A DNA stretch of 64,000 nt from a virus (Duplodnaviria > Caudoviricetes): IMG/VR virus record IMGVR_UViG_3300005686_000008; one strand, given 5' to 3'. The notes beneath the pieces are model-generated. The model worked only from the letters and a program-made list of their open reading frames with translations, was not told the origin of the DNA and searched no databases. Both the position numbers and the translations under genes were made by a program. Of the stretch, positions 1 through 64,000 are shown in pieces. How positions within the stretch are numbered: the first letter of the stretch is position 1; each line of letters opens with the position of its first letter.

Positions 1-2
1 TT

Positions 3-281
3 GAAGTTGACATCGGTAGAAACTCCAAATGGGGAAACCCCTACAGTCATGAGCCTAAGAGCTATGCAAAATACATTGTTGCTACAAGGCAAGAAGCCGT
101 AGAACTGCATAGTTATTGGATTTTGGGACAGCCTCATCTTATAGCAGATTTAGGAGAACTCAAAGGTAAGGTTCTAGGTTGTTTCTGCCTTCCCAAAGCG
201 TGTCATGGGGAATTTCTTTCTATACTCGCCGATAACTTTGATCCAGAAAAGGACTTTTCCGATTACTCCGCATTTTGGTGA
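3..281 (+). CDS. DUF4326-like protein (5' truncated by window edge)
   Basis: Manual translation of frame 3: DIGRNSKWGNPY...ELKGKVLGCFCLPKACHGEFL, matching the DUF4326 pattern; absent from the ORF track. Confidence 0.8.
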   Translation, partial: EVDIGRNSKWGNPYSHEPKSYAKYIVATRQEAVELHSYWILGQPHLIADLGELKGKVLGCFCLPKACHGEFLSILADNFDPEKDFSDYSAFW

Positions 282-284
282 AAT

Positions 285-767
285 ATGATCAAGTTTTGGA
301 AAATAAGAGAACCATACGGTTGCTTTAGCAACTTCTCTCGTCATAGCATTATTGTTGATGACAAGATGTATCCAACAACAGAGCATTACTATCAGTCAAA
401 GAAGTTTGAAGACCCTCTTTATCAGAATATCATTAGAACTCTTAGAACTCCAAGAGAGGCAAAGGACATAGCTTCAGGCGACAAACCATATATTGTAGAT
501 GGTATTCAAATCCCAATGCCTCCGCTTCGCAAGGATTGGGAAGAAGTCAAGTATGGTATTATGAAAGATGCTCTCAGGTATAAGGTTCAACAGAACCCTG
601 AACTAAAGAGGATTCTTCTTGAGACTGGAGATGAAGAGATTGCTGAAGACACTCCTTTTGACTACATTTGGGGCATTGGCGCTGATGGAAGTGGAAAGAA
701 CCTTCTTGGTAAAGCGTGGATGGAAATCCGAGAAGAACTCAAAAAACAGAGTGACCTAATCAAGTAG
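285..767 (+). CDS. NADAR (YbiA-like) family protein
   Basis: YGCFSNFS, YPTTEHYYQSKKF, LRKDWEEVK, LLETGD, D.IWG.G.DGSGKNLLGK motifs. Confidence 0.92.
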   Translation: MIKFWKIREPYGCFSNFSRHSIIVDDKMYPTTEHYYQSKKFEDPLYQNIIRTLRTPREAKDIASGDKPYIVDGIQIPMPPLRKDWEEVKYGIMKDALRYKVQQNPELKRILLETGDEEIAEDTPFDYIWGIGADGSGKNLLGKAWMEIREELKKQSDLIK

Positions 768-787
768 TGATTGCTTGCTGTCGATTA
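760..787 (+). promoter_or_regulatory. Candidate sigma28-type promoter TCAAG-N15-GTCGATTA
   Basis: Resembles the FliA-type consensus; same spacing as the copies at 16935 and 19338. Confidence 0.35.
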
Positions 788-816
788 CCTACCGATGGGG
801 CTGGTAGGTAAATCAC

Positions 817-1266
817 ATGCAAAAGAAAAACACTATTCTAAAAGGTATACCGTTACTTGAAGTGGATGGGGTATATACGGCTCGCGGATGCGAAGCACAG
901 TTTTACAGGATGGGAACGTCAAGATACGGGCTGAAGCTATATCGAAGTTTCCATACTGCCTATGAAAGTTTCATGCGGCAAAAGAAAGCTGCTGAAAAGG
1001 GATTGGCTCCGCAAGTGAAAAGATTTGTTGTCGCGAAGAAGAAGAATCGCAAAAGCGTTTTCTTTGGGTATGAAACAGAAAAAGCTCGTGATTTAGATGA
1101 CTGGAATGATAAAGAATGGACAATCTACAATAGACAGAGCGATAAGCTTTTTGATAAACTGAGGAAGATCGGTCTCGGTGGCGATTTTGGTGATACAAAC
1201 TGCGGTATAATAAAAGGCAAACTTGTAGCTGTGGATTTTGGAAGTCATAGCACTTGTGAATGGTAA
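817..1266 (+). CDS. Minimal protein-kinase-like fold protein
   Basis: G.EA.FY glycine-loop remnant, GLKLY lysine, GDFGDTN catalytic loop, VDFG. Confidence 0.6.
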   Translation: MQKKNTILKGIPLLEVDGVYTARGCEAQFYRMGTSRYGLKLYRSFHTAYESFMRQKKAAEKGLAPQVKRFVVAKKKNRKSVFFGYETEKARDLDDWNDKEWTIYNRQSDKLFDKLRKIGLGGDFGDTNCGIIKGKLVAVDFGSHSTCEW

Positions 1267-1276
1267 AGGAATAGCG

Positions 1277-2065
1277 ATGACAACTGCAAAAGCATTTGAA
1301 CCTTGTGTTACGGCAATTCTTAATACAGCAAATAAAGAAGCCATAAAAGCTAAGCGACCCTATGTTGAACCAGATCTTATCCTTTTGGGTATTCTTTTGA
1401 ATGACTCAACGATAGCTTGCAAGGCTCTCGCAAAACTTGTTGATCTTGCTACTCTTACTGCAAGAGTTAAAAAGTATACTGAAAATCAAACTTCAATGAG
1501 TTCTATTCCTGATGCCATAAAACTTCCTCTTTCTATTTCATCTCAGTATATCATGGAGGAAGCAAAAACGATCTCCGGAAATGATCCTGTTAGGTCTGAC
1601 CATCTTTTACAAGCTATTTCAAAAAGCTCCAATACTGCTGCTTCTATTTTCTTATCGTACTACGGTATCAGTCCGAAGAAAGTGGATGATGCTATTATTC
1701 AGGTTAACAAAGAAATAAGCGAAGAAAAAGCCATGAGAGCCGCGAGTATTACCGATACCGTAAAGAAGGCTTCTGGAGCTGTATCTTCTGCTCTTTTTGC
1801 TGCTAGCTCTGTTGTTGATGCTGTTTCCAGTTCTCTTAAGGATGCAATGCGTATGAAGCCTCATAAGGCTGTTACAAGAAATGATTGGATTGAGATTCTT
1901 GATACTGCAATGGCGCTGTCTTATGAGAAGGATATTTCTGTACCTGCCGCTTTTACTGAAGTGTGCATGAACTCAAAGTTGCTTTTTGAAAAGAGCAGCA
2001 TTCGCAGAGAGACTCTTCAGGAACTTGTTCAGCAGTTGTTAGACAAAGATTCGCTATCCACCTGA
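1277..2065 (+). CDS. Clp N-terminal repeat domain protein with unknown C-terminus
   Basis: ANKEAIKAKRPYVEPDLILLGIL and second repeat LPLS...A......VRSDHLLQAI; no AAA+ Walker motifs. Confidence 0.7.
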   Translation: MTTAKAFEPCVTAILNTANKEAIKAKRPYVEPDLILLGILLNDSTIACKALAKLVDLATLTARVKKYTENQTSMSSIPDAIKLPLSISSQYIMEEAKTISGNDPVRSDHLLQAISKSSNTAASIFLSYYGISPKKVDDAIIQVNKEISEEKAMRAASITDTVKKASGAVSSALFAASSVVDAVSSSLKDAMRMKPHKAVTRNDWIEILDTAMALSYEKDISVPAAFTEVCMNSKLLFEKSSIRRETLQELVQQLLDKDSLST

Positions 2066-2149
2066 AGCACTTTGGACTAAACTTTCTTCTGAAAAGACTC
2101 CTATTATAGTGGGTCTTCATAATCCATTGGACTTTTCAGGAACAAACCA

Positions 2150-3130
2150 ATGTTTGAGAAATTCACAGACCGAGCGCGTAAAGTCGTTGCCTTAGCGCAA
2201 CAGGAAGCAATTCAGCAGAATCATGACTATATCGCTGCTGAACATATTCTTCTTGGAATTATCAAAGAAGGCGGCGGAGTTGCCGTTAATATCCTGAGAA
2301 ACCTAGGAGTCAACCTGGAAGATTTGAGAAAAGATATTCTCAAACTTATTCCTCCAGGGAACAAACCTGCACCAGTTGGGAAGCTACCTTTTACTCCGAA
2401 TACGACAAATATTCTTACTGGCGCAATATCTTCGGCTAAAGAGCTTTCTGATAACTATATTGGAACAGAACATATCCTTATGGGTATTTTCAAGATTTCC
2501 GATTCATCCATTCCTCATTATCTTCTAAGAGAACGGGGTCTTACTTTGGAATCAGTAAAGGCGGAAAGAAATCGGATGTTCAAAGACTCCATAGCAAAAG
2601 ACCTTTCAAGTTCAGTTCATAGCCTCATGATGAAAGGGCATGAAGGGCAAAAGAGAAGCAATGGCGCTCCGTATCACACTCATCCTCAAGCGGTAAAAGA
2701 CCTTTTAGTTAAGGTTGGTATAACCGACAGCGATGTTTTGAATACTGCTCTTTGTCATGACCTTCTGGAAGATACCAAGATTACTGAAGAAGAGATCAAA
2801 AAAGTCGCAGGAGATGCTGTTCTTTTCTCAGTTAAACAACTTACAAATCTTCCCGACAAGTCTATTCCCGCCGAGCAAATAAAGTGGGATTTTGCAACAA
2901 AGCACCAAAACATGCTCCGTCATGCAGTGGAATACAACGATATCTCCAAGAGAGTAAAACTTGCAGATAGATACTGCAATTTGTGCGATGCCATTTGGGA
3001 CTGGGAGCCTTACAGAGTAAAGAGGTATGCAAAGGCAGGACTCGAACTTTTGGAAGTAATGCAACCTCTTCCTGATGATGTTGCTGAACTGGAAAGAGAA
3101 GCTAGAAGATTTTTCGGATGCTTAGTATAA
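2150..3130 (+). CDS. ClpC-type N-domain fused to RelA/SpoT-type HD hydrolase (Mesh1/SAH-like)
   Basis: MFEKFTDRARKVVALAQQEA...EHILLG; then HEGQKRSNGAPYHTHP, ALCHDLLEDT, VKLADRYCNL. Confidence 0.85.
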   Translation: MFEKFTDRARKVVALAQQEAIQQNHDYIAAEHILLGIIKEGGGVAVNILRNLGVNLEDLRKDILKLIPPGNKPAPVGKLPFTPNTTNILTGAISSAKELSDNYIGTEHILMGIFKISDSSIPHYLLRERGLTLESVKAERNRMFKDSIAKDLSSSVHSLMMKGHEGQKRSNGAPYHTHPQAVKDLLVKVGITDSDVLNTALCHDLLEDTKITEEEIKKVAGDAVLFSVKQLTNLPDKSIPAEQIKWDFATKHQNMLRHAVEYNDISKRVKLADRYCNLCDAIWDWEPYRVKRYAKAGLELLEVMQPLPDDVAELEREARRFFGCLV

Positions 3131-3140
3131 AGGAAATAAA

Positions 3141-3854
3141 ATGCTCTACGAGTTGATTACAATTGGATCTGTATTCTTTTGGATTCTTTGCGGACTATTC
3201 TCTGTTGTACTTTTGGCAGAGATAGTTTATGAGAAGTTTGCAGCAGCATTAGCAACTCTTCTTGTATTCTGTGTCATTTTCTTTGGTTTTACAAACCTAA
3301 GCTGGGCCTATATATCTGAACATCAAGACCGTATTTGGATGGGTTTCGGTTTGTATTTTGTTGGAGCCCTGGTAACTTCTCTCGTAAAATGGTACTTCTT
3401 TGTTAGCGATGCAAGAGATAGGTACGAAGAAGTAAAGAGCGAGTTTCTCAGAGCCGCAGGCCATGAGGGAGAAAAGACAATCCCTCAAGACTTACAAGTT
3501 GAATGGAACAAAAGGTTGTGTACAGTCTATGAGGGGTCTCATAAGTGGAGTTGCGATGCTGTTATCCAAATATCAACGATTATTCCAAGCGCAAAAGAAA
3601 ATAAAGAAAGAATCCTCGGATGGATGGCTTATTGGCCTTTCGTTGTTTTCTGGTCTATCTTCCATGATTTCCTGAGAAGAGTTTGGGAACTCATTTATAA
3701 GTTCTCAAGTAAGATTTTCCAGTGTATCTCTCTTATTCTGTTCAGGGGCGTTGCCGATGAAATTAAAGCGGCTAATGAGGCTAAAATAAAGGCTATGGAA
3801 GAGAAAGAAAAAGCGCAAAATGCTCAAAGAGGCTTTACAAAATATGGCTCTTAA
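3141..3854 (+). CDS. Membrane protein, hypothetical
   Basis: Three to four hydrophobic segments; RBS aaggaa. Confidence 0.6.
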   Translation: MLYELITIGSVFFWILCGLFSVVLLAEIVYEKFAAALATLLVFCVIFFGFTNLSWAYISEHQDRIWMGFGLYFVGALVTSLVKWYFFVSDARDRYEEVKSEFLRAAGHEGEKTIPQDLQVEWNKRLCTVYEGSHKWSCDAVIQISTIIPSAKENKERILGWMAYWPFVVFWSIFHDFLRRVWELIYKFSSKIFQCISLILFRGVADEIKAANEAKIKAMEEKEKAQNAQRGFTKYGS

Positions 3855-3869
3855 TAGGATTGAGATGCA

Positions 3870-4112
3870 ATGAGCTATGAATATAACGAAAATGATGCTG
3901 ATAAACTGACTTCTAGAAAAATTACAATCTGCAACAATATCCTATCCGCCTGTAAGAAACAGAACTTTTGTCTTGGAGAGCTGTCTCTTTTATCAGGACT
4001 ATCAGAAGAGTATGTTTATAAAATATCTACGCATTCTGTTCTTCCTTCCAAGAAGGCTCTTGCAGCCATTGCGGTTGCCCTTCATGTTCCGATAGAAACT
4101 CTAAACGCATAA
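3870..4112 (+). CDS. XRE/Cro-like HTH protein
   Basis: LGELSLLSGLSEEYVYKI...PS...LAAIAVALHVPIETL. Confidence 0.7.
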   Translation: MSYEYNENDADKLTSRKITICNNILSACKKQNFCLGELSLLSGLSEEYVYKISTHSVLPSKKALAAIAVALHVPIETLNA

Positions 4113-4120
4113 GGTGTTAA

Positions 4121-4393
4121 ATGGCAATTGAAAGACCTCCAATTTCATCGCAAGCCTTTGAGGAAGCAATCAAACTAATCCGGGAAAGATTTGCTAAAGC
4201 AATTGAGAAGCACGGTCCCGGAGCCTTTTTGTCTTGGCACGAAATCGTTGGGAAAATCATGGAAGAGCATAATGAATTCATGGTTGAAGTCCAGCATGAA
4301 ACTCCAAAAAGATCAGCAGAACTTACAGATATTGCCGTTGCTGCAATTTGGGGGTTGGCAAGCCATATAGATAATGCTTTACTAAAAGACTAG
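4121..4393 (+). CDS. MazG-like nucleotide pyrophosphohydrolase
   Basis: IMEEHNEF...AELTDIAVAAI acidic helices. Confidence 0.55.
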   Translation: MAIERPPISSQAFEEAIKLIRERFAKAIEKHGPGAFLSWHEIVGKIMEEHNEFMVEVQHETPKRSAELTDIAVAAIWGLASHIDNALLKD

Positions 4394-4424
4394 TTTGCCG
4401 ATATATGAGCAAAGGAGATTTTTT

Positions 4425-5363
4425 ATGACAGGTTGTTGCGTTTGGCTTACTGGACTTCCTTGCTCTGGCAAAACAAGTCTTGCTGTTAAACTTTCTAACA
4501 TTCTTACTTTAGGATACAAGAAGAATGATGTTCTCGATGGCGATGAACTAAGAAAGCATTTCTCTAAAGGTCTTGGCTTTTCAAGGGAAGACCGCATAGA
4601 GAATGGCAATAGAATCGCTCTCTTGGCCTCCAAGATAGCTAAGCATAATGGGATTTCCATTGTTAGCCTTGTATCTCCGTATCAAGAAATGAGAGATAAT
4701 GCAAGGGCAATGGTTGAAAAAGAAGGTGGCAAGTTCTTTGAAGTCTTTGTAAAGACTCCCCTTGAAGTTTGCAAAAATAGAGACACGAAAGGGATGTACG
4801 CTCTTGCTAACAAAGGGGTAATACAGAACTTTACCGGAGTTAGCGATCCATACGAAGAACCAACGAATCCTGATCTTGTTGTTAGCGGGGAGCAGAATAT
4901 TCTTGACAGTGTAAATGCGATAATTACATTGCTTGCTTCTGAGGGTTGTGTTGGAATGTTTGCATATAGACCCAGGGCCCTGTTTATTGGTCGCTGGCAA
5001 CCGTTTCATAATGGACATGATTATATCATCAGGGAAAAACTTAGAGAAGGCATTCCGGTATTGATAGCCGTCCGAGATACTCCAATTGATTTGGGTAATC
5101 CCTTTACTTTGGAGGAAAGGATGGATATGATTAGAATGGCCTATGTTGGCGAGGACGTTCAAGTAATCTCCATTCCTGATATTGAAAGCGTCAACATTGG
5201 AAGAAACGTTGGTTATGCAGTCAACGAGTATCAAGTACCCGAAAACATCAAAGGCATTTCTGCAACACAGATTCGCAAGTTAATGGCAGAAAATAACTGG
5301 GAAGAAATAGCAAAACTTGTTCCTGTTGGGGTCTTGAATTTCTTATCGCAGAATAGAGGATGA
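4425..5363 (+). CDS. cysC: Adenylyl-sulfate kinase fused to an HxGH nucleotidyltransferase domain
   Basis: WLTGLPCSGKTS, LDGDELR, LGFSREDR.EN, SPY, RD.KG.Y, FTGVSDPYEEP; C-terminal FIGRWQPFHNGH...ISATQIRK; RBS aaggag at 4412. Confidence 0.88.
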   Translation: MTGCCVWLTGLPCSGKTSLAVKLSNILTLGYKKNDVLDGDELRKHFSKGLGFSREDRIENGNRIALLASKIAKHNGISIVSLVSPYQEMRDNARAMVEKEGGKFFEVFVKTPLEVCKNRDTKGMYALANKGVIQNFTGVSDPYEEPTNPDLVVSGEQNILDSVNAIITLLASEGCVGMFAYRPRALFIGRWQPFHNGHDYIIREKLREGIPVLIAVRDTPIDLGNPFTLEERMDMIRMAYVGEDVQVISIPDIESVNIGRNVGYAVNEYQVPENIKGISATQIRKLMAENNWEEIAKLVPVGVLNFLSQNRG

Positions 5364-5364
5364 A

Positions 5365-6424
5365 ATGTACTTACAGCAAGACGAATACGAAGATGAAAAT
5401 GGCAATCGTTTTTCCAAGAAAGATATTCGCTTTATAGGAACGTTTGTTTATATTGCTGATGGGTTTTTTAGTTGGTCATGCGGTAATCATAATTGCAGGA
5501 AAGACCATAGTTCAAGATCGCATAAGATAAGCGGAACAGTCCGTCGTTGCGAAGATTGCGGACAGTGGAGCCTTTTACTTCGTAGCGATTGCGAAAATAT
5601 CAACAATATGGTTCAAAGAGTCAATTTCTATAAAGAGGAATTGGATAGACATAAGACAAAGATAGATTCATTAGTAGCATCTCAATCCACTCTCGAAAAA
5701 ATGCATGAGGCATTACTTAAGGAAGCGCAGAATGTTTAACCGTTGTAAAATCGAAATGCAGTTCTTCATAACAAGGCCCCTCCAAAATAGGTTGGAGGGG
5801 CGTATGGAGAACTCAAATGGACAAGAGCGAACGCAGATATCGTACTGAAAAGGTTTCTAAGAAGCGTCAGGTATTTCTTAGAAAAATGTATAGAGATAAG
5901 TCGGTTCCGGCAAGGAAGGCAGGAAGATGTAAAAAGCATCATCCTCATGATTGCGGAAAATCGCAGTGCTATGTTTGCCATTGCGATAAGATTGACAGAA
6001 TCCCTACTGCTCAAGAAGTAAGATCAAACTTGGATATGAAAGAAGAATTTGAATGAAAAGGCTCATGGCTATATCATTAGTTTGTTTTGCTTCTCTTTTC
6101 GGTTGCGAAGATAAAGTCGAAATTCCGAATCCTCCATTGACAAAAGGGTGGGTTTGCGAAAAGAGGTTTATCCCATCTACAGCTTTGCAGCTTCAGCAGG
6201 CTTGCAAAACAACTGACGGTCTTGTTCATAACATACTGGTTGAATCACCTGAAATGTATGTTATTGTTATTTCTACCAGCGAAGAACTTCCTGCTTCAAA
6301 CAGGAAGCTACTTAAGTACGGTTTTTATCAGGTATCTCCCATCCTGTTTTCTGAGACTCAGTTAGGAGCAGAAATCGACGTAAAAACAAATGACGGTTTC
6401 AAGCCAATTTTGATCAGTCAGTAA
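5365..6424 (+). other. Three small hypothetical ORFs (5365-5739 Zn-ribbon, 5817-6056 basic Cys-rich, 6053-6424 lipoprotein-like)
   Basis: Consecutive + ORFs; CxxC pairs; lipobox-like LFGC in the third. Confidence 0.55.
5776..5801 (+). promoter_or_regulatory. GC-rich intergenic hairpin
   Basis: GCCCCTCCAA-aatagg-TTGGAGGGGC, 10-bp perfect stem without U-tract. Confidence 0.5.
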
Positions 6425-6443
6425 GATTTTTCGTGAAAAGTGC

Positions 6444-6472
6444 TTGACAGAGAAGGAATTGGCCGATAGACT
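6444..6472 (+). promoter_or_regulatory. Sigma70-type promoter for the ncRNA/tRNA cluster
   Basis: TTGACA-N17-TAGACT; overlaps GCCGATAG. Confidence 0.6.
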
Positions 6473-6480
6473 AAGTATAA

Positions 6481-6603
6481 GGTAAGAATCATGAACAGCA
6501 GCTTCAAATTTCTTGAACAGAGGAACTTCCAAGAGCGTCGATAAGACGCCAAGGAAGCTGCACCGGCTCGCCGTATAAGGCTTGAGCCAACCGATTCAAA
6601 ACC
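6481..6603 (+). ncRNA. Candidate structured ncRNA or tRNA-operon leader
   Basis: Nested stems GAATC/GATTC, GCAGCTTC/GAAGCTGC, GCGTC/GACGC, GGCTC-GCC/GGC-GAGCC directly after the promoter. Confidence 0.45.
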
Positions 6604-6614
6604 AAAATGCATTA

Positions 6615-6687
6615 GGCCCTGTCGTCTAGAGGTTTAGGACGTAAGACTTTCAATCTTTCAACCGGAGTTCGATTCTCCGCAGGGTCA
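6615..6687 (+). tRNA. tRNA-Glu(TTC)
   Basis: Acceptor GGCCCTG/CAGGGTC-A, loop CTTTCAA, T-loop TTCGATT; no encoded CCA. Confidence 0.9.
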
Positions 6688-6716
6688 TTTTAGTCAGGTT
6701 TTTTATCAGGAAAAAG

Positions 6717-7214
6717 ATGAGTAAGATTTGTACGAAATGCAAACAACCAGGAACCTTTTGCAAAGATAGCAAAAGCAAAGACGGGTTACAATCTCAATGT
6801 AAGATTTGCAAATCTAAACAGATTGTTTCTTACCTTCAAAAAAATAAGGACAAAAGATCAAAATCTGGTCCAGAAAAAAGATTACGTTACTACTATAAGC
6901 ATAAAATTTCTATGAATATGTCTCGCATAATTCGTAGATCATTGCAAGGCTTGAAGAAAGGAAATCATTGGGAACAGCTTGTAGGGTATTCGGTTGAAGA
7001 GTTAAAGCAACACCTAGAAAAACTCTTCAAAGAAGGAATGAATTGGGAAAATTATGGGAAATGGCATATTGATCATGTTATTCCAGTTTCTTCCTTCAAT
7101 ATTGTTTCTGTAAATTGTGAGGATTTTAAAAAATGTTGGGACATTAAGAATCTACAGCCTTTATGGGCTAAAGATAACTTGAGCAAATCAAATAAAATCG
7201 GCCCTATCTGCTAA
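6717..7214 (+). CDS. Free-standing HNH-type endonuclease with N-terminal Zn finger
   Basis: CTKC...CKIC, WHIDHVIP, NLQPLWAKDNLSK; AT-rich; stop codon lies inside the next tRNA. Confidence 0.8.
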   Translation: MSKICTKCKQPGTFCKDSKSKDGLQSQCKICKSKQIVSYLQKNKDKRSKSGPEKRLRYYYKHKISMNMSRIIRRSLQGLKKGNHWEQLVGYSVEELKQHLEKLFKEGMNWENYGKWHIDHVIPVSSFNIVSVNCEDFKKCWDIKNLQPLWAKDNLSKSNKIGPIC

Positions 7215-7271
7215 CGGCTAGGCTCCCTGATTCTCAGTCAGGTAATACGAGTTCGAATCTCGTTAGGGTCA
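7200..7271 (+). tRNA. tRNA-Glu(CTC)
   Basis: GGCCCTA/TAGGGTC-A, CCTGA-TTCTCAG-TCAGG, TTCGAAT. Confidence 0.88.
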
Positions 7272-7285
7272 TTGAAAAGTTAAGA

Positions 7286-7357
7286 GGCTCCATCGTCTAA
7301 TTGGCAGGACACCACCCTCTCAAGGTGAAAATATGGGTTCAAATCCCATTGGAGTCA
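7286..7357 (+). tRNA. tRNA-Glu(CTC), second copy
   Basis: GGCTCCA/TGGAGTC-A, CACC-CTCTCAA-GGTG, TTCAAAT. Confidence 0.88.
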
Positions 7358-7367
7358 TTATAAATGA

Positions 7368-7439
7368 GGCCCTGTAGCATTATGGGTAGATCGGAAGACT
7401 TTCAATCTTCAGGACCGGGTTCAAGCCCCGGCAGGGTCA
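7368..7439 (+). tRNA. tRNA-Glu(TTC), second copy, irregular D arm
   Basis: GGCCCTG/CAGGGTC-A, GAAGA-CTTTCAA-TCTTC, TTCAAGC; D stem pairs poorly. Confidence 0.75.
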
Positions 7440-7442
7440 TTT

Positions 7443-7610
7443 ATGAAAAAGAACACCACTAAGAAGTATTGGTACTTTACTGAAAGAACCGAATGCGTAC
7501 TTTGCGGATATTGCGATACTGTCAAGTTTAGAAAGACTGGCAAAAAACCAAAAGATCCTAAGAAACGTAGCTCTTATAAGCAAATGGCATGTAGCGAGCA
7601 TTTCTTATGA
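7443..7610 (+). CDS. Small basic Cys-containing protein (55 aa)
   Basis: MKKNTTKKYWYFTERTECVLCG...CSEHFL; overlaps the next ATG (ATGA); below the ORF-track cutoff. Confidence 0.55.
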   Translation: MKKNTTKKYWYFTERTECVLCGYCDTVKFRKTGKKPKDPKKRSSYKQMACSEHFL

Positions 7611-7852
7611 AAAAAGAACTCCTTAAGTTACTTGGGCAACTAGCAGACGAAGCAAAAAGCTTTGGAGTTTATGAACAATATAGCGAAGCAGGAGAAACCC
7701 TATCCGCCGCTTCTGACCGAGTTTATGAACTAACAGCAGAAATTGTTCAACTTGCTACAGGCAAGAAGCCAACAAAGAAAGAACTTGAAGAGGTTCTTTC
7801 TGTTAGCGTTGGCGAAAAAGGGATGTATGATTGTGAAGATGAAGAAGAGTAA
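7607..7852 (+). CDS. Hypothetical protein
   Basis: ORF coupled to the upstream gene. Confidence 0.55.
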   Translation: MKKELLKLLGQLADEAKSFGVYEQYSEAGETLSAASDRVYELTAEIVQLATGKKPTKKELEEVLSVSVGEKGMYDCEDEEE

Positions 7853-7879
7853 GTAGTTTTGCCGATATAGCTAGATATT

Positions 7880-7953
7880 ACTCCCGTGGCTCGACTGGAT
7901 TAGGCGGAGGTTTTCTAAACCTCTCAAAGCGGGTTCGAATCCTGCCGGGAGTG
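7880..7953 (+). tRNA. tRNA-Arg(TCT)
   Basis: ACTCCCG/CGGGAGT-G, GAGGT-TTTCTAA-ACCTC, TTCGAAT. Confidence 0.88.
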
Positions 7954-8375
7954 CTTTATGGGCTTTGAACTAATTCTCTTTCTGAAATTAGCAGCCATAT
8001 TATCATTGTTATTTCTTTTACGACGCGACCGTTACGCCGGTAAATGCAAACTACATCTTTGTGACCTGAAAGCATTTATAGGTCCAGACTGTGGCGGCTA
8101 TACCTATTGCCCTATATGTCACGGTGAAGAAAAGGAGATAACAAATGCCAGAACTAAAGAGAAGACCTGATTTGACAAGCATGGAATTGCAGAAATTCGT
8201 TGGAGAAGACTACCTGCGAATAAAGGCCGAACTTGAAAAGGCAGGCTTGAAAGTATTCTGCGGAGAACACCATGAGAAAAGAGAAATCACTTCTTCGCTT
8301 GACCGTCATGTAGATATCAGATACGATAAGGGTAATCGAGAGATCATACGCATTTGGCGAACAGGCTAGGTCAAA

Positions 8376-8582
8376 ATGGCAAAAAAGAAACCCAAAACCT
8401 CTTGTTGCGAAGCCATGAAAGGGCAGATAGAACGGGAATGCCCGGTTCATCCGAATAAAATTGAATGTCCAGACTTTGTTGTAATCAAAACAAAGTCTGG
8501 TTTTGGTATTCCAATCCGAGATGGTGGTAGAAGCTTTCTTGCAATAAACTTTTGCCCTTGGTGCGGAACTCGTATTACTTAA
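8376..8582 (+). CDS. DUF6980-like Cys-rich protein
   Basis: CCEAM...CPVH...CPD...GIPIRDGG...INFCPWCG. Confidence 0.65.
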   Translation: MAKKKPKTSCCEAMKGQIERECPVHPNKIECPDFVVIKTKSGFGIPIRDGGRSFLAINFCPWCGTRIT

Positions 8583-8595
8583 TTCGGGTAGATAA

Positions 8596-9942
8596 ATGGA
8601 TACTAAAAGGGTTTACAAAAATCCTAACATGGAAAAAAGGAGGCAAGAATTGCTCAAGAAGGAGCAGGCTTCTTTTTTGTTAATTTCTAACAAGAACAGA
8701 TATGTCCATAAGCCCGAAAGAATCGATCTTGCCTTTGAAAAATCCAAAGAATACATTGCCAATGGCAAAATCCCCCACAGAGAAGATAAACTCGTAAATT
8801 TGTTTATTCCTCTTGGAAAAAGCAATTCTGCTTATCTTCTTCGTCTTCTCAAAACTGTTGAAAAAGAAACAGATTTCTTTGAAGATGAAAAGTATTGCTG
8901 GAAGTTTCTAAATGGATGCATGATAATGGCGTATTGGGGAGACTTCTGGGTAAGAGAGCCGGAAGTTTGGAAAAACAAAACCCATAATGTTGAAAAGCAG
9001 TTTACCAGCTTATTGCATTACCTTTTTGCCAAGTACCCCGTTCCTTCCTTCATGAACGAGGCTTTCTTGTCCAATGATGGAATGGGTTCGAAAAAGCAAG
9101 AATGGTTCTTGCATATGGGTAGCGGTCAAAACATAAGAACAGCGCATGGGTTGCCATACCCGATGACAAGAATGATGGCTCACCTGTTTTCTGAGGCTCC
9201 TTCAGATTTCAAAATCATGGAAGCCTTCAGGTTTGCTCATATCCGCTCTCTTGACGGCTCTATGCCCATAATCAAAGGGTGGCTTGAGTCCCCATTGGCT
9301 ATTGATTTTAGCAACATGGATTTCTGGGATTCCGTTGTTCGCTTTTTTATTGATAACCCGATGCTTGACCCCAGCAAGATTTCTTCCATTATTGATTACA
9401 TTTATAACCAAAAATACGTTGATACTCTTCTCGTAACTCCTGATGGCACAAGAATTAATCGGGGACCAGCGCAGCCTAACTTCACAATGAAGGGAAGGAA
9501 TCCCGAAGCGTTATTGACTCAAGTTGAGAAATGGCATACCCATACAGCTATCAGCAAAAAGAATTCTTTCTTGCAATGGAAGTCTTGCGGCATTCCTGGC
9601 GGTCGCATTGAAGAAGGTTCAGAAAAAGGCAGGAAAGTATACAGCATTGTTGAACTTCTTAACTCTACCGAGTTGAAAGAAGAAGGCAAAACAATGCACC
9701 ACTGCGTTGCAACATACGCATCTTCTTGTTCTTCTGGCAGAAATGCTGTTTACTCCGTTGCTCAGGTTGAAGGAAACGAATGCGGAAGAAAAGCCACAAT
9801 ATCGCTTAACCTTTCTGGCAAGCCAACCTTACAGGAAGCTCGCGGTAAATACAACGAAACACTAAGCGTCCCTGTTGCGAGGATAATTCGAACTTGGGCA
9901 AATTTGAGAAACGTTGCTATTTCAAATTGGGCAAAGTTGTGA
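8596..9942 (+). CDS. PcfJ-like domain protein
   Basis: C-terminal ELKEEGKTMHHCVATY...QEARGKYN; LFAKYPVPSFM. Confidence 0.8.
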   Translation: MDTKRVYKNPNMEKRRQELLKKEQASFLLISNKNRYVHKPERIDLAFEKSKEYIANGKIPHREDKLVNLFIPLGKSNSAYLLRLLKTVEKETDFFEDEKYCWKFLNGCMIMAYWGDFWVREPEVWKNKTHNVEKQFTSLLHYLFAKYPVPSFMNEAFLSNDGMGSKKQEWFLHMGSGQNIRTAHGLPYPMTRMMAHLFSEAPSDFKIMEAFRFAHIRSLDGSMPIIKGWLESPLAIDFSNMDFWDSVVRFFIDNPMLDPSKISSIIDYIYNQKYVDTLLVTPDGTRINRGPAQPNFTMKGRNPEALLTQVEKWHTHTAISKKNSFLQWKSCGIPGGRIEEGSEKGRKVYSIVELLNSTELKEEGKTMHHCVATYASSCSSGRNAVYSVAQVEGNECGRKATISLNLSGKPTLQEARGKYNETLSVPVARIIRTWANLRNVAISNWAKL

Positions 9943-10007
9943 TTTGATAGGGTTGCGGCCTCAGACTAAACTTCTTTCGATTTCCGTATAGGTACAGGAC
10001 CGAGCGA

Positions 10008-10652
10008 ATGGGAACAGGCATAGGACAACAGTTTCAAAAGATGCTTAGCCACTTGGTGGCTTTTCATCGAATGGAAAAAGTCCTAGAAACAGGTACGTTT
10101 ACTGGTAATGGTTCTACAAAGTGCTTGTCCGATGCTTTGGAAATGGTAGGCCCTTCTTCTTTGTTATGGACTATTGAAATCAATCATAGATACCTGAAAA
10201 TTGCGCAAGACTTCTGTAAGGGAAAAGCGAACATCGTATACTGTTTAGGTTCTAGCGTTCCCAAGAACCTGGTTCCTACGGTAGAAGATACAAAACTTTG
10301 GATTGAAAGTAACCTTGCAGAGAATCCAAAGATAAGAGTTGACTATAAGGGGTCTCCAGAAAAGTATGTTGAGGAATCTTCTGGTCAGTATGTTATTTAT
10401 GATCTTCTTGGCCTACTAATTCCTAAAATCAAGTATGACCTTATACTCCTTGATTCAGCAGGTCATATAGGTTTTGTTGAGTTTTCCTACCTAATGACCA
10501 TTCTTAACTATCCTACATTTATCGCCTTGGACGATATCAATCATATCAAACACTGGAAAACGTCTCAACAGATTTTTTCAGACAAGAGATTTGAGGTTAT
10601 CTTCAAGACAGATGAAAGATACGGCTCGATGGTTGCCAAGTTTACCCCATGA
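10008..10652 (+). CDS. Class I SAM-dependent methyltransferase-like protein
   Basis: VLETGTFTGNGST, WTIEI, DLILLDSAGH, IALDD. Confidence 0.7.
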   Translation: MGTGIGQQFQKMLSHLVAFHRMEKVLETGTFTGNGSTKCLSDALEMVGPSSLLWTIEINHRYLKIAQDFCKGKANIVYCLGSSVPKNLVPTVEDTKLWIESNLAENPKIRVDYKGSPEKYVEESSGQYVIYDLLGLLIPKIKYDLILLDSAGHIGFVEFSYLMTILNYPTFIALDDINHIKHWKTSQQIFSDKRFEVIFKTDERYGSMVAKFTP

Positions 10653-10836
10653 TTTATGCAAATAACTTCGCAAAAACTACTTGTACTTTTGAAAGCTAGC
10701 AAAGAAATGGCTAGACTGTATGAAATAACAGATTCCGATGCCATGCAAAAGGGATTGGAAATCATGGGCGATATAGCCTCTGAATTCTCATCAGATGAAT
10801 TGCAAAAGATGATTGAAGAGGTTGAGAAAGAAATTT

Positions 10837-10862
10837 GTCCCAGTAGCTCAGTTGAATAGAGA
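10837..10862 (+). pseudogene. 5' part of an interrupted tRNA-Arg(TCT)
   Basis: GTCCCAG-TA-GCTCAGTTGAATAGAG; the acceptor strand is exactly complementary to CTGGGAC at 11382-11388. Confidence 0.7.
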
Positions 10863-10874
10863 GTGTATAAAAAT

Positions 10875-10947
10875 GTCCTCGTAGCTCAATTGGAAGAGCA
10901 ACAGCCTTCTAAGCTGTAGGTTACTGGTTCGAGTCCAGTCGGGGATG
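10875..10947 (+). tRNA. tRNA-Arg(TCT), inside the insert
   Basis: GTCCTCG/CGGGGAT-G, ACAGC-CTTCTAA-GCTGT, TTCGAGT. Confidence 0.9.
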
Positions 10948-10982
10948 CTTGATTAGAAGAAGGATTTCTAAACAGTTCTTTG

Positions 10983-11007
10983 TATTTCACCTATAGGAGG
11001 TGAAATA
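10983..11007 (+). promoter_or_regulatory. RBS-sequestering hairpin of the HNH gene
   Basis: TATTTCACCT/AGGTGAAATA 10-bp stem covering the Shine-Dalgarno and the A of ATG. Confidence 0.7.
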
Positions 11008-11354
11008 TGAGGAAATGTCAAAAATGTCAGGTAGAAAAAAATGAAGAAGAGTTTTATGCGACAACTCGCAAAAACAGCTATTGTAAAGTCTGTTTTAATG
11101 AGTATTGCATAAACAGATGGAAGCAAAGAAAAATTGATGCAGTTAACTACAAAGGTGGCAAATGCGTAATATGTGGATATAAAAAGAATCATTCCGCATT
11201 AGATTTCCACCACAGAAATCCTAAAGAAAAAGATGTTGATTGGAGTCAATTAAGACTTAGAAGTTGGAAAAAGATTATTGAGGAACTCAATAAATGCGAT
11301 CTAGTTTGTAGAAACTGTCATGCGGAAATCCATAATCCGCAGTCAAGCTTCTAA
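11007..11354 (+). CDS. HNH homing-type endonuclease
   Basis: CQKC...CKVC, GGKCVICGY, ALDFHHRNP, KCDLVCRNCHAEIH. Confidence 0.88.
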   Translation: MRKCQKCQVEKNEEEFYATTRKNSYCKVCFNEYCINRWKQRKIDAVNYKGGKCVICGYKKNHSALDFHHRNPKEKDVDWSQLRLRSWKKIIEELNKCDLVCRNCHAEIHNPQSSF

Positions 11355-11389
11355 GCGGCAGGTCACAGGTTTGAGTCCTGTCTGGGACG
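11348..11389 (+). pseudogene. 3' part of the interrupted tRNA-Arg(TCT)
   Basis: CTTCTAA-GCGGC-AGGTC-ACAGG-TTTGAGT-CCTGT-CTGGGAC-G. Confidence 0.75.
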
Positions 11390-11392
11390 TTT

Positions 11393-12226
11393 ATGAAAGT
11401 TATTAGAAGCGAACATGGAATTGAATTAATTCCAGAAACGGAGTTCGAAAAAGAGTGCTTGAGGCTAATTGCCAATAGAGCAGTAACTCCTGTTTGGACA
11501 GACTCTTGGAACCGAAGCGGCAATCTCAAGATTGAAGCTAAAGAACCAGATTGGGGAACGTAGTCATGTCAGAGATGCACGACTGTCCTCAATGTAATAA
11601 AAGGCATGTTTCATGGGACGCTCGATGCGGCTCATGGTTATGCCTAACAATTGGATGCGGATATTCTACGAAAGTTTATCCACGATTGAAGAAAGAGAAC
11701 GGAACAATGAACGGTCCCGAATCCCTTTATTCTCTCCGGTTTCCTAACGGATTCAAGATTGATGACGAATCAGCCCTGTCTGAAATGTATGTTAAGGACA
11801 GGATTGACTGCGAAGCGACTGGAAACATCAAGTTTCTCATTTCAAAATGGCAGTTTTTATGTCCTTCGATTCAAGGTAAAACCAATATCAACAACGATGA
11901 CGTTCTTGTTCCTCGCGAACTTTTGCATCTTGCTATATTCGCTCGTAAGTTTGGGGTTAGCGAAGGATTGATTTTCTTCCAACTCATTAATAGCGGTAAA
12001 TTAACTGTTGATCAAGATGGATTTGTAAGAAGCAAGTAAGGATTTAGACATGAAATACCTTTGTTTTATCTTTGGAGTTCTTTTGATTGCCGGCGCTTTG
12101 GCCGCTTGGGTTTTCTATGGCAAGCCCGGTGAGGATGGGGGAGGCCATGCCTTTGTTGGCATTGCTGGCGCTGTTATTGCAGGTTGGGGCGTAAGTATTC
12201 ATGAACGGGAACTGGAAAAGAAATAA
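11393..12226 (+). other. Three small ORFs (11393-11563, 11566-12039 Zn-ribbon, 12050-12226 two-TM)
   Basis: Manual translation; tightly packed + ORFs. Confidence 0.5.
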
Positions 12227-12231
12227 ATCAA

Positions 12232-12305
12232 GCTCTCGTAGCTCAGTTGGATAGAGCAGCGGTTTCCTAAACCGCAGGTCGTGCGTTCGAGTCGCGCCGG
12301 GAGCG
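12232..12305 (+). tRNA. tRNA-Arg(CCT)
   Basis: GCTCTCG/CGGGAGC-G, GCGGT-TTCCTAA-ACCGC, TTCGAGT. Confidence 0.92.
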
Positions 12306-12324
12306 TTTAACTCAGGAGAGTACA

Positions 12325-12618
12325 ATGTTCAACCCTGTCGAGTGGATGAAAGAGCAGTATGCCGAATCATTTTGCCTTAGTATGGTAACTCTCATACTGT
12401 CAGTCCCTCTTTCTGTATTCGCATTGGGGCTTGAAATTGGCTGGTTGTTTTATGTTTCTGTTTTCGTAACACTCTTTGCTATTGTCTTGTTTATAACTAC
12501 GCTGGTCCTTTTTGTTCTCGAAGAAAAGCGTAAGGAAACGGAAGCAGCAGAAAGAAAGAAGAAATACTATGGAAATGCCGTTGACAAATCTGGAGAGAGT
12601 TCGTCAAGGAAGGCTTGA
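12325..12618 (+). CDS. Small two-TM membrane protein
   Basis: RBS aggag; two hydrophobic helices. Confidence 0.55.
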   Translation: MFNPVEWMKEQYAESFCLSMVTLILSVPLSVFALGLEIGWLFYVSVFVTLFAIVLFITTLVLFVLEEKRKETEAAERKKKYYGNAVDKSGESSSRKA

Positions 12619-14050
12619 GAAGATTCGAGAACTTGGTATTGACCCATACGGAATTCCAGTTTTTGAAATAAAGCCTATTTATGAGGTTGTTGATTCGTTT
12701 ATAGGTAATGAATCTACAGCTTCTCCAGAGTATCTTGCAAGAGAATGGAGAACGCAAGGTCGCATTGTCTTACTAAGAGACAATGGCGGTCTTATTTGGC
12801 TTAAGATTCGAGATGATTCCAGAGAGGTTCAAATTGCCATTAGCAAGAAGGATGTAGTTGGAGAGAAGACTTTTCAACTTGCCAAGCTTCTTGACCTTGG
12901 AGATATTGTATTTGTTGTAGGCACGTTGCGCAGGACAAAGACTGGCGAAATTACTATATGGGCGACGGATGTTGGATTGGCCTGTAAGAGCCTCGCCCAT
13001 CCTCCTGATAAGGTTGCAGGACTTCAGGATGTTGAATTGAGATATCGTAAGCGGTACATTGATATGGCCTTTAATGAAGGCTTTATCAAGACTCTTAAGA
13101 TTCGTTCAAGAATCATTCAACTTTTACGTTCAGAGTTTGAAGATAGGCGTTATATCGAAGTTGAAACGCCGATGCTTCATCCTATTGCTGGCGGCGCTGC
13201 GGCAAGACCATTCAAGACCCATCTAAACGCCCTTGATATTCCTCTTTATATGAGAGTTGCTCCAGAACTCTATCTCAAGAGGCTCATTGTTGGAGGAATG
13301 AGAAGAGTCTTTGAAATCAATCGCAACTTCCGTAATGAGGGGATTGATGCAACTCACAATCCTGAGTTTACCGCCCTTGAAGCGTATGCTATCAATGAAG
13401 ATGTATTCTCATTGATGAATCTGGTTGAAAGCATTATTAAGGACGTAGCCCGTAACCTTTTCAGGAGTCCCCCTTCAAGCAATCCGCTCCCGGATCCTGT
13501 TCATGTTTACAATTACGATGGATACGAAATTGACTTGCGTTCTCCGTTCAAGATTGTCAGCTATAGCGAACTCTATCATAGAGCAACAGGTCTTACTTTG
13601 ACCGAGGATACGGACTTTGTAAAGGCCAATGAAATATTTGAAGAGAAGGCAGAAGTCCTTATTGACCCAAGAATTCCTACGTTTGTTCATGGATATCCTG
13701 CCGCTATTTCTCCTCTTACAAAGGTTGCTTCCAAGCAGTCAATTATTGCGCAAAGAGCAGATTTGTTTATTGGCGGCATGGAAATTGGAACTATCTATAC
13801 TGAGCAAAACGATCCGAATGTTCAATATAACGTGTTTACCAATCAACTTGCCGGGGACGATGACGAAGAATCTACCCATAGAACCTTAGATGAAGATTTC
13901 ATTGAAGCCTTGAAGGTTGGTATGCCTCCTACCGGAGGACTTGGAATCGGCATTGATAGGTTAGTAATGCTTTTGACTGGAAACACAAGTGTTAGAGACG
14001 TTATCGCATTCCCGTTTATGAGGCCGCTTCACTCAGCAGTGGCCGACTAA
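12569..14050 (+). CDS. lysS: Lysyl-tRNA synthetase (class II)
   Basis: OB-fold, ELRYRKRYID, EVETPML, GGAAARPF.TH, FRNEGID.THNPEFT, GMPPTGGLGIGIDRLVM. Confidence 0.96.
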   Translation: MEMPLTNLERVRQGRLEKIRELGIDPYGIPVFEIKPIYEVVDSFIGNESTASPEYLAREWRTQGRIVLLRDNGGLIWLKIRDDSREVQIAISKKDVVGEKTFQLAKLLDLGDIVFVVGTLRRTKTGEITIWATDVGLACKSLAHPPDKVAGLQDVELRYRKRYIDMAFNEGFIKTLKIRSRIIQLLRSEFEDRRYIEVETPMLHPIAGGAAARPFKTHLNALDIPLYMRVAPELYLKRLIVGGMRRVFEINRNFRNEGIDATHNPEFTALEAYAINEDVFSLMNLVESIIKDVARNLFRSPPSSNPLPDPVHVYNYDGYEIDLRSPFKIVSYSELYHRATGLTLTEDTDFVKANEIFEEKAEVLIDPRIPTFVHGYPAAISPLTKVASKQSIIAQRADLFIGGMEIGTIYTEQNDPNVQYNVFTNQLAGDDDEESTHRTLDEDFIEALKVGMPPTGGLGIGIDRLVMLLTGNTSVRDVIAFPFMRPLHSAVAD

Positions 14051-14086
14051 ACTTTTGAATCAAGACTCGTTAAAAAGGAGCAGTAT

Positions 14087-14713
14087 ATGAGTATGAGCAT
14101 GCAAGCGGCAATCCAGAAGTTTCGTTCCGAGTACAAAGGCCCTCCGATCTATTTCTTTATCACTGGCGGCGGGCATTCCTGCCTTGATTTCCGTCGTTTC
14201 CCGGGAGCGAGCAAGTTGCTTCGCGGAGCGTTTGAACCTTACGCTTCTGAGGAAATTGCAGAATTCATGAATGGATTTCACCAGGGCGGACAACATATCG
14301 ACCCTAGCAATTTTTCATTCTGTACTGAACAGATGACGATTGATGCGCTTAGCGCTTTGAGCGGTTTTGTTCATGATACCATCGCCTTAATGGTAGTTGT
14401 CAATTCCGCCCTTACTACTGACCGTTGGCGCAGGGGAGATAATCGCTCCTATATCGCAACCAGTCGCGGCAACCTCTTCAAGTTCAATATTAACAAGTTG
14501 GACGAGGAAACCTACGGAGTCCTCCAGAGGAATAAGCCGGCGCTCATTGATGATATTCGTCATATGGAAGATGCGAAAGTTGGGCAAGTTGTCTTGGCGA
14601 TTATCATGAATGATCCAACCATGATGCCATCTCTTGATGCTGGCGAAAGTTTGGACGTTATTTGTCGCGGCGATATCTATCAGAATCACGTTGACCACTT
14701 TGCATCTTGCTAA
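14087..14713 (+). CDS. CinA-C/PncC-like domain protein
   Basis: FITGGG......FPGASK......PYA and ALTTDRWRRGDNR, like the N-half of CinA-like/nucleotidyltransferase fusions. Confidence 0.55.
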   Translation: MSMSMQAAIQKFRSEYKGPPIYFFITGGGHSCLDFRRFPGASKLLRGAFEPYASEEIAEFMNGFHQGGQHIDPSNFSFCTEQMTIDALSALSGFVHDTIALMVVVNSALTTDRWRRGDNRSYIATSRGNLFKFNINKLDEETYGVLQRNKPALIDDIRHMEDAKVGQVVLAIIMNDPTMMPSLDAGESLDVICRGDIYQNHVDHFASC

Positions 14714-14720
14714 GTCAAAC

Positions 14721-15371
14721 ATGAACACTGATCTCATTAAGACCTTTTACGAGACGACTGCGGGCGACCGCAACCGTCTCTTTTCATTCGTAGTAAAGCC
14801 TGACGGAACTCCTATGGAGTTTCATCAATTCATTGCCGAGCAAAAACTTCAAATATCTATAATTGAAGATTCTTTTGTAGTAATACCAGGAAGTTTCAAT
14901 CCCCTTCATGACGCTCATAGAAGGTTTTTTGATAATGCTCCAAAAAACTATGGGAATAGTTGGCGCAAAGTTGTAGCAGTTTTTGAATTGTCTATTCATA
15001 GAAAAGATAAAGAATTTCTTCCTTTTGAAGAGATGGCAAAGAGAATTGAACAGTTTAGAGGATATGCGCCTGTTTGGGTAACAAATGCCTGCTATTTCAT
15101 TGAAAAAGCAGGACTTAGTATTCCTATTTGTCCTTTTTTTGAAATTGGATTTGATACTGCTGAAAGATTAATTTCTGACCACGGGGTAATTGGAGTTCAA
15201 GGTATAGATGCTAAATTTACAGTCAATCCAAGAGAAATTAATGGAAAACTTTGGACTATTGATGATTTGAAAGTTCAGTTTGGAATTACTCCTTACAATA
15301 TGCATCCTTCTCTTACTGTTTATGATACAGTAGGGATAAGTTCAACGGGTATTAGGAATGGTGTAAAATGA
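14721..15371 (+). CDS. HxGH nucleotidyltransferase (NadD/NMNAT-like)
   Basis: IPGSFNPLHDAH, FELSI...DK, F.EKA, IGFDTAERL, ISSTGIR. Confidence 0.75.
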   Translation: MNTDLIKTFYETTAGDRNRLFSFVVKPDGTPMEFHQFIAEQKLQISIIEDSFVVIPGSFNPLHDAHRRFFDNAPKNYGNSWRKVVAVFELSIHRKDKEFLPFEEMAKRIEQFRGYAPVWVTNACYFIEKAGLSIPICPFFEIGFDTAERLISDHGVIGVQGIDAKFTVNPREINGKLWTIDDLKVQFGITPYNMHPSLTVYDTVGISSTGIRNGVK

Positions 15372-15988
15372 TTATTGGCGAATCCCCATATAGTGTTGTT
15401 GCAACGAAATGGCATACATGGTTCTGCGAAGGACCGTACCAGAGCGGTAAGCAATGGAAAACCGAAAAAGAAGCCATTGATGAATGCAATCTTCTTAATT
15501 CTGTATATAACACTGGAGCAGCTAAAACGCATTCTGTTTCAGATGTTATGGTTTGTAAACTTCCTTATCAGGATGATTTCTTTGTTCATGCCCAAATGGA
15601 CGGGAAAGATGTATGGCTTTGTCAAGATGGAACTTGGACATTCAATGAAACTGATGAAAAAGTTTCTCTTCCGGGAAATACTGGCTTGAAGATGCTGGTT
15701 GAAAATAAAGACCTTGCCAAACTTGAAAGTGACATTGCCAACGCCTATCGTTGTGCTAAAGAGTACGTTCCAGATTACCCTTGGGACGATTCTCGCCAAA
15801 CTGCCTCCCAAGCGGTTTGGGCTTGCGGAGAATCGTATAGCGGAGTATGTAAGGCTTGCGAGGATTGGCAAAGACTTTTCAAGCATTTTGCCCCTGATGC
15901 TTATTCTAGGCTTTTGAGTACAAGTACCAGAGAGTATATTGAACTAGTCAAAAAACTAGAAGAGCAGGAAAAAAAGAATGAATCGTAA
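15368..15988 (+). CDS. Hypothetical protein
   Basis: ORF overlapping both neighbours. Confidence 0.55.
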   Translation: MIIGESPYSVVATKWHTWFCEGPYQSGKQWKTEKEAIDECNLLNSVYNTGAAKTHSVSDVMVCKLPYQDDFFVHAQMDGKDVWLCQDGTWTFNETDEKVSLPGNTGLKMLVENKDLAKLESDIANAYRCAKEYVPDYPWDDSRQTASQAVWACGESYSGVCKACEDWQRLFKHFAPDAYSRLLSTSTREYIELVKKLEEQEKKNES

Positions 15989-16913
15989 AGGCCTATGTTG
16001 TATTCATGTCGGATTACAAAAGTCTGGCTCCAAGTTTCAAACGATGACTTGGAGCAGATTTTCTCAAATAGGCCGAACCGCTGCCCTACCTATTTTGGCG
16101 GAAAGATATAAAAACAACCTTTCTATTATTTTGAAGATTCTTCATTGTTGCGCGCAAAAGGGCTGGTGCTATAGAGTTAGCAGCGATATCTTTCCCCTCA
16201 TGACTCATCCAGAGGCTAATCTAAAATGGGAAGATATTCCCAATCATGATGAACTAACCCGTCTTTTTCTTTCTTGCGCAAAAGAAATCTATACCAATAA
16301 TATTCGAGTTTCATGTCATCCAGACCAATTCAATGTTCTCGCTAGTCTAAATGACAAGTCTGTTGCTCAAACTATTACCGAACTTAATCATCATGGCTGG
16401 TTCATGGAACGCTTAGATAGCACAGGCTATCATTCTCCCATCAACATCCACCTTAATTGTTCTAGCGGAGACCCCAAAGAAATAGCCAAAAGGTTTAAGG
16501 ATGGTTTAGATAGGCTTGATAAGCATACTAAGCCTCGGTTGGTTATTGAAAACGAAGATAAAGGCATTTGGAATGTTCGCAATCTTATTGAACATATCCA
16601 CGAACTCACTGGAGTTCCCATTACATTTGATTATTTACATCATAAATGTAATGATGGCGGTTTGACAGAAAAAGAGGCTTTTGAGCTTTGTATTCAGACA
16701 TGGGGTAAGACTAGACCATTGTTTCATTTCTCAGAATCTTTACCTGGTCAGAAGAATCTTAGGAAGCACGCTGACTATCCGACCTATGTACCTGATACTT
16801 ATGGGTATGAAATTGACCTAGATTACGAGTTCAAGCAAAAAGATTTAGCTCTCGAAAGAGCAGAAAAAATAGCCCAAAACCTTGCAGGTGAAGAGTTGCA
16901 GGCTAAACTTTAG
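15978..16913 (+). CDS. uvsE: UV damage endonuclease UvdE/UvsE
   Basis: YRVSSDIFP, SCHPDQFNVLAS, INIH, LVIENED, FDYLHH, PLFHFSE, HADY, E.KQKD. Confidence 0.93.
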   Translation: MNRKGLCCIHVGLQKSGSKFQTMTWSRFSQIGRTAALPILAERYKNNLSIILKILHCCAQKGWCYRVSSDIFPLMTHPEANLKWEDIPNHDELTRLFLSCAKEIYTNNIRVSCHPDQFNVLASLNDKSVAQTITELNHHGWFMERLDSTGYHSPINIHLNCSSGDPKEIAKRFKDGLDRLDKHTKPRLVIENEDKGIWNVRNLIEHIHELTGVPITFDYLHHKCNDGGLTEKEAFELCIQTWGKTRPLFHFSESLPGQKNLRKHADYPTYVPDTYGYEIDLDYEFKQKDLALERAEKIAQNLAGEELQAKL

Positions 16914-16934
16914 ACGGAAAAATGGTGAGCAGAT

Positions 16935-16962
16935 TCAAGTTCTACAGAAAACTAGCCGATAG
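16935..16962 (+). promoter_or_regulatory. Candidate sigma28-type promoter for the Y RNA/Ro60 operon
   Basis: TCAAG-N15-GCCGATAG. Confidence 0.5.
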
Positions 16963-17005
16963 AGACTACGAGGACGCCTACCAACGCACTCAAGACAATC
17001 AAAAA

Positions 17006-17092
17006 GGCTTTGGCCGAAGGAATGACGGTTAACAACCCCACCACTTAGGAGTTCTGCCGTAAGGCTTCCGTTGTCCACCCCTTGCCTCAGCC
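17006..17092 (+). ncRNA. Y RNA-like unit 1
   Basis: Ends pair GGCT..GGC-CG-AAGG / CCTT-GCC..AGCC; upper stem ATGACGG/CCGTTGT followed by TTAAC; internal GTAA tetraloop hairpin. Confidence 0.75.
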
Positions 17093-17133
17093 ATTTCTTG
17101 CTGATTCAGGTCTAACGATCTGGAAGAAGCATT

Positions 17134-17264
17134 AGTTCCGAGTCGAAGCATTTTAGGTTAACAACGTTTGGGTTTCAGTAGCTTTCTATGACGCAGATAA
17201 AGAAGGTAATCCCGAAAGGGCTTCCCAATACTCTGCACTCCTAAAGGCATCCCTTACTCGGACT
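17134..17264 (+). ncRNA. Y RNA-like unit 2
   Basis: TCCGAGT-CG-AAG / CTT-ACTCGGA; upper stem TTTAGG/CCTAAA followed by TTAAC; internal GAAA tetraloop hairpin. Confidence 0.78.
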
Positions 17265-17315
17265 TTGAATAGCAAGGCTCTAAAAGAGAAATCTAATAGA
17301 GCTTATTTGAGAAGA

Positions 17316-17379
17316 TAGAAGTCGAAGGTAGAAGGTTAACATATTGCAAAAAAGACCTTTTGCCACCAACTTACTTCTA
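17316..17379 (+). ncRNA. Y RNA-like unit 3 (minimal)
   Basis: TAGAAGT-CG-AAG / CTT-ACTTCTA; upper stem GGTAGAAGGT/ACCTTTTGCC; GGTTAAC motif. Confidence 0.78.
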
Positions 17380-17402
17380 GCTTTTCTTGACAATTGAATA
17401 AT

Positions 17403-17525
17403 GCGCCTGTAGTGTAATGGCTAGCACGCTAAAACATCCTGACCAATTACTTACCGAACAGGTCGAACGGAAAGGGTTATCTCTATATCCCAGAGGTAGT
17501 TTGGGTTCGAATCCCAACGGGCGCT
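17403..17525 (+). ncRNA. yrlA: YrlA-like tRNA-mimic Y RNA
   Basis: Acceptor GCGCCTG/CGGGCGC, D arm GTGT-AATGGCTA-GCAC, T arm TTGGG-TTCGAAT-CCCAA; anticodon arm replaced by a long insert with TTACC/GGTCGAA and GGTTATC; adjacent to Ro60. Confidence 0.85.
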
Positions 17526-17545
17526 TTGTAAACGAATGTTGGAAG

Positions 17546-17585
17546 TTACATACTTCAGTAATAGTTACTGAAGTCGAATAAGGAG
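17546..17585 (+). promoter_or_regulatory. Ro-motif hairpin abutting the Ro60 RBS
   Basis: ACTTCAGTAA-tag-TTACTGAAGT, then CGAA, then TAAGGAG. Confidence 0.6.
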
Positions 17586-17592
17586 ATTGCAA

Positions 17593-19293
17593 ATGGCAAA
17601 CTATGGAAAGTTGACTGGTTCTCTTAGCTCCAAGACCCCAAAGGCTACCCCTCAGACGGTACAGACTCCTGGAACCGTTCAGAATAACGCCGGTGGTTTC
17701 GTTTTTGAGATTAATAAGTGGGACCGCCTGGACCGCTTCCTGATCCTCGGTACGGATGGGGCAACCTATTACTGTACTGAGCGCAAGATGACTCTTGATA
17801 ATGCTAAGAACGTTATTGAGTGCATTAAGGAGGATGGTCTGCGCACCGTTCAGCGCATCGTTGAAATCAGCGATGCTGGTCGCGCTCCAAAGAACGACCC
17901 TGCCTTGTTTGCTCTTGCGCTTTGCGCAGGTCATGATTCGGCTACGCCCGAGACTCGTCGCGCTGCTCTTGCTGCGCTTCCGAAGGTTGCTCGTATTGGA
18001 ACTCACTTGTTCCAGTTCGCGCACTTCGTTGACGGTTTCCGTGGTTGGGGTTCTGGTCTTCGTAACGCTATCGCCAACTGGTATAACGGTATGAAGCCTG
18101 ACCGCTTGGCTCTTCAGGTTGTCAAGTATCCTCAGCGCACCGCAGAAGAGGGTAACTCCAAGTCTTCCTGGTCGCATGATGACTTGCTTCGCAAGTGTCA
18201 CGCAAGGGGCGACGAGCTTCACAATATGATCTATGCTTATGTAACTCGCGAAGGCAAGTTGCCTGACCCTGTACCTGAGCAGCTTGTTATCCTTGAGGGT
18301 GCAAGCAAGATCAAGGGTCAGACTAACCCGAGCATCGTTGCTTCTCTTGTCGAGGAGTACCAGCTTCCTCACGAGCTGATCCCGAAGGAAGTCGCTAACG
18401 ATCCGAAGGTATGGCAGGCTCTCTTGCCTCACATGCCTATCACCGCTACTATGCGCGTTCTCAACCGCCTTACTTCGTATGGAGTTCTTAAGCCGTTCTC
18501 CAGCGAACTCAAGATGGTTACTGAGCGCTTGACCAACGTTGAGCAGATCAAGAAGGGTCGCGTTCACCCGTTGGCCGTTCTTGGCGCTCTCAAGACTTAC
18601 TCCGCAGGTCGCGGAGTTCGCGGAAGCCTTACCTGGTCGCCAATCGCCCAGGTATCTGACGCTCTCAACGAGATGCTTTACCTTGCGTTCGACGCAATCG
18701 AGCCAACTGGTAAGAACATCCTTTTGGGTCTTGACGTTTCTGGTTCTATGACCGGCGGTAGCGTTGGTGGACTTGACTTCGTTACGCCTCGCGAGGCATC
18801 TGCTGTTATGGCGATGGTTACGGCGCGCAGCGAAAAGAACTGGCACGTTATCGGCTTCACTTCTGGCGGATATTCCTACGAGAAGGGAACTTCTGGTAGG
18901 TATGGTTTCGGCGGGAACTACGGAGTTACCGAAATCAATATCAGCCCGAAGGACAAGCTTGATACGGTTTGCAACAAGATTGAGAAGCTTCCAATGGGAG
19001 GTACTGATTGTGCCCTGCCGATCATGTATGCTCTTGAGAAGGGTCTTAATGTTGACGCCTTCGTTACCTACACGGATAACGAGACTTGGGCTGGTTCTAT
19101 CAAGCCTCACGAGGCTTTGAAGATGTATCGCAATCAGCGTAACCCGCAGGCGAAGGTGATTGCGGTTGGTATGACGGCTACGGAGTACAGCATCGTTGAC
19201 GAGAACGACGCAGGTTCTATGAACTTCGTTGGATTCGACACGAGCGCCCCGGCTCTCATGGCGGACTTCATCCGTAAGGATTTGCGCCGCTAA
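17593..19293 (+). CDS. rsr: Ro60/Rsr TROVE-domain RNA-binding protein
   Basis: NNAGGFVF, LDRFLILGTDGATYY, GRAPKNDPALFALA, RIGTHLFQF, RGWGSG, SHDDLLR, vWA MIDAS DVSGSM, GGTDCALP, YTDNETW. Confidence 0.96.
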   Translation: MANYGKLTGSLSSKTPKATPQTVQTPGTVQNNAGGFVFEINKWDRLDRFLILGTDGATYYCTERKMTLDNAKNVIECIKEDGLRTVQRIVEISDAGRAPKNDPALFALALCAGHDSATPETRRAALAALPKVARIGTHLFQFAHFVDGFRGWGSGLRNAIANWYNGMKPDRLALQVVKYPQRTAEEGNSKSSWSHDDLLRKCHARGDELHNMIYAYVTREGKLPDPVPEQLVILEGASKIKGQTNPSIVASLVEEYQLPHELIPKEVANDPKVWQALLPHMPITATMRVLNRLTSYGVLKPFSSELKMVTERLTNVEQIKKGRVHPLAVLGALKTYSAGRGVRGSLTWSPIAQVSDALNEMLYLAFDAIEPTGKNILLGLDVSGSMTGGSVGGLDFVTPREASAVMAMVTARSEKNWHVIGFTSGGYSYEKGTSGRYGFGGNYGVTEINISPKDKLDTVCNKIEKLPMGGTDCALPIMYALEKGLNVDAFVTYTDNETWAGSIKPHEALKMYRNQRNPQAKVIAVGMTATEYSIVDENDAGSMNFVGFDTSAPALMADFIRKDLRR

Positions 19294-19319
19294 CCGTTCT
19301 ACAGGCTAAACTTTCACAT

Positions 19320-19351
19320 GCCCCTCGGTGGACTCCATCGAGGGGCTTTTC
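19320..19351 (+). terminator. Intrinsic terminator after Ro60
   Basis: GCCCCTCGGTGG-act-CCATCGAGGGGC-TTTT. Confidence 0.8.
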
Positions 19352-19372
19352 ATTTAAGCCGACAATTTTGCA

Positions 19373-22300
19373 ATGCTACCTCCATATAAACCCTTTGACT
19401 TTAATTCACCTGAAAAGGCGATGATTTACTATGCTAATGACGGCAAAAGCCCTCCCTGGGGTTCTTATCCTTGCGTAGCATGCAGAGGAAAGGGATGGGA
19501 TTATGACCCAGACGACCCTCCCGATCCAGTCGAAGGATATAAACTTGTACGAAGATTGAAATGCAGCAAGTGTAAAGGTCAAAAATATTCAACCTCGGCA
19601 GAAGATAAAGCTGGCTTTGAAAACTTCATAGAAGAAAGCAGAAGAAACTATGAAGCCAAAGTAAAAGAATATGAAAATCACACCAAAACTGTAGCAGAAG
19701 CTTTATCCAAACTTAACGAAGTCGAAATAAACGCTCTTAAGAAAGAATGGACCAAAAGGAATTTTCAATTATGAAAACCACTAGATGTCAAGACTGCTTA
19801 TCTGAGTTTACGGATAAAGAAATAGAGGGAGCAACAAGTTGCCCTTCTTGTAACTCGACTAGAAGGCCTATTTGGATATCTGAAGATGTTCTTCTTCCTA
19901 TAAACTGGCATGAGCTTCGCTGTTTGACCATATGGGCATCAAACTGGGCAGAAACCTTTCCAGATGATGAAGATCATAATGACTCAAAGATTTGGTTCCA
20001 GAGACTTCTAAACAGGATTAATAAGCTCAGACCTCCCGGTGGAGGGGCTTTAACTTTGGTACAGGAAGTGAAAGAACTCCAAAGGTTCTTTCCTTCTGCC
20101 GAGTTGATAGATGGAAAAGGAACAACCATAGTTCCTCCAAAAGAAGAAATAGAAAGGAAAGAAGAATGAAAATTGCTATTGTTGTAACCAAAAAGGGTAG
20201 GATTTGCCCTGATTATGGATTTTGGCCCGATCCTGAAGAGGCTTTCAGAAGTCTTGTTGAAATGAGTGAAAATGGCAATAAAGCCTTAGAGAAACATAAT
20301 GTTATTGTTTATGATCTCAAGAAGCTTGTTAGCTTTCTTGCTCCCGATAAAACAATTCCTGGCGTTGATTCAGACTATTATGAAGTAGAGGAAGAAGAAT
20401 GAAAAAGATTCTTGCAGTTTCGTTTTTGGCTATTCTAATTTCTGGTTGTATATCTGCCAAAAAACAAAAGAATCCTCTTGAAGATATTGCAAACCCGCAT
20501 GTTATTGTAAAACCAGGAAGCGTTGTAACAATAAGCGTAGAAAATATGTTTATTTATGATGCCAAAGATGTCTGTATTGATATATGTAAAGACGGAGAAA
20601 TAGTTGTTACTTTTACTGAAGTTTCTACAGGCAATAGATGCTCGGTATGGGGTGACGTACAAGTTGTTAACTTGTCTGAGAGCGAATGGAAAGTTAGAGA
20701 TTATTCGAGAGAATAAAAATGAAATGCAAAGTTGTACGAAAAGAGAAATGGAATGTATGGGGAATGAATGATGGTTCCCTTTATATATTTCATGAAGACG
20801 ACTTCGATGGAGACGTATTCAAAAATCTCAAGGTCGGGGATGAAATAAATAACAAAAACTATTGGTATAAGATGAACCGCAAAACGCTTAGCAAGGTTCT
20901 TAAATCAATAAAGCCAAAGAAAAAGAAAAACTACAACAAGGCTATGGTCTTTCTTGATAATCCAATAAAGGTCCAACATAAGACAAATTCTTTTGGCGGC
21001 ATTCCTGACGGTTCTGTAGTTAAAGCCTACCTTATCGCCTCAAAGGGCGGGCAGCACCTTATTTATTGCGCGAAAGACTGTTTCTTTGATGGAGAAATTG
21101 ATAGCGGAACAGGTTCTGTAAATATATGCGTAAAGAGGGGAAACTACTACTATGGCAAATACAAAAATGACAACATTATGAGAGGATGGAGGAATGTTGG
21201 CGAAGAAAGCATTGCCGAATTCCTTAACCGATTCCTTGATGGTTTACTTGGAGACTATTATGAAGAAGAGGATCTTGTAAGCAAATACACAGATACTCAG
21301 CTCAATAAGGTCTTCAAGAAGATTGATGCTATTGAGTTAGCTGAAGCAAAAAAGCAACTGGCAAAGCATAAAAAGGAAGAATAATGATAGTCGCAAAAAC
21401 TACGCCTACAGATCAAGGTGTTATAATTGACTTCTTTGATGAAGATGGCGATTCCGTATCAATATGTTTGTCGGTAGAAGATGCATCTAAGTTCAAAGAA
21501 GACCTATCAGTGGCGATAGAAGAGGCAAAGAGATTGGTTCCAAGAACAGACAATCCAACTCCCGGATATGCGGGGGAGCCAACAGATATAAACTTTGGAG
21601 GGAGTGATTTCTAATGTCATTTACGATTCTTGTTACATGCGAAAATATTGGCGGAGTAGAATTCAAGAACTATGAAGGCATAGTTACTCTTGAAAAGGTT
21701 CAAAACGTAGACATTGATAGTTACAATATTGAAGCCCTTGTTGAAATGATAGGTCAAGATAGAGTTCTTGATGCTATTGGTAGAGAAGCGGTTATAAAGT
21801 ATTTTGACATTGAAGAAAAGGATGAATAATGGATTTGCGCAAGAAAATAAAGGTGTCTTCGTATCATCGAATCAATATTCCGCTTGGAGAGTCTTATACC
21901 GTTGACGATGAAGATGGTAATGAAACAACTGAATACGGGACAGTTGATAGGACTACTTTATCTGAGATTCTTTCTGAAATTGAAACATTAGGTATTCCTA
22001 GTTCAGAGTTTGAAAATATTCACATTTTTATTGATTATGAAAACCGTCATGATCCATCAATAACAGTTGAATATAGAAAACAAAAGACTCAAGAAGAGAT
22101 GGACAAGGAAATGGAATCCCTGCGTAAGGAATACGAAAAGAAACAGAAAGATAAAGAAAGAGCGCATCAGGAAAAGATGAAGAAGAAATCTGAAAAGCAG
22201 AAGATTATTGCTTCTCTTACGCCAGAACAGAGAAAGGCTTTAGGGTACGATGGCAACTCCTTATCCTAAACTAGTGGCATCTCTAACTCACATGCATGAT

Positions 22301-23796
22301 GCTTGGGTTGTTGGTAGCGCCGCAGACCCAGGAAATGAGAAGCCGAGAGATTGGGATGTTATGGTTCCTTTTTCCCAGTGGAATGCCGCTTCACAACTCA
22401 TTCCAAAAGATGCAAAACCAAACACCTTTGGTGGTTGGAAGGTAAAAACGGAAGAAGGCGACGAAATTGATGTATGGCCCGGAGAACTAGGGGTTCTGAT
22501 GCAAAATGCCAAAGCGAGGTATGCGTGGCACGTTAGGACCGGAACGAGGCTATTAGTTCAAAGAGATTCTCAATGATTTTTACAAGAGAAAAGCTCACAG
22601 ATGAGTTTTGCAACATTGCCGCCTTTATGGACGAAAATGCAGAACTGGTATTAGAATTGTACAATAAAGCCTTGATGTTGAACCTTGATGCACCAGAAAC
22701 TGGAGCAGAAAGTCACGGCATTCTTTGCACAATTGTGGCTGTTTGTTTGCTTTCAAACGAAGAAGACCCCAAGTATCCTCTTTCTTATGAAGAAGAAGAT
22801 TTACAACGCATTGCTGAGGTTGCCGAGGGTGTTGACTTCTTAGTTACTCTTCAAAGTATGGTTAATAACGGTTCTATTATAGAGAGTAAAATAGACGGCA
22901 GGATTCATTACACAACAGCCCCGGAGAAGATTGCAAATGGCAACAAGAAAGCCCGTAAAAGCAAAACCAGTAGCAAGAAAAAGAAGAAGTAATACAAAGT
23001 TCAAGTGGTACGACAAGAAAGATACTTCCTTTCTTGCCATAAAGAACAAATACGGCGATGAATACAATGTTCCCATCTACAGAGTAGATGGAGAAACTAT
23101 ATATACTTTCGAGATAATAGGCCCCATTTCTGCTATTGATAGCGGCGAAGGAAAAACTATCAAGGAATGCAAAATGAAGGCCATTAAAATCCTCGCCTCC
23201 TTTTTGAACATCAAGAACATGGTGAACGCATGAGTAGGGTCAAGAAGAACATACAAGTTGGACAGTATTGGCGAGTCAAGTACAGGAAGTATGAAGATAT
23301 TGTTCTCGTAAAAGAAGTCGTTCCCGAAGAAGACGGATTTTCATGTATCGTTTCTCAGGATATTGATAGACCATATGTTAACTACTTTTCTGGAGAACTC
23401 TTCAAGGAACAAGACTTTGTTGAGCAGTTAGATAAAAAGTGCTTTTATATATCAAGGTCTAAATTCCTTATGGAAGAAACAACAAAATGCTTAAAAATAG
23501 CAGCAAAGGAGTAAGTTATGTTTGAGTTCTTTATAGTAAAAGGCAGCAAAGATGAACCTTTTTACAAAGCATCTGATGATATCTGCTTTCCGGATATACT
23601 GAAAGCTTGGCAACAGATCGCCTATCTCGCTGAAACAAATAATAAAAGGATAACGGATTATTACATAGTAAGACTTGCGGCTACTAACCATGAAGAGATT
23701 ACGCAATGCTTCTGGGCTGCTGCTAATGGACAGGGAGCGAAGATAAAATCGTATAAGGTTCTGAATTCTATAGCCATACATGAGGGAGACCCATGA
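19373..23796 (+). other. Run of about 14 short hypothetical ORFs
   Basis: Overlapping start/stop codons; several CxxC Zn ribbons and one lipoprotein-like ORF (20399-20716). Confidence 0.6.
22250..22576 (+). CDS. Minimal Pol-beta-superfamily nucleotidyltransferase
   Basis: VVGSAA...PRDWDVMV...IDVW (hG[GS]..DxD..D). Confidence 0.6.
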   Translation: MATPYPKLVASLTHMHDAWVVGSAADPGNEKPRDWDVMVPFSQWNAASQLIPKDAKPNTFGGWKVKTEEGDEIDVWPGELGVLMQNAKARYAWHVRTGTRLLVQRDSQ

Positions 23797-24350
23797 TTAG
23801 AAGAAGAGTAAATTTCTATGCAGGGCCTGGCGTAGGTAAATCAACAACCGCTTCTTTTGTTTTTGCCGCGATAAAGAACAAGATTATCCATGAAGGATTA
23901 GATGTTCAGGTTGAACTTGTTCAAGAATACATAAAGTCTTGGGCTTGGGAAGGACGAAAACCAAGAGGATTTGATCAAGTTTATGTTTGCGCAAAGCAAA
24001 TGAGAAGAGAAGAAATTCCTTTACGCAACGGCGTTGATATGGTTATATCAGACTCTCCTCTTCTTCTTCAGTGCGCTTATGCCAAGAAAAACGATGTTCC
24101 ATGCTGGGAACATCTTGTTGGAATGGTTGAAGAGTTTGAAAAGGAATATCCATCTATTCATATCTTCTTGGAAAGGGGGGATAGACCATACGTTGCTAAG
24201 GGTAGATATGAAACCCCAGAGCAGGCGAGAATAATGGATAATTACGTTAGAAGTATGTTGACTCTGTATGCTCCATTTTTTACGAGTGTAAGCTATACAG
24301 ATACGGATAGAATTGTCGAAATGATTATGCCAGAAATAAGGAGCAAATAA
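23793..24350 (+). CDS. NadR/AAA_28-like P-loop kinase
   Basis: AGPGVGKST, VQEYIK, ISDSPLL. Confidence 0.75.
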   Translation: MIRRRVNFYAGPGVGKSTTASFVFAAIKNKIIHEGLDVQVELVQEYIKSWAWEGRKPRGFDQVYVCAKQMRREEIPLRNGVDMVISDSPLLLQCAYAKKNDVPCWEHLVGMVEEFEKEYPSIHIFLERGDRPYVAKGRYETPEQARIMDNYVRSMLTLYAPFFTSVSYTDTDRIVEMIMPEIRSK

Positions 24351-24881
24351 ATGTTTAGTATGAATCTTGCAGAAATGATGGTAAGACTTAGCTTTGATCT
24401 TCACGAAATGCAGGCTGGATTTCTCAATCAAGATGAGCAAATCGTTAGAGATAGCATCGTTAAGATGATGATGTCTTTGGAAGAGATTTACACCGAATTC
24501 AGTATCACAGACAGGCAAATGCAAGAGAACCTTGCTCAGTCTCAAGCCTGTTGCGGCGGCGGATGTAGCTGCCAGCCATCTAGCGGAAATGTTCACCCCG
24601 GCTTTTCTGCATACAGTTCAGTTAAACCTCAATCGCCTACTCCCGTTACTCAGCCAACGAAAACTGATAGCGATTGGATAATGGTAGTAAGCTCTAATAT
24701 TGCTGCTATCAAATACGATGATGAGTCAGAGACTCTTTCAGTTAGATTTAAGGACGGAGATGAATATGAATATTTTGATGTTCCTTCCGGTCTATATGAT
24801 GATTTTATGAGCGCTTCGTCTAAGGGAAGATTCTTCCATCAGAATATCAAGGATAATTACTTTTACAACAGGCTGAATTAA
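24351..24881 (+). CDS. KTSC domain protein
   Basis: C-terminal VSSNIAAIKYD...L.VRF..G..YEY.DVP....SKGRFFHQNIK. Confidence 0.85.
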   Translation: MFSMNLAEMMVRLSFDLHEMQAGFLNQDEQIVRDSIVKMMMSLEEIYTEFSITDRQMQENLAQSQACCGGGCSCQPSSGNVHPGFSAYSSVKPQSPTPVTQPTKTDSDWIMVVSSNIAAIKYDDESETLSVRFKDGDEYEYFDVPSGLYDDFMSASSKGRFFHQNIKDNYFYNRLN

Positions 24882-25507
24882 TGGAAACGTCAGATATCAT
24901 CATGCGAGCGGCTTTGGCTATGGTTGAAATGGACCCATCTATCAATATAGATGAAGCCAAAAAGAGAATAATGAAGCATACCGGGTTTCCTGCCACAAAG
25001 GAAAACAGAGACAGATCTTATACTCGCCTAAGTTGGGACTCGTATTTTATGTCTCTGGCTTTCCTTGTGGCGATGAGGTCTCCTGATTCTCAAACCCAGC
25101 ATGGTTGCGTTATAGTTGATCCTGATAATAGAGTCATTTCAACTGGCTATAATGGTTTCCTACAAGGCGCTAACGATCTTGAGATGCCAAATAAAAGGCC
25201 CGAGAAATATCAACACATAATCCATTCAGAAGTAAACGCCATACTTGCAGCAAAACAGGATTTGAAAGATTGCATGCTTTATGTTACTGGGCCTCCGTGC
25301 AACGAATGTCTTAAGTTGATAGCGAAGGTTGGAATTAAAAACATTGTGATTGGCGATAGAGGGCATGTAACCTCAGACGGATACTTGGAACTTCATACTC
25401 TTATTTGTTCAATGCATAATATCAATGTAAGAAAGTTTATTGGCAAACTTGCTTATCTTGATGGCAGAGAGATAGAAAAGGACGATTCTGGTTATGCGAA
25501 GCAGTGA
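24881..25507 (+). CDS. dCMP deaminase
   Basis: WDSYFM, RSPD, STGYNG, HSEVNAI, PCNEC. Confidence 0.9.
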   Translation: METSDIIMRAALAMVEMDPSINIDEAKKRIMKHTGFPATKENRDRSYTRLSWDSYFMSLAFLVAMRSPDSQTQHGCVIVDPDNRVISTGYNGFLQGANDLEMPNKRPEKYQHIIHSEVNAILAAKQDLKDCMLYVTGPPCNECLKLIAKVGIKNIVIGDRGHVTSDGYLELHTLICSMHNINVRKFIGKLAYLDGREIEKDDSGYAKQ

Positions 25508-25508
25508 G

Positions 25509-25920
25509 ATGTCAACAAGAAGGCTTCTTGAACTAAGAGATCTAGATTCTCTGGTTCTAGACATAGTGCTAAATGGTGAAAAAAACTGTCGATTGGAAAA
25601 TCGGAGTTCCACCTTTTTCGTCAAAAATCGAGTATTCTTGGGCTGTAGCCGAGAAAGTGAATCTGTTTGACACTATAATCGTTGCGAAAAAGGGGTTGGA
25701 ATGGTGGGCTTTCCGTAAGGGAACCGAACAACCAACTCTCTTTGGAGAAGGTCTTGAAAAGGAAATAGACTTGTTAGGACTCAAACCTGTTGCAATGGGT
25801 TTATCCTTTGAAGAAGTAGTTTGTAGAGCATCTCTTGTTTTGGCATCGGATAAGAAAAATGAGCAAACCAGTCGGTCCAATCAACAGTGTAATCGAGAAC
25901 CTGAGAAGGTTAGTTCCTGA
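25509..25920 (+). pseudogene. Phage ABA-sandwich-like protein interrupted by a +1 frameshift at an A7 run
   Basis: Frame from ATG 25509 gives RDLDSLVLDIVLNG; +1 frame gives PPFSSKIEYSWAVAEKV...VCRASL; junction GAAAAAAAC at 25578-25586. Confidence 0.5.
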
Positions 25921-26842
25921 CCGCGAAGAAAAAATTGCAATCTGTTGTTCAGGCGGGGCTGATTCTATGGCCCTGCTTTTTTGCGCGCAAAAATCAGGTT
26001 ACAACCTTCTTGTTATTCATTGCATGCATGACATGAGGCCATTGACTGAATCTCAAAAAGATAGAGACCTTGTAAGAGACTATTGCAAGTCTCACGATCT
26101 TCCATTTCATGAAGTGAATGTCTTCCTGAAAAACAAGATTCAAAATCCCACGGAAGAAGCGTATAGAGATTGTAGATATGATACAATCAAGAGGATTGCA
26201 AGCTTATATAGAGTAAGCTACGTTGCAACTGGACACCATGCTGATGATCAAATTGAAACAATGATCATGAAACTTTGCAGGGGTTCAGGACTGAGAGGTT
26301 TATCAGGCATTTCTGATAGACTCGTTGATGACGGTTTAATATATATTCGTCCTATGCTAGATATCTCTAAGCAAGATACTTACGATATTTGTAGTTTCAA
26401 CAAAATCCCATATAATGAAGATTCTACTAACAAGGATGTTGACTATACAAGAAATGCTATTCGGCAAAAAGTCCTACCTGTTCTAAAGGGGCTTTTCCCT
26501 AATTGCGCGCAGAAATCAAGCGATGCCGCAAGGATTCTTAGCAACGCGCAAGACCTTGCAAAGAGGTCTTGTTTAGACCTTGCAAAATATGAAACTGTTA
26601 GAGACCACTCCGTAAGCATTCCTACTGCTGCTATGGTTTTGTCTAATGATATTACGATTTATGAATGGCTTAGGGACGCATTCTCTAAAGTCGCAAGTAA
26701 GTCATATGATTCTATTAACAAAGAAAACGTGGATAAGGTAGTTTCAACAATCAGGACAAAAGGTTCAAAGAAGTTTGATTGGCCTTGCAAAGTAAAGGTT
26801 GTTGTAAACAGGAATGAGGTAAAACTAGAGTGTAAAGAATAG
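25859..26842 (+). CDS. tilS: tRNA(Ile)-lysidine synthetase
   Basis: SGGADSMAL, R..RY, TGHHADDQIET, RGSGLRGL, IRPML, EDSTN...YTRN.IR. Confidence 0.92.
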   Translation: MSKPVGPINSVIENLRRLVPDREEKIAICCSGGADSMALLFCAQKSGYNLLVIHCMHDMRPLTESQKDRDLVRDYCKSHDLPFHEVNVFLKNKIQNPTEEAYRDCRYDTIKRIASLYRVSYVATGHHADDQIETMIMKLCRGSGLRGLSGISDRLVDDGLIYIRPMLDISKQDTYDICSFNKIPYNEDSTNKDVDYTRNAIRQKVLPVLKGLFPNCAQKSSDAARILSNAQDLAKRSCLDLAKYETVRDHSVSIPTAAMVLSNDITIYEWLRDAFSKVASKSYDSINKENVDKVVSTIRTKGSKKFDWPCKVKVVVNRNEVKLECKE

Positions 26843-26857
26843 AGTTTTGGAGAAACT

Positions 26858-27766
26858 ATGGAAATCGCATATAAAGAACTATGGGACAACAGGCCTAAAT
26901 CTACAGAAGAATTGATTGATAAATATCTTTATATGACTAATCATACTGACAAAGAAAACTTGTCAGATGCTTTTTTGGGACTTCATGAAGCTATAACTAA
27001 ATTCGATCCTAATAAGGGGATTATGTTTGAAAAATTTGCTCCCCTTTATATCAAAGGAAGAGTTACGGATGGAGTACGTCAAGAAAAGAGATTGAGGGGC
27101 AATGCTATAATCTCTAAGAAAATGAAAGAAAAAGCAAAGGCAGATCAACTTTACAAAGAAACTGGAATAAGAGAACATAGCTCCACTTTCTATATCCAAA
27201 GCATTGATGGGAAAGCGGACTTTGGAGATGAAGACAAAACATTACTTCGTTCTCTTTCTGTAAAAAGAAGTTTGCCCCATCATTCTTTGTGTATTAAGGA
27301 GCTGGAAGATTTTGAATACAAAGTGTATACTCTTGTTACGGAGGGTCATTCTTTACTAAATGTAAGCGAGAGACTTGGAACAACAGAGTTTCATGTAACA
27401 GAGACTGTCAACTCTATCTATTCAAAGTTTTCTGGCAATCTTGAAAATAAACGAATAATAGATCCAAAAGCTAATAGGAAATCCGGTAAAAACTGGATTG
27501 ACTTTGATAAACTAGAAGACTTTTTTGTTTCAGATGTTTTTGATTGTCTGTCTGAAAGAGATAAAAAGATAATTACGCTTATTGTTCAAGGGTATACTTT
27601 TGCAAAGATTTGTAAGATATTCAACATGACACCATCTGGGATTGGCGCTGTTTACAAAAGATGTATGGATTCTCTTACAGATGAAAACGAAAGAAATAAA
27701 ATCATAAACTCTCATAGAAGAAGGATAGCTAATGGAACAAAAGAAGAAAGTCTCGCCAGTTGTTAA
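26858..27766 (+). CDS. RNA polymerase sigma factor, sigma70 family, FliA/WhiG-like region 2
   Basis: AFLGLHEAITKFDPNKGIMFEKFAPLYIKGRVTDGVR; two region-4-like HTHs (LSERDKKII...GYTFAKIC). Confidence 0.8.
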   Translation: MEIAYKELWDNRPKSTEELIDKYLYMTNHTDKENLSDAFLGLHEAITKFDPNKGIMFEKFAPLYIKGRVTDGVRQEKRLRGNAIISKKMKEKAKADQLYKETGIREHSSTFYIQSIDGKADFGDEDKTLLRSLSVKRSLPHHSLCIKELEDFEYKVYTLVTEGHSLLNVSERLGTTEFHVTETVNSIYSKFSGNLENKRIIDPKANRKSGKNWIDFDKLEDFFVSDVFDCLSERDKKIITLIVQGYTFAKICKIFNMTPSGIGAVYKRCMDSLTDENERNKIINSHRRRIANGTKEESLASC

Positions 27767-28598
27767 ATGGCTCATAGAAGAAGGCACCTTCTCCGAAGAC
27801 ATAACCCCTATTGTTGAAGAGATTCGCAATCAAGGAATGGTTGCAGAAACAACTCGCTATAAGCCATTTGAAAGTGGAGAGTACAATCAGTTTGGGGACG
27901 ACGACTGCGTTATAGTTCTTGGTTCTATTAACCTCATTCGTCAAATACAAAAGCAAAAACCCTGGATTCCTGGGTACTTTGCGAACTTCCACAATTTTGA
28001 TTGTCTTTGTTACTATGCTTATTTCGGCGAGTTTCTTTGGAACAAAGACTATTACATCATGCCGCTTGGAGATGTAAAAAGAAGGTTCGATTCCTTACAG
28101 CTCAAGCATGGAAGGCTGTTTATCCGTCCATGTAGCGGAACTAAGAACTTTACTGGTCAGATTCTGGACTACGGAGAACTACTTAGGTATCAAGACCAAT
28201 ACGGTAAACCGGACCTTCCTGTGGTAATTGCTCCTGCATTCGACATAAAGAGCGAGTTCCGTATCTTCTGCTCAGGAAACAGCGTTATTGCTGGTTCGAT
28301 GTATTATAATCAAAATGCGGACTATGAAACGGCTCCTATAGATTTGTCATCCGATGAGAAATATTCTTCTATAGCCGTAAAATACGCCCAGCATATCCTT
28401 GAAAACGTTTCCTGGAGGCCTGATAAGGTTTTCGCTATGGATATCGGGTTAGGTTGCGAAAGATTTGGAGCAGTACCCCAGCTTATCGAGATTAACAGTT
28501 TTAGCTGTAGCGGATGGTATAAGACCCCTCCTGCAAAATTAGTTGCAGAAGCGGCTCGCCTGGCTCGCGAAGAATGGGAAGAAATTAATAATATATAG
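27732..28598 (+). CDS. ATP-grasp protein (R2K/DUF4343-like)
   Basis: LFIRPCSGTKNFTGQ, EFRIF, GSMY, MDIG, IEINSFSCSGWY. Confidence 0.75.
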   Translation: MEQKKKVSPVVKWLIEEGTFSEDITPIVEEIRNQGMVAETTRYKPFESGEYNQFGDDDCVIVLGSINLIRQIQKQKPWIPGYFANFHNFDCLCYYAYFGEFLWNKDYYIMPLGDVKRRFDSLQLKHGRLFIRPCSGTKNFTGQILDYGELLRYQDQYGKPDLPVVIAPAFDIKSEFRIFCSGNSVIAGSMYYNQNADYETAPIDLSSDEKYSSIAVKYAQHILENVSWRPDKVFAMDIGLGCERFGAVPQLIEINSFSCSGWYKTPPAKLVAEAARLAREEWEEINNI

Positions 28599-28612
28599 AA
28601 GGATATTTAACC

Positions 28613-28663
28613 CTCCTCTGTGAACCAAATTAATAACAATTTGGTGGCTTTTTTACAGAGGAG
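28613..28663 (+). promoter_or_regulatory. Hairpin sequestering the RBS of the protease gene
   Basis: CTCCTCTGT/ACAGAGGAG with inner CCAAATT/AATTTGG. Confidence 0.6.
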
Positions 28664-28668
28664 ATACA

Positions 28669-29622
28669 ATGAGGCCGATACCTTGTCTCTTGTCGATTAT
28701 CCTTACTTTCTTAGCCGTATTTTCTGTTGCCAAAGCCGGGGTGACAGTAATACCGTTAAATAGCAATGATAAAAATGCTCAAGACTTCCCGTTTGTTGGA
28801 AGCCTTGTCAATATAAACACTGGAGCATCTGGCTCTGCTGTTGTTATAGGCGATGGAAGTCATATTATTACCGCAAGGCATGTTATAACTCATGATGGAA
28901 CTCAGGAAGGCCTTGTTCTCGAAGGCGCAAACTTCGTATTCACTCTTGAAGGAGAAGGCTTCTTAGTAGAGAGAGTTTTTGCAAACGAATCTTCAGATGT
29001 TGCTATACTTAAACTAATCAAAAAAGCTCCTTGCTCTATAAAGCTTTATAATTCAGAAGATTCTTTGAATAAAGATTTCTACGGAGTTGGATTTGGAAAA
29101 GGCTCAACTATGGCGTGTTCTAATCTTATCATATGGGATCTTCCATATGGAACTAAGAGAATATTTAAGAACACTATCTTGGGTTCCAGGTATGAAATTC
29201 GAATAAGTAATAATAAAATAACGTTAGAGAAAAAACTGTTTTTTGTGCTTAGAGAATCTGGTAATTCTTTTTACAAGCCAATAGAAGGAGAGGGAATGCA
29301 TGGTCCCGGAGACTCTGGCGGCGGTATCTTTATCAACAACAACGGAAATATGGAATTGGTTGCTATTATAAATTCCATCCTCCCTCAGTCTCCTATTGCC
29401 GGTTTTGTAGCTGATCTGTATTACTGTAAGAGTTGGATAGAATCCATTGTTCCAAACTCATTTGCGGATAAGCAATCTATAAAACTAAAAATTGATCCAT
29501 CTATTGTTGCTGGAACAGCAGTTTTTTCTGTTCTTTGTATAAAAAGAGAACAGGTATACGCTATTTATACTTTTACTCGTCGCAAAAAACTTACACTATT
29601 GAAGTCTCGAAGAGTCGCATAA
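28669..29622 (+). CDS. Secreted trypsin-like serine protease
   Basis: Signal peptide; ITARH, SDVAILKL, GDSGGG triad motifs. Confidence 0.85.
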   Translation: MRPIPCLLSIILTFLAVFSVAKAGVTVIPLNSNDKNAQDFPFVGSLVNINTGASGSAVVIGDGSHIITARHVITHDGTQEGLVLEGANFVFTLEGEGFLVERVFANESSDVAILKLIKKAPCSIKLYNSEDSLNKDFYGVGFGKGSTMACSNLIIWDLPYGTKRIFKNTILGSRYEIRISNNKITLEKKLFFVLRESGNSFYKPIEGEGMHGPGDSGGGIFINNNGNMELVAIINSILPQSPIAGFVADLYYCKSWIESIVPNSFADKQSIKLKIDPSIVAGTAVFSVLCIKREQVYAIYTFTRRKKLTLLKSRRVA

Positions 29623-29720
29623 CCACTTGAAAACAAACGTATTTGCATCGCTTGCCTAAGATTCCTTTGCAGGCTAAACTTTCCTAGAAGAAATGGGAAA
29701 TAGCCTTGAAAGGAATTGCA

Positions 29721-31661
29721 ATGGCAGACACACCCCCAACAAACGCCTATACCGGAGCAAAAATCCAAGTCCTTAAAGGATTGGAAGCGGTGAGGCATCG
29801 TCCAGCGATGTACATTGGTGATACGGAGAAGAAAGGTCTTCATCATCTTATCTGGGAGATTCTTGATAACTCCGTAGATGAAGCAATGGCAGGTTTCGCA
29901 AAGAACATCAATATCGTAATTGAAAAAGATGGAGAAACAATCTCTGTAGAGGATGATGGAAGAGGTATTCCTGTTGATATGCATCCAACGGAGCATAAGT
30001 CTTCGCTGGAAGTCGCAATGACGGTTCTCCATGCTGGCGGAAAGATGACTTCTGATTCCAGCGGCTATGTTGCTTCTGGCGGTCTACATGGCGTTGGAGC
30101 GTCTTGCGTAAATGCTTTGTCTGACAAAATGACTGTTGAAGTCTGGAGAGATGGTCATTTATGGAAACAGGAATATTCTAGAGGAGAACCTTTGGCTAAG
30201 GTGTCAAAGGTTTGTAAACTCGATAAGCACGATAAGCAAAATGGCACTAAATCAACTTGGCATGCTGATGGCCAGATTTTCAAGCATAGCGTAAAACTTG
30301 ATGAAAGCGAAATCCTTCGTCGTCTTCGTGAAACTGCATTCTTGAATCGTGGCCTTAAGATTTCATTCAATAATCTTGCAACAGGCACGAAACTCGATTT
30401 CAAGTTTGATGGAGGCATTGGCGATTATGTTCTCTATCTTGTTCAAGGCAAGAATGGCATTTATCCAGACGCTCCTATTTATGGACAGAAAACATTGGAT
30501 GGGATGCAAGTAGAAGTGGCCCTGTCCTGGACGGATGAAGATGATAGTTTGATTTTTTCTTATGCCAACAACATTCATACTGTTGATGGAGGAACCCATC
30601 TATCTGGTTTCAAAACATCTTTGACCAGAACGATCAATAAGATTGGGTATTCGAGCGGAAACCTCAAAGAAAAAGATGAAAGCCTTGAAGGTAGAGACAT
30701 TCAAGAGGGTCTAACAGCTATTGTTAGCATTCGCCTTCCTCAACCTCAATTCGTTGGTCAAACGAAGGCAAAACTAGGTACAGTTGAAGCAGAAGCCATT
30801 GTTAGTACGGTTACTGCTGATGTTCTTACTGACTTCCTTGAACGCAATCCAAAATCTCTTGAGAGAATCGTTGAAAGAGCGCAACTTTCCCAACGCGCAA
30901 GAAAAGCAGCAAAGGATGCCGCTTCTGCTTTGAAGAAGAAAAGTTTCCTTGGAAGTAGCGGAAGAATTCCTGGTAAACTTAGGGATTGCCGTAGTGGAGA
31001 CGTAACTATCAATGAACTCTTCATTGTAGAAGGCGACTCTGCTGCTGGTTCTGCCAGCGGCGGAAGAGATAGCGAAGTACAAGCGATCTTGTCCAATAAA
31101 GGCAAGATTATCAACGCTGAAAAGTGTACAATCAATGACCTGTTCAAGAATGATGAAATTATCAATTTGATGCTTTGCATCGGTACTGGCGTAAGAGACC
31201 AGTTTGATCTTAGCAAGTTGAAGTACGGCAAAATCATCATCATGTCGGACGCCGATGATGACGGCTACCATATCCGTACATTGTTGCTTACGTTCTTCTA
31301 CCGCTTTATGCGTCCGCTTGTTGAGCATGGTCATGTTTATGTTGCTCAGGCCCCGCTTTATATGATTGATAGGAAGAATGATCCGGTTTACTGCTGGACA
31401 GATAAAGAACTTCAAGAAAGTCTTTCTACCATTGGCGCTAAGCATGACGTTAAGCGTTTCAAGGGTCTTGGCGAAATGGATGCCGAGCAGCTTGCGGAAA
31501 CAACAATGAGGAAGGGGAAGAGAAGGCTTTTGCAGGTTACTATGGAAGACGCCGCAGAAGCCGAACGACTTTTGACCGTACTCATGGGGAAAAATGTCGC
31601 TCTTCGCAGGCAACACATCACTGAGAATGTAAATAATTCCGCCGTTAACGTTGAGGTATAA
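29721..31661 (+). CDS. gyrB: DNA gyrase/type IIA topoisomerase subunit B
   Basis: LEAVRHRPAMYIG, DNSVDE, DDGRGIP, GGLHGVGASCVNALS, VEGDSAAGSA, DADDDG, RFKGLGEM. Confidence 0.96.
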   Translation: MADTPPTNAYTGAKIQVLKGLEAVRHRPAMYIGDTEKKGLHHLIWEILDNSVDEAMAGFAKNINIVIEKDGETISVEDDGRGIPVDMHPTEHKSSLEVAMTVLHAGGKMTSDSSGYVASGGLHGVGASCVNALSDKMTVEVWRDGHLWKQEYSRGEPLAKVSKVCKLDKHDKQNGTKSTWHADGQIFKHSVKLDESEILRRLRETAFLNRGLKISFNNLATGTKLDFKFDGGIGDYVLYLVQGKNGIYPDAPIYGQKTLDGMQVEVALSWTDEDDSLIFSYANNIHTVDGGTHLSGFKTSLTRTINKIGYSSGNLKEKDESLEGRDIQEGLTAIVSIRLPQPQFVGQTKAKLGTVEAEAIVSTVTADVLTDFLERNPKSLERIVERAQLSQRARKAAKDAASALKKKSFLGSSGRIPGKLRDCRSGDVTINELFIVEGDSAAGSASGGRDSEVQAILSNKGKIINAEKCTINDLFKNDEIINLMLCIGTGVRDQFDLSKLKYGKIIIMSDADDDGYHIRTLLLTFFYRFMRPLVEHGHVYVAQAPLYMIDRKNDPVYCWTDKELQESLSTIGAKHDVKRFKGLGEMDAEQLAETTMRKGKRRLLQVTMEDAAEAERLLTVLMGKNVALRRQHITENVNNSAVNVEV

Positions 31662-31665
31662 TAAG

Positions 31666-34206
31666 ATGGCAAAGAGAAAGCCCCACAACCCCGAACTAGA
31701 CCTTCCTGATACCATTGAGCAGATGGAATTCAGCAAAGTCATTGATGGAGCGTTTACAAAATACGCTTATAAGGTCATTGAAGACCGAGCGATTCCTGAT
31801 GCTCGCGACGGAATGAAACCGTCTCAGCGCAGGATTTTGTACGCTATGGACCAACTTGGATTGGCTCCAACAAAGAAGCATATGAAGTGCGCCAAGATCG
31901 TCGGCGAGACGATGGGTAACTACCACCCGCATGGAAACTTGGCCCTTTATGGAACGCTTGTGGGCATGGCTCAGCCTTGGGGGATTAGGACTCCCCTCGT
32001 TGACCCTCAAGGAAACTTCGGCTCTGTGGATGGCGATAATGCCGCTGCTGAACGTTATACCGAGGCTCGCCTTTCTTATGCTGGTGCGGCTCTTTTGGAA
32101 GACCTTTCTCCAAGAGTCGTTAGGTTCAAGAAAAACTACGACGAGTCAAGGGAAGAGCCTTCCGTACTGCCGGCTAAACTTCCAAACCTCCTTTTGAACG
32201 GCTGTTCGGGTATTGCTGTAGGCTATGCAACCAATATCCCTCCGCACAACCTGAGAGAACTTGCAAGGGTCTTTGAGGCCTTTATCAAGAATCCCAATAT
32301 TACTCCGCAGGAAATCATCAAGATCATGCCCGGTCCTGACTTCCCAACAGGCGGCGCTCTTCTTGGGCAAGAAGGGGTTCTCGAATACTATCAGACTGGC
32401 AAAGGTTCTATCAAACTTGAAGGCATCTATACCATTGAGCCTGATAGCAAAGGAAATGACCAGATCATCATTACTGAGTTCCCCGAGGGAGGCGCTCCCG
32501 AGAAGTTTAGGGAAGAGGTTAAAGACCTGATTGATAAGGGCAAGATTGGCGGCATCTCTGATATCGCTAACTACTCTTCCAACAAGATTGGAACAAGAGT
32601 AATCGTTGAAATCGGTCGCAACGGAAATGTAAAGACTATTCTCAACCAGATCCTGTCTCATACTTGTTTGAGAGTGTCTTTCTCTGTCAACTCAACAGTC
32701 CTTATCAATGGAAAGCTTTACGACAAGGCTCCTATTACCGTTCTGGTAAAAGCCTTCATTGACCATCGTACAGAGGTTCTTACCAACAAGTTCAACGCCG
32801 AACTCGCTGATAGTCTTGAAAGAATCGAAATCCTTGAAGGGCTTCTTAGCGTTGCTTCTCATATTGATGAGGCAATCAAGATTGTTCGCGCAAGCGAAAA
32901 TCCAGAGGCGGCTGCAAAGGCTTTGATTGAAAGAAAGCTGGTAACAACCGAGCGTCAAGCAAAGGCTGTTCTTGCTATTACTCTTGCAAAGTTGACCAAA
33001 CTTGAGCATAATGCCCTGCTGGAAGAGAAGAAGAAGAAAGAAGAAAGAGTTGCTTGGCTCAATAAGACTCTTGCTAATGTTAATGATATTCTTTCTCTCA
33101 TTATCCAAGAGCAGAAAGAGATTGCTGAAAAACTCGGAGATGACCGTAGAACAAAGATTTCTGGTTCCGCGGAGAACATCATTGAGGCAGACCTTATTCC
33201 TGTTGAAGATGTAGTTGTATGTATCACTACCGACGATTGCATTAAGCGCGTTCCTCTAAAGGAATATCGCAAGCAAAATCGTGGCGGCGTTGGAGTAAGC
33301 TCTGGTTCTTCTAGTGAAGACTTCTGTATGCAGTCTATGTTTGCTGCATCTACTCACGATGACCTTTTGTGTTTCACAGATGGCGGTAGAGCCTTCTCTA
33401 TCAAGGTCTTTGAGCTTCCTGAAACCGGAAGAACGGCCAAGGGTCGTCCTATTATCAACTTCATCAATCTAAAGAATGGCGAAAGGATCTGCGCTTATCT
33501 CCCAATCAAGGGACTTGGAAAGAGCCATACGTTCCTTAACTTCATTAGCGAGAATGGTCTTATCAAGAGGGCAGCGCTTCGCCAGTATGCAAATATCAAC
33601 AAGGGAGGCGTTGTTGCTGTCAAGGTAAAGAATGGAGACAGAATCGTAACCGTTCTTCCTTCTAAGGGAATTGATGACCTTCTTCTTGTAACGCATCTTG
33701 GAATGTCAATCAGGTTCAGCGAACTTGAAGTTCGTATCGGCGGGCGTCAGTCGTCTGGCGTAACTGGTATCAAGATTGGCAACAATGATAAGGTTGTTGG
33801 CGGCATCGTTGTTCCGATGAAGTTTGACAAGGATGGAGACACTATAACTTCGGAGAACGGTCTTACCATGATGACCTTTAGTACAAGGGGTTTCGGTAAG
33901 AGAACCAATGTTGACGAATATCTTGTCTCTCCTGTTGATGGCGGGAAACTCCGTCAGCAATCTCGCGGAGGCAAGGGTCGCATTGATATGAACATTGAAA
34001 AGAAAACAGGCAACTGTAGCGGCGTAATCCCTGTCAGGAATGGCAAGGATATTGTAATCATCACCAAGCAAGGTCAAATGGTAAGAATCCCTGGCGACTC
34101 AATCAAGACAACTTATAGAGGCACTAGCGGAGTAAGGATTGTAAAACTTGGAGATAATGACGAGGCTATCGCAGCTTCCCCGGTTGCTCAGGAAGTTGAA
34201 GAATAA
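31666..34206 (+). CDS. gyrA: DNA gyrase subunit A
   Basis: DGMKPSQRRILY, YHPHG, AAERYTEARL, GPDFPTG, GyrA-box-like QNRGGVG, C-terminal pinwheel repeats. Confidence 0.96.
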   Translation: MAKRKPHNPELDLPDTIEQMEFSKVIDGAFTKYAYKVIEDRAIPDARDGMKPSQRRILYAMDQLGLAPTKKHMKCAKIVGETMGNYHPHGNLALYGTLVGMAQPWGIRTPLVDPQGNFGSVDGDNAAAERYTEARLSYAGAALLEDLSPRVVRFKKNYDESREEPSVLPAKLPNLLLNGCSGIAVGYATNIPPHNLRELARVFEAFIKNPNITPQEIIKIMPGPDFPTGGALLGQEGVLEYYQTGKGSIKLEGIYTIEPDSKGNDQIIITEFPEGGAPEKFREEVKDLIDKGKIGGISDIANYSSNKIGTRVIVEIGRNGNVKTILNQILSHTCLRVSFSVNSTVLINGKLYDKAPITVLVKAFIDHRTEVLTNKFNAELADSLERIEILEGLLSVASHIDEAIKIVRASENPEAAAKALIERKLVTTERQAKAVLAITLAKLTKLEHNALLEEKKKKEERVAWLNKTLANVNDILSLIIQEQKEIAEKLGDDRRTKISGSAENIIEADLIPVEDVVVCITTDDCIKRVPLKEYRKQNRGGVGVSSGSSSEDFCMQSMFAASTHDDLLCFTDGGRAFSIKVFELPETGRTAKGRPIINFINLKNGERICAYLPIKGLGKSHTFLNFISENGLIKRAALRQYANINKGGVVAVKVKNGDRIVTVLPSKGIDDLLLVTHLGMSIRFSELEVRIGGRQSSGVTGIKIGNNDKVVGGIVVPMKFDKDGDTITSENGLTMMTFSTRGFGKRTNVDEYLVSPVDGGKLRQQSRGGKGRIDMNIEKKTGNCSGVIPVRNGKDIVIITKQGQMVRIPGDSIKTTYRGTSGVRIVKLGDNDEAIAASPVAQEVEE

Positions 34207-34709
34207 GTTTTGATAGCGAAAGGCGCGGTATGTATGAGTTCCGTTAATAGTATTGAAAGAATCCATAAAGTGATTGATGCTTGCACTACAGCGGCTAGGC
34301 ACTTTCTTTTCATCAACAATGAGGAACAAATTCCATTGAACTTTAGGTTTCTAATGCCTGATGGAACAATGGAGCATGTTTCTGAACAATCTCTTCTTGG
34401 ACTTTCTAAAGGGTCAATAGAGGCTCTTATCGGAAGTATCGCAGAAAGACTCAAACCTATTGCTCTTTTCCAGATTTGCGAAGCAAAAAACCCGGATGAC
34501 ATTGACATATTTTGTGTTTCTGCATCCTACAACGTTGACGGTTCGCCTGCATATACTTCTCTTGTTATTCCAATTACAAAAAATGCCGATGGAACTAGAA
34601 CATTGAAAGACGGAATGGGCGAAAGAATAAGTAATTTCGGTTTAGCTGGACGACCTGCTTTCCATTTTGCGTCGAAGACTTTTACCTCAATCAATAGTGG
34701 AGAAAATAA

Positions 34710-35261
34710 ATGAAGTACAAGGGATATATTGTTTTGGGCGTTGTTTTGTTTGTTACTGTTTTCTTGGGAGGTTGCCCTCTCATTACCTATGGCAATAGAG
34801 AGGCTGATCTGAGAACGCAAGTTGAAGCCTCTCAGCAGGCGAACCAGGTTGTTTATGACCGTGTTTGGAAAACGCTTCAACAGCAGGCTGGCGTTACTGA
34901 TAGGTATCAGGAAAGTTTCCGCGCCATCTATAAGGATATCATGGACGCAAGGAATCCTGATGGACAGGCTAAACTTTTGAAGTTCGTTCAAGAGTCTAAC
35001 CCCAACTTCGATTCTAACCTCTTTAAAACCCTTATGACGAGCATTGAGGCTAACCGTAGGGACTTTGAACGAGAGCAGAAAACTCTTATTGATATCCATA
35101 GGGAGCATACTGTTATGTTCAGGCAGTTCCCGAGTAGCGTCTATCTTTCTGTTCTTGGGCGCAAGCAAATCTCTATCCAACTTGTAACATCAACCCGTAC
35201 TGATGAAGCGTTCAAGAGTGGTAAGGATGATGATGTTGATTTGTTCAAGCAGAACAAGTAA
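34710..35261 (+). CDS. LemA-like membrane-anchored helical protein
   Basis: N-terminal TM, then coiled region ending IEANRRDF...QFPSSVY, reminiscent of LemA. Confidence 0.45.
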   Translation: MKYKGYIVLGVVLFVTVFLGGCPLITYGNREADLRTQVEASQQANQVVYDRVWKTLQQQAGVTDRYQESFRAIYKDIMDARNPDGQAKLLKFVQESNPNFDSNLFKTLMTSIEANRRDFEREQKTLIDIHREHTVMFRQFPSSVYLSVLGRKQISIQLVTSTRTDEAFKSGKDDDVDLFKQNK

Positions 35262-35290
35262 CTTAGAATATTGAAAGGCTGGAACTTGTT

Positions 35291-36466
35291 ATGATTATTT
35301 TCACTGCAATGTTAATCCCTCTCATAACAGCAGCCGTTCTGTGGTTCAAGTTTAAGCATCATACAAAGTGGTGGGAGTTCCTAATCCCATTTGGCGCTTC
35401 ATTTATCTTTGCCCTTCTTATGCATCTTCTTACCTCTTTCTTTCAGGTAAATAGAGATGAATATTGGACAGGCTGGATAACTAAGGCTAGCTATTTTGAA
35501 GCATGGAACGAAAAGGTTTATTATACCGAAAGAGTTCCAGACGGAACAACTCGTTATAGAGGAGCTGATGGTAAATGGCACTCTAAAACTAAATACAAGA
35601 CTGTACGCAAGTCTCGCATTGATGAACATCCTCCTCAGTGGGCTGCTTATGGTAGCAACGGAGAGACCTATTCAATAAGCCAGTCTGAATACAAGTCTTT
35701 TGTCAACAGATGGGGCAATGAATCGTTTGAGGAATTGAATAGGCATTTCTATAGTAGAGACGGAGACAGATATAACGTTTTATACAATAAAGTAGAAAAC
35801 GATATGGAGGTTATTAGTTCTGTCCATACTTATGAAAATAAAGTTGCCGCCTCAAGGTCTGTATTCAAGTTGCGGCCAGTATCTAAAGAGGAAGTAAAGA
35901 CTTTTGGACTTTACGATTATCCCTCTATGTCTGGAAGCTGGAACTTGCCATCCATATTAGGGTCGGATGTTCCTGGATTTTCTCAAGCGGAACGACAACT
36001 TAGTATCTTGAATGCAAAACTAGGGGCTTCGAAAGAAGTCAGGATATGGTTGCTTGTATTCAAAGAGAAACCATTAGATGCGGCTTATGCGCAGCAGAAC
36101 TATTGGATCAATGGCAACATGAACGAGTTTGTTATCTGCGTTGGAGTTGATCAAAATAATAAAGTTCAATGGGGTCATGCTTTTTCTTGGACAGACAACA
36201 GTAGCCTGATCGTTGAGGCACGAAATGCTGTCGATGCTCAGGTAGATAAAAGAGTTGAACTTGACCAAATTATTGACTGGGCAGAACAGAACATTCCTCA
36301 AAAGTGGACTAGAAAGGATTTTGAGAAAGATTTTGACTATCTCTCGGTCGAACCTCCGCTTTGGGCCATAATTCTGACATTTGTGCTAACTCTAGGACTA
36401 AACTTTGGCATCTCTTTTTGGATAGTAGGCAACGAGTTTATGGAAGACAAAAGAGCCATCGCATGA
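35291..36466 (+). CDS. Membrane protein with a possible TPM-like domain
   Basis: Two N-terminal TMs and one C-terminal TM; EVRIWLLVF...AQQNYW..GNMNEFVICVG. Confidence 0.5.
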   Translation: MIIFTAMLIPLITAAVLWFKFKHHTKWWEFLIPFGASFIFALLMHLLTSFFQVNRDEYWTGWITKASYFEAWNEKVYYTERVPDGTTRYRGADGKWHSKTKYKTVRKSRIDEHPPQWAAYGSNGETYSISQSEYKSFVNRWGNESFEELNRHFYSRDGDRYNVLYNKVENDMEVISSVHTYENKVAASRSVFKLRPVSKEEVKTFGLYDYPSMSGSWNLPSILGSDVPGFSQAERQLSILNAKLGASKEVRIWLLVFKEKPLDAAYAQQNYWINGNMNEFVICVGVDQNNKVQWGHAFSWTDNSSLIVEARNAVDAQVDKRVELDQIIDWAEQNIPQKWTRKDFEKDFDYLSVEPPLWAIILTFVLTLGLNFGISFWIVGNEFMEDKRAIA

Positions 36467-37148
36467 CGCTTAAGCAGATAGCCGACACCTATGGGCTTCC
36501 TGCTAGGATTAGAATTCCTTTAGAGAAGCATATTGTCAACCAGTTTGGCAAATCTGTTAGACTAATAGAGTTTCTTCATCGGACAATCACAAAAAAGCTT
36601 GAAAATGGGCATTACCTCCAATATGATGAATCTCAACCGTGGCATGGCGAGTTTCAGTGCTGCTACGTTGAAAGCGTTTCGGACAAAGTTCAAAAGAATT
36701 GGGAATATGCTGGTAAGCCTACTCCCGAACAACTTCCAGAAAAAGGAAAAGAAAATGGGTGGGACAAATCAAAAAACGTTGACCCCGGCAGTTCCTCAAA
36801 CAGCTAATGTTGGTTCTGCAATTATTTCTTCTCTTCGCATTCACGAAAACAACGGAGAAGTCCATCTGCATGATGATGCAAACAGTCGTAAATTTGCATG
36901 TCCTGTGGCTGAGTTTTATTCTGGTTGGAAAAATGGTAAATCGTCAAATTTTGCCAATCCTCTTGTTCTTGTTGGACATGATGGAAACGGGAACCCCTTG
37001 TCTGCTCGTTTCGAAAAGGTAATTTCAAACGGTAAGCTGGATGTTTCCATTTCGTTTGACAAGGTTGAATCTGGTGACACGATTAACCAGATTGATGATT
37101 TTGTAAATGGTCGGTAAGTAAATACAATTCTTTCAGGAGATTTAGAAA

Positions 37149-38480
37149 ATGACCGCTGTAGCAACCGAGAACAAGAAGTCCAAAGTATCAGCCAAAGACC
37201 GCATTAACGCTTTCATGGAAAGGCATATATGCGATTTTGTTGGCACGAATAGTAAGCCCTATGAATTAACTAGCGTCAAGAGTTTGCAGAGGCCTTCGGA
37301 AGAAACTCTCTTAAATGTTATTCCAACATTTGAAGAGTACACCAAGACCAGAAAGAGTCCCGTAACTATTAATGGTCTTGATGTTGTTTTGCTTGAAACA
37401 TTCAATTTGGAAAAGACTAACAATAACTATATTCCTGGCATTTCAACAAAGGGATTCTCTGCTATTGCGGTTGAAAGGAAAACAGGATTTGCTTGGGGAG
37501 TTATTACTTCTTTTCACAGTCACTCTCTAACTTCTGATGGAATTTCTTATGCAAGAAATTTCTCGGGGAAATTCTCGGGGAAAAATGTAGAGAACGATAC
37601 TAGCTATTTCTATAGCGATGACTGCGTTGATGACACTATTGCTCCAGCTTTGCTCTTTATTGGAGATACTGTCATTGCCAATGCTGATGAAAATGCTTCT
37701 GACAATCAAATCCTTGATTACGATTTATGCCAGAATCTCGCCTGCCTCAGCTTTGATTGCCTTGCGAACCTGATCCGTGGAAAAGTTGTTAATGATTGGC
37801 CTTCAAAGACTATGAAGGTTATTTCTGGCGCTAAACTTTCTATTGTTGATTTTACTCCGCAGGAAACAAAACCAGCCTCGGCAGCTATTCGCGAGAATTA
37901 TAGTTCTGTAAATCGTAAGGCTAATTTCAACTTCTATGCTTGGGCGGCAAAGCAGAAGACCCCTGGTTATGGTTTCTCTCTTATTATGACTAATAAGCTT
38001 GAATGGCACAAGCCTTCTACTGTTGTTATTCGTAATGGCAACGTCACTTACCTTATGGGACAGGATGAAGATACTTATTTTGGTTGCCAACTCGCAGATA
38101 ATCCCAATTCCATTGAAGAAGCCTATCTCTCTCTTATTCCGGCAGAAGCAAGAGGGGTTAAGGGTGTACTCCGTCAAGGTGAATGGTTTGCAATTCCTGT
38201 TGCAAATCAAAAGAGCGTTCCTGATCGTTTCGATAAGAACGTTATTCTTTGCGATTGCGATTGTGATAGCCTTGGCCTTTGTTTTGGTTTAGAAGATAAG
38301 GACTCTAACCATCATCATCTTAGCGGCGAAATTATCGTTTTGAAAGATGGCAGGTACTTTGTTCGCAACTTTGAGATTGAGCATAGCGAACATGCTACTC
38401 TTAGCGGAGAACACAACGTGTGGTATACTTTCGCCCGTAATACGGCTGTAGCTTCTTTCTCTGCTGAAAGAGTAGACTAA
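37149..38480 (+). CDS. Hypothetical protein with LRQGEWF and His-rich C-terminus
   Basis: RBS aggag; LRQGEWFAIP, NHHHL, EHSEH. Confidence 0.65.
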   Translation: MTAVATENKKSKVSAKDRINAFMERHICDFVGTNSKPYELTSVKSLQRPSEETLLNVIPTFEEYTKTRKSPVTINGLDVVLLETFNLEKTNNNYIPGISTKGFSAIAVERKTGFAWGVITSFHSHSLTSDGISYARNFSGKFSGKNVENDTSYFYSDDCVDDTIAPALLFIGDTVIANADENASDNQILDYDLCQNLACLSFDCLANLIRGKVVNDWPSKTMKVISGAKLSIVDFTPQETKPASAAIRENYSSVNRKANFNFYAWAAKQKTPGYGFSLIMTNKLEWHKPSTVVIRNGNVTYLMGQDEDTYFGCQLADNPNSIEEAYLSLIPAEARGVKGVLRQGEWFAIPVANQKSVPDRFDKNVILCDCDCDSLGLCFGLEDKDSNHHHLSGEIIVLKDGRYFVRNFEIEHSEHATLSGEHNVWYTFARNTAVASFSAERVD

Positions 38481-38488
38481 ATTCAACG

Positions 38489-38519
38489 CCGGCTTGCCGA
38501 AAGACAAGCCGGTAGTTTT
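38489..38519 (+). terminator. Probable terminator
   Basis: CCGGCTTG/CAAGCCGG followed by TAGTTTT. Confidence 0.6.
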
Positions 38520-39103
38520 ATGTCATACTTATCTGATGATATTCCGTTTGAAGAGTTAGAACAAACTCTTCCCATTGTTGATAATATCTTAGAACAATCA
38601 TTTGATGGAAGACCTGCTGAAGATCTTACCAGCAAAGAGAGAATCAAGCTCAATTTGCTGTTTAGAATAGCAGCTAGTATTCATCTTGCTAAAAGAGGCT
38701 ATACTTGTCCTCCTGATGAAATTGAATACTGCTTTGGGAGATAGTTCCTAATGTCAAGAGTTGTACAAGAATTCTATTGCGCGAAGTCTGGCGGCGGATG
38801 CGGCGGATTTTTCCTCGCAAAACTCAATATGTCGCTCAGCGGCATTCACAAAATAATCTGCCCCAACTGCGGACATGATCATCAACGTCGAATTAAAGAC
38901 GGAGTGATTGTTGAAGACAAACGATATGAGAATAAGCCTGTAGATGAAATCTACCCAACTAAATCCAGCTTCCGAATGGAGCCATATACTCTTCAAACAA
39001 AACAGAGAGTAGGAACTGATAAAGAAAGAGATTGTGTTGTATTAGATAAGAAAACCGCTCCTAAAGACATTAGCCATTGGATTGAATGGCATGGAGACAA
39101 GAT

Positions 39104-39463
39104 ATGAACGAGGTTCTTAATAAAATCAAGTTCTCCCCATTTTCCCAGGCTCGCGCTCTGTTCGAAGTAGAAACATCTCTTCAAACTCCTGATGATAAAG
39201 GTTTTGCGCACATCGAAAACGATCCTGATTTCGGCGTATTCAGAATACTTGATCAAAGAGAAGGAGACAAACGGCTCGTTTGGAACCGTTTGAGCATGGG
39301 CGATATCGCTGAAGCAGGTAGGATGTTTGATAAGTTCCTCAAAGAGGGGCTGGCGGCTTATAGAGTTGGAGGCGACGGCAAGACTGGTGCAAGGATGGAA
39401 TCCTTTGACCCAACAGCCGAAGAAGTCATTTTCATGCCCATCAAACTCATAGCTGGCGGATAA
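39104..39463 (+). CDS. Small protein ending in a Gly-Gly motif
   Basis: ...ESFDPTAEEVIFMPIKLIAGG-stop; RBS ggag. Confidence 0.7.
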   Translation: MNEVLNKIKFSPFSQARALFEVETSLQTPDDKGFAHIENDPDFGVFRILDQREGDKRLVWNRLSMGDIAEAGRMFDKFLKEGLAAYRVGGDGKTGARMESFDPTAEEVIFMPIKLIAGG

Positions 39464-39466
39464 CTC

Positions 39467-40609
39467 ATGAGCGCTGTTATTGAAAAAGGCGTTGCAGAAA
39501 GAGAACTGGATGTTGCTGTAGATGATGCTATCTACTGCATGCAACATAAGTATGAACTCCCTTACACAACCGTAGACCCTTACGGGAATACAACAGTTAG
39601 CGTTGTTGATAAGGTTGAGACATACTTCCAGCCTACGCCAGATGGCGATGCAATGCGGGCTAAACTTTCTCTCAAGGTATTCAAGAACCAAACCGTCAAG
39701 GTTTCTCCTGTTCTTGCAACCGGAGAAGAAGTTCATCCTCACCAAAGAGGATTTGTTGATGCGACAATGAATGCTCTTGAGCATTTAGAAAAAGAAATGC
39801 CTGATGACAGAAACCTCAAACAAATATATAGGTCTCTTATGAGATACAGCACAACAGGTACATCCGCAATTTCAACGCTCAGTTACTCTGCCTATGATGA
39901 TGAAACTGACATTACAGATACTTCATCATACTATAATAAGTATGCTTACTTGTATCGAAACTCCGTAAACGCTACAGAAGCATACCTTACCCCTTATTAC
40001 AAGACTCTTTCTACAACGTCAACAACATATACTGCTTGGGATACAACTACAGACTCTTCTTATAATCATCATGTTAAGTATTGGCTTGGCAGGGAGAGGT
40101 CTCATCCGATTGTTGATGCGGTTGAGAGAATCAAAGAAATCATCCGTAATCGTCAGGCTCCAGCCGTCATTATTCGCGACAACGTTATTCGCAGAACTAC
40201 TGATGTTCGTGAAATTCGCGCAAGACAAACTCTTCGCCGATTGATCGGGGAAGATGCGTATCAAAAGTTCATTTGTAGAGGCTTCGTTACTTATAAGGGC
40301 GAAAATAGAACCTATCAAATCTTCCCTGGACATAAGAAAGTCGTTGTTTGGTCTCAGGGTAAGAAAATAGAAGAACTCTGCATCATCCTTTCTGGAGACT
40401 TCCCGCCTACGGATACTCTTCTTATGCGTCTCTTATTTATTCAGGAGAGCGAAGAAAGATTCCGCGCAACTTCCAACGTCTTCCCTGCTTATGCTCCTTC
40501 TCATGGAAGGGCTATTGAGGTTGAGACTCCGAAGATTATTACTCTGCCAGAAATCTTTGCTGGCTTGAAAGTTGAGCAAGACCGTTCGCAGCGTAGACTG
40601 GTGGCATAA
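39467..40609 (+). CDS. Hypothetical protein with Thr/Ser/Tyr-rich linker and C-terminal LC..P.TD domain
   Basis: Starts 3 nt after the GG protein; ELCIILSGDFPPTDTLL. Confidence 0.65.
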   Translation: MSAVIEKGVAERELDVAVDDAIYCMQHKYELPYTTVDPYGNTTVSVVDKVETYFQPTPDGDAMRAKLSLKVFKNQTVKVSPVLATGEEVHPHQRGFVDATMNALEHLEKEMPDDRNLKQIYRSLMRYSTTGTSAISTLSYSAYDDETDITDTSSYYNKYAYLYRNSVNATEAYLTPYYKTLSTTSTTYTAWDTTTDSSYNHHVKYWLGRERSHPIVDAVERIKEIIRNRQAPAVIIRDNVIRRTTDVREIRARQTLRRLIGEDAYQKFICRGFVTYKGENRTYQIFPGHKKVVVWSQGKKIEELCIILSGDFPPTDTLLMRLLFIQESEERFRATSNVFPAYAPSHGRAIEVETPKIITLPEIFAGLKVEQDRSQRRLVA

Positions 40610-41319
40610 TGTTTCAATGGCTTACAAACCTGTTCAAAAGAAAGTCTCCATCTTATAAGGTTTGGGCTTATAGATTCGATTGCGTTAGTAAATGGAGTAA
40701 GGTTGTTTCTGTTGACAAACCCTCTCCTGATTTTACAGGAAAGGTTGTTGGACCATTTAGGTCAGAGGTTGATTGCGAAGAATTTTGCTCAGAACAAAAC
40801 GCAACAATGTATTGGATTTCAAATGAGCAATCCAGAAAAGTCAAACGATAGAGAATCTTGTCCTTGTGCGTTTGGAAATCCTTGTTCTCCAAATTGTTCT
40901 TGCGCTCATAGATTTATGTCTGGCGGATGTCGGCGCTGCTGTCGTTATGGTTCCAAAGAACAGCAAAAGGGAATGGCTAAAGCACTCATTGATAAAGAAG
41001 TATTGTTCAATAAGGCTATAGATGCTCTAACGGCTATTTCTCAACTCGGAGGCAACCTTTCTGATGGAAAGTTCATAAGCAGAAGCGGGACAAATGATGC
41101 AGTTTATAGAGGGCAGATGTATGTTAGCGCAAGAGCTATCGCTAATGAGTTCTTGAGCTACAAAAAAGACGCTGAAAACGGCAAATATAAGATCAAGGCT
41201 CCAAAGGATTGTGTTATTGATGACAAGGGAGATGTTATCAAAGGAACATGGACCCGCGAAAATGGCGGTCATGGAGACTTTTGGTGGAGATTTGATGGCG
41301 AAGCCTTTGAGGATGACTA

Positions 41320-41937
41320 ATGAAAGAATATCCGTCTATTGAAGGGCCTCTTGGTGACTTTGGAAAGCCTTGTATTGCTTTTTATAAGTATGATGGTAGC
41401 AACCTGCGATTTGAATGGACCCCTAAGAATGGTTGGACTAAGTTTGGAACCAGAACGAGACTATTTGATAAGACCGATCCTGTTTTTGGTTGCGCAATAG
41501 ATATCTTCATGGCGACACAATCTGAAGGCATTGAGCGAGTTATTAGAAACACAAAAGAGTTTCGTAATAACGAACGAGTAACAGCTTATTGCGAGTTCTT
41601 TGGCCCCAAATCGTTTGCTGGCATCCATGATTTAGAGCCAGACAACGATCCCAAGGAACTTGTTTTATTTGACATAAACTTCCACAAGAAGGGCATTCTT
41701 GGGCCGAGGGATTTTGTGAAACACTTTGGTCATCTCAAGTCTGCTCAGGTTGTTTATGATGGCAACTTTAATCAAGAGCTGATTAACGCTGTACGCAATA
41801 GGACTCTTCCTGTTTGGGAAGGAGTTGTTGCCAAGGGCGGCTCTGGACATGATTTATGGATGCGCAAAATCAAGTCCAACGACTATCTTGATAAATTGAA
41901 AGCCGTCTTTGCTGGCGAATGGGAAAAGTACGTCTAA
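41320..41937 (+). CDS. RNA ligase (Rnl2-like nucleotidyltransferase domain)
   Basis: Motif I KYDGSN, III CEFFG, IIIa LFDI, IV EGVV, V KIK. Confidence 0.8.
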   Translation: MKEYPSIEGPLGDFGKPCIAFYKYDGSNLRFEWTPKNGWTKFGTRTRLFDKTDPVFGCAIDIFMATQSEGIERVIRNTKEFRNNERVTAYCEFFGPKSFAGIHDLEPDNDPKELVLFDINFHKKGILGPRDFVKHFGHLKSAQVVYDGNFNQELINAVRNRTLPVWEGVVAKGGSGHDLWMRKIKSNDYLDKLKAVFAGEWEKYV

Positions 41938-42779
41938 ACGAACTTCTTCCAGAAGTCTTTCTTGAAATAGTGGAACATGGCGTACTCAACCTTGTAGTTG
42001 CTCCACTTGGTTGCCTTGACAACCTCGCGACTAAACTTTTCTGAGCCTACCGCTTTGAAGATCGCCTCTGCTTCTTCTCTTGAATCGCAGACAATAGCGA
42101 AGGCTCCCTCAGTCATTCCATATTCCCCTTCCAGATCCAGTAAGGGTCGAATATGCTCTCCAACATTAAGTATGACCTTGTTCTTAACTCCGAATAGACC
42201 TCGTTCGGTAGTTGAGGCATACATAAAAACTGGTCCATCCTTTACAACAGAATGAAGAAGAGGATACTTGTGAGTATCGCTTTTCTTATCTTTTACAAGA
42301 GACTTGTACTTTGTATGATAATAGGTGCAATAAAGAACATTGAGCCTATTCCTTCCGGTTGAATCAATAAGGTCTAAAACGCCAAAAATGTTTGCACTTG
42401 GAAGAAATGGCAATCCAGATATGTCTAAGACCGCTACATTGCCCTCCTCGTCGTTTATAGCTGTAGATTTTTGATACTTTGCCTTTTTGAGAATATAGTA
42501 GTCAAAACGAGTATTTGCCCCAAAGATTTGCTTAGCGGCCTTTTTTGAATGCATCTTTAGAATCTGTATGTCATAAGCAATGAGAATCGAATATAATTTT
42601 GACCAAGGTTTTCTCCATATGGAGGGATGGATATTGGCTATATATCCATCATCCTTACAAAGCACGATAGCCTTTTCAACGAATAAAGGCCACAATAGTT
42701 TATTGCGGCCTATCCCATCCTTACTGCTTTGCTGGTAAGGAGGATTCATTAAAATAACATCGAACTGCTTTGAACTCAT
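41934..42779 (-). CDS. Amino-methyltransferase catalytic + TRD half (Eco57I-like), lacking the SAM-binding motif I
   Basis: Begins MSSKQFDVILMNPPYQ; LWPLFV, IHPS.WR; ends KDFWKKFV like 52609-53841. Confidence 0.8.
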   Translation of the reverse strand: MSSKQFDVILMNPPYQQSSKDGIGRNKLLWPLFVEKAIVLCKDDGYIANIHPSIWRKPWSKLYSILIAYDIQILKMHSKKAAKQIFGANTRFDYYILKKAKYQKSTAINDEEGNVAVLDISGLPFLPSANIFGVLDLIDSTGRNRLNVLYCTYYHTKYKSLVKDKKSDTHKYPLLHSVVKDGPVFMYASTTERGLFGVKNKVILNVGEHIRPLLDLEGEYGMTEGAFAIVCDSREEAEAIFKAVGSEKFSREVVKATKWSNYKVEYAMFHYFKKDFWKKFV

Positions 42780-42807
42780 GTTGATACATGAGTTTCGTCA
42801 ATTCTGC

Positions 42808-43587
42808 TTAGAAGACACAAGACATTTTTCTGTCTTGTAGAAGTTTCTTTTCAACGGCAGCGTTCGCTATAACTTGTTCTTTGTTGAACTCTCGCCGGAA
42901 ATTCTCAACAGAGTCATATCCCCAAAGTCTCATTTTCTTGGCTTTAGACATCCATGCGCCAACAAAATAGAAGAAATCATCATCAACCCAGGGCGGAACC
43001 CAACAGCCAGAACGAGCAATAAAGATTTTGCTTACGGTTCTTGCATAAGTTTCGCTAATGCCGTAAACAACATCAACCTTAACTCCAAGTTTTTCCATCT
43101 CTGTCATTGCTTCGTTGGACGGATAATCGCTATCTTCGTCTTTTCGCCAAAGAGGATAAACAACCGTTACTTTGTTAACTCTACCCTCTTTTGCAAGATG
43201 GAAGATCCAGTTTCCGCAATCGAGCTTTGCTTTCTGGTGGTAGAATATGTCGTGGTGAGCGTCGATGTTGACGATTTCCAGGTTTTCAGAATCCTTGAGC
43301 AAGTGATAAGCTGATGCATGAGATTCTGCAATAGAAACCTCAACATTCTTTTTGAACTTCCAGCCAAGGATTTCAAGGTCAGATGGCAAATCAACTGGTG
43401 AACCAACGACCCCAACCTCCTTGAAAGGATCGATACCCGAGTTGATGAGGTTCATTGCTCTGATTGCCCATATTTCGTTCAAAAACATGGGACTGGATTC
43501 GCTATGAGACCAGTCATATGAATCCTTCTCCTTGACGAAGAAATCGAAATCTACGCTCAGAACGACGGAGTTTCGGGGCTTTGCCAT
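42808..43587 (-). CDS. UPF0489/arginase-deacetylase-fold protein
   Basis: LSVDFDFF, AESH, NIDAHHD, DCGNW, ARSGCWVPP. Confidence 0.65.
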   Translation of the reverse strand: MAKPRNSVVLSVDFDFFVKEKDSYDWSHSESSPMFLNEIWAIRAMNLINSGIDPFKEVGVVGSPVDLPSDLEILGWKFKKNVEVSIAESHASAYHLLKDSENLEIVNIDAHHDIFYHQKAKLDCGNWIFHLAKEGRVNKVTVVYPLWRKDEDSDYPSNEAMTEMEKLGVKVDVVYGISETYARTVSKIFIARSGCWVPPWVDDDFFYFVGAWMSKAKKMRLWGYDSVENFRREFNKEQVIANAAVEKKLLQDRKMSCVF

Positions 43588-43714
43588 GCACGTTCGGTTT
43601 TTAGCGAAAAGTTTAGTCGTGATTAGTTTCAAACACAAAAACCTTGCCTTATTTTTGTTAGCTGACTAAACTTTCTACGGTAAAGTCTATTAAGCAAACC
43701 ACATAGGAGCGTAT

Positions 43715-43870
43715 ATGAACCAGTCAGGTATAGCAAAGAAGGCGTGGAAAACTCGTAAGGAAAATGAAGTGAAAGAAAAGAGATCAAATGCTGCTAAGAA
43801 AGCGCATGTGACTCGCAATAGGAAATCTGCCGCTAAGAAAGCCTGGAAGACTCGCAGGGAGAATGATTAA
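43715..43870 (+). CDS. Small basic protein (51 aa) with three AKKA(W/H)xTR repeats
   Basis: RBS aggag; MNQSGIAKKAWKTRK...AAKKAHVTR...AAKKAWKTRREND; below the ORF-track cutoff. Confidence 0.75.
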   Translation: MNQSGIAKKAWKTRKENEVKEKRSNAAKKAHVTRNRKSAAKKAWKTRREND

Positions 43871-43871
43871 G

Positions 43872-46100
43872 ATGCCACTTACGCAAGACCAAATTGAGGC
43901 AAGAAAGCCTAATGCTTTTCCAAAGACTTTCTTTAGCTTAGATTCTACATCAAAAGTTAAATCTATCACTCTTCCAGATGAATTTGAAGAGTTAATCTTT
44001 ATTCCTCGTGATGTTCAAAAAAACCCTCTTGAGTTTTTTTGCAACAGACATAATAATAAGAAACGAATCTCTGGAGCTATTTTAACAACAGGTGCAGGCA
44101 AGAGTAAATTGGCAAGTTTTAGCGCCTGTGAAATTCTTCGACAAAACAGCAAAATGAGGTTCATAATCGCTGTTCCTCAAGAAGTTATTGGAGAAAGTTG
44201 GAGGCATGGAAGTGATGAAGAGATTTCCAATTTCTTACTTGGAAAAGAAAACTGGAAACTATTTGAAGGCTTGTCTGAAGAAGATATGAAGAAGTGGAAA
44301 ACTCTTAGACTTTTTGATTCCAATGATGTTGTTTCCTGGAGCATTAATACAGACTTATGCCGTGGGGCAGGTAAAGCTTGTCAAACAGAGAACAGTAAGG
44401 TTATGGAGCTTATTAATTTCCTGAGACAACCTCCATCAAAATCTGTTTGTTCCAGAATAGCTCTTGTTTCTCACTCAACACTTGCTAGAGCATATAAAAA
44501 GATTGAAAAAGAAAAACGTTTGCATCTTTTTTGTAATACCATTACTTGTATTGACGAGTTTCATCATCTTTATGTTGACAATAACAAGGATGAATGCAAT
44601 TCTCTTGGTGAACTTGTTTATTGCCTCGCCGAGAAAGGCGACAATTTAAACGCCTTTGTTTGGTGTCTTACTGGCACTTTCTTTAGAGGCGACCGTAGAA
44701 GAATTTTTGGCAACGAGTTTAATGATCTAGTCAACGATGCTTTCTACGAGCTTCCATTTGATGAATACTTTAAGACAATGAAGTTTCTCAATAAACTTCT
44801 ATACAGATTTGGAGTGTTCAATATTGAAAATGGATACTCTGACGCTATTGCCAGTACCATTGCTAGCGATGGAATTAATAAAACTCTAATCTTTATCCCA
44901 TCCAGAACAAAAGGTGAGTCGTCCTTATTCCCTGTTTGCAAGAAAAAGGATGAGATCAAAGGAGTTCTAAAAGGAATCGTTAAGGGGGCAGGATGGAACG
45001 GAGAAGTGGAGACAGCTCCATACATTACCAGCGATGGAACAACTAACAAAGCGATTTTCAAACTGAGAGTTGAAGAGAACAAGTGGATTACGGTTGTTGA
45101 TGCTGTTGATGATGAAGATCATATTCGTAAGGGAGTAAAAGCGTTCCTAAGAAAAGTAAATAGCGGGAAAGATAATGTTGACATTATCATTGCTCTTGGT
45201 ATGTGCAAAGAAGGATTCGACTGGATTGCTTGCGACAGAATCATTCAGGTTGGTATTATTAAAAGTCTTGGAGTCATTGTTCAAGTCAACGGAAGAATGA
45301 TTAGAGATTTTGCTGGCAAGAATGTTGCGCAAATGACATGGCTCTTCCCGTCTTCTTCAAAAATTGATAAAGACTCTATTGCTGAAGACCTGAATGAAGC
45401 GCTAATGACTATTAATCTTGCTCTTATGATGTGCGTTGACATCATGCAGCCAATCAAGATTTCTGTTCCTAAAAAAGATAACCCTAATGAACAGGAAGAA
45501 ATTTCTGGCGGAGACCTTCTTAGCGAACTATTTGTAGAAATGGATGATCGTACAACCTTCTTGACTATGGTATCAGCCAAGATTGCTGCTATTGGTGGCA
45601 ATATATCATTTGAAGATAGAGTCTTGATTGTTTCTGATTTGCTTCTTGAGTTTGGAGTTGATGAGGATGATGTTACTTTTTACAAAGAAGCGGTAGCAAC
45701 TTACACACTAAAACGAGCCGCAGCAATCCTGTCAAATAAGGATTTCCGTCTTTCATTGGATTTTGATTCTCCAATCATTCGTGAAATGTGTAAAGAATTC
45801 AATATTGTCAACCCAGAAGATATTTCTCCAGAAGGATTGATTGCTTTTTTTGCTGCTGATGCGATTGGTGTTTCTTCATTTGAGACTTACAGGAAGGCTG
45901 TCACTCGTATTTCTATGAGTTATAGCGAAGAGGCATTCAATGAATTCCAGATAAGTATGGATAAGTTCAGAAAAGATAACAATAGGATGCCAGATCTTGA
46001 ATCTGAAAACGAGAGCGAAAGAGAACTCGCAGAAGAGCGCAATAGGTGGATAAATAATCGCATCTTAATAAATTGTGCGCGTAGTATGGAGAGGGAATAG
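43872..46100 (+). CDS. SF2 (DEXH, Res-like) helicase with a partial C-terminal helicase-associated repeat
   Basis: TTGAGKS, IDEFHH, LTGTFFRGD, KEGFDW, QVNGRMIR. Confidence 0.88.
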   Translation: MPLTQDQIEARKPNAFPKTFFSLDSTSKVKSITLPDEFEELIFIPRDVQKNPLEFFCNRHNNKKRISGAILTTGAGKSKLASFSACEILRQNSKMRFIIAVPQEVIGESWRHGSDEEISNFLLGKENWKLFEGLSEEDMKKWKTLRLFDSNDVVSWSINTDLCRGAGKACQTENSKVMELINFLRQPPSKSVCSRIALVSHSTLARAYKKIEKEKRLHLFCNTITCIDEFHHLYVDNNKDECNSLGELVYCLAEKGDNLNAFVWCLTGTFFRGDRRRIFGNEFNDLVNDAFYELPFDEYFKTMKFLNKLLYRFGVFNIENGYSDAIASTIASDGINKTLIFIPSRTKGESSLFPVCKKKDEIKGVLKGIVKGAGWNGEVETAPYITSDGTTNKAIFKLRVEENKWITVVDAVDDEDHIRKGVKAFLRKVNSGKDNVDIIIALGMCKEGFDWIACDRIIQVGIIKSLGVIVQVNGRMIRDFAGKNVAQMTWLFPSSSKIDKDSIAEDLNEALMTINLALMMCVDIMQPIKISVPKKDNPNEQEEISGGDLLSELFVEMDDRTTFLTMVSAKIAAIGGNISFEDRVLIVSDLLLEFGVDEDDVTFYKEAVATYTLKRAAAILSNKDFRLSLDFDSPIIREMCKEFNIVNPEDISPEGLIAFFAADAIGVSSFETYRKAVTRISMSYSEEAFNEFQISMDKFRKDNNRMPDLESENESERELAEERNRWINNRILINCARSMERE

Positions 46101-46828
46101 TGTTCAAGAGTTATCATATAAAAGCTATCAAGTATCTTGAAAGCCTAGATGGACACTATTGGCCGCAACCACGAGATTTAGATGCGCAATGGCAAGAGAA
46201 TGCTGACAAGTTGAAAACCTTTGTAAATAAATACAATAGGTTGCCAAGTTTTCGTACCAAAGATTCGGAAGAAAAGAAGATTGGCAGTTGGGCAAGTCAT
46301 CAAAGACGAAATTACAAAGGTAGTGGTAACAGAACTCTTACTAGAGAGCAGATTGCTTTTTTAGAAAGTATTCCTGGTTGGTACTGGGAAAAAGATTTAG
46401 ATGGATTGTGGCAAGAGTATGCAAATAATCTAAAAGCCTTTGTTGATAAACGCAAAAGGTTGCCAAATTTCCGTTCCAAAGATTCAGAAGAAAAGAAGAT
46501 TGGTAAATGGATGCATCATCAAAGACAAAATTACAAAGGTAGCGGAAAAAGAACTCTCACTCAAGAGCAGATTGCTTTCTTAGAAAGCATTCCTGGTTGG
46601 TACTGGGATGTTGATGAATTATGGCAAGAGAACGCAAACAATCTGAAAGCCTTTGTAAAGAAATACAATAGGTTGCCAATCTCTAATTCTAAAGATTCAG
46701 AGGAAAAAAAGATTGGTAACTGGATGTATCTTCAAAGACGAAATTACAAAGGTAAAGGTAGTAGAGTTCTTACTCAAGAACAGATTGCTTTTTTAGAATC
46801 TATTCCTGGTTGGAAGTGGAGCGGATAA
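46100..46828 (+). CDS. Helicase-associated (HA) repeat protein, 3 repeats
   Basis: 3 x WQE.A..LK.FV....RLP....KDSEEKKIG.W...QR.NYKG.G.R.LT.EQIAFLESIPGW.W; GTG overlaps the helicase TAG. Confidence 0.85.
   Translation: MFKSYHIKAIKYLESLDGHYWPQPRDLDAQWQENADKLKTFVNKYNRLPSFRTKDSEEKKIGSWASHQRRNYKGSGNRTLTREQIAFLESIPGWYWEKDLDGLWQEYANNLKAFVDKRKRLPNFRSKDSEEKKIGKWMHHQRQNYKGSGKRTLTQEQIAFLESIPGWYWDVDELWQENANNLKAFVKKYNRLPISNSKDSEEKKIGNWMYLQRRNYKGKGSRVLTQEQIAFLESIPGWKWSG
46176..46822 (+). repeat. Three near-identical ~210-bp tandem coding repeats
   Basis: Repeated aaagattc..aagaaaagaagattgg and cagattgcttt.ttagaa...attcctggttgg. Confidence 0.85.
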
Positions 46829-47526
46829 TGACCATTACCTCTAAAACTTACACCGGCTGTCCTCGCAAGCAAGCTGCTAGAGATGCTACAATCATCAATC
46901 TATACAAACAACTGCGAGGGCCATCTATCCCTTTAAATAAGCAGTATTGGAGCATGTGCGCTCATTGTGCTAATAAAGATGGTATCATAGAAGGCTCAGA
47001 ACTTGACCAAATAATTAAAGCTGGTTTGATAAAGCAAGAACAGTTTCATGGAGTTGATAATTTTCGAGATAAAAATACCGGCGAGTTAAGTATCTATAAT
47101 TCAAATTCTCAATATTCAGGTTGTCATTGGTATGGAGAAGATTTTCTTATTGCCATGCAGGAAGAGCAGTCTGCCGGCAAATTCAATCCAGAAATAGTCA
47201 ATGCAGACCTTATCAATATGCATGAGGGAGCAGCAAGTCGAGCCGGAAAGATTTTGAATTTCCTGCATGATTCAGGTAATGTTGATACTATTTTTATCCT
47301 TAACGTTGTTCTAAAAGCCCATAATCGCCATTCTGATGTTGTAGACCTAGAAAAAAGTTTATGCAAGGATTCTATATTTAGAATTATTTGGAATAAGGGG
47401 TTGTGGAAAATACTAGGAAACGAAGTGTATACATATCATGGAACCCAACCTAATAAAAGCGTCAATAATGATGTAAAGAATCCCAAAACGATTATGGGAA
47501 CAGTTGTATTTGTTCCCAACAAGTAA
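46828..47526 (+). CDS. Hypothetical protein, possibly a divergent Rossmann methyltransferase fold
   Basis: FHGVD, WYGEDF, IVNADL spaced like class I MTase strands; no canonical GxG. Confidence 0.45.
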   Translation: MTITSKTYTGCPRKQAARDATIINLYKQLRGPSIPLNKQYWSMCAHCANKDGIIEGSELDQIIKAGLIKQEQFHGVDNFRDKNTGELSIYNSNSQYSGCHWYGEDFLIAMQEEQSAGKFNPEIVNADLINMHEGAASRAGKILNFLHDSGNVDTIFILNVVLKAHNRHSDVVDLEKSLCKDSIFRIIWNKGLWKILGNEVYTYHGTQPNKSVNNDVKNPKTIMGTVVFVPNK

Positions 47527-47531
47527 AAAAT

Positions 47532-48530
47532 ATGAAATCGTATCATATAAAAGCTGTCAAGTATCTTGAGAATCTTCCAGGTCATCGCTGGCCCAATCGT
47601 TCAGACAGATCTGTAGAGCATAATCAAAAGATTTTGTTGAAAATGGCTGATGAAAAAAAGCCAAGACCAAAGCATAATACGAAAATTGGCAAAGCTCTTA
47701 TTCGATATACTACAGGTAATAATCGTAATAGCAATTTTGATATAAGAATCAGAGAAAAAATACCAGAGTGGTTTATCAGCCAATCTGATATTGCTAATCA
47801 AAAAAAGCAAATGTTCTTGGATATGGCTAGTAGAGGAGAGCCTCGTCCTAGTTCAAAAACAAAAATGGGGAAATTGCTTTATGCATATCTAGATAAAAAC
47901 CATCATCTATATGATGAAGATTTTGAATCAGATTTATCTAAATTTCCAGAATGGATAATTAAAGTATCCGAAAGAGTAGCTAAAAACAAATCAATTCTTC
48001 TAGAAATGGCTGAATCTGGAAAACCCAAACCAAAGAGAGGTTCTTCTCTAAGAAATTTGTTAGACAATTACATGAGAGATGATGATGTATTTAGGGGAAA
48101 AATTATAGAATCCAACACTGCTTGGGCACCAAAAGCAAAGAATGAAATTGAACAGAAAAAACAATTAATTCTAAATATGGCTCGAAATAACGAACCTAAA
48201 CCAAATTGCAATTCTGCACTAGGACAATTTCTTCGTAGACAAATGAAACGAGATAAAAAATTTGCAGCTCAAGTGCGCCTTATTAACCCAAATTGGGCTG
48301 CAAAAAGATCTAACATAGCACCTAGAAATAAAGCAATACTTTCAAAAATGGCCAGAAGAGGAGATCCAAGACCAAAAGCTAATACAAAGCTTGGCGGAGC
48401 GTTGCATTCATATACAACAATTGGACATAAAGCATATGATTCTTCTTTCGACAAATCTATTAGGTTTGATAGAAAAAACTGGTTTAGGATAAGAAGAAAA
48501 AACAGTGACAAATCTTTATCAAAATGCTAG
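47532..48530 (+). CDS. Basic protein with five ~58-aa repeats
   Basis: 5 x K..LL.MA....P[RK]P.....G..L; N-terminus shared with 46100-46828. Confidence 0.75.
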   Translation: MKSYHIKAVKYLENLPGHRWPNRSDRSVEHNQKILLKMADEKKPRPKHNTKIGKALIRYTTGNNRNSNFDIRIREKIPEWFISQSDIANQKKQMFLDMASRGEPRPSSKTKMGKLLYAYLDKNHHLYDEDFESDLSKFPEWIIKVSERVAKNKSILLEMAESGKPKPKRGSSLRNLLDNYMRDDDVFRGKIIESNTAWAPKAKNEIEQKKQLILNMARNNEPKPNCNSALGQFLRRQMKRDKKFAAQVRLINPNWAAKRSNIAPRNKAILSKMARRGDPRPKANTKLGGALHSYTTIGHKAYDSSFDKSIRFDRKNWFRIRRKNSDKSLSKC

Positions 48531-48580
48531 TTCTAATTTGTGCTTTCGAGCCGGCTAAACTTCCCCTTAGCGCCTGTATC

Positions 48581-48736
48581 TTGTCTCCCGCTCTCTTAGC
48601 CGCCCAGTTTGCTGTGGCACAAATAACAGCAAAAAATCCCGGAACTTCGTAGAAGCCCTTTCACTTGGAAGCTCAACAAGAATAATAACCGGGTAAAGAG
48701 CAACAGACAACAAAGAGAAATCTTGCTGTCTGTTTT
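48581..48736 (+). promoter_or_regulatory. Structured leader upstream of rtcB
   Basis: Stems TTTGCTGT/ACAGCAAA, CCCGG/CCGGG, GCTCT/AGAGC, and alternative pairings of AGACA. Confidence 0.5.
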
Positions 48737-59085: not shown

Positions 59086-59607
59086 ATGGCTGAATCTAAG
59101 AAACAAATAGAGTGGAATGAAAATCTTGAAAAAGTGAAGCAGTTTGCGAGCGCCAACAAGAAGTGGCCCTCCACAACTTCTAAGGATGAAACAGAAAAGA
59201 ACCTTGGACAATGGTGGAGTAGGCAAAAGTACCTGCTTACTAATAATAAAGGCGAAGGTAAGGCAACCCTTTCTGATGAAAGAAAGGCCCTTGTAAGCGG
59301 AACTATTGAACTCTATTCTGAACTAGAAAGAGATGGAATCTGGGACAAGAAGTATGGAGTTATCGCTGATAAGATCAAGGCTGATGGAAAGTTGTGGAAG
59401 TATGCCACAGAAAATGAAGATGAACAGAAGAGCATCCGCTGGTGGAACCAACAGAAAACCTTTGCTCGCAAGTTCAAAGCAAATCCCACCGGGTCGTTCG
59501 GCGGAATGAATCAGCCTCGCTATGATAAGGTTGTCGCTTTGATGAGAGTTATGGGCGATAACATTGATGAGATAGTTGTTGATCAGGCCTCTCCTGTTCA
59601 ACAGTAA
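59086..59607 (+). CDS. Stand-alone HA-repeat protein (2 repeats)
   Basis: WNENLEKVKQF......WPS...KDETEKNLGQWWSRQK; RBS aaggag. Confidence 0.75.
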   Translation: MAESKKQIEWNENLEKVKQFASANKKWPSTTSKDETEKNLGQWWSRQKYLLTNNKGEGKATLSDERKALVSGTIELYSELERDGIWDKKYGVIADKIKADGKLWKYATENEDEQKSIRWWNQQKTFARKFKANPTGSFGGMNQPRYDKVVALMRVMGDNIDEIVVDQASPVQQ

Positions 59608-60492
59608 AAATGTTTACCAGATTGCTTAGAATGTTGGATATATGGTTCCTTAAAAGTCTGTCTTTTGCAGATAGAAAAAGATGGATGAAGAGGTGGAGAT
59701 ATGGCAAAAATTACGCGCAACGAAGAAACTAATAAACAAATCACTACAATAGATGACCAACGCCGTAGACTTGGCATTGCTTCGCTTCATGGAAAAATCA
59801 AGTCCTGTATCCACCTTCTTAAGATGGCAGATGCAGTATGCGGAGAGGCGGCAGACTCCTATATTGACCCTGATAAATCAGAAGGCCACCTCTATTCCTG
59901 CCTTGAAGCTATACATACCGCTTTAGCCGAAGTGAAAGACCATGCTAATATCGGATCTGCCCTCTGCGAACAAATTGTAGGAGAGAAAATAGTACCGCCT
60001 CTTACTAACTTTGCTAATCAAATGATTAGATACAACGAAACTCCACAAAACTAGTATCCAGGACTAAACTTTCTTAATGTAACCAGTGGATATAGAAATT
60101 TTGATATTCACTACTCAGTGGAATTCATATTATGGATATTTATAGCAAAGCAATCGAATACTTCAAAGAAAATCCAAATCAAATATTAGAAGTTTGGGAT
60201 GACCCTAAAAGCCATTTCTCTGGCGTTCTGTTCCAGGCAGTAACCCCCGATGGTTCTTGCCAACCTAATAACGAAGGAGATTATTGCGGAGATATCTGCG
60301 AAATACACTCCATCGAAGCGTCCGCATGGACAAGAGAACTAGAACAAGAAATCTTGGATGACTTCCGAATCCCTAAGATATACGCCAGCCACGGTTATAG
60401 ACCTAAAATAACCGTTGATATGCTCGAAATCTTCGCTGAATGGCAAAGAAAAATAGATAAGGTCTTGGGTAGAAATCCAGAAAACTTTGAAT

Positions 60493-61573
60493 ATGAACAG
60501 TAATCTCTTCGGAGGATTACCTCTTGGCGAAATTTGCGCCATTACAGGGAAATCAACTTTCGATTTTAGACAAGTAAGACCAGTAGGTAAAGTTATGTCC
60601 GCTTTCAATACATCTTCGCCTCCGTCTCCGCTTGTTCGTAAGTCTGCTTTTTTTGAGGGAGTAGAACTTCCGCCAACATTCAGAATCAGAAAAGAAATGG
60701 CAGCGCCACTTAAGGTTCTCAAAGAACTTTGCGATTACCCTGTTCTTTATATGAACTACAGAGTAATTAACAACGAAGGAGCGATTGCTGTAACAATAAG
60801 CGATAAAAATCCTACAACTGATAATAAGGAAATGACGGCGAAGTATCCCGGAGATGCCATAGTTGTGGACCTATGCTTGTTCAACGATACAAGTGAAAAA
60901 TACATCCATACAATAGACTACTGGGCAAATATGCTTTGCTCCGTCCTCACCTTTAGAGGACATGAAGTATTCCTGAATGGACACCTATATGTCCCTTACG
61001 AATAATAAACTATTGCCGCCATATAACCCTGACTTCGCGGATAAGTATATAAAAGCTTCTCCAGAAACATTTAGAAAAGAATATATGGGAGACTTTCTAA
61101 CTAGCGGAAGACTAAAAGGCCCAGAAGTGGAATCATTTGACCGCAATGACAAGTCCGTTAAACACTCTCTCCTGGTTGAAGAAATCTTCGACAATGTTAG
61201 TATTTATCTTCATATAACAGTAGACCCCGATGGAGTTGATTCAACCAGACATTCAAGAGTAACAATTTCAAGTATCCCATTTACAGACCCAGAATGGGGA
61301 AATAGACTCCACCACATCTGTCTTGGAAGCGAGTTCCCAAAACTCATGGACGTTCAATCAAATGAAAAGAAGTCTTATGAGTTGCATAGAAAGCTTCTTA
61401 TAGAACTTGCTTATATACTTACTCTTAGAGGTCATGAAGTCTTTACTTGCTTTGTTCGAAATCCTACACCTGATAACACGTTAGAATATACTCATTTCTC
61501 TGAAAAACTAAGAGAAGAAATATCAAATAAGAAAGAAAGGGAAACCATCAATGCTAGTTCTAGCAATACTTAA
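60493..61573 (+). other. Two tandem paralogous hypothetical ORFs (60493-61005, 60977-61573)
   Basis: Both contain LT[FL]RGHEVF near the C-terminus. Confidence 0.55.
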
Positions 61574-61783
61574 ACTGATTTTTGGAGGACTACTGTTCCT
61601 TGGCGGTATCGCCATGTATACAACAAATGATTCAACATTCCTCAAGATAGTGGGGGCAATTTTCGGAGTATTCGGACTGGTTCTTATCCTTCCAATGTTC
61701 CTATCGTTTACCTTTTATGCAATCATTGTAGCTCTTATTGTTATTATTGCTTTGAGCGCTATCAAAATGTTTGGTAACTAATC

Positions 61784-62566
61784 ATGTCTTCTTCTAATGG
61801 CGAAATATACCACAACTGTAGAGTTTTGTCTCCTGATGGCATAGAAATGTTTCGCTGCCATAGAAAGAAGTTTAATTGGTATATCAAAAAGGGACTCGCT
61901 GAACTCGTTGAAGGTAGAGAAGACACGATACGCCTCCTCTTCCAGCCTAACGGCCTCGGTTGGGCTGGCGAACATTACTTCCTGCAAGATAGAGATAATA
62001 AGTGCTGCTGCTGCGGAACCTCCCAAAACCTCACAAAACACCACGTTATCCCTTATTCTTATCGAAAGCATCTTCCTATTGAAATCAAAGAATCTAACTA
62101 TTATGATGTACTGCCTCTTTGCGTAGAATGCCATAATAGATATGAAATTTTCGCGAGAGATAAAAAGAAAGAACTCGCAGAACGATATAATGCCCCTATC
62201 CAGGGAATCAATAATTTCACAACCTCAACAGGGCCATGCTTCGCAAAAACATTGTTGCAACATGGAAATGTTATACCTGATGGCCGCAAACAACAAATGC
62301 TCGAATATATCGAGAAAGAATTCGGGAAGAAAAACCTTACACCGAAAGACCTGAAAGAAATAGCAAGCCTAAAAGAAAAAGGTAAACAAAGATCGGATTA
62401 TAAATCGCACGCTGAAATTGTGGTCTCTTCAATAGAATCCTACCAAAAATTCTTCAAAGAGTGGAGAGAACATTTTGTAACGCATATGCAGCCGAAGTGT
62501 CTTCCTAAGTGTTGGGAAATCGAAAGGGATTTACATGGACGAACAAGAAAAAATCAAAAACACTAA
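61784..62566 (+). CDS. HNH-like protein resembling the C-terminal domain of EXD2
   Basis: YHNCRVLSPDG..MF.C..KK.NWY..KGLA, N.CC.CG, HHVIP.SYR, LC..CH..YE, WR.HF...MQP..LP..W. Confidence 0.7.
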   Translation: MSSSNGEIYHNCRVLSPDGIEMFRCHRKKFNWYIKKGLAELVEGREDTIRLLFQPNGLGWAGEHYFLQDRDNKCCCCGTSQNLTKHHVIPYSYRKHLPIEIKESNYYDVLPLCVECHNRYEIFARDKKKELAERYNAPIQGINNFTTSTGPCFAKTLLQHGNVIPDGRKQQMLEYIEKEFGKKNLTPKDLKEIASLKEKGKQRSDYKSHAEIVVSSIESYQKFFKEWREHFVTHMQPKCLPKCWEIERDLHGRTRKNQKH

Positions 62567-63174
62567 AATGGAAGCCTTCTTTCCAAAGATTTTTTGTGTA
62601 TTGACTTGCCTCATTGGTTGCCTAGTATTGATAGCGGCTCCATTCTACGTCCCGCTGGTTAGTATCCTCAAGTTCGTTGGAACAATGGCTACCTCCGCTG
62701 TCCTCGCTCTCTTGTTCGGAATCGTTTCGGTTAGCGGGCTAAACTTTGCCGCCAAAGATGCAGAAAGGAAAGAATCTTCTCTCACCTTCTTGGCTATGCT
62801 CTACCTAACTTCGCTGAGTCTAGGTTTCGTTGCGCTGCTCAGCTTCTTGAGAATCCTCGTTTGGTCGTTCGATCATTTTTTCAATGTTCACATCAGCTGG
62901 TTCTTAGTTCCAGCGCAATAAAGGAGATGTTCATGGATAGTGAAACTTGTAGTTCAGGGTGCCCCGTTCGTAGTCCCCTCGTTCGTAGGGCGCTGCTTCT
63001 CGCAGTTGTCCTCTCGGTCATTGCCGGCGGATATTACTGGTATATCATGAATGATGCTTCCTCGGCTTCAACGCCCGCACGCCCGCAGGTGAATAAGGCC
63101 CCGAACCCGAACAGCCAGGCCCCGACCCCGACTTCAACTACCCTGCCTTGAAAGTAAGGTAATTCCTCTTGCTC

Positions 63175-63207
63175 AACCCTCTTCCTCGTCTTGGGGAAGA
63201 GGGTTTT
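63175..63207 (+). terminator. Intrinsic terminator
   Basis: AACCCTCTTCCTC/GGGGAAGAGGGTT-TT. Confidence 0.75.
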
Positions 63208-63285
63208 CACATTAACTGTAACAGATTGCCATATATGAGCCTAGTATTGTAGAACCCCTCTCCGTCTCTGTAATCCTTGGGAAAG

Positions 63286-63783
63286 ATGCAGGTATATATG
63301 CTCACAATAGGCGTTTCTAAATCCACTAATATTCGTAGACATAAAGACTATTATAACATTCTCTACAATGGAGAAACAAAACTACACCACTATGGCGCTC
63401 TTAGAAGTTTGTTCGAAATGCCTGAACGATGTAACCCGTCTTTTATCGCAATCGCTCGCTCGGGAAGTCATCTGGTTTGCGCAGCATCAGTCACTTTTAA
63501 TGAAGAAAGAAGCTCTCATTCGCAATCAGGATTGATTGTCTCCCACCCTCCTATTGTTGATGGTAAATACTTCGCACCACTTTTCCCTAATGTAGAAGTT
63601 ATGGGATTCACAAGACCTGAGTTTAGAAGAAAAGGATTCGCAACGAAAACCTTGTTCTCTTTACTCAAAAAAGCAAATATACCGAAAAACTATACAGTCT
63701 ATGTATACTCGCAAGCAATGAAAAGAATGCTCGAAAAAATAGGCTTTACTAATGTTGTAAACCTCCACCAAACAACCCCGTAA
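63286..63783 (+). CDS. GNAT-like acetyltransferase
   Basis: FTRPEFRRKGFAT acetyl-CoA motif A; LEKIGF. Confidence 0.6.
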   Translation: MQVYMLTIGVSKSTNIRRHKDYYNILYNGETKLHHYGALRSLFEMPERCNPSFIAIARSGSHLVCAASVTFNEERSSHSQSGLIVSHPPIVDGKYFAPLFPNVEVMGFTRPEFRRKGFATKTLFSLLKKANIPKNYTVYVYSQAMKRMLEKIGFTNVVNLHQTTP

Positions 63784-64000
63784 TGACAGCATTCCCTCGA
63801 AAAATTAGCCTCCACGAAATAGAACCGTTCGGAGTTCTTAAAGACCTCTATATGTTCGAAATTCGAAATATCGAATATGCGAATAAGGTTGAGTTTAGAC
63901 TTTTTTCTGATAGATATGAATCAAAAGAAAGCGTTATCTCCAAACTGCTTAATGAACTTGATAAAAGAAACCTCTTCATAGACTCTATTTTTGTTGATTT

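What the first reader, a model, noticed from the sequence alone, without database searches (positions are those of the whole stretch)
17006..19293. Ro60 operon with a tandem array of three Y-like RNAs plus a tRNA-mimic YrlA
Seen: the 680-nt gap before the Ro60 gene holds four units that differ in sequence but share G[TC]CGAA...GGTTA[AT]C. In units 1-3 (17006-17092, 17134-17264, 17316-17379) the 5' and 3' ends pair through different sequences around the same G[TC]CGAAG / CTT[AG]C bulged helix, then an internal loop and an upper stem; the changes are compensatory. In unit 4 (17403-17525) the same helix is circularly permuted into the anticodon position of a tRNA-like body. Established: Ro60/Rsr binds a bulged-C helix of Y RNAs, and tRNA-like YrlA genes lie next to rsr in bacteria and some phages. 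Inference: one phage Ro60 works with a set of interchangeable Y RNAs, three of them with end-paired, animal-like topology and effector loops of different size, each perhaps tethering Ro60 to a different partner.
Basis: partly seen in the sequence, partly recalled or inferred. Interest (0 to 1): 0.9.

Follow-up and report, generated by a model that had tools for sequence, protein, structure and literature searches.

The report
Phage Ro60 gene with Y-RNA array
A giant phage from sludge carries a Ro60 RNA-binding protein gene preceded by four small Y-type RNA genes; this arrangement is already known, except that one RNA is built as a normal tRNA with the Ro60-binding helix as a closed arm, a layout not found described in the papers searched but recurrent in other phages.

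Summary
The 679-nt gap between a UvdE gene and a Ro60 gene (17593-19293) holds four non-coding units on the Ro60 strand. They account for 4 of the 5 matches to GYCGAA..GGTTAWC in the 370-kb genome.

Covariance models built only from distant phage Ro60 loci find all four:
- unit 3: 49.4 bits
- unit 2: 24.5 bits
- unit 1: 22.8 bits
- unit 4: 71.7 bits

Units 1, 3 and 4 show compensatory changes in related phages. Unit 2 has no homologue.

Units 1-3 are end-paired Y RNAs carrying the published bacterial motif GNCGAAN0-1G. Unit 4 is a tRNA-shaped RNA with open acceptor ends. Its Ro-binding helix is closed by a loop, so it is an exact circular permutation of the known YrlA.

A fifth Ro-type hairpin sits on the Ro60 ribosome-binding site. 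It is conserved across the clade.

Several Y RNAs beside Ro60, one of them tRNA-like, is an established pattern in bacteria and in Thermus phage phiLo. On that count the array is a new member of a known kind.

The open-acceptor form is the new part. I found about 36 copies in 22 of 80 phage Ro60 loci. The Rfam YrlA model did not match the window copy, and the papers I could search do not describe it.

Expression and Ro60 binding remain untested. This scan had already noted the same stretch and unit 4.

The parts
16933..16985 (+). Conserved non-coding leader ahead of unit 1, with blocks ATTCAAGTT, GCCGATAGA and CGCCTACCAA. Its role is unknown.
   Evidence: The blocks are conserved in the five loci aligned and, by eye, in a sixth. 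No consensus structure was found. Indels put the blocks in different reading frames, so it is not coding.
17004..17093 (+). Y RNA unit 1 (A-type). It has an outer stem, an internal loop, the helix GGC[C]GA / CUUGCC, the upper stem ACGG/CCGU, then GGUUAAC. The roughly 40-nt loop carries a GNRA hairpin.
   Evidence: R1 gives 22.8 bits over the full length. RNAalifold on 5 orthologues predicts 17 pairs, 7 of them with compensatory changes.
17133..17265 (+). Y RNA unit 2. The helix is UCCGAGU[C]GA / CUUACUCGGA, the upper stem ends in GGUUAAC, and the branched loop is about 83 nt.
   Evidence: R1 gives 24.5 bits over the full length when the 161-nt stretch is searched alone. It was missed in the whole-window and filters-off searches. 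No homologue exists in any fetched locus, so there is no covariation test.
17312..17382 (+). Y RNA unit 3 (B-type, a short mini-Y). The helix is UAGAAGU[C]GA / CUUACUUCUA, with a 10-bp upper stem and a 16-nt A-rich loop.
   Evidence: R1 gives 49.4 bits, E 2e-10, the best hit in the window and in the whole genome. Folding z is -3.7. Five orthologues give 21 pairs, 14 with compensatory changes.
17387..17402 (+). Spacer motif TTGACAATTGAATAAT directly before unit 4.
   Evidence: Similar TTGACAnTTGAATA strings follow the B-type unit or precede the tRNA-like unit in L003 and L014. Seen by eye only. It could be a promoter piece or a processing site; this was not tested.
17403..17525 (+). Unit 4, an open-acceptor tRNA-like Y RNA. 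In order it has: 7-bp acceptor, U8, D arm, CUAAAAC linker, upper-stem 3' strand, CUUACC-GAACA-GGU[C]GAA closed Ro-type helix, upper-stem 5' strand, GGUUAUC, a hairpin with a 7-nt loop, T arm, acceptor 3' strand and discriminator U. No CCA is encoded.
   Evidence: Rfam tRNA gives 39.6 bits with a 66-nt insert. ARAGORN makes no call. R2 gives 71.7 bits, E 1.5e-16, over the full length, while ordinary tRNAs score 49.9 or less. The 14-sequence consensus has 27 pairs, 22 with compensatory changes.
17549..17578 (+). Closed Ro-type hairpin over the Ro60 ribosome-binding site. The 10-bp stem ends in AGU[C]GAA, and AAGGAG follows at 17580-17585.
   Evidence: In 5 clade members there are 8 pairs, 4 with compensatory changes, always ending in AGTCGA just before the Shine-Dalgarno sequence. 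It is also present in L108. In the relatives it lies inside the end of an upstream ORF.
17593..19293 (+). Ro60/Rsr gene, 566 aa.
   Evidence: Pfam TROVE 7.7e-30 and vWA_Ro60 1.7e-52. PDB 2nvo Rsr E 8.5e-108 and human Ro60 9nen E 2.9e-97.
19320..19356 (+). Intrinsic terminator after Ro60.
   Evidence: A 12-bp stem with 9 G-C pairs, followed by a T tract.

Best explanation
This is a phage Ro60-Y RNA module.

Inferred transcription and processing: the four RNA genes and Ro60 are probably transcribed in one direction and cut into separate small RNAs.

Inferred binding: each RNA presents the same Ro60 docking site, a helix with a bulged C in G-N-C-G-A opposite C-U-U-R. Each carries a different distal part: a medium loop with a GNRA hairpin, a large branched loop, a small A-rich loop, or a whole tRNA body.

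Inferred function, following bacterial RYPER and phage phiLo: the RNAs gate the Ro60 ring and tether it to other factors, such as host PNPase or tRNA-handling enzymes, during infection.

Unit 4, inferred: it has tRNA gene order, so RNase P and 3' processing enzymes can release it like a tRNA. The host CCA enzyme could then tail it, with Ro60 sitting where the anticodon arm would be.

RBS hairpin, inferred: the Ro-type hairpin on the Ro60 ribosome-binding site would let surplus Ro60 shut off its own translation.

Shown here: the sequence anatomy, the conservation and the covariation.

Not shown here: transcription, processing, binding, the partners and the autoregulation.
For: Protein: it is a Ro60 orthologue.

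Clustering: four of the genome's five motif matches cluster here on the Ro60 strand.

Model R1:
- It was built from 20 short RNAs beside Ro60 genes only 43-50% identical to this one. Their MAFFT alignment is 81.9% paired against 60.9% when shuffled, with 16 of 21 pairs changed on both sides.
- It finds units 3 and 1 as the only hits in 64 kb, and unit 2 when that stretch is searched alone.
- It finds nothing else in the 370-kb genome.
- Across 643 kb of phage Ro60 loci it gives 92 hits, all on the Ro60 strand. Of 81 sources, 50 have a hit and 30 have two or more.

Motif and structure:
- The motif equals the published GNCGAAN0-1G of bacterial Y RNAs (PMC4201824).
- Orthologous units 1 and 3 keep their structure through compensatory changes.

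Unit 4:
- R2 gives 71.7 bits.
- The class keeps the tRNA invariants: U8 in 29/30, A14 in 30/30, G18 in 28/30, G19 in 29/30, and T54, T55, C56 and A58 in 30/30.
- Positions 15 and 48 covary: G:C 16 times and A:U 10 times out of 30.

Precedents:
- Bacteria have two or more Y RNAs processed from one precursor, one of them tRNA-like.
- Phage phiLo Ro60 binds two upstream Yrl RNAs and forms a complex with host PNPase (PMC12135203).
- M. smegmatis YrlA is cut by RNase P and gets CCA.

Context: the same genome encodes RtcB, and tRNA genes, a class II aminoacyl-tRNA synthetase and a PP-loop enzyme lie nearby.
Against: There is no expression or binding data of any kind.

Neither the Rfam Y_RNA model nor the YrlA model matches the window, even at E 10.

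Folding energies of units 1, 2 and 4 are not better than shuffles.

Unit 2 has no homologue. It scored only when searched in a small stretch.

The lower stem of unit 4 is only 3 bp under the bulge, against 8-10 bp in end-paired units. Ro60 binding to it is therefore an open question.

In four relatives the 3' strand reads CAUA instead of CUUA, so the A-U pair next to the G-U is lost.

The acceptor and T stems of the alignment behind R2 were selected for pairing. Only its D stem, Y hairpin and tertiary positions are unbiased.
Confidence: 0.8

Rival explanations
1. The units are not separate RNAs. Together they form one long structured 5' leader of the Ro60 mRNA, acting in cis as repeated Ro60 binding sites for feedback control.
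For: No terminator was found between the units and Ro60, and no strong sigma-70 promoter was found inside the gap. A Ro-type hairpin does sit on the ribosome-binding site.
Against: In other phages the same RNAs lie downstream of Ro60, for example in L004, L033, L037, L053, L077 and L080. In L001, L003, L014 and L024 a 177-185-aa ORF separates them from Ro60. Unit 4 has every feature of an RNase P and 3'-end processing substrate. Bacterial Y RNAs are cut out of polycistronic precursors.
Confidence: 0.08
2. Unit 4 is a working tRNA gene interrupted by an intron-like insert, and it only happens to lie beside Ro60.
For: It passes the Rfam tRNA threshold, 39.6 against 29 bits. It has a 7-bp acceptor, tRNA tertiary nucleotides and a hairpin with a 7-nt loop. 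Many class members have loops of the form CU-NNN-AA, like anticodon loops.
Against: The insert carries the Ro-binding consensus and covaries as a helix. The class is found beside Ro60 in 22 of 80 loci, always on its strand. In the window the 7-nt loop AUAUCCC has C at the position where tRNAs nearly always have a purine (established knowledge). ARAGORN does not call it. From general knowledge, a 50-66-nt insert is far too short for a group I intron, and no protein-spliced tRNA introns are known in bacteria.
Confidence: 0.04
3. The units are chance hairpins, or a phage repeat family unrelated to Ro60.
For: Folding z-scores are weak for units 1, 2 and 4. Rfam has no Y-family hit.
Against: The motif clusters here. 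An independent model gives hits only here in 370 kb. There are 92 hits on the + strand and none on the - strand near Ro60 genes. Covariation supports the structures.
Confidence: 0.02

Closest known systems
YrlA (Rfam RF02553; S. Typhimurium, M. smegmatis, mycobacteriophages; Chen et al. 2014; Wang et al. 2018)
   Same: Unit 4 has the same modules as YrlA:
- the GNCGAA Ro site
- an upper stem ending in GGUUAUC
- a following hairpin (called V)
- a T arm
- a 7-bp acceptor-type stem
- U8-A9
- a D arm
- a CUAAAAC linker

It also keeps the same tRNA tertiary nucleotides, including 15:48 covariation, and it lies beside Ro60 on the same strand.
   Different: The connectivity is reversed. In YrlA the RNA ends lie in the Ro helix and the acceptor is a closed loop. 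In unit 4 the ends lie in the acceptor and the Ro helix is closed by a 5-nt loop. The Rfam YrlA model gives no hit here, although it does hit canonical copies in L006, L007, L099 and L100.
YrlB of Salmonella and M. smegmatis, and Yrn2 of D. radiodurans (short hairpin Y RNAs)
   Same: Units 1-3 are end-paired hairpins with the Ro site near the ends. They are encoded in tandem with a tRNA-like Y RNA upstream of Ro60.
   Different: There are three of them here. Both strands of the Ro helix are conserved (GNCGA with CUUR), and the upper stem ends in GGUUAWC. YrlB sequences were reported to have no homologues outside Salmonella.
Yrl1 and Yrl2 of Thermus phage phiLo (PMC12135203)
   Same: They are phage-encoded, lie upstream of the phage Ro60, and were found through the CGAA motif and a 5'-3' stem. 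They were shown to bind phage Ro60 and to join host PNPase.
   Different: There are two RNAs there and no tRNA-like member is described. I did not compare the sequences.
Metazoan Y RNAs (Rfam RF00019)
   Same: They have a bulged-C helix formed by the ends. Chen et al. 2014 state that the GGUCCGA motif contacted by Ro60 resembles GNCGAA. From memory only: several human Y RNAs also have GGGUUAUC after the upper stem.
   Different: The Rfam model gives no match. The loops differ. The resemblance in GGUUAUC was not tested here.
D. radiodurans Yrn1
   Same: It is a tRNA-like Y RNA in which the D-like element precedes the T arm.
   Different: In Yrn1 the Ro helix extends the acceptor position and holds the RNA ends. 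In unit 4 the Ro helix is in the anticodon region and is closed.

Membership tests
Y RNA (functional class: small RNA bound by Ro60) | Encoded close to a Ro60 gene on the same strand | tested here: met
   All four units lie 68-589 nt upstream of Ro60 on the + strand.
Y RNA (functional class: small RNA bound by Ro60) | Helix with a bulged C that carries GNCGAAN0-1G | tested here: met
   The motifs are GCCGAAGG, GUCGAAGC, GUCGAAGG and GUCGAACGG, each opposite CUUR with N paired to R. N-R covaries in the family: C-G 14 times and U-A 6 times.
Y RNA (functional class: small RNA bound by Ro60) | The helix is formed by the 5' and 3' ends of the RNA | tested here: inconclusive
   This fits units 1-3 by prediction. 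It does not fit unit 4, where the helix is closed by a loop. The real RNA ends are unknown.
Y RNA (functional class: small RNA bound by Ro60) | Stable discrete transcript that binds Ro60 | not testable with these tools
   No RNA run holds the sequence, and binding cannot be modelled here.
Rfam Y_RNA RF00019 | Covariance-model score at or above the gathering threshold | tested here: not met
   No hit at E up to 10 over 16850-17650.
Rfam YrlA RF02553 | Covariance-model score at or above the gathering threshold of 69 bits | tested here: not met
   There is no hit in the window at all. Canonical phage copies elsewhere score 42-47 bits.
Rfam YrlA RF02553 | tRNA-like domain with T arm, D arm and tRNA tertiary nucleotides | tested here: met
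   Unit 4 has U8, A14, A15:U48, G18, G19 and a UUCGAAU T loop.
Rfam YrlA RF02553 | Closed acceptor-like stem-loop, with the RNA ends in the Ro-binding stem | tested here: not met
   The order is acceptor 5', D, Ro helix (closed), hairpin, T, acceptor 3'.
tRNA RF00005 | Covariance-model score at or above the gathering threshold of 29 bits | tested here: met
   39.6 bits.
tRNA RF00005 | Normal anticodon arm of a 5-bp stem and 7-nt loop directly after position 26 | tested here: not met
   There is a 66-nt insert in the model's anticodon region. ARAGORN makes no call.
Ro60 / TROVE protein | TROVE (HEAT-repeat ring) domain plus vWA domain | tested here: met
   Pfam scores are above the cut-offs. 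The protein aligns end to end with Rsr 2nvo and human Ro60.

The most novel reading that the evidence does not exclude
Open-acceptor Y-tRNAs may be a distinct, widespread class of phage Y RNAs. They would be matured like tRNAs (RNase P, 3' trimming, host CCA addition), placing Ro60 on a molecule that tRNA enzymes, and perhaps synthetases or EF-Tu, accept.

They may also be the form from which permuted YrlA arose. In tandem copies, which occur 4-21 nt apart in several phages, the stretch from the Ro 5' strand of one copy to the Ro 3' strand of the next has exactly the YrlA order.
Probability: 0.35. Interest if true: 0.75.

Novelty: new variant of a known kind. Interest (0 to 1): 0.6.

Why it matters
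Y RNAs are thought to decide what Ro60 acts on, yet the partner of the tRNA-like kind is still unknown.

A version with free acceptor ends and a closed Ro helix changes which enzymes could engage it. It gives a concrete test of the idea that YrlA came from tRNA genes.

Chen et al. [quoted passage not shown] Tandem copies of this class may therefore have been missed.

The broader survey gives a simple signature for annotating phage Y RNAs: GNCGA, then 8-9 nt, then GGUUAUC, paired with CUUR. Some of these RNAs are now annotated as hypothetical proteins or as tRNA-Asn.

The hairpin on the Ro60 start region suggests a testable feedback loop.

Tried and rejected
- Rfam at E up to 10 found only tRNA in the gap.
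- No RNA holder is listed for the stretch. All listed holders appear to be DNA runs, from bioreactor sludge and freshwater metagenomes, so I did not lay reads.
- R1 with filters off missed unit 2. It was recovered only in a short search.
- Unit 2, unit 1 and the leader gave no blastn-short match in other loci.
- The leader gave no consensus structure. A small ORF reading of it (37 codons from 16923) was rejected because the conserved blocks fall in three different frames in relatives.
- Nine cultured phages were checked: Gordonia Sixama and BearBQ, Streptomyces Blueeyedbeauty, Mycobacterium Dandelion and Farewell, Microbacterium A3Wally and SM23, Agrobacterium Atu_ph07 and Sinorhizobium Phosso.
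  - Where my models or Rfam hit at all, the hits I inspected were canonical YrlA or short Y RNAs.
  - No clear open-acceptor form was seen. Two weak R2 hits (L105, L106) were not resolved.
- No PolyA_pol family (CCA-adding enzyme) gene was found in the phage genome record, which is about 73% complete.
- Three reviews by the Wolin group were not held in the library. My statement that the open-acceptor form is undescribed therefore rests on the papers I could search.
- A resemblance of the unit 4 acceptor and D loop to tRNA-Gly is a recollection only and was not tested.
Full report
**What is there**

The window is part of a 370,652-bp phage record, estimated 73% complete, that is held by bioreactor-sludge metagenomes.

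The ORF at 17593-19293 is a full Ro60. It has Pfam TROVE and vWA_Ro60 domains. It aligns end to end with D. radiodurans Rsr (E 8.5e-108) and human Ro60 (E 2.9e-97). A UvdE gene ends at 16913, which leaves 679 nt with no credible ORF. A strong terminator follows Ro60 at 19320-19346.

Four of those lie within 470 nt of this gap.

Read directly, units 1-3 each have:
- a different lower stem
- a bulged C in G-N-C-G-A opposite C-U-U-R
- an internal loop
- an upper stem that ends in GGUUAAC

The motif is the published bacterial Y RNA signature GNCGAAN0-1G, which Chen et al. 2014 relate to the GGUCCGA contacted by Xenopus Ro60.

**Independent test with relatives**

A profile search of IMG/VR returned the best 80 of 396 phage contigs that encode a Ro60 relative.

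From loci whose Ro60 is only 43-50% identical to this one, I took 20 short RNAs that carry the motif and aligned them with MAFFT. The window's own clade was left out.
- The proposed structure is 81.9% paired, against 60.9% after shuffling and at most 49.5% after sliding.
- 16 of 21 pairs change on both sides.
- The N of GNCGA covaries with the R of CUUR: C-G 14 times and U-A 6 times.

The covariance model built from this alignment is R1.
- In the 64-kb window it finds only unit 3 (49.4 bits, E 2e-10) and unit 1 (22.8 bits, E 1.4e-3).
- It gives no other hit at E up to 0.001 in the 370-kb genome.
- Unit 2 scores 24.5 bits over the full model when its 161-nt stretch is searched alone. The filters, and the filters-off mode, lose it, probably because of its 83-nt loop.
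- Over 643 kb of Ro60 loci, R1 gives 92 hits at E 0.01 or better. All are on the Ro60 strand and none on the other. They fall in 50 of 81 sources; 30 sources have two or more and 10 have three or four.

**The close clade**

I examined five relatives: L001, L014, L003 and L024 from the viral collection, and L108 from a metagenome. Their Ro60 is 64-79% identical to the window's.
- L001, L003, L014 and L024 keep the A-type unit (window unit 1). The alignment of the window with these four gives 17 pairs, 7 with compensatory changes.
- The same four keep the B-type unit (window unit 3), giving 21 pairs, 14 with compensatory changes.
- L108 has a single B-like unit.

Array content varies:
- L024 has A and B only.
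- L001 adds the tRNA-like unit.
- L003 adds a roughly 300-nt conserved stretch, another short unit and the tRNA-like unit.
- L014 has A, B and the 300-nt stretch.

All five relatives have a 177-185-aa ORF (ORF length called only in L014) between the RNAs and Ro60. The window has lost that ORF.

Unit 2 is unique to the window.

**Unit 4**

Rfam's tRNA model matches 17403-17525 at 39.6 bits with a 66-nt insert in the anticodon region. ARAGORN does not call it.

A scan for tRNA bodies with long inserts found the same design repeatedly beside phage Ro60 genes, often in tandem. I aligned thirty of them from 18 loci, again leaving out the window clade.
- The D stem is 99% paired and the closed Ro hairpin 90% paired. 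Both show compensatory changes, and neither was used for selection.
- The acceptor and T stems were used for selection, so their perfect pairing proves nothing.
- tRNA invariants are kept, and the Levitt pair 15:48 covaries: G:C 16 times, A:U 10 times, other 4 times. The window has A15:U48.

The model built from them is R2.
- It scores unit 4 at 71.7 bits (E 1.5e-16) over its full length, while the phage's ordinary tRNAs reach at most 49.9 bits.
- Unit 4 is the only such RNA in the genome.
- A census gives about 36 units longer than 95 nt in 22 of 80 loci, all on the Ro60 strand.

**Relation to YrlA**

Published YrlA has its ends in the Ro helix. It then runs V hairpin, T arm, closed acceptor-like stem-loop, D arm, and back to the Ro helix. 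It is described as resembling a circularly permuted tRNA that lacks a free CCA end.

Canonical phage copies in my set, for example in L033, L080 and Gordonia phage BearBQ, show GGUUAUC before the hairpin and GCUAAAC or GCUAAAAC after the D arm.

Unit 4 has the same modules and linkers in tRNA order: acceptor 5', D arm, GCUAAAAC, upper-stem 3' strand, CUUACC, GAACA loop, GGU[C]GAA, upper-stem 5' strand, GGUUAUC, hairpin, T arm, acceptor 3'. Put another way, unit 4 is the unpermuted form.

In tandem copies the acceptor strands pair within each unit (7 of 7, by selection). Pairing between neighbouring units averages 4.1 of 7. Two pairs reach 6 of 7, so both readings are possible for those two.

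[quoted passage not shown] That could explain why this form is not in the literature I could search. Three reviews were not available.

**A fifth Ro-type site**

At 17549-17578 a 10-bp hairpin ends in AGU[C]GAA and runs into the AAGGAG of Ro60.

The five aligned clade members have such a hairpin with different stem sequences: 8 pairs, 4 with compensatory changes. Each ends in AGTCGA just before the Shine-Dalgarno sequence. L108 has it too.

In the relatives it overlaps the end of the upstream ORF, so part of the conservation may be coding. Autoregulation of Ro60 translation is the obvious hypothesis, and it is untested.

**How it probably works**

This is inference from known systems:
- In D. 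radiodurans and Salmonella, Y RNA tethers Ro60 to PNPase.
- Bacteria have at least two Y RNAs cut from one precursor, one of them tRNA-like.
- Thermus phage phiLo Ro60 binds two upstream Yrl RNAs and forms a ternary complex with host PNPase.

I infer the same here: one Ro60 with several alternative RNA adaptors.

Unit 4, and possibly the tRNA processing enzymes acting on it, would also help cut the precursor. The phage encodes RtcB about 30 kb downstream, no CCA-adding enzyme in the 73%-complete record, and many tRNA and translation genes nearby.

**Novelty**

A phage Ro60 with several Y RNAs, one of them tRNA-like, is a known arrangement. The new elements are:
- the open-acceptor topology and how often it recurs
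- the shared GNCGA..GGUUAUC..CUUR signature across some 90 phage RNAs
- the hairpin on the Ro60 start site

**Limits**

No transcript, processing or binding data exist. Unit 2 rests on one model score. The short lower stem of unit 4 may or may not suffice for Ro60 binding.

Noticed in passing
window 16933-16985: The sequence blocks ATTCAAGTT, GCCGATAGA and CGCCTACCAA precede the first Y unit in all six clade members. They have no consensus fold and no common reading frame. The last block resembles the 3' side of the B-type units (GCCACCAAC). This could be a degenerate Y RNA, a promoter-proximal signal or a processing site.
   Followed up: partly
L003 1900-2200 and L014 2140-2440: A roughly 300-nt non-coding stretch is conserved between two relatives. 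It sits inside the Y RNA array and includes GGTCGTAGAYGGGTGACTAGGGTG. Rfam gave no match for L003. It is absent from the window.
   Followed up: no
L003 1580-1612, L014 1785-1815, L024 2068-2098: Sigma-70-like promoters (TTGACT or TTGATT, 16-18 nt, TATAAT) stand just upstream of the leader in three relatives. This was seen by eye. The window has only a weak TTGCAG..TAAACT at 16897-16909 inside the end of UvdE, and the scan did not call it.
   Followed up: partly
window 17526-17592, compared with L001 2431-2990: The relatives have a 177-185-aa ORF between the tRNA-like RNA and Ro60. The window keeps only its first codons (ATGTTG) and its last ones (GTCGAATAA), so the ORF has been deleted. I did not annotate the ORF.
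   Followed up: partly
L107 2623-2689 and 2763-2912 (Microbacterium phage SM23): The annotated tRNA-Asn is the V hairpin plus T arm of a canonical YrlA. The annotated 'hypothetical protein' overlaps two short Y RNAs that R1 finds.
   Followed up: partly
many loci, e.g. L082 2394-2515, L079 2301-2428, L104 (BearBQ): The hairpin after GGUUAUC often has a 7-nt loop of the form CU-NNN-AA and is followed by a tRNA-like AGGUC variable loop. It looks like a true anticodon arm. The Ro module would then be an insertion between the D arm and the anticodon arm, not a replacement of the latter.
   Followed up: partly
window 48878-50005 (+): An RtcB RNA ligase gene (348.5 bits) lies in the same phage, about 30 kb from Ro60. 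In Salmonella, rsr, the yrl RNAs and rtcBA form one operon.
   Followed up: partly
window 17048-17226: The loops of units 1 and 2 each hold a GNRA-capped hairpin: GCCGUAAGGC in unit 1 and CCCGAAAGGG in unit 2. The A-type orthologues keep a tetraloop hairpin at the same place with different stems.
   Followed up: partly

Follow-up and report, generated by a model that had tools for sequence, protein, structure and literature searches.

A conserved Y-RNA-like hairpin at the ribosome binding site of phage and bacterial rsr genes is a candidate autogenous operator of Ro60

Why does a copy of the motif by which Ro60 recognizes Y RNAs lie directly beside the ribosome binding site of the Ro60 gene? 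The question is raised by a 64,000-nucleotide stretch of viral DNA (the window) that is part of a 370-kb virus record. The Ro60/Rsr gene of the window (rsr; 17593-19293, + strand) encodes a protein of 566 amino acids whose TROVE and Ro60 vWA domains were recognized by profile matches (PF05731, E 8e-30; PF25045, E 2e-52) and by structure-template matches to 2NVO over the full length (E 9e-108) and also to 1YVP. The full-length match covers X. laevis Ro60 as well as D. radiodurans Rsr, and KYxQR...WSHxDLLR, the segment that binds Y RNA, is intact. By its sequence, then, the gene is a canonical Ro60: the TROVE and Ro60 vWA domains, the full length and the conserved Y-RNA-binding segment that mark the family are all present. 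A sequence scan placed a terminator-like hairpin 3′ of rsr (19320-19346, + strand). The genes upstream on the same strand (12512-16913) include those for a class II tRNA synthetase, a cytidylyltransferase-like protein and the UV endonuclease UvdE, the last of which directly precedes the Y RNA array described below; Rsr has a link to UV survival. The tRNAs located at 6615-12305 consist only of four tRNA-Glu and three tRNA-Arg. The Ro60 homolog of Agrobacterium phage Atu_ph07 (L209, 883-2538) is named 'Clp protease-like protein' in GenBank, which apparently is a mis-annotation.

Four Y-like RNAs are encoded on the + strand between the UvdE gene and rsr. The first (17006-17092) possesses the core GC|CGAAG with CTT|GC as the opposite strand, and the second (17134-17264) and third (17316-17379) each possess GT|CGAAG with CTT|AC. 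The fourth (17403-17525) is a tRNA-shaped Y RNA in which a hairpin with a GT|CGAA core replaces the anticodon arm within an otherwise ordinary tRNA topology. Cores of the hairpin type made up 81 of 317 Y-like cores near rsr genes in a rough pattern count. In L184/L006 a whole Y RNA of standard orientation situated ~120 nt before the rsr start ends just 5′ of the Shine-Dalgarno (SD) sequence with no short hairpin, and in many further loci the 3′ strand of a Y RNA lies near the rsr ribosome binding site.

The leader element of the window lies between the fourth Y RNA and rsr. It comprises a 5′ flank, CAT (17549-17551, + strand), a perfect 10-bp hairpin closed by AC/GT (17552-17574, + strand; 5′ arm 17552-17561, 3-nt loop, 3′ arm 17565-17574) that was defined by sequence, predicted fold and covariation, and the Ro60-recognition core GTCGAA (17573-17578, + strand) which conforms to the published GNCGAA motif (PMC4201824). 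The GT of the core forms the final two bases of the 3′ arm, and the CGAA (17575-17578) is adjoined directly by the SD sequence TAAGGAG (17579-17585, + strand). The hairpin ending in a Y-RNA-type GTCGAA, which had been noted in a preliminary description of this DNA, is confirmed by these coordinates, as is the observation that the opposing strand reads CATAC in place of the CTTAC of Y RNAs. The immediate adjacency reported for TAAGGAG also stands, but that reported for the start codon does not as seven bases separate the SD from the ATG at 17593. The orientation requires correction: the YrlA type had been assigned to the element, but the published YrlA motif is near the 5′ end (PMC4201824) whereas GTCGAA comes last in the leader. 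Instead, the strand order, with the partner strand first and GTCGAA last, is that of the tRNA-shaped Y RNA at 17403-17525. The leader continues with TA after GTCGAA so that the final G of the GNCGAA(N0-1)G motif is absent, and at most two pairs can form beyond the bulge, which amounts to no real second stem.

Structure prediction recovered the hairpin stem in both the minimum free energy and centroid structures with a z-score of -2.6 for 17540-17600. The predicted pairing probability of the stem in context was 0.96. The SD was predicted to be partly paired without protein, its unpaired probability being 0.52 in the window (median 0.34). A sigma-70 promoter scan gave no candidate on the + strand. 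Searches of Rfam at both gathering and E-value thresholds returned no match for the leader element. Within this genome the element precedes rsr only, which is one of 286 SD-bearing genes. Four copies of GTCGAA share one strand of the 440 nt that precede rsr, but the hexamer by itself is not enriched in the window (21 copies vs. 26 expected). Relatives therefore were used to assess chance occurrence.

Loci containing rsr were gathered from viral, genome and metagenome collections, starts were placed and duplicates removed, which left 164 loci. A loose rule, in which an RYCGR core closes a stem of ≥5 bp located 8-40 nt 5′ of the start, detected the element in 43 of 164 rsr loci compared with 19 of 446 other genes and with 6.8 ± 2.3 loci (maximum 15) in shuffled sequences. 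A strict rule retained 35 of the 164 non-redundant rsr loci vs. 3 of 443 other genes from the same loci, and left about four fifths of the sampled rsr genes without the element. The 164 loci are best-scoring matches that are mutually related, not a random sample, and p-values consequently overstate significance.

Because the search rule was shaped on these loci, features that it had not seen and sets that had been held out also were checked. The rule took no account of the bases 5′ of the stem, which proved to be mostly CTT, TTT, ATT or CAT across element-bearing loci. Of 18 lineage representatives, 14 have T at position -1 (p ~2e-7, a significance inflated by kinship among loci). The unselected flank thus agrees with the partner strand of Y RNAs. 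A held-out viral set collected with a Streptomyces phage Ro60 query contained the element in 19 of 31 members by the same rule, including nearly the whole Streptomyces-phage group; two of the 19 fall in a clade already seen. Among cultured phages, Karimac, Forrest and PacManQ carry the element, and seven others lack it, including mycobacteriophage Catera and Gordonia phages BearBQ and Forza. Inspection by eye revealed the element with the same CAT flank before Nonomuraea rsr and a GA|CGGA version that overlaps the SD in Picosynechococcus 7002. The element of Rhizobium rsr is borderline and that of Bosea rsr is absent. Overall the element was found in phages, Armatimonadota, Chloroflexota and Myxococcota, and these comparisons indicate that its location beside rsr is not due to chance. 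A reverse scan of viral contigs with the 17-base pattern yielded 26 matches, none of which was near a Ro60 gene and most of which lacked a start codon. This number approximates that estimated for chance, which makes the scan uninformative and is a sign that the motif by itself is not diagnostic.

The Ro60 clade to which the window belongs was chosen by protein identity and comprised seven loci, all of which possess the element. In a plain alignment of this clade 90.9% of cells were paired compared with 22-42% in slid controls. Five of the eight pairs had changed on both sides in a compensatory manner, and no shuffle out of 500 came up to the level of the alignment. The alignment thus indicates that the hairpin structure is under selection. 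Across loci the stem sequence is free to vary, but G-Y|CGRA and the opposite TT persist. The preliminary description had proposed that GTCGAA hairpins be sought beside the ribosome binding sites of other phage and bacterial rsr genes, and that a motif not conserved upstream of rsr homologs would tell against its reading. The motif and hairpin are kept at these sites, with covariation, at the frequencies given above (35 of 164 loci vs. 3 of 443 controls).

When mapped on a FastTree phylogeny of 163 Ro60 proteins, the distribution of the element required 12 changes, at least 10 of which are forced by well-supported branches. It thus occurs on no fewer than 10 distinct branches of a tree that does not separate repeated gain from repeated loss. 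Whole clades are filled, including all nine members of a second phage clade, all five Armatimonadota and most of two Myxococcota clades.

The position of the element is constrained closely. The C of CGRA is 11-23 nt upstream of the start codon, and the SD begins 1-9 nt after the core. In Myxococcota CGGA overlaps the SD. In one Streptomyces phage group (L244, L246-L249 and L275, ~1470-1503) the 3′ arm contains the SD, and a CGGT or CGAA core is located only 8-11 nt before the ATG; this form may be a stem-locking version of the proposed operator. The 5′ neighbor in many loci is a coding sequence rather than a Y RNA. In the closest relatives a 186-codon gene for a ParB-like protein (weak Pfam match) is interposed between the Y RNAs and rsr, and in five relatives the hairpin is within the last codons of the upstream gene, where the amino acids vary and pairing is maintained. 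Terminating ribosomes would be expected to melt the hairpin in this location. The ParB-like gene has no match in the genome of the window, and the hairpin nonetheless is kept. As the relatives possess the gene (L010, 1929-2489), loss is the simpler reading, and the window appears to have lost it. Positions 17536-17581 would then correspond to the first bases of the ParB-like gene joined to its last codons, which include the hairpin, and an 11-codon mini-ORF (17536-17571) is in the frame of rsr. The element tracks the start of rsr and not the Y RNA array.

In one Myxococcales genome (L100, 4060-4106) the element also occurs as a perfect copy, with a TTT|GC stem, GC|CGGA and SD, before a gene for an HNH nuclease that is located where a tRNA array downstream of rsr ends. 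This gene possibly is a second one controlled by Ro60. The element is absent from homologous HNH genes in related loci.

Two further relationships with Y RNAs were considered and discarded. Co-evolution of the operator core with that of the local Y RNA (GT here, GC elsewhere) was set aside as the match is confounded by G+C content and kinship. Also rejected was a switch that would have the 5′ arm serve a second time, as the 3′ strand of a preceding Y RNA: an alternative partner is missing from most loci, and the Y RNAs of the loci inspected are complete and separate.

Taken together, the element is real and conserved, and it is probably regulatory. A covarying hairpin with the Ro60 core G-Y|CGRA at its end, placed against the rsr SD or overlapping it, is best read as a likely autogenous operator of translation that imitates the Y RNA helix to which Ro60 binds. 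Newly made Ro60 would be taken up first by Y RNAs, which offer the full CTT partner strand, a second stem and the GGTTA motif. Once free Ro60 exceeded the supply of Y RNA, it would bind the stripped-down and probably weaker copy in its own mRNA, and the ~60-kDa ring would cover the CGAA and adjoining SD so that the 30S subunit was kept from loading. In loci with the SD in the 3′ arm, bound Ro60 would lock the stem. The outcome would be Ro60 near parity with Y RNA and a limit on Y-free Ro60, which has different activities; Rsr free of Y RNA does have activity of its own (PMC4201824). Ro60 recognizes chiefly the GNCGAA strand (PMC4201824), and a phage Ro60 binds a minimal CGAA RNA with a KD of 16.6 nM to which each CGAA base contributes three- to four-fold (PMC12135203). 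The minimal ligand in those experiments retained a stem-bulge-stem (PMC12135203), compared to which CAT in place of CTT and at most two pairs past the bulge suggest that affinity for the leader may be low. The absence of the element from most sampled rsr genes and the melting expected in five relatives likewise weigh against the operator reading. Thus, of the autogenous control that had been put forward in the preliminary description, the conserved Y-RNA-like site at the rsr ribosome binding site is now established, and binding by Ro60 and blocked initiation are inferred. It also is fairly probable that the loci compared here represent a widespread, undescribed family of cis-regulatory leaders through which bacterial and phage Ro60 would repress its own translation by Y-RNA mimicry, and which was kept or re-evolved on at least 10 branches of the Ro60 tree.

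The position of the element in the sequence would be compatible with repression and with other outcomes alike. The alternative that survives best, and that we consider unlikely, is that Ro60 binds the leader to alter mRNA turnover or protection by recruiting or blocking PNPase or another nuclease instead of by blocking initiation. PNPase is attenuated by a phage Ro60 complex, and complexes of Ro60 with Y RNA cooperate with this nuclease in Deinococcus (PMC4201824). However, the element has no counterpart of the PNPase-binding effector domain, and the tight spacing to the start (11-23 nt from the C of CGAA, with the SD 1-9 nt away) would not be needed by a decay signal. Furthermore, PNPase acts from the 3′ end.

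More doubtful is the view that the element is a vestigial or miniature Y RNA, either the stub of the last unit of the array or an excised small RNA, with no regulatory role on rsr. The spacing of only 26 nt from the fourth Y RNA of the window, the orientation shared with it and the frequent location of Y RNA ends near the rsr ribosome binding site are as expected of such a remnant, but the intervening 186-codon gene of relatives, in the last codons of which the hairpin is embedded, is not. Moreover, neither GGTTA nor a second stem is present, in most loci no upstream Y RNA ends with the 5′ arm of the element, and excision would take away or expose the SD.

The chances are slimmer again that the hairpin acts independently of Ro60, as an mRNA stabilizer, nuclease site or fixed tuner of initiation in which the match to CGAA is incidental. 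Hairpins near ribosome binding sites are common in 5′ leaders and the SD is inside the stem in some Streptomyces phages, but the persistence of G-Y|CGRA and the opposite TT while the stem sequence varies, and the near absence of the combination before other genes (rsr alone among 286 genes in the genome, 3 of 443 controls), argue against an incidental match. Least likely, and very improbable, is a positive or assembly role. Ro60 would then release the SD from its weak base pairing to coding sequence, in keeping with the partial pairing predicted above (0.52 unpaired in the window, median 0.34), or the site would capture nascent Ro60 to pass it on to the neighboring Y RNAs. Against such a role, a 60-kDa ring bound so close to the SD (1-9 nt) would be expected to collide with the footprint of the 30S subunit, a stoichiometric RNA partner fits positive feedback poorly and known mimic operators repress (PMC8058203).

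The autogenous operator reading bears on how Ro60 and its RNA partners are kept in proportion. Y RNAs require Ro60 to accumulate (PMC4201824), and feedback through an operator would complete this balance from the other side and give Ro60 a role on mRNA. If the reading is correct, free Ro60 is actively limited, and Ro60 can be a sequence-specific regulator of mRNA, now and then also that of other genes. The aligned variants outline a minimal natural ligand for Ro60 in which GC, GT, GA or AC precedes CGRA opposite YTT. A literature search, the coverage of which left the main Ro60 reviews outside, found no report of rsr autoregulation.

Translational operators are familiar in phages, among them the coat hairpin of MS2 and the sites of T4 gp32, gp43 and RegA. 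Like these, the leader element is a short sequence near the ribosome binding site of a phage mRNA that would be read by a phage RNA-binding protein; unlike them, it is common to cellular bacteria and appears to be modeled on a non-coding RNA ligand. The ligand family includes YrlA (Rfam RF02553). With YrlA, YrlB and Yrn1/2 (PMC4201824) and Yrl1/2 of phiLo (PMC12135203) the element shares a GNCGAA core at the end of a helix, an opposite YTT-like strand and an adjacent Ro60 gene on the same strand. In contrast to these RNAs, the strand order of the leader is reversed and closed by a short loop, and the element is part of an mRNA leader with neither GGTTA motif nor effector domain. Assignment of the element as a bacterial Y RNA accordingly was rejected on the basis of its length (~30 nt), its form as a short hairpin that has the motif on the 3′ side at its end, and the lack of a second stem, tRNA-like domain and Rfam match.

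The closest parallel in design is the mimicry of a target in the protein's own leader, which is an established mode of feedback for ribosomal proteins and for E. coli thrS (PMC8058203). In both cases a copy of the primary target is placed at the initiation region of the 5′ leader, and the primary target would titrate the repressor. The case of Ro60 differs in that a Y RNA is mimicked in place of rRNA or tRNA, the element of ~30 nt is distributed among phages and bacteria, and repression is at present a proposal. The core and opposite strand of the element are as in the Y-like RNAs of the same locus, the position at the initiation region is conserved and its structure covaries, and the element is specific to its gene, as it precedes one gene out of the 286 in the genome and 3 of 443 controls. 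As far as sequence can tell, the element therefore displays every feature that is expected of an autogenous mimic operator.

Follow-up and report, generated by a model that had tools for sequence, protein, structure and literature searches.

An SF2 helicase of a huge phage ends in helices 1 and 2 of an HA repeat, and two repeat-array proteins encoded downstream of it in the same operon begin with helix 3. The helicase tail and the N-terminal tags are complementary fragments, and together they make up exactly one domain. The break is conserved in related loci, and where it falls at another position in the repeat it has shifted in both partners together. What is new here is that the break is complementary and co-varies between the partners; no paper that we found describes either, and a search of the literature on HA-domain arrays in huge phages and on split-domain docking in helicases returned nothing relevant. 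We think it fairly likely that interchangeable arrays attach to a single helicase by fragment complementation.

The operon and its divided HA domain

The window, by which we mean the whole 64,000-nt stretch analyzed here, belongs to the 370-kb viral record IMGVR_UViG_3300005686_000008 and carries the module at 43863-48530 on the + strand. The genes for the helicase (43863..46100), an HA array (ORF2, 46100..46828), a methyltransferase-fold protein (ORF3, 46828..47526) and an R4 array (ORF4, 47532..48530) follow one another in that order and form one tight operon. The helicase stop codon shares one base with the GTG start of ORF2 (TAGTG) and the ORF2 stop overlaps the ORF3 start (TAATG), both compatible with co-translation of the subunits. 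Promoter and terminator scans within the operon stayed at chance level. The locus had no megablast match among GenBank phages, tblastn of the helicase gave a single distant match in a Ralstonia phage, and the sole return of a metagenome scan with the helicase alignment was one 2.6-kb fragment. Neither PADLOC nor NCBIfam placed the helicase, ORF3 or ORF4 in a meaningful family.

The helicase (745 aa) has the hallmarks of SF2, with a Walker A motif, a DExH box (here DEFH) and two RecA-like domains, and it matches Pfam ResIII (E 3e-7) and Helicase_C as well as PHROG 16 (DNA helicase). The Walker A glycine, lysine and serine and the DE.HH box are invariant across 45 relatives, and a Foldseek search with the AlphaFold model returned RecQ, Ski2-like/Brr2 and Type ISP (LlaBIII) proteins, all generic SF2 matches. 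Residues 689-730 (45927..46052, + strand) correspond to HA helices 1-2 according to hhalign, the AlphaFold model and the alignment to fused relatives. When the C-termini of four related helicases were compared with the HA-repeat profile by hhalign, the match reached 95% probability (E 2.6e-8) and was restricted to columns 2-47, the columns of helices 1-2. Run against the 3795 six-frame ORFs of the record, the HA model ranked the tail first (E 0.014), setting aside ORF2 and the HA protein at 59086-59607, and the Pfam HA model reports no match on the tail at E <= 0.1. The helicase C-terminus is an HA fragment and not a whole member domain. In the AlphaFold model, helices at 689-706 and 717-730 (pLDDT 81-92) follow a flexible linker (664-686, pLDDT <50), so that a confidently folded hairpin sits on a floppy tether. 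Helix 2 is followed by 15 residues, modelled as a low-confidence helix (733-744, pLDDT ~62), which could themselves cap the hairpin.

ORF2 (242 aa, + strand) consists of a helix-3 tag and three canonical HA repeats, matching PF03457 in three stretches (E 3.4e-34; 117.4 bits, Pfam gathering cut-off 28.4). Its residues 26-90 align with chain residues 4-66 of 2KTA (phmmer E 5.6e-5), a solved HA domain from a Bacteroides vulgatus helicase (Mills et al. 2013, as cited in PMC12191111). ORF4 (332 aa, + strand) joins its tag to about five divergent HA-like repeats of ~60 aa, which we recognized with our own R4 model and for which Pfam gives no match; Pfam matches on R4 arrays in general were scattered, sub-threshold or repeat-driven and were disregarded. 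When ORF2 was used as a tblastn query against the record, ORF4 was matched over ORF2 residues 2-97 (E 1.5e-7). Direct comparison of the R4 and HA profiles is weak (P 0.044), and our own HA model matches intermediate R4 arrays in two related loci (L019 and L022) at 1e-9 to 1e-10; the putative homology of the two repeats rests mainly on these intermediates. The R4 family comprises 975 cluster representatives in a library of 1.84 billion proteins, and only 7/120 stand-alone arrays have a whole first repeat. Array proteins of classes B and D, used as queries in viral scans, gave no matches.

The tags occupy residues 2-22 of ORF2 (46103..46165) and residues 2-21 of ORF4 (47535..47594), both on the + strand. 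Eight N-terminal tags match HA columns 56-70, which are helix 3 (hhalign, 85% probability, E 6.7e-6), and our own HMM places ORF2 residues 9-21 on model positions 54-66. The ORF2 and ORF4 tags are identical at 16/23 aligned residues and tags of different genomes at 2-9/24; the tags cluster by genome, not by type of array. For the window, joining helicase tail and tag virtually produced one alignment to the repeat model that ran through helix 3 to the model end. The same joins reached the model end for 2/3 partners in L005, and in L018 the join aligned from helix 2 onward. Inside the tags lie two direct copies, on the + strand, of a 29-nt repeat (46112..46140 in ORF2 and 47541..47569 in ORF4), which are 28/29 identical, a similarity that occurred in 0 of 100 shuffles. 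Each of the structural observations of the initial annotation was thus recovered: the open reading frames of the helicase, ORF2 and ORF4, the HA repeat without its end on the helicase, the missing end at the start of two downstream genes, and the near-identical DNA of the two tags followed by divergence. The annotation had also called for a genome-wide search for further tagged genes, and the tag was found in just these two; since the record is ~73% complete, more may exist. Untagged arrays coexist with tagged ones in the same genomes, namely a third HA protein in the window (59086-59607) and an array in L020 (3585-4730), and an array as such can do without the tag.

ORF3 (232 aa from a conserved ATG, + strand) has no match in Pfam, NCBIfam or PADLOC. 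Its model (pLDDT 81, pTM 0.82) adopts a Rossmann-like methyltransferase fold, and Foldseek returned 69 matches at E <= 0.001 with TM ~0.5, the top ones all class I SAM methyltransferases. The family alignment shows conserved acidic residues at the expected strand ends. A homologue adjoins the helicase in 13 other loci, and every locus with tagged arrays also has one.

Split, shifted and fused relatives

The same division between helicase and tag is present in seven loci (the window, L005, L006, L008, L018, L020 and L031), which carry 1-4 tagged genes apiece in differing gene orders. The helicases of the relatives with the conserved break are 42-55% identical. In L006 and L008 an ORF3 homologue separates the helicase from the array, and the arrays of L027 are encoded upstream of its helicase.

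The position of the break agrees between partners in 7/7 loci broken after helix 2 and in 2/2 broken after helix 1. The latter are L027 and L036, both of the readable cases, where the helicase stops after helix 1 and the arrays start at helix 2, as had been predicted beforehand. One further locus (L034, class B) has a helicase tail that resembles R4 helices 1-2 by eye only and was left out of these counts; the other evidence for class B is gene spacing.

Fused relatives are found in L030, L033 and L019 and make up 29/30 long database matches. The fragment at the end of the split helicases aligns with the first whole repeat of these fused proteins, in which the arrays open with helix 1. The fusion proteins of L019 and L025 end in a C-terminal domain that shares four motifs with ORF3 in the same order; hhalign gives P 0.003 at a probability of 10%, and this domain is likely homologous to ORF3. 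The class C arrays of L019 and L025 begin inside a repeat, and no complementary end was found for them in these two loci, where the only helicase seen is the fused one ending in another domain. Bacterial relatives of the helicase, encoded in MmeI-like / helicase / T5orf172 operons, have the two-helix end with no tagged array nearby, suggesting that the hairpin can exist without such a partner or docks something else.

Proposed docking and its alternatives

Docking by split-fold complementation gives the best fit to the comparative data because the break is conserved, the break shifts in both partners, fused relatives exist and some arrays are untagged. We infer, as the initial annotation had proposed, that one motor serves alternative repeat subunits through a divided HA fold. 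The four genes would then encode one multi-subunit machine. Some related phages have the corresponding parts in a single polypeptide, a helicase followed by an HA-type array and, in certain cases, by a likely methyltransferase-like end domain; in the lineage of the window this polypeptide would have been cut inside its first repeat. The helicase keeps helices 1-2 behind its flexible linker, and each array protein opens with helix 3. Since the HA domain is small, has been solved alone (2KTA) and is annotated with three helices, the helix-3 tag of an array may insert into the two-helix hairpin of the helicase, rebuilding one complete HA domain and linking array to motor non-covalently. The near-identical tags of ORF2 and ORF4 mean that both could use the same socket, so that one motor would carry either the canonical HA array or the R4 array, with the two possibly competing or exchanging. 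Nucleic-acid binding is presumed for the arrays, which may set specificity, and ORF3 is a constant companion and the presumed effector.

An unlikely alternative, but one with evidence of its own, is that the break is a gene-fission scar or a capping device, in which the leftover helix 3 would do no more than cap or stabilize each array at its first repeat, the hairpin would function by itself, and contact between the proteins through these pieces would not be required. The two-helix ends of the bacterial relatives, retained without tagged partners, fit this explanation, as do the class C arrays, which open with partial repeats and have no complementary end in view, and the extra helix modelled after helix 2 of the helicase. 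A scar would not, however, be expected to persist across helicases as diverged as those of the seven loci, to recur on as many as four paralogues in one genome or to shift in both partners together. Untagged arrays, and arrays in fused proteins that start with helix 1, also count against it.

That the tag docks elsewhere, for example on ORF3, another array protein or a host protein, seems to us improbable, since it is homologous to the exact piece missing from the helicase and the break moves in both together. No HA-like fragment was seen in ORF3, either with Pfam or in the model, although the presence of ORF3 homologues at every tagged-array locus and the order of helicase, array and weakly ORF3-like domain in L019 and L025 would suit such a partner.

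We are more doubtful still of a DNA cassette system, in which the 29-nt segment would be a recombination site for swapping or deleting array genes behind a fixed start. Exchange between the two copies, which are direct repeats, would remove ORF2 and ORF3, the tags of L005 keep the protein pattern while their DNA has diverged, and the half repeat on the helicase is left unexplained. The case for recombination itself is better: the copies are alike even at synonymous positions between unrelated flanks, array number and gene order vary among relatives, and P0125, a 70% identical relative of ORF2 that begins at the same residue, has four repeats behind a tag mixing letters of both tags of the window. 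Recombination at the repeat, the second alternative of the initial annotation, therefore probably occurs now and then, as a side event that maintains the likeness of the tags, and it does not account for the helicase end. No recombinase gene was noticed beside the module.

The initial annotation had also considered a -1 frameshift fusion near TAGTG and, as an objection, that homologous helicases are always fused and the split an assembly artefact; although the frames are offset by -1 and fused relatives exist, we reject as highly implausible the idea that helicase and ORF2 make up a single protein, because the junction (46080-46102) has no slippery heptamer, gene order differs in relatives (with an intervening ORF3 homologue or upstream arrays), ORF4 has the same tag 1.4 kb away, and the split recurs, with the identical helicase called on 9 contigs and the identical ORF2 on 11.

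Returning to docking, a bolder extension, which we offer tentatively and would not bet on, is that the break point acts as a plug-and-socket code and that the HA and R4 array families are modular nucleic-acid readers on a common helicase-methyltransferase engine, giving multi-target and easily re-assorted targeting. Huge phages would thus keep interchangeable families of HA and R4 arrays; within each array, the repeats differ mostly at helix 2 and its surroundings. Fragment complementation of natural proteins divided within a domain is known as a rare, one-to-one curiosity. The split described here recurs in one huge-phage helicase family, with the cut at varied positions and up to four partners per plug. 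If docking is true, it would provide a simple natural rule by which repeat proteins can be made into exchangeable subunits, account for the partial first repeat in most of the large unnamed R4 family, and offer a way into an uncharacterized phage machine that combines a helicase and repeat arrays with a methyltransferase-fold protein. The pair of short helix and hairpin could also be engineered into a small docking tag.

Comparison with known systems

SF2 helicases with C-terminal HA repeats (PF03457) share their motor class and repeat family with the phage module, and their classical layout, with the array right after the motor, is seen in the fused relatives of the phage helicase. In contrast to these classical helicases, the phage array sits on separate proteins, the cut runs through the first repeat, and several paralogous arrays, most of them R4 and undetected by Pfam, share the complementing piece. 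The helicases of the bacterial MmeI-like, helicase and T5orf172 operons are the nearest cellular relatives (~25-30% identity); they have the same terminal motif of helix, conserved proline and helix and are also paired with a methyltransferase. These operons differ in having no tagged arrays, in a T5orf172 partner with its own HA-like domain, and in belonging to a defence island instead of a phage.

Type I restriction-modification systems combine a motor and methyltransferase core with exchangeable HsdS specificity subunits encoded nearby. The likeness is a functional analogy, as the phage module has no HsdS homology and no nuclease and recognition by its arrays is putative; under the plug-and-socket extension, the logic would resemble that of alternative Type I specificity subunits or of TALE-like repeat readers. 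In polyketide and non-ribosomal peptide synthases, docking domains made of short terminal helices form a small bundle that sets the choice of partner. Those docking peptides are dedicated to the task and show no homology to the phage pieces, whereas in the phage an ordinary repeat domain is halved and one plug is common to several partners. The split genes of Nanoarchaeum, reverse gyrase among them, and split DnaE inteins are cases of fission inside a fold whose fragments are presumed to reassemble. Such proteins pair one-to-one; the phage fragment, unlike them, faces 1-4 alternative partners, and among related phages its break arose in at least two places.

An HA repeat divided between helicase and arrays

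The window corresponds to bases 286598-350597, minus strand, of a 370,652-bp IMG/VR virus record with an estimated completeness of 73%. The source genome is a huge phage, with dense packing, genes mostly on one strand and many tRNA genes, and a helicase identical to that of the window is also present on a 505,915-bp contig. On the plus strand of the window lie the helicase (43863-46100, 745 aa, SF2), the HA array ORF2 (46100-46828, 242 aa), the methyltransferase-fold protein ORF3 (46828-47526, 232 aa) and ORF4 (47532-48530, 332 aa), an array of a repeat that is not in Pfam and that we named R4. The ORF2 start overlaps the helicase stop (TAGTG), the ORF3 start overlaps the ORF2 stop (TAATG), and a 5-nt gap separates ORF3 from ORF4; because of these junctions, we consider the four genes one operon, within which a terminator scan found no signals exceeding chance. 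A gene resembling RNA ligases and containing a KxDG motif (41320-41937) lies upstream of this module and RtcB (48737-50008) directly downstream. A link of the module to RNA repair is unsupported, as RtcB follows it only in the closest relatives, L005 and L006.

ORF2 contains three canonical HA repeats (three-helix domain PF03457, E 3.4e-34) and matches the solved HA domain 2KTA. The two N-terminal tags of ORF2 and ORF4 and their 29-nt repeat (identity 28/29) agree with the initial annotation. With profiles that combine the window and three relatives, the C-terminus of the helicase matched the HA repeat with 95% probability, restricted to helices 1-2, while the tags aligned with HA helix 3. This helicase fragment is invisible to Pfam alone; among the 3795 six-frame ORFs of the record, the tail is the best HA match outside two proteins with whole HA repeats. 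The structure model of the helicase has a generic SF2 motor, then a linker that is disordered (664-686), a two-helix hairpin of high confidence (689-730) and a last helix of low confidence. A third HA-repeat protein (59086-59607, plus strand, 173 aa; E 8.6e-12 with our own HA model), which begins directly at helix 1 without a tag, was used as an internal control.

A -1 frameshift fusion of helicase and ORF2 is rejected, as there is no slippery site at their junction and the split is kept in relatives with other gene orders. In all three of L005, L006 and L008, whose helicases share 42-55% identity with that of the window, the helicase stops after helix 2 and the array genes open with helix 3, even though gene order varies: L006 and L008 carry an ORF3 homologue between helicase and arrays, and L005 has three tagged genes. 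The same pairing holds in L018, L020 and L031. An assembly artefact is discarded by the identical split proteins on 9 and 11 independent contigs. In L020, a fourth tagged paralogue (9933-11037) is divided between overlapping frames of 94 aa and 292 aa, in that order, and is probably a frameshifted copy.

Array classes and the position of the break

A scan with the tag and first repeat recovered further viral loci, and an exhaustive profile search for the array family yielded 975 cluster representatives. Direct comparison of R4 and HA profiles gave a weak match, and the HA model matches intermediate arrays at about 1e-9, linking R4 to HA. Among the best 150 matches, 30 are long proteins, all but one of them (29/30) helicases with 4-10 R4 repeats reaching the C-terminus; the other 120 are stand-alone arrays, which start with a whole repeat in 7 cases and with a partial one in at least 79, falling into a few recurrent classes. 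Class A arrays start with an HA-type helix 3 alone; class B with a second short N-terminal tag, helix-3-like by eye only; class C within an R4 repeat; and class D with the last two helices (2-3) of a canonical HA repeat. In R4 arrays such as L008 11362-12333, helices 1 and 3 are near-identical between repeats of one array, and most differences fall within or close to helix 2, as would be expected if this helix held ligand-reading positions.

Complementarity of the partial repeats predicts that a helicase neighbouring class D arrays ends once helix 1 is complete, and this prediction was fixed in advance. Three arrays of L027 open with helices 2-3, and its helicase, 621 aa long, stops directly after a clear helix 1. 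In L036, an unrelated short contig, a class D array is preceded by a gene that also stops just after helix 1 and overlaps the array start. When split and fused helicases were aligned (36-45% identity to the L027 helicase), the fragment that ends the split forms fell on the whole repeat that comes first in the fused L030 and L033. In several loci, in-silico joins of tail and tag gave a single match that spans helix 3 and reaches the repeat model's end, a supportive but noisy result. Next to the fused helicase proteins at L019 3799-7230 and L025 1-1092, the arrays all begin at the loop before helix 2 and share a short N-terminal peptide. For these class C arrays, no complementary end is in view at either locus, nor was a partner ending after helix 1 seen.

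Possible tag exchange and the ORF3 family

Tags are more alike within than between genomes. In the window this likeness reaches the DNA level, suggesting gene conversion; in L005 it is confined to the protein, which speaks for peptide-level selection. Tagless arrays occur in the same genomes, and the tag is therefore no general cap. P0125, an ORF2 relative on a 1060-bp ENA contig (70% identity), carries four repeats, one more than ORF2, and a tag mixing residues from both window tags, which hints at tag exchange and change of repeat number within the population.

The ORF3 model is confident, with a class I methyltransferase fold, and no model in Pfam, NCBIfam or PADLOC covers the family. Homologues lie beside the helicase in 13/13 further loci examined (L005, L006, L008, L011, L012, L018, L020, L027, L030-L034). 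At L019 3799-7230 and L025 1-1092, one protein combines a helicase with at least five R4 repeats and, at its C-terminus, a domain that has four motifs in common with ORF3, in the same order, at a weak score.

Proposed docking and bacterial relatives

The simplest account is that a helicase-array protein underwent fission inside its first repeat and that the fragments were retained for holding the subunits together. A cut within a domain, and not between domains, would preserve association, which would account for the prevalence of partial first repeats. Judging from sequence, we lean towards docking of the arrays on the helicase through the split repeat. The helicase residues beyond helix 2, the bacterial hairpin helicases without a tagged partner and the class C arrays, whose complementary end is not in view, are problems for this reading. 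Since DNA binding by HA domains has been reported (Mills et al. 2013, as cited in PMC12191111), the module looks like a translocase with a methyltransferase-like effector, taken to nucleic acid by exchangeable arrays.

A literature search found no paper on a complementary break in helicase and arrays or on its co-variation; the complementary break and the co-variation of its position in both partners are what is added here. The nearest cellular relatives of the helicase lie within bacterial operons of an MmeI-like methyltransferase/endonuclease, a helicase and a T5orf172 protein (L013 1815-8253; L014 2245-8097). These helicases end in the same two-helix motif, indicating that the hairpin is old in this family. 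The overlapping T5orf172 gene of these operons opens with a short acidic stretch, and an HA-like domain comes next; docking similar to that proposed for the phage module could apply to these T5orf172 proteins.
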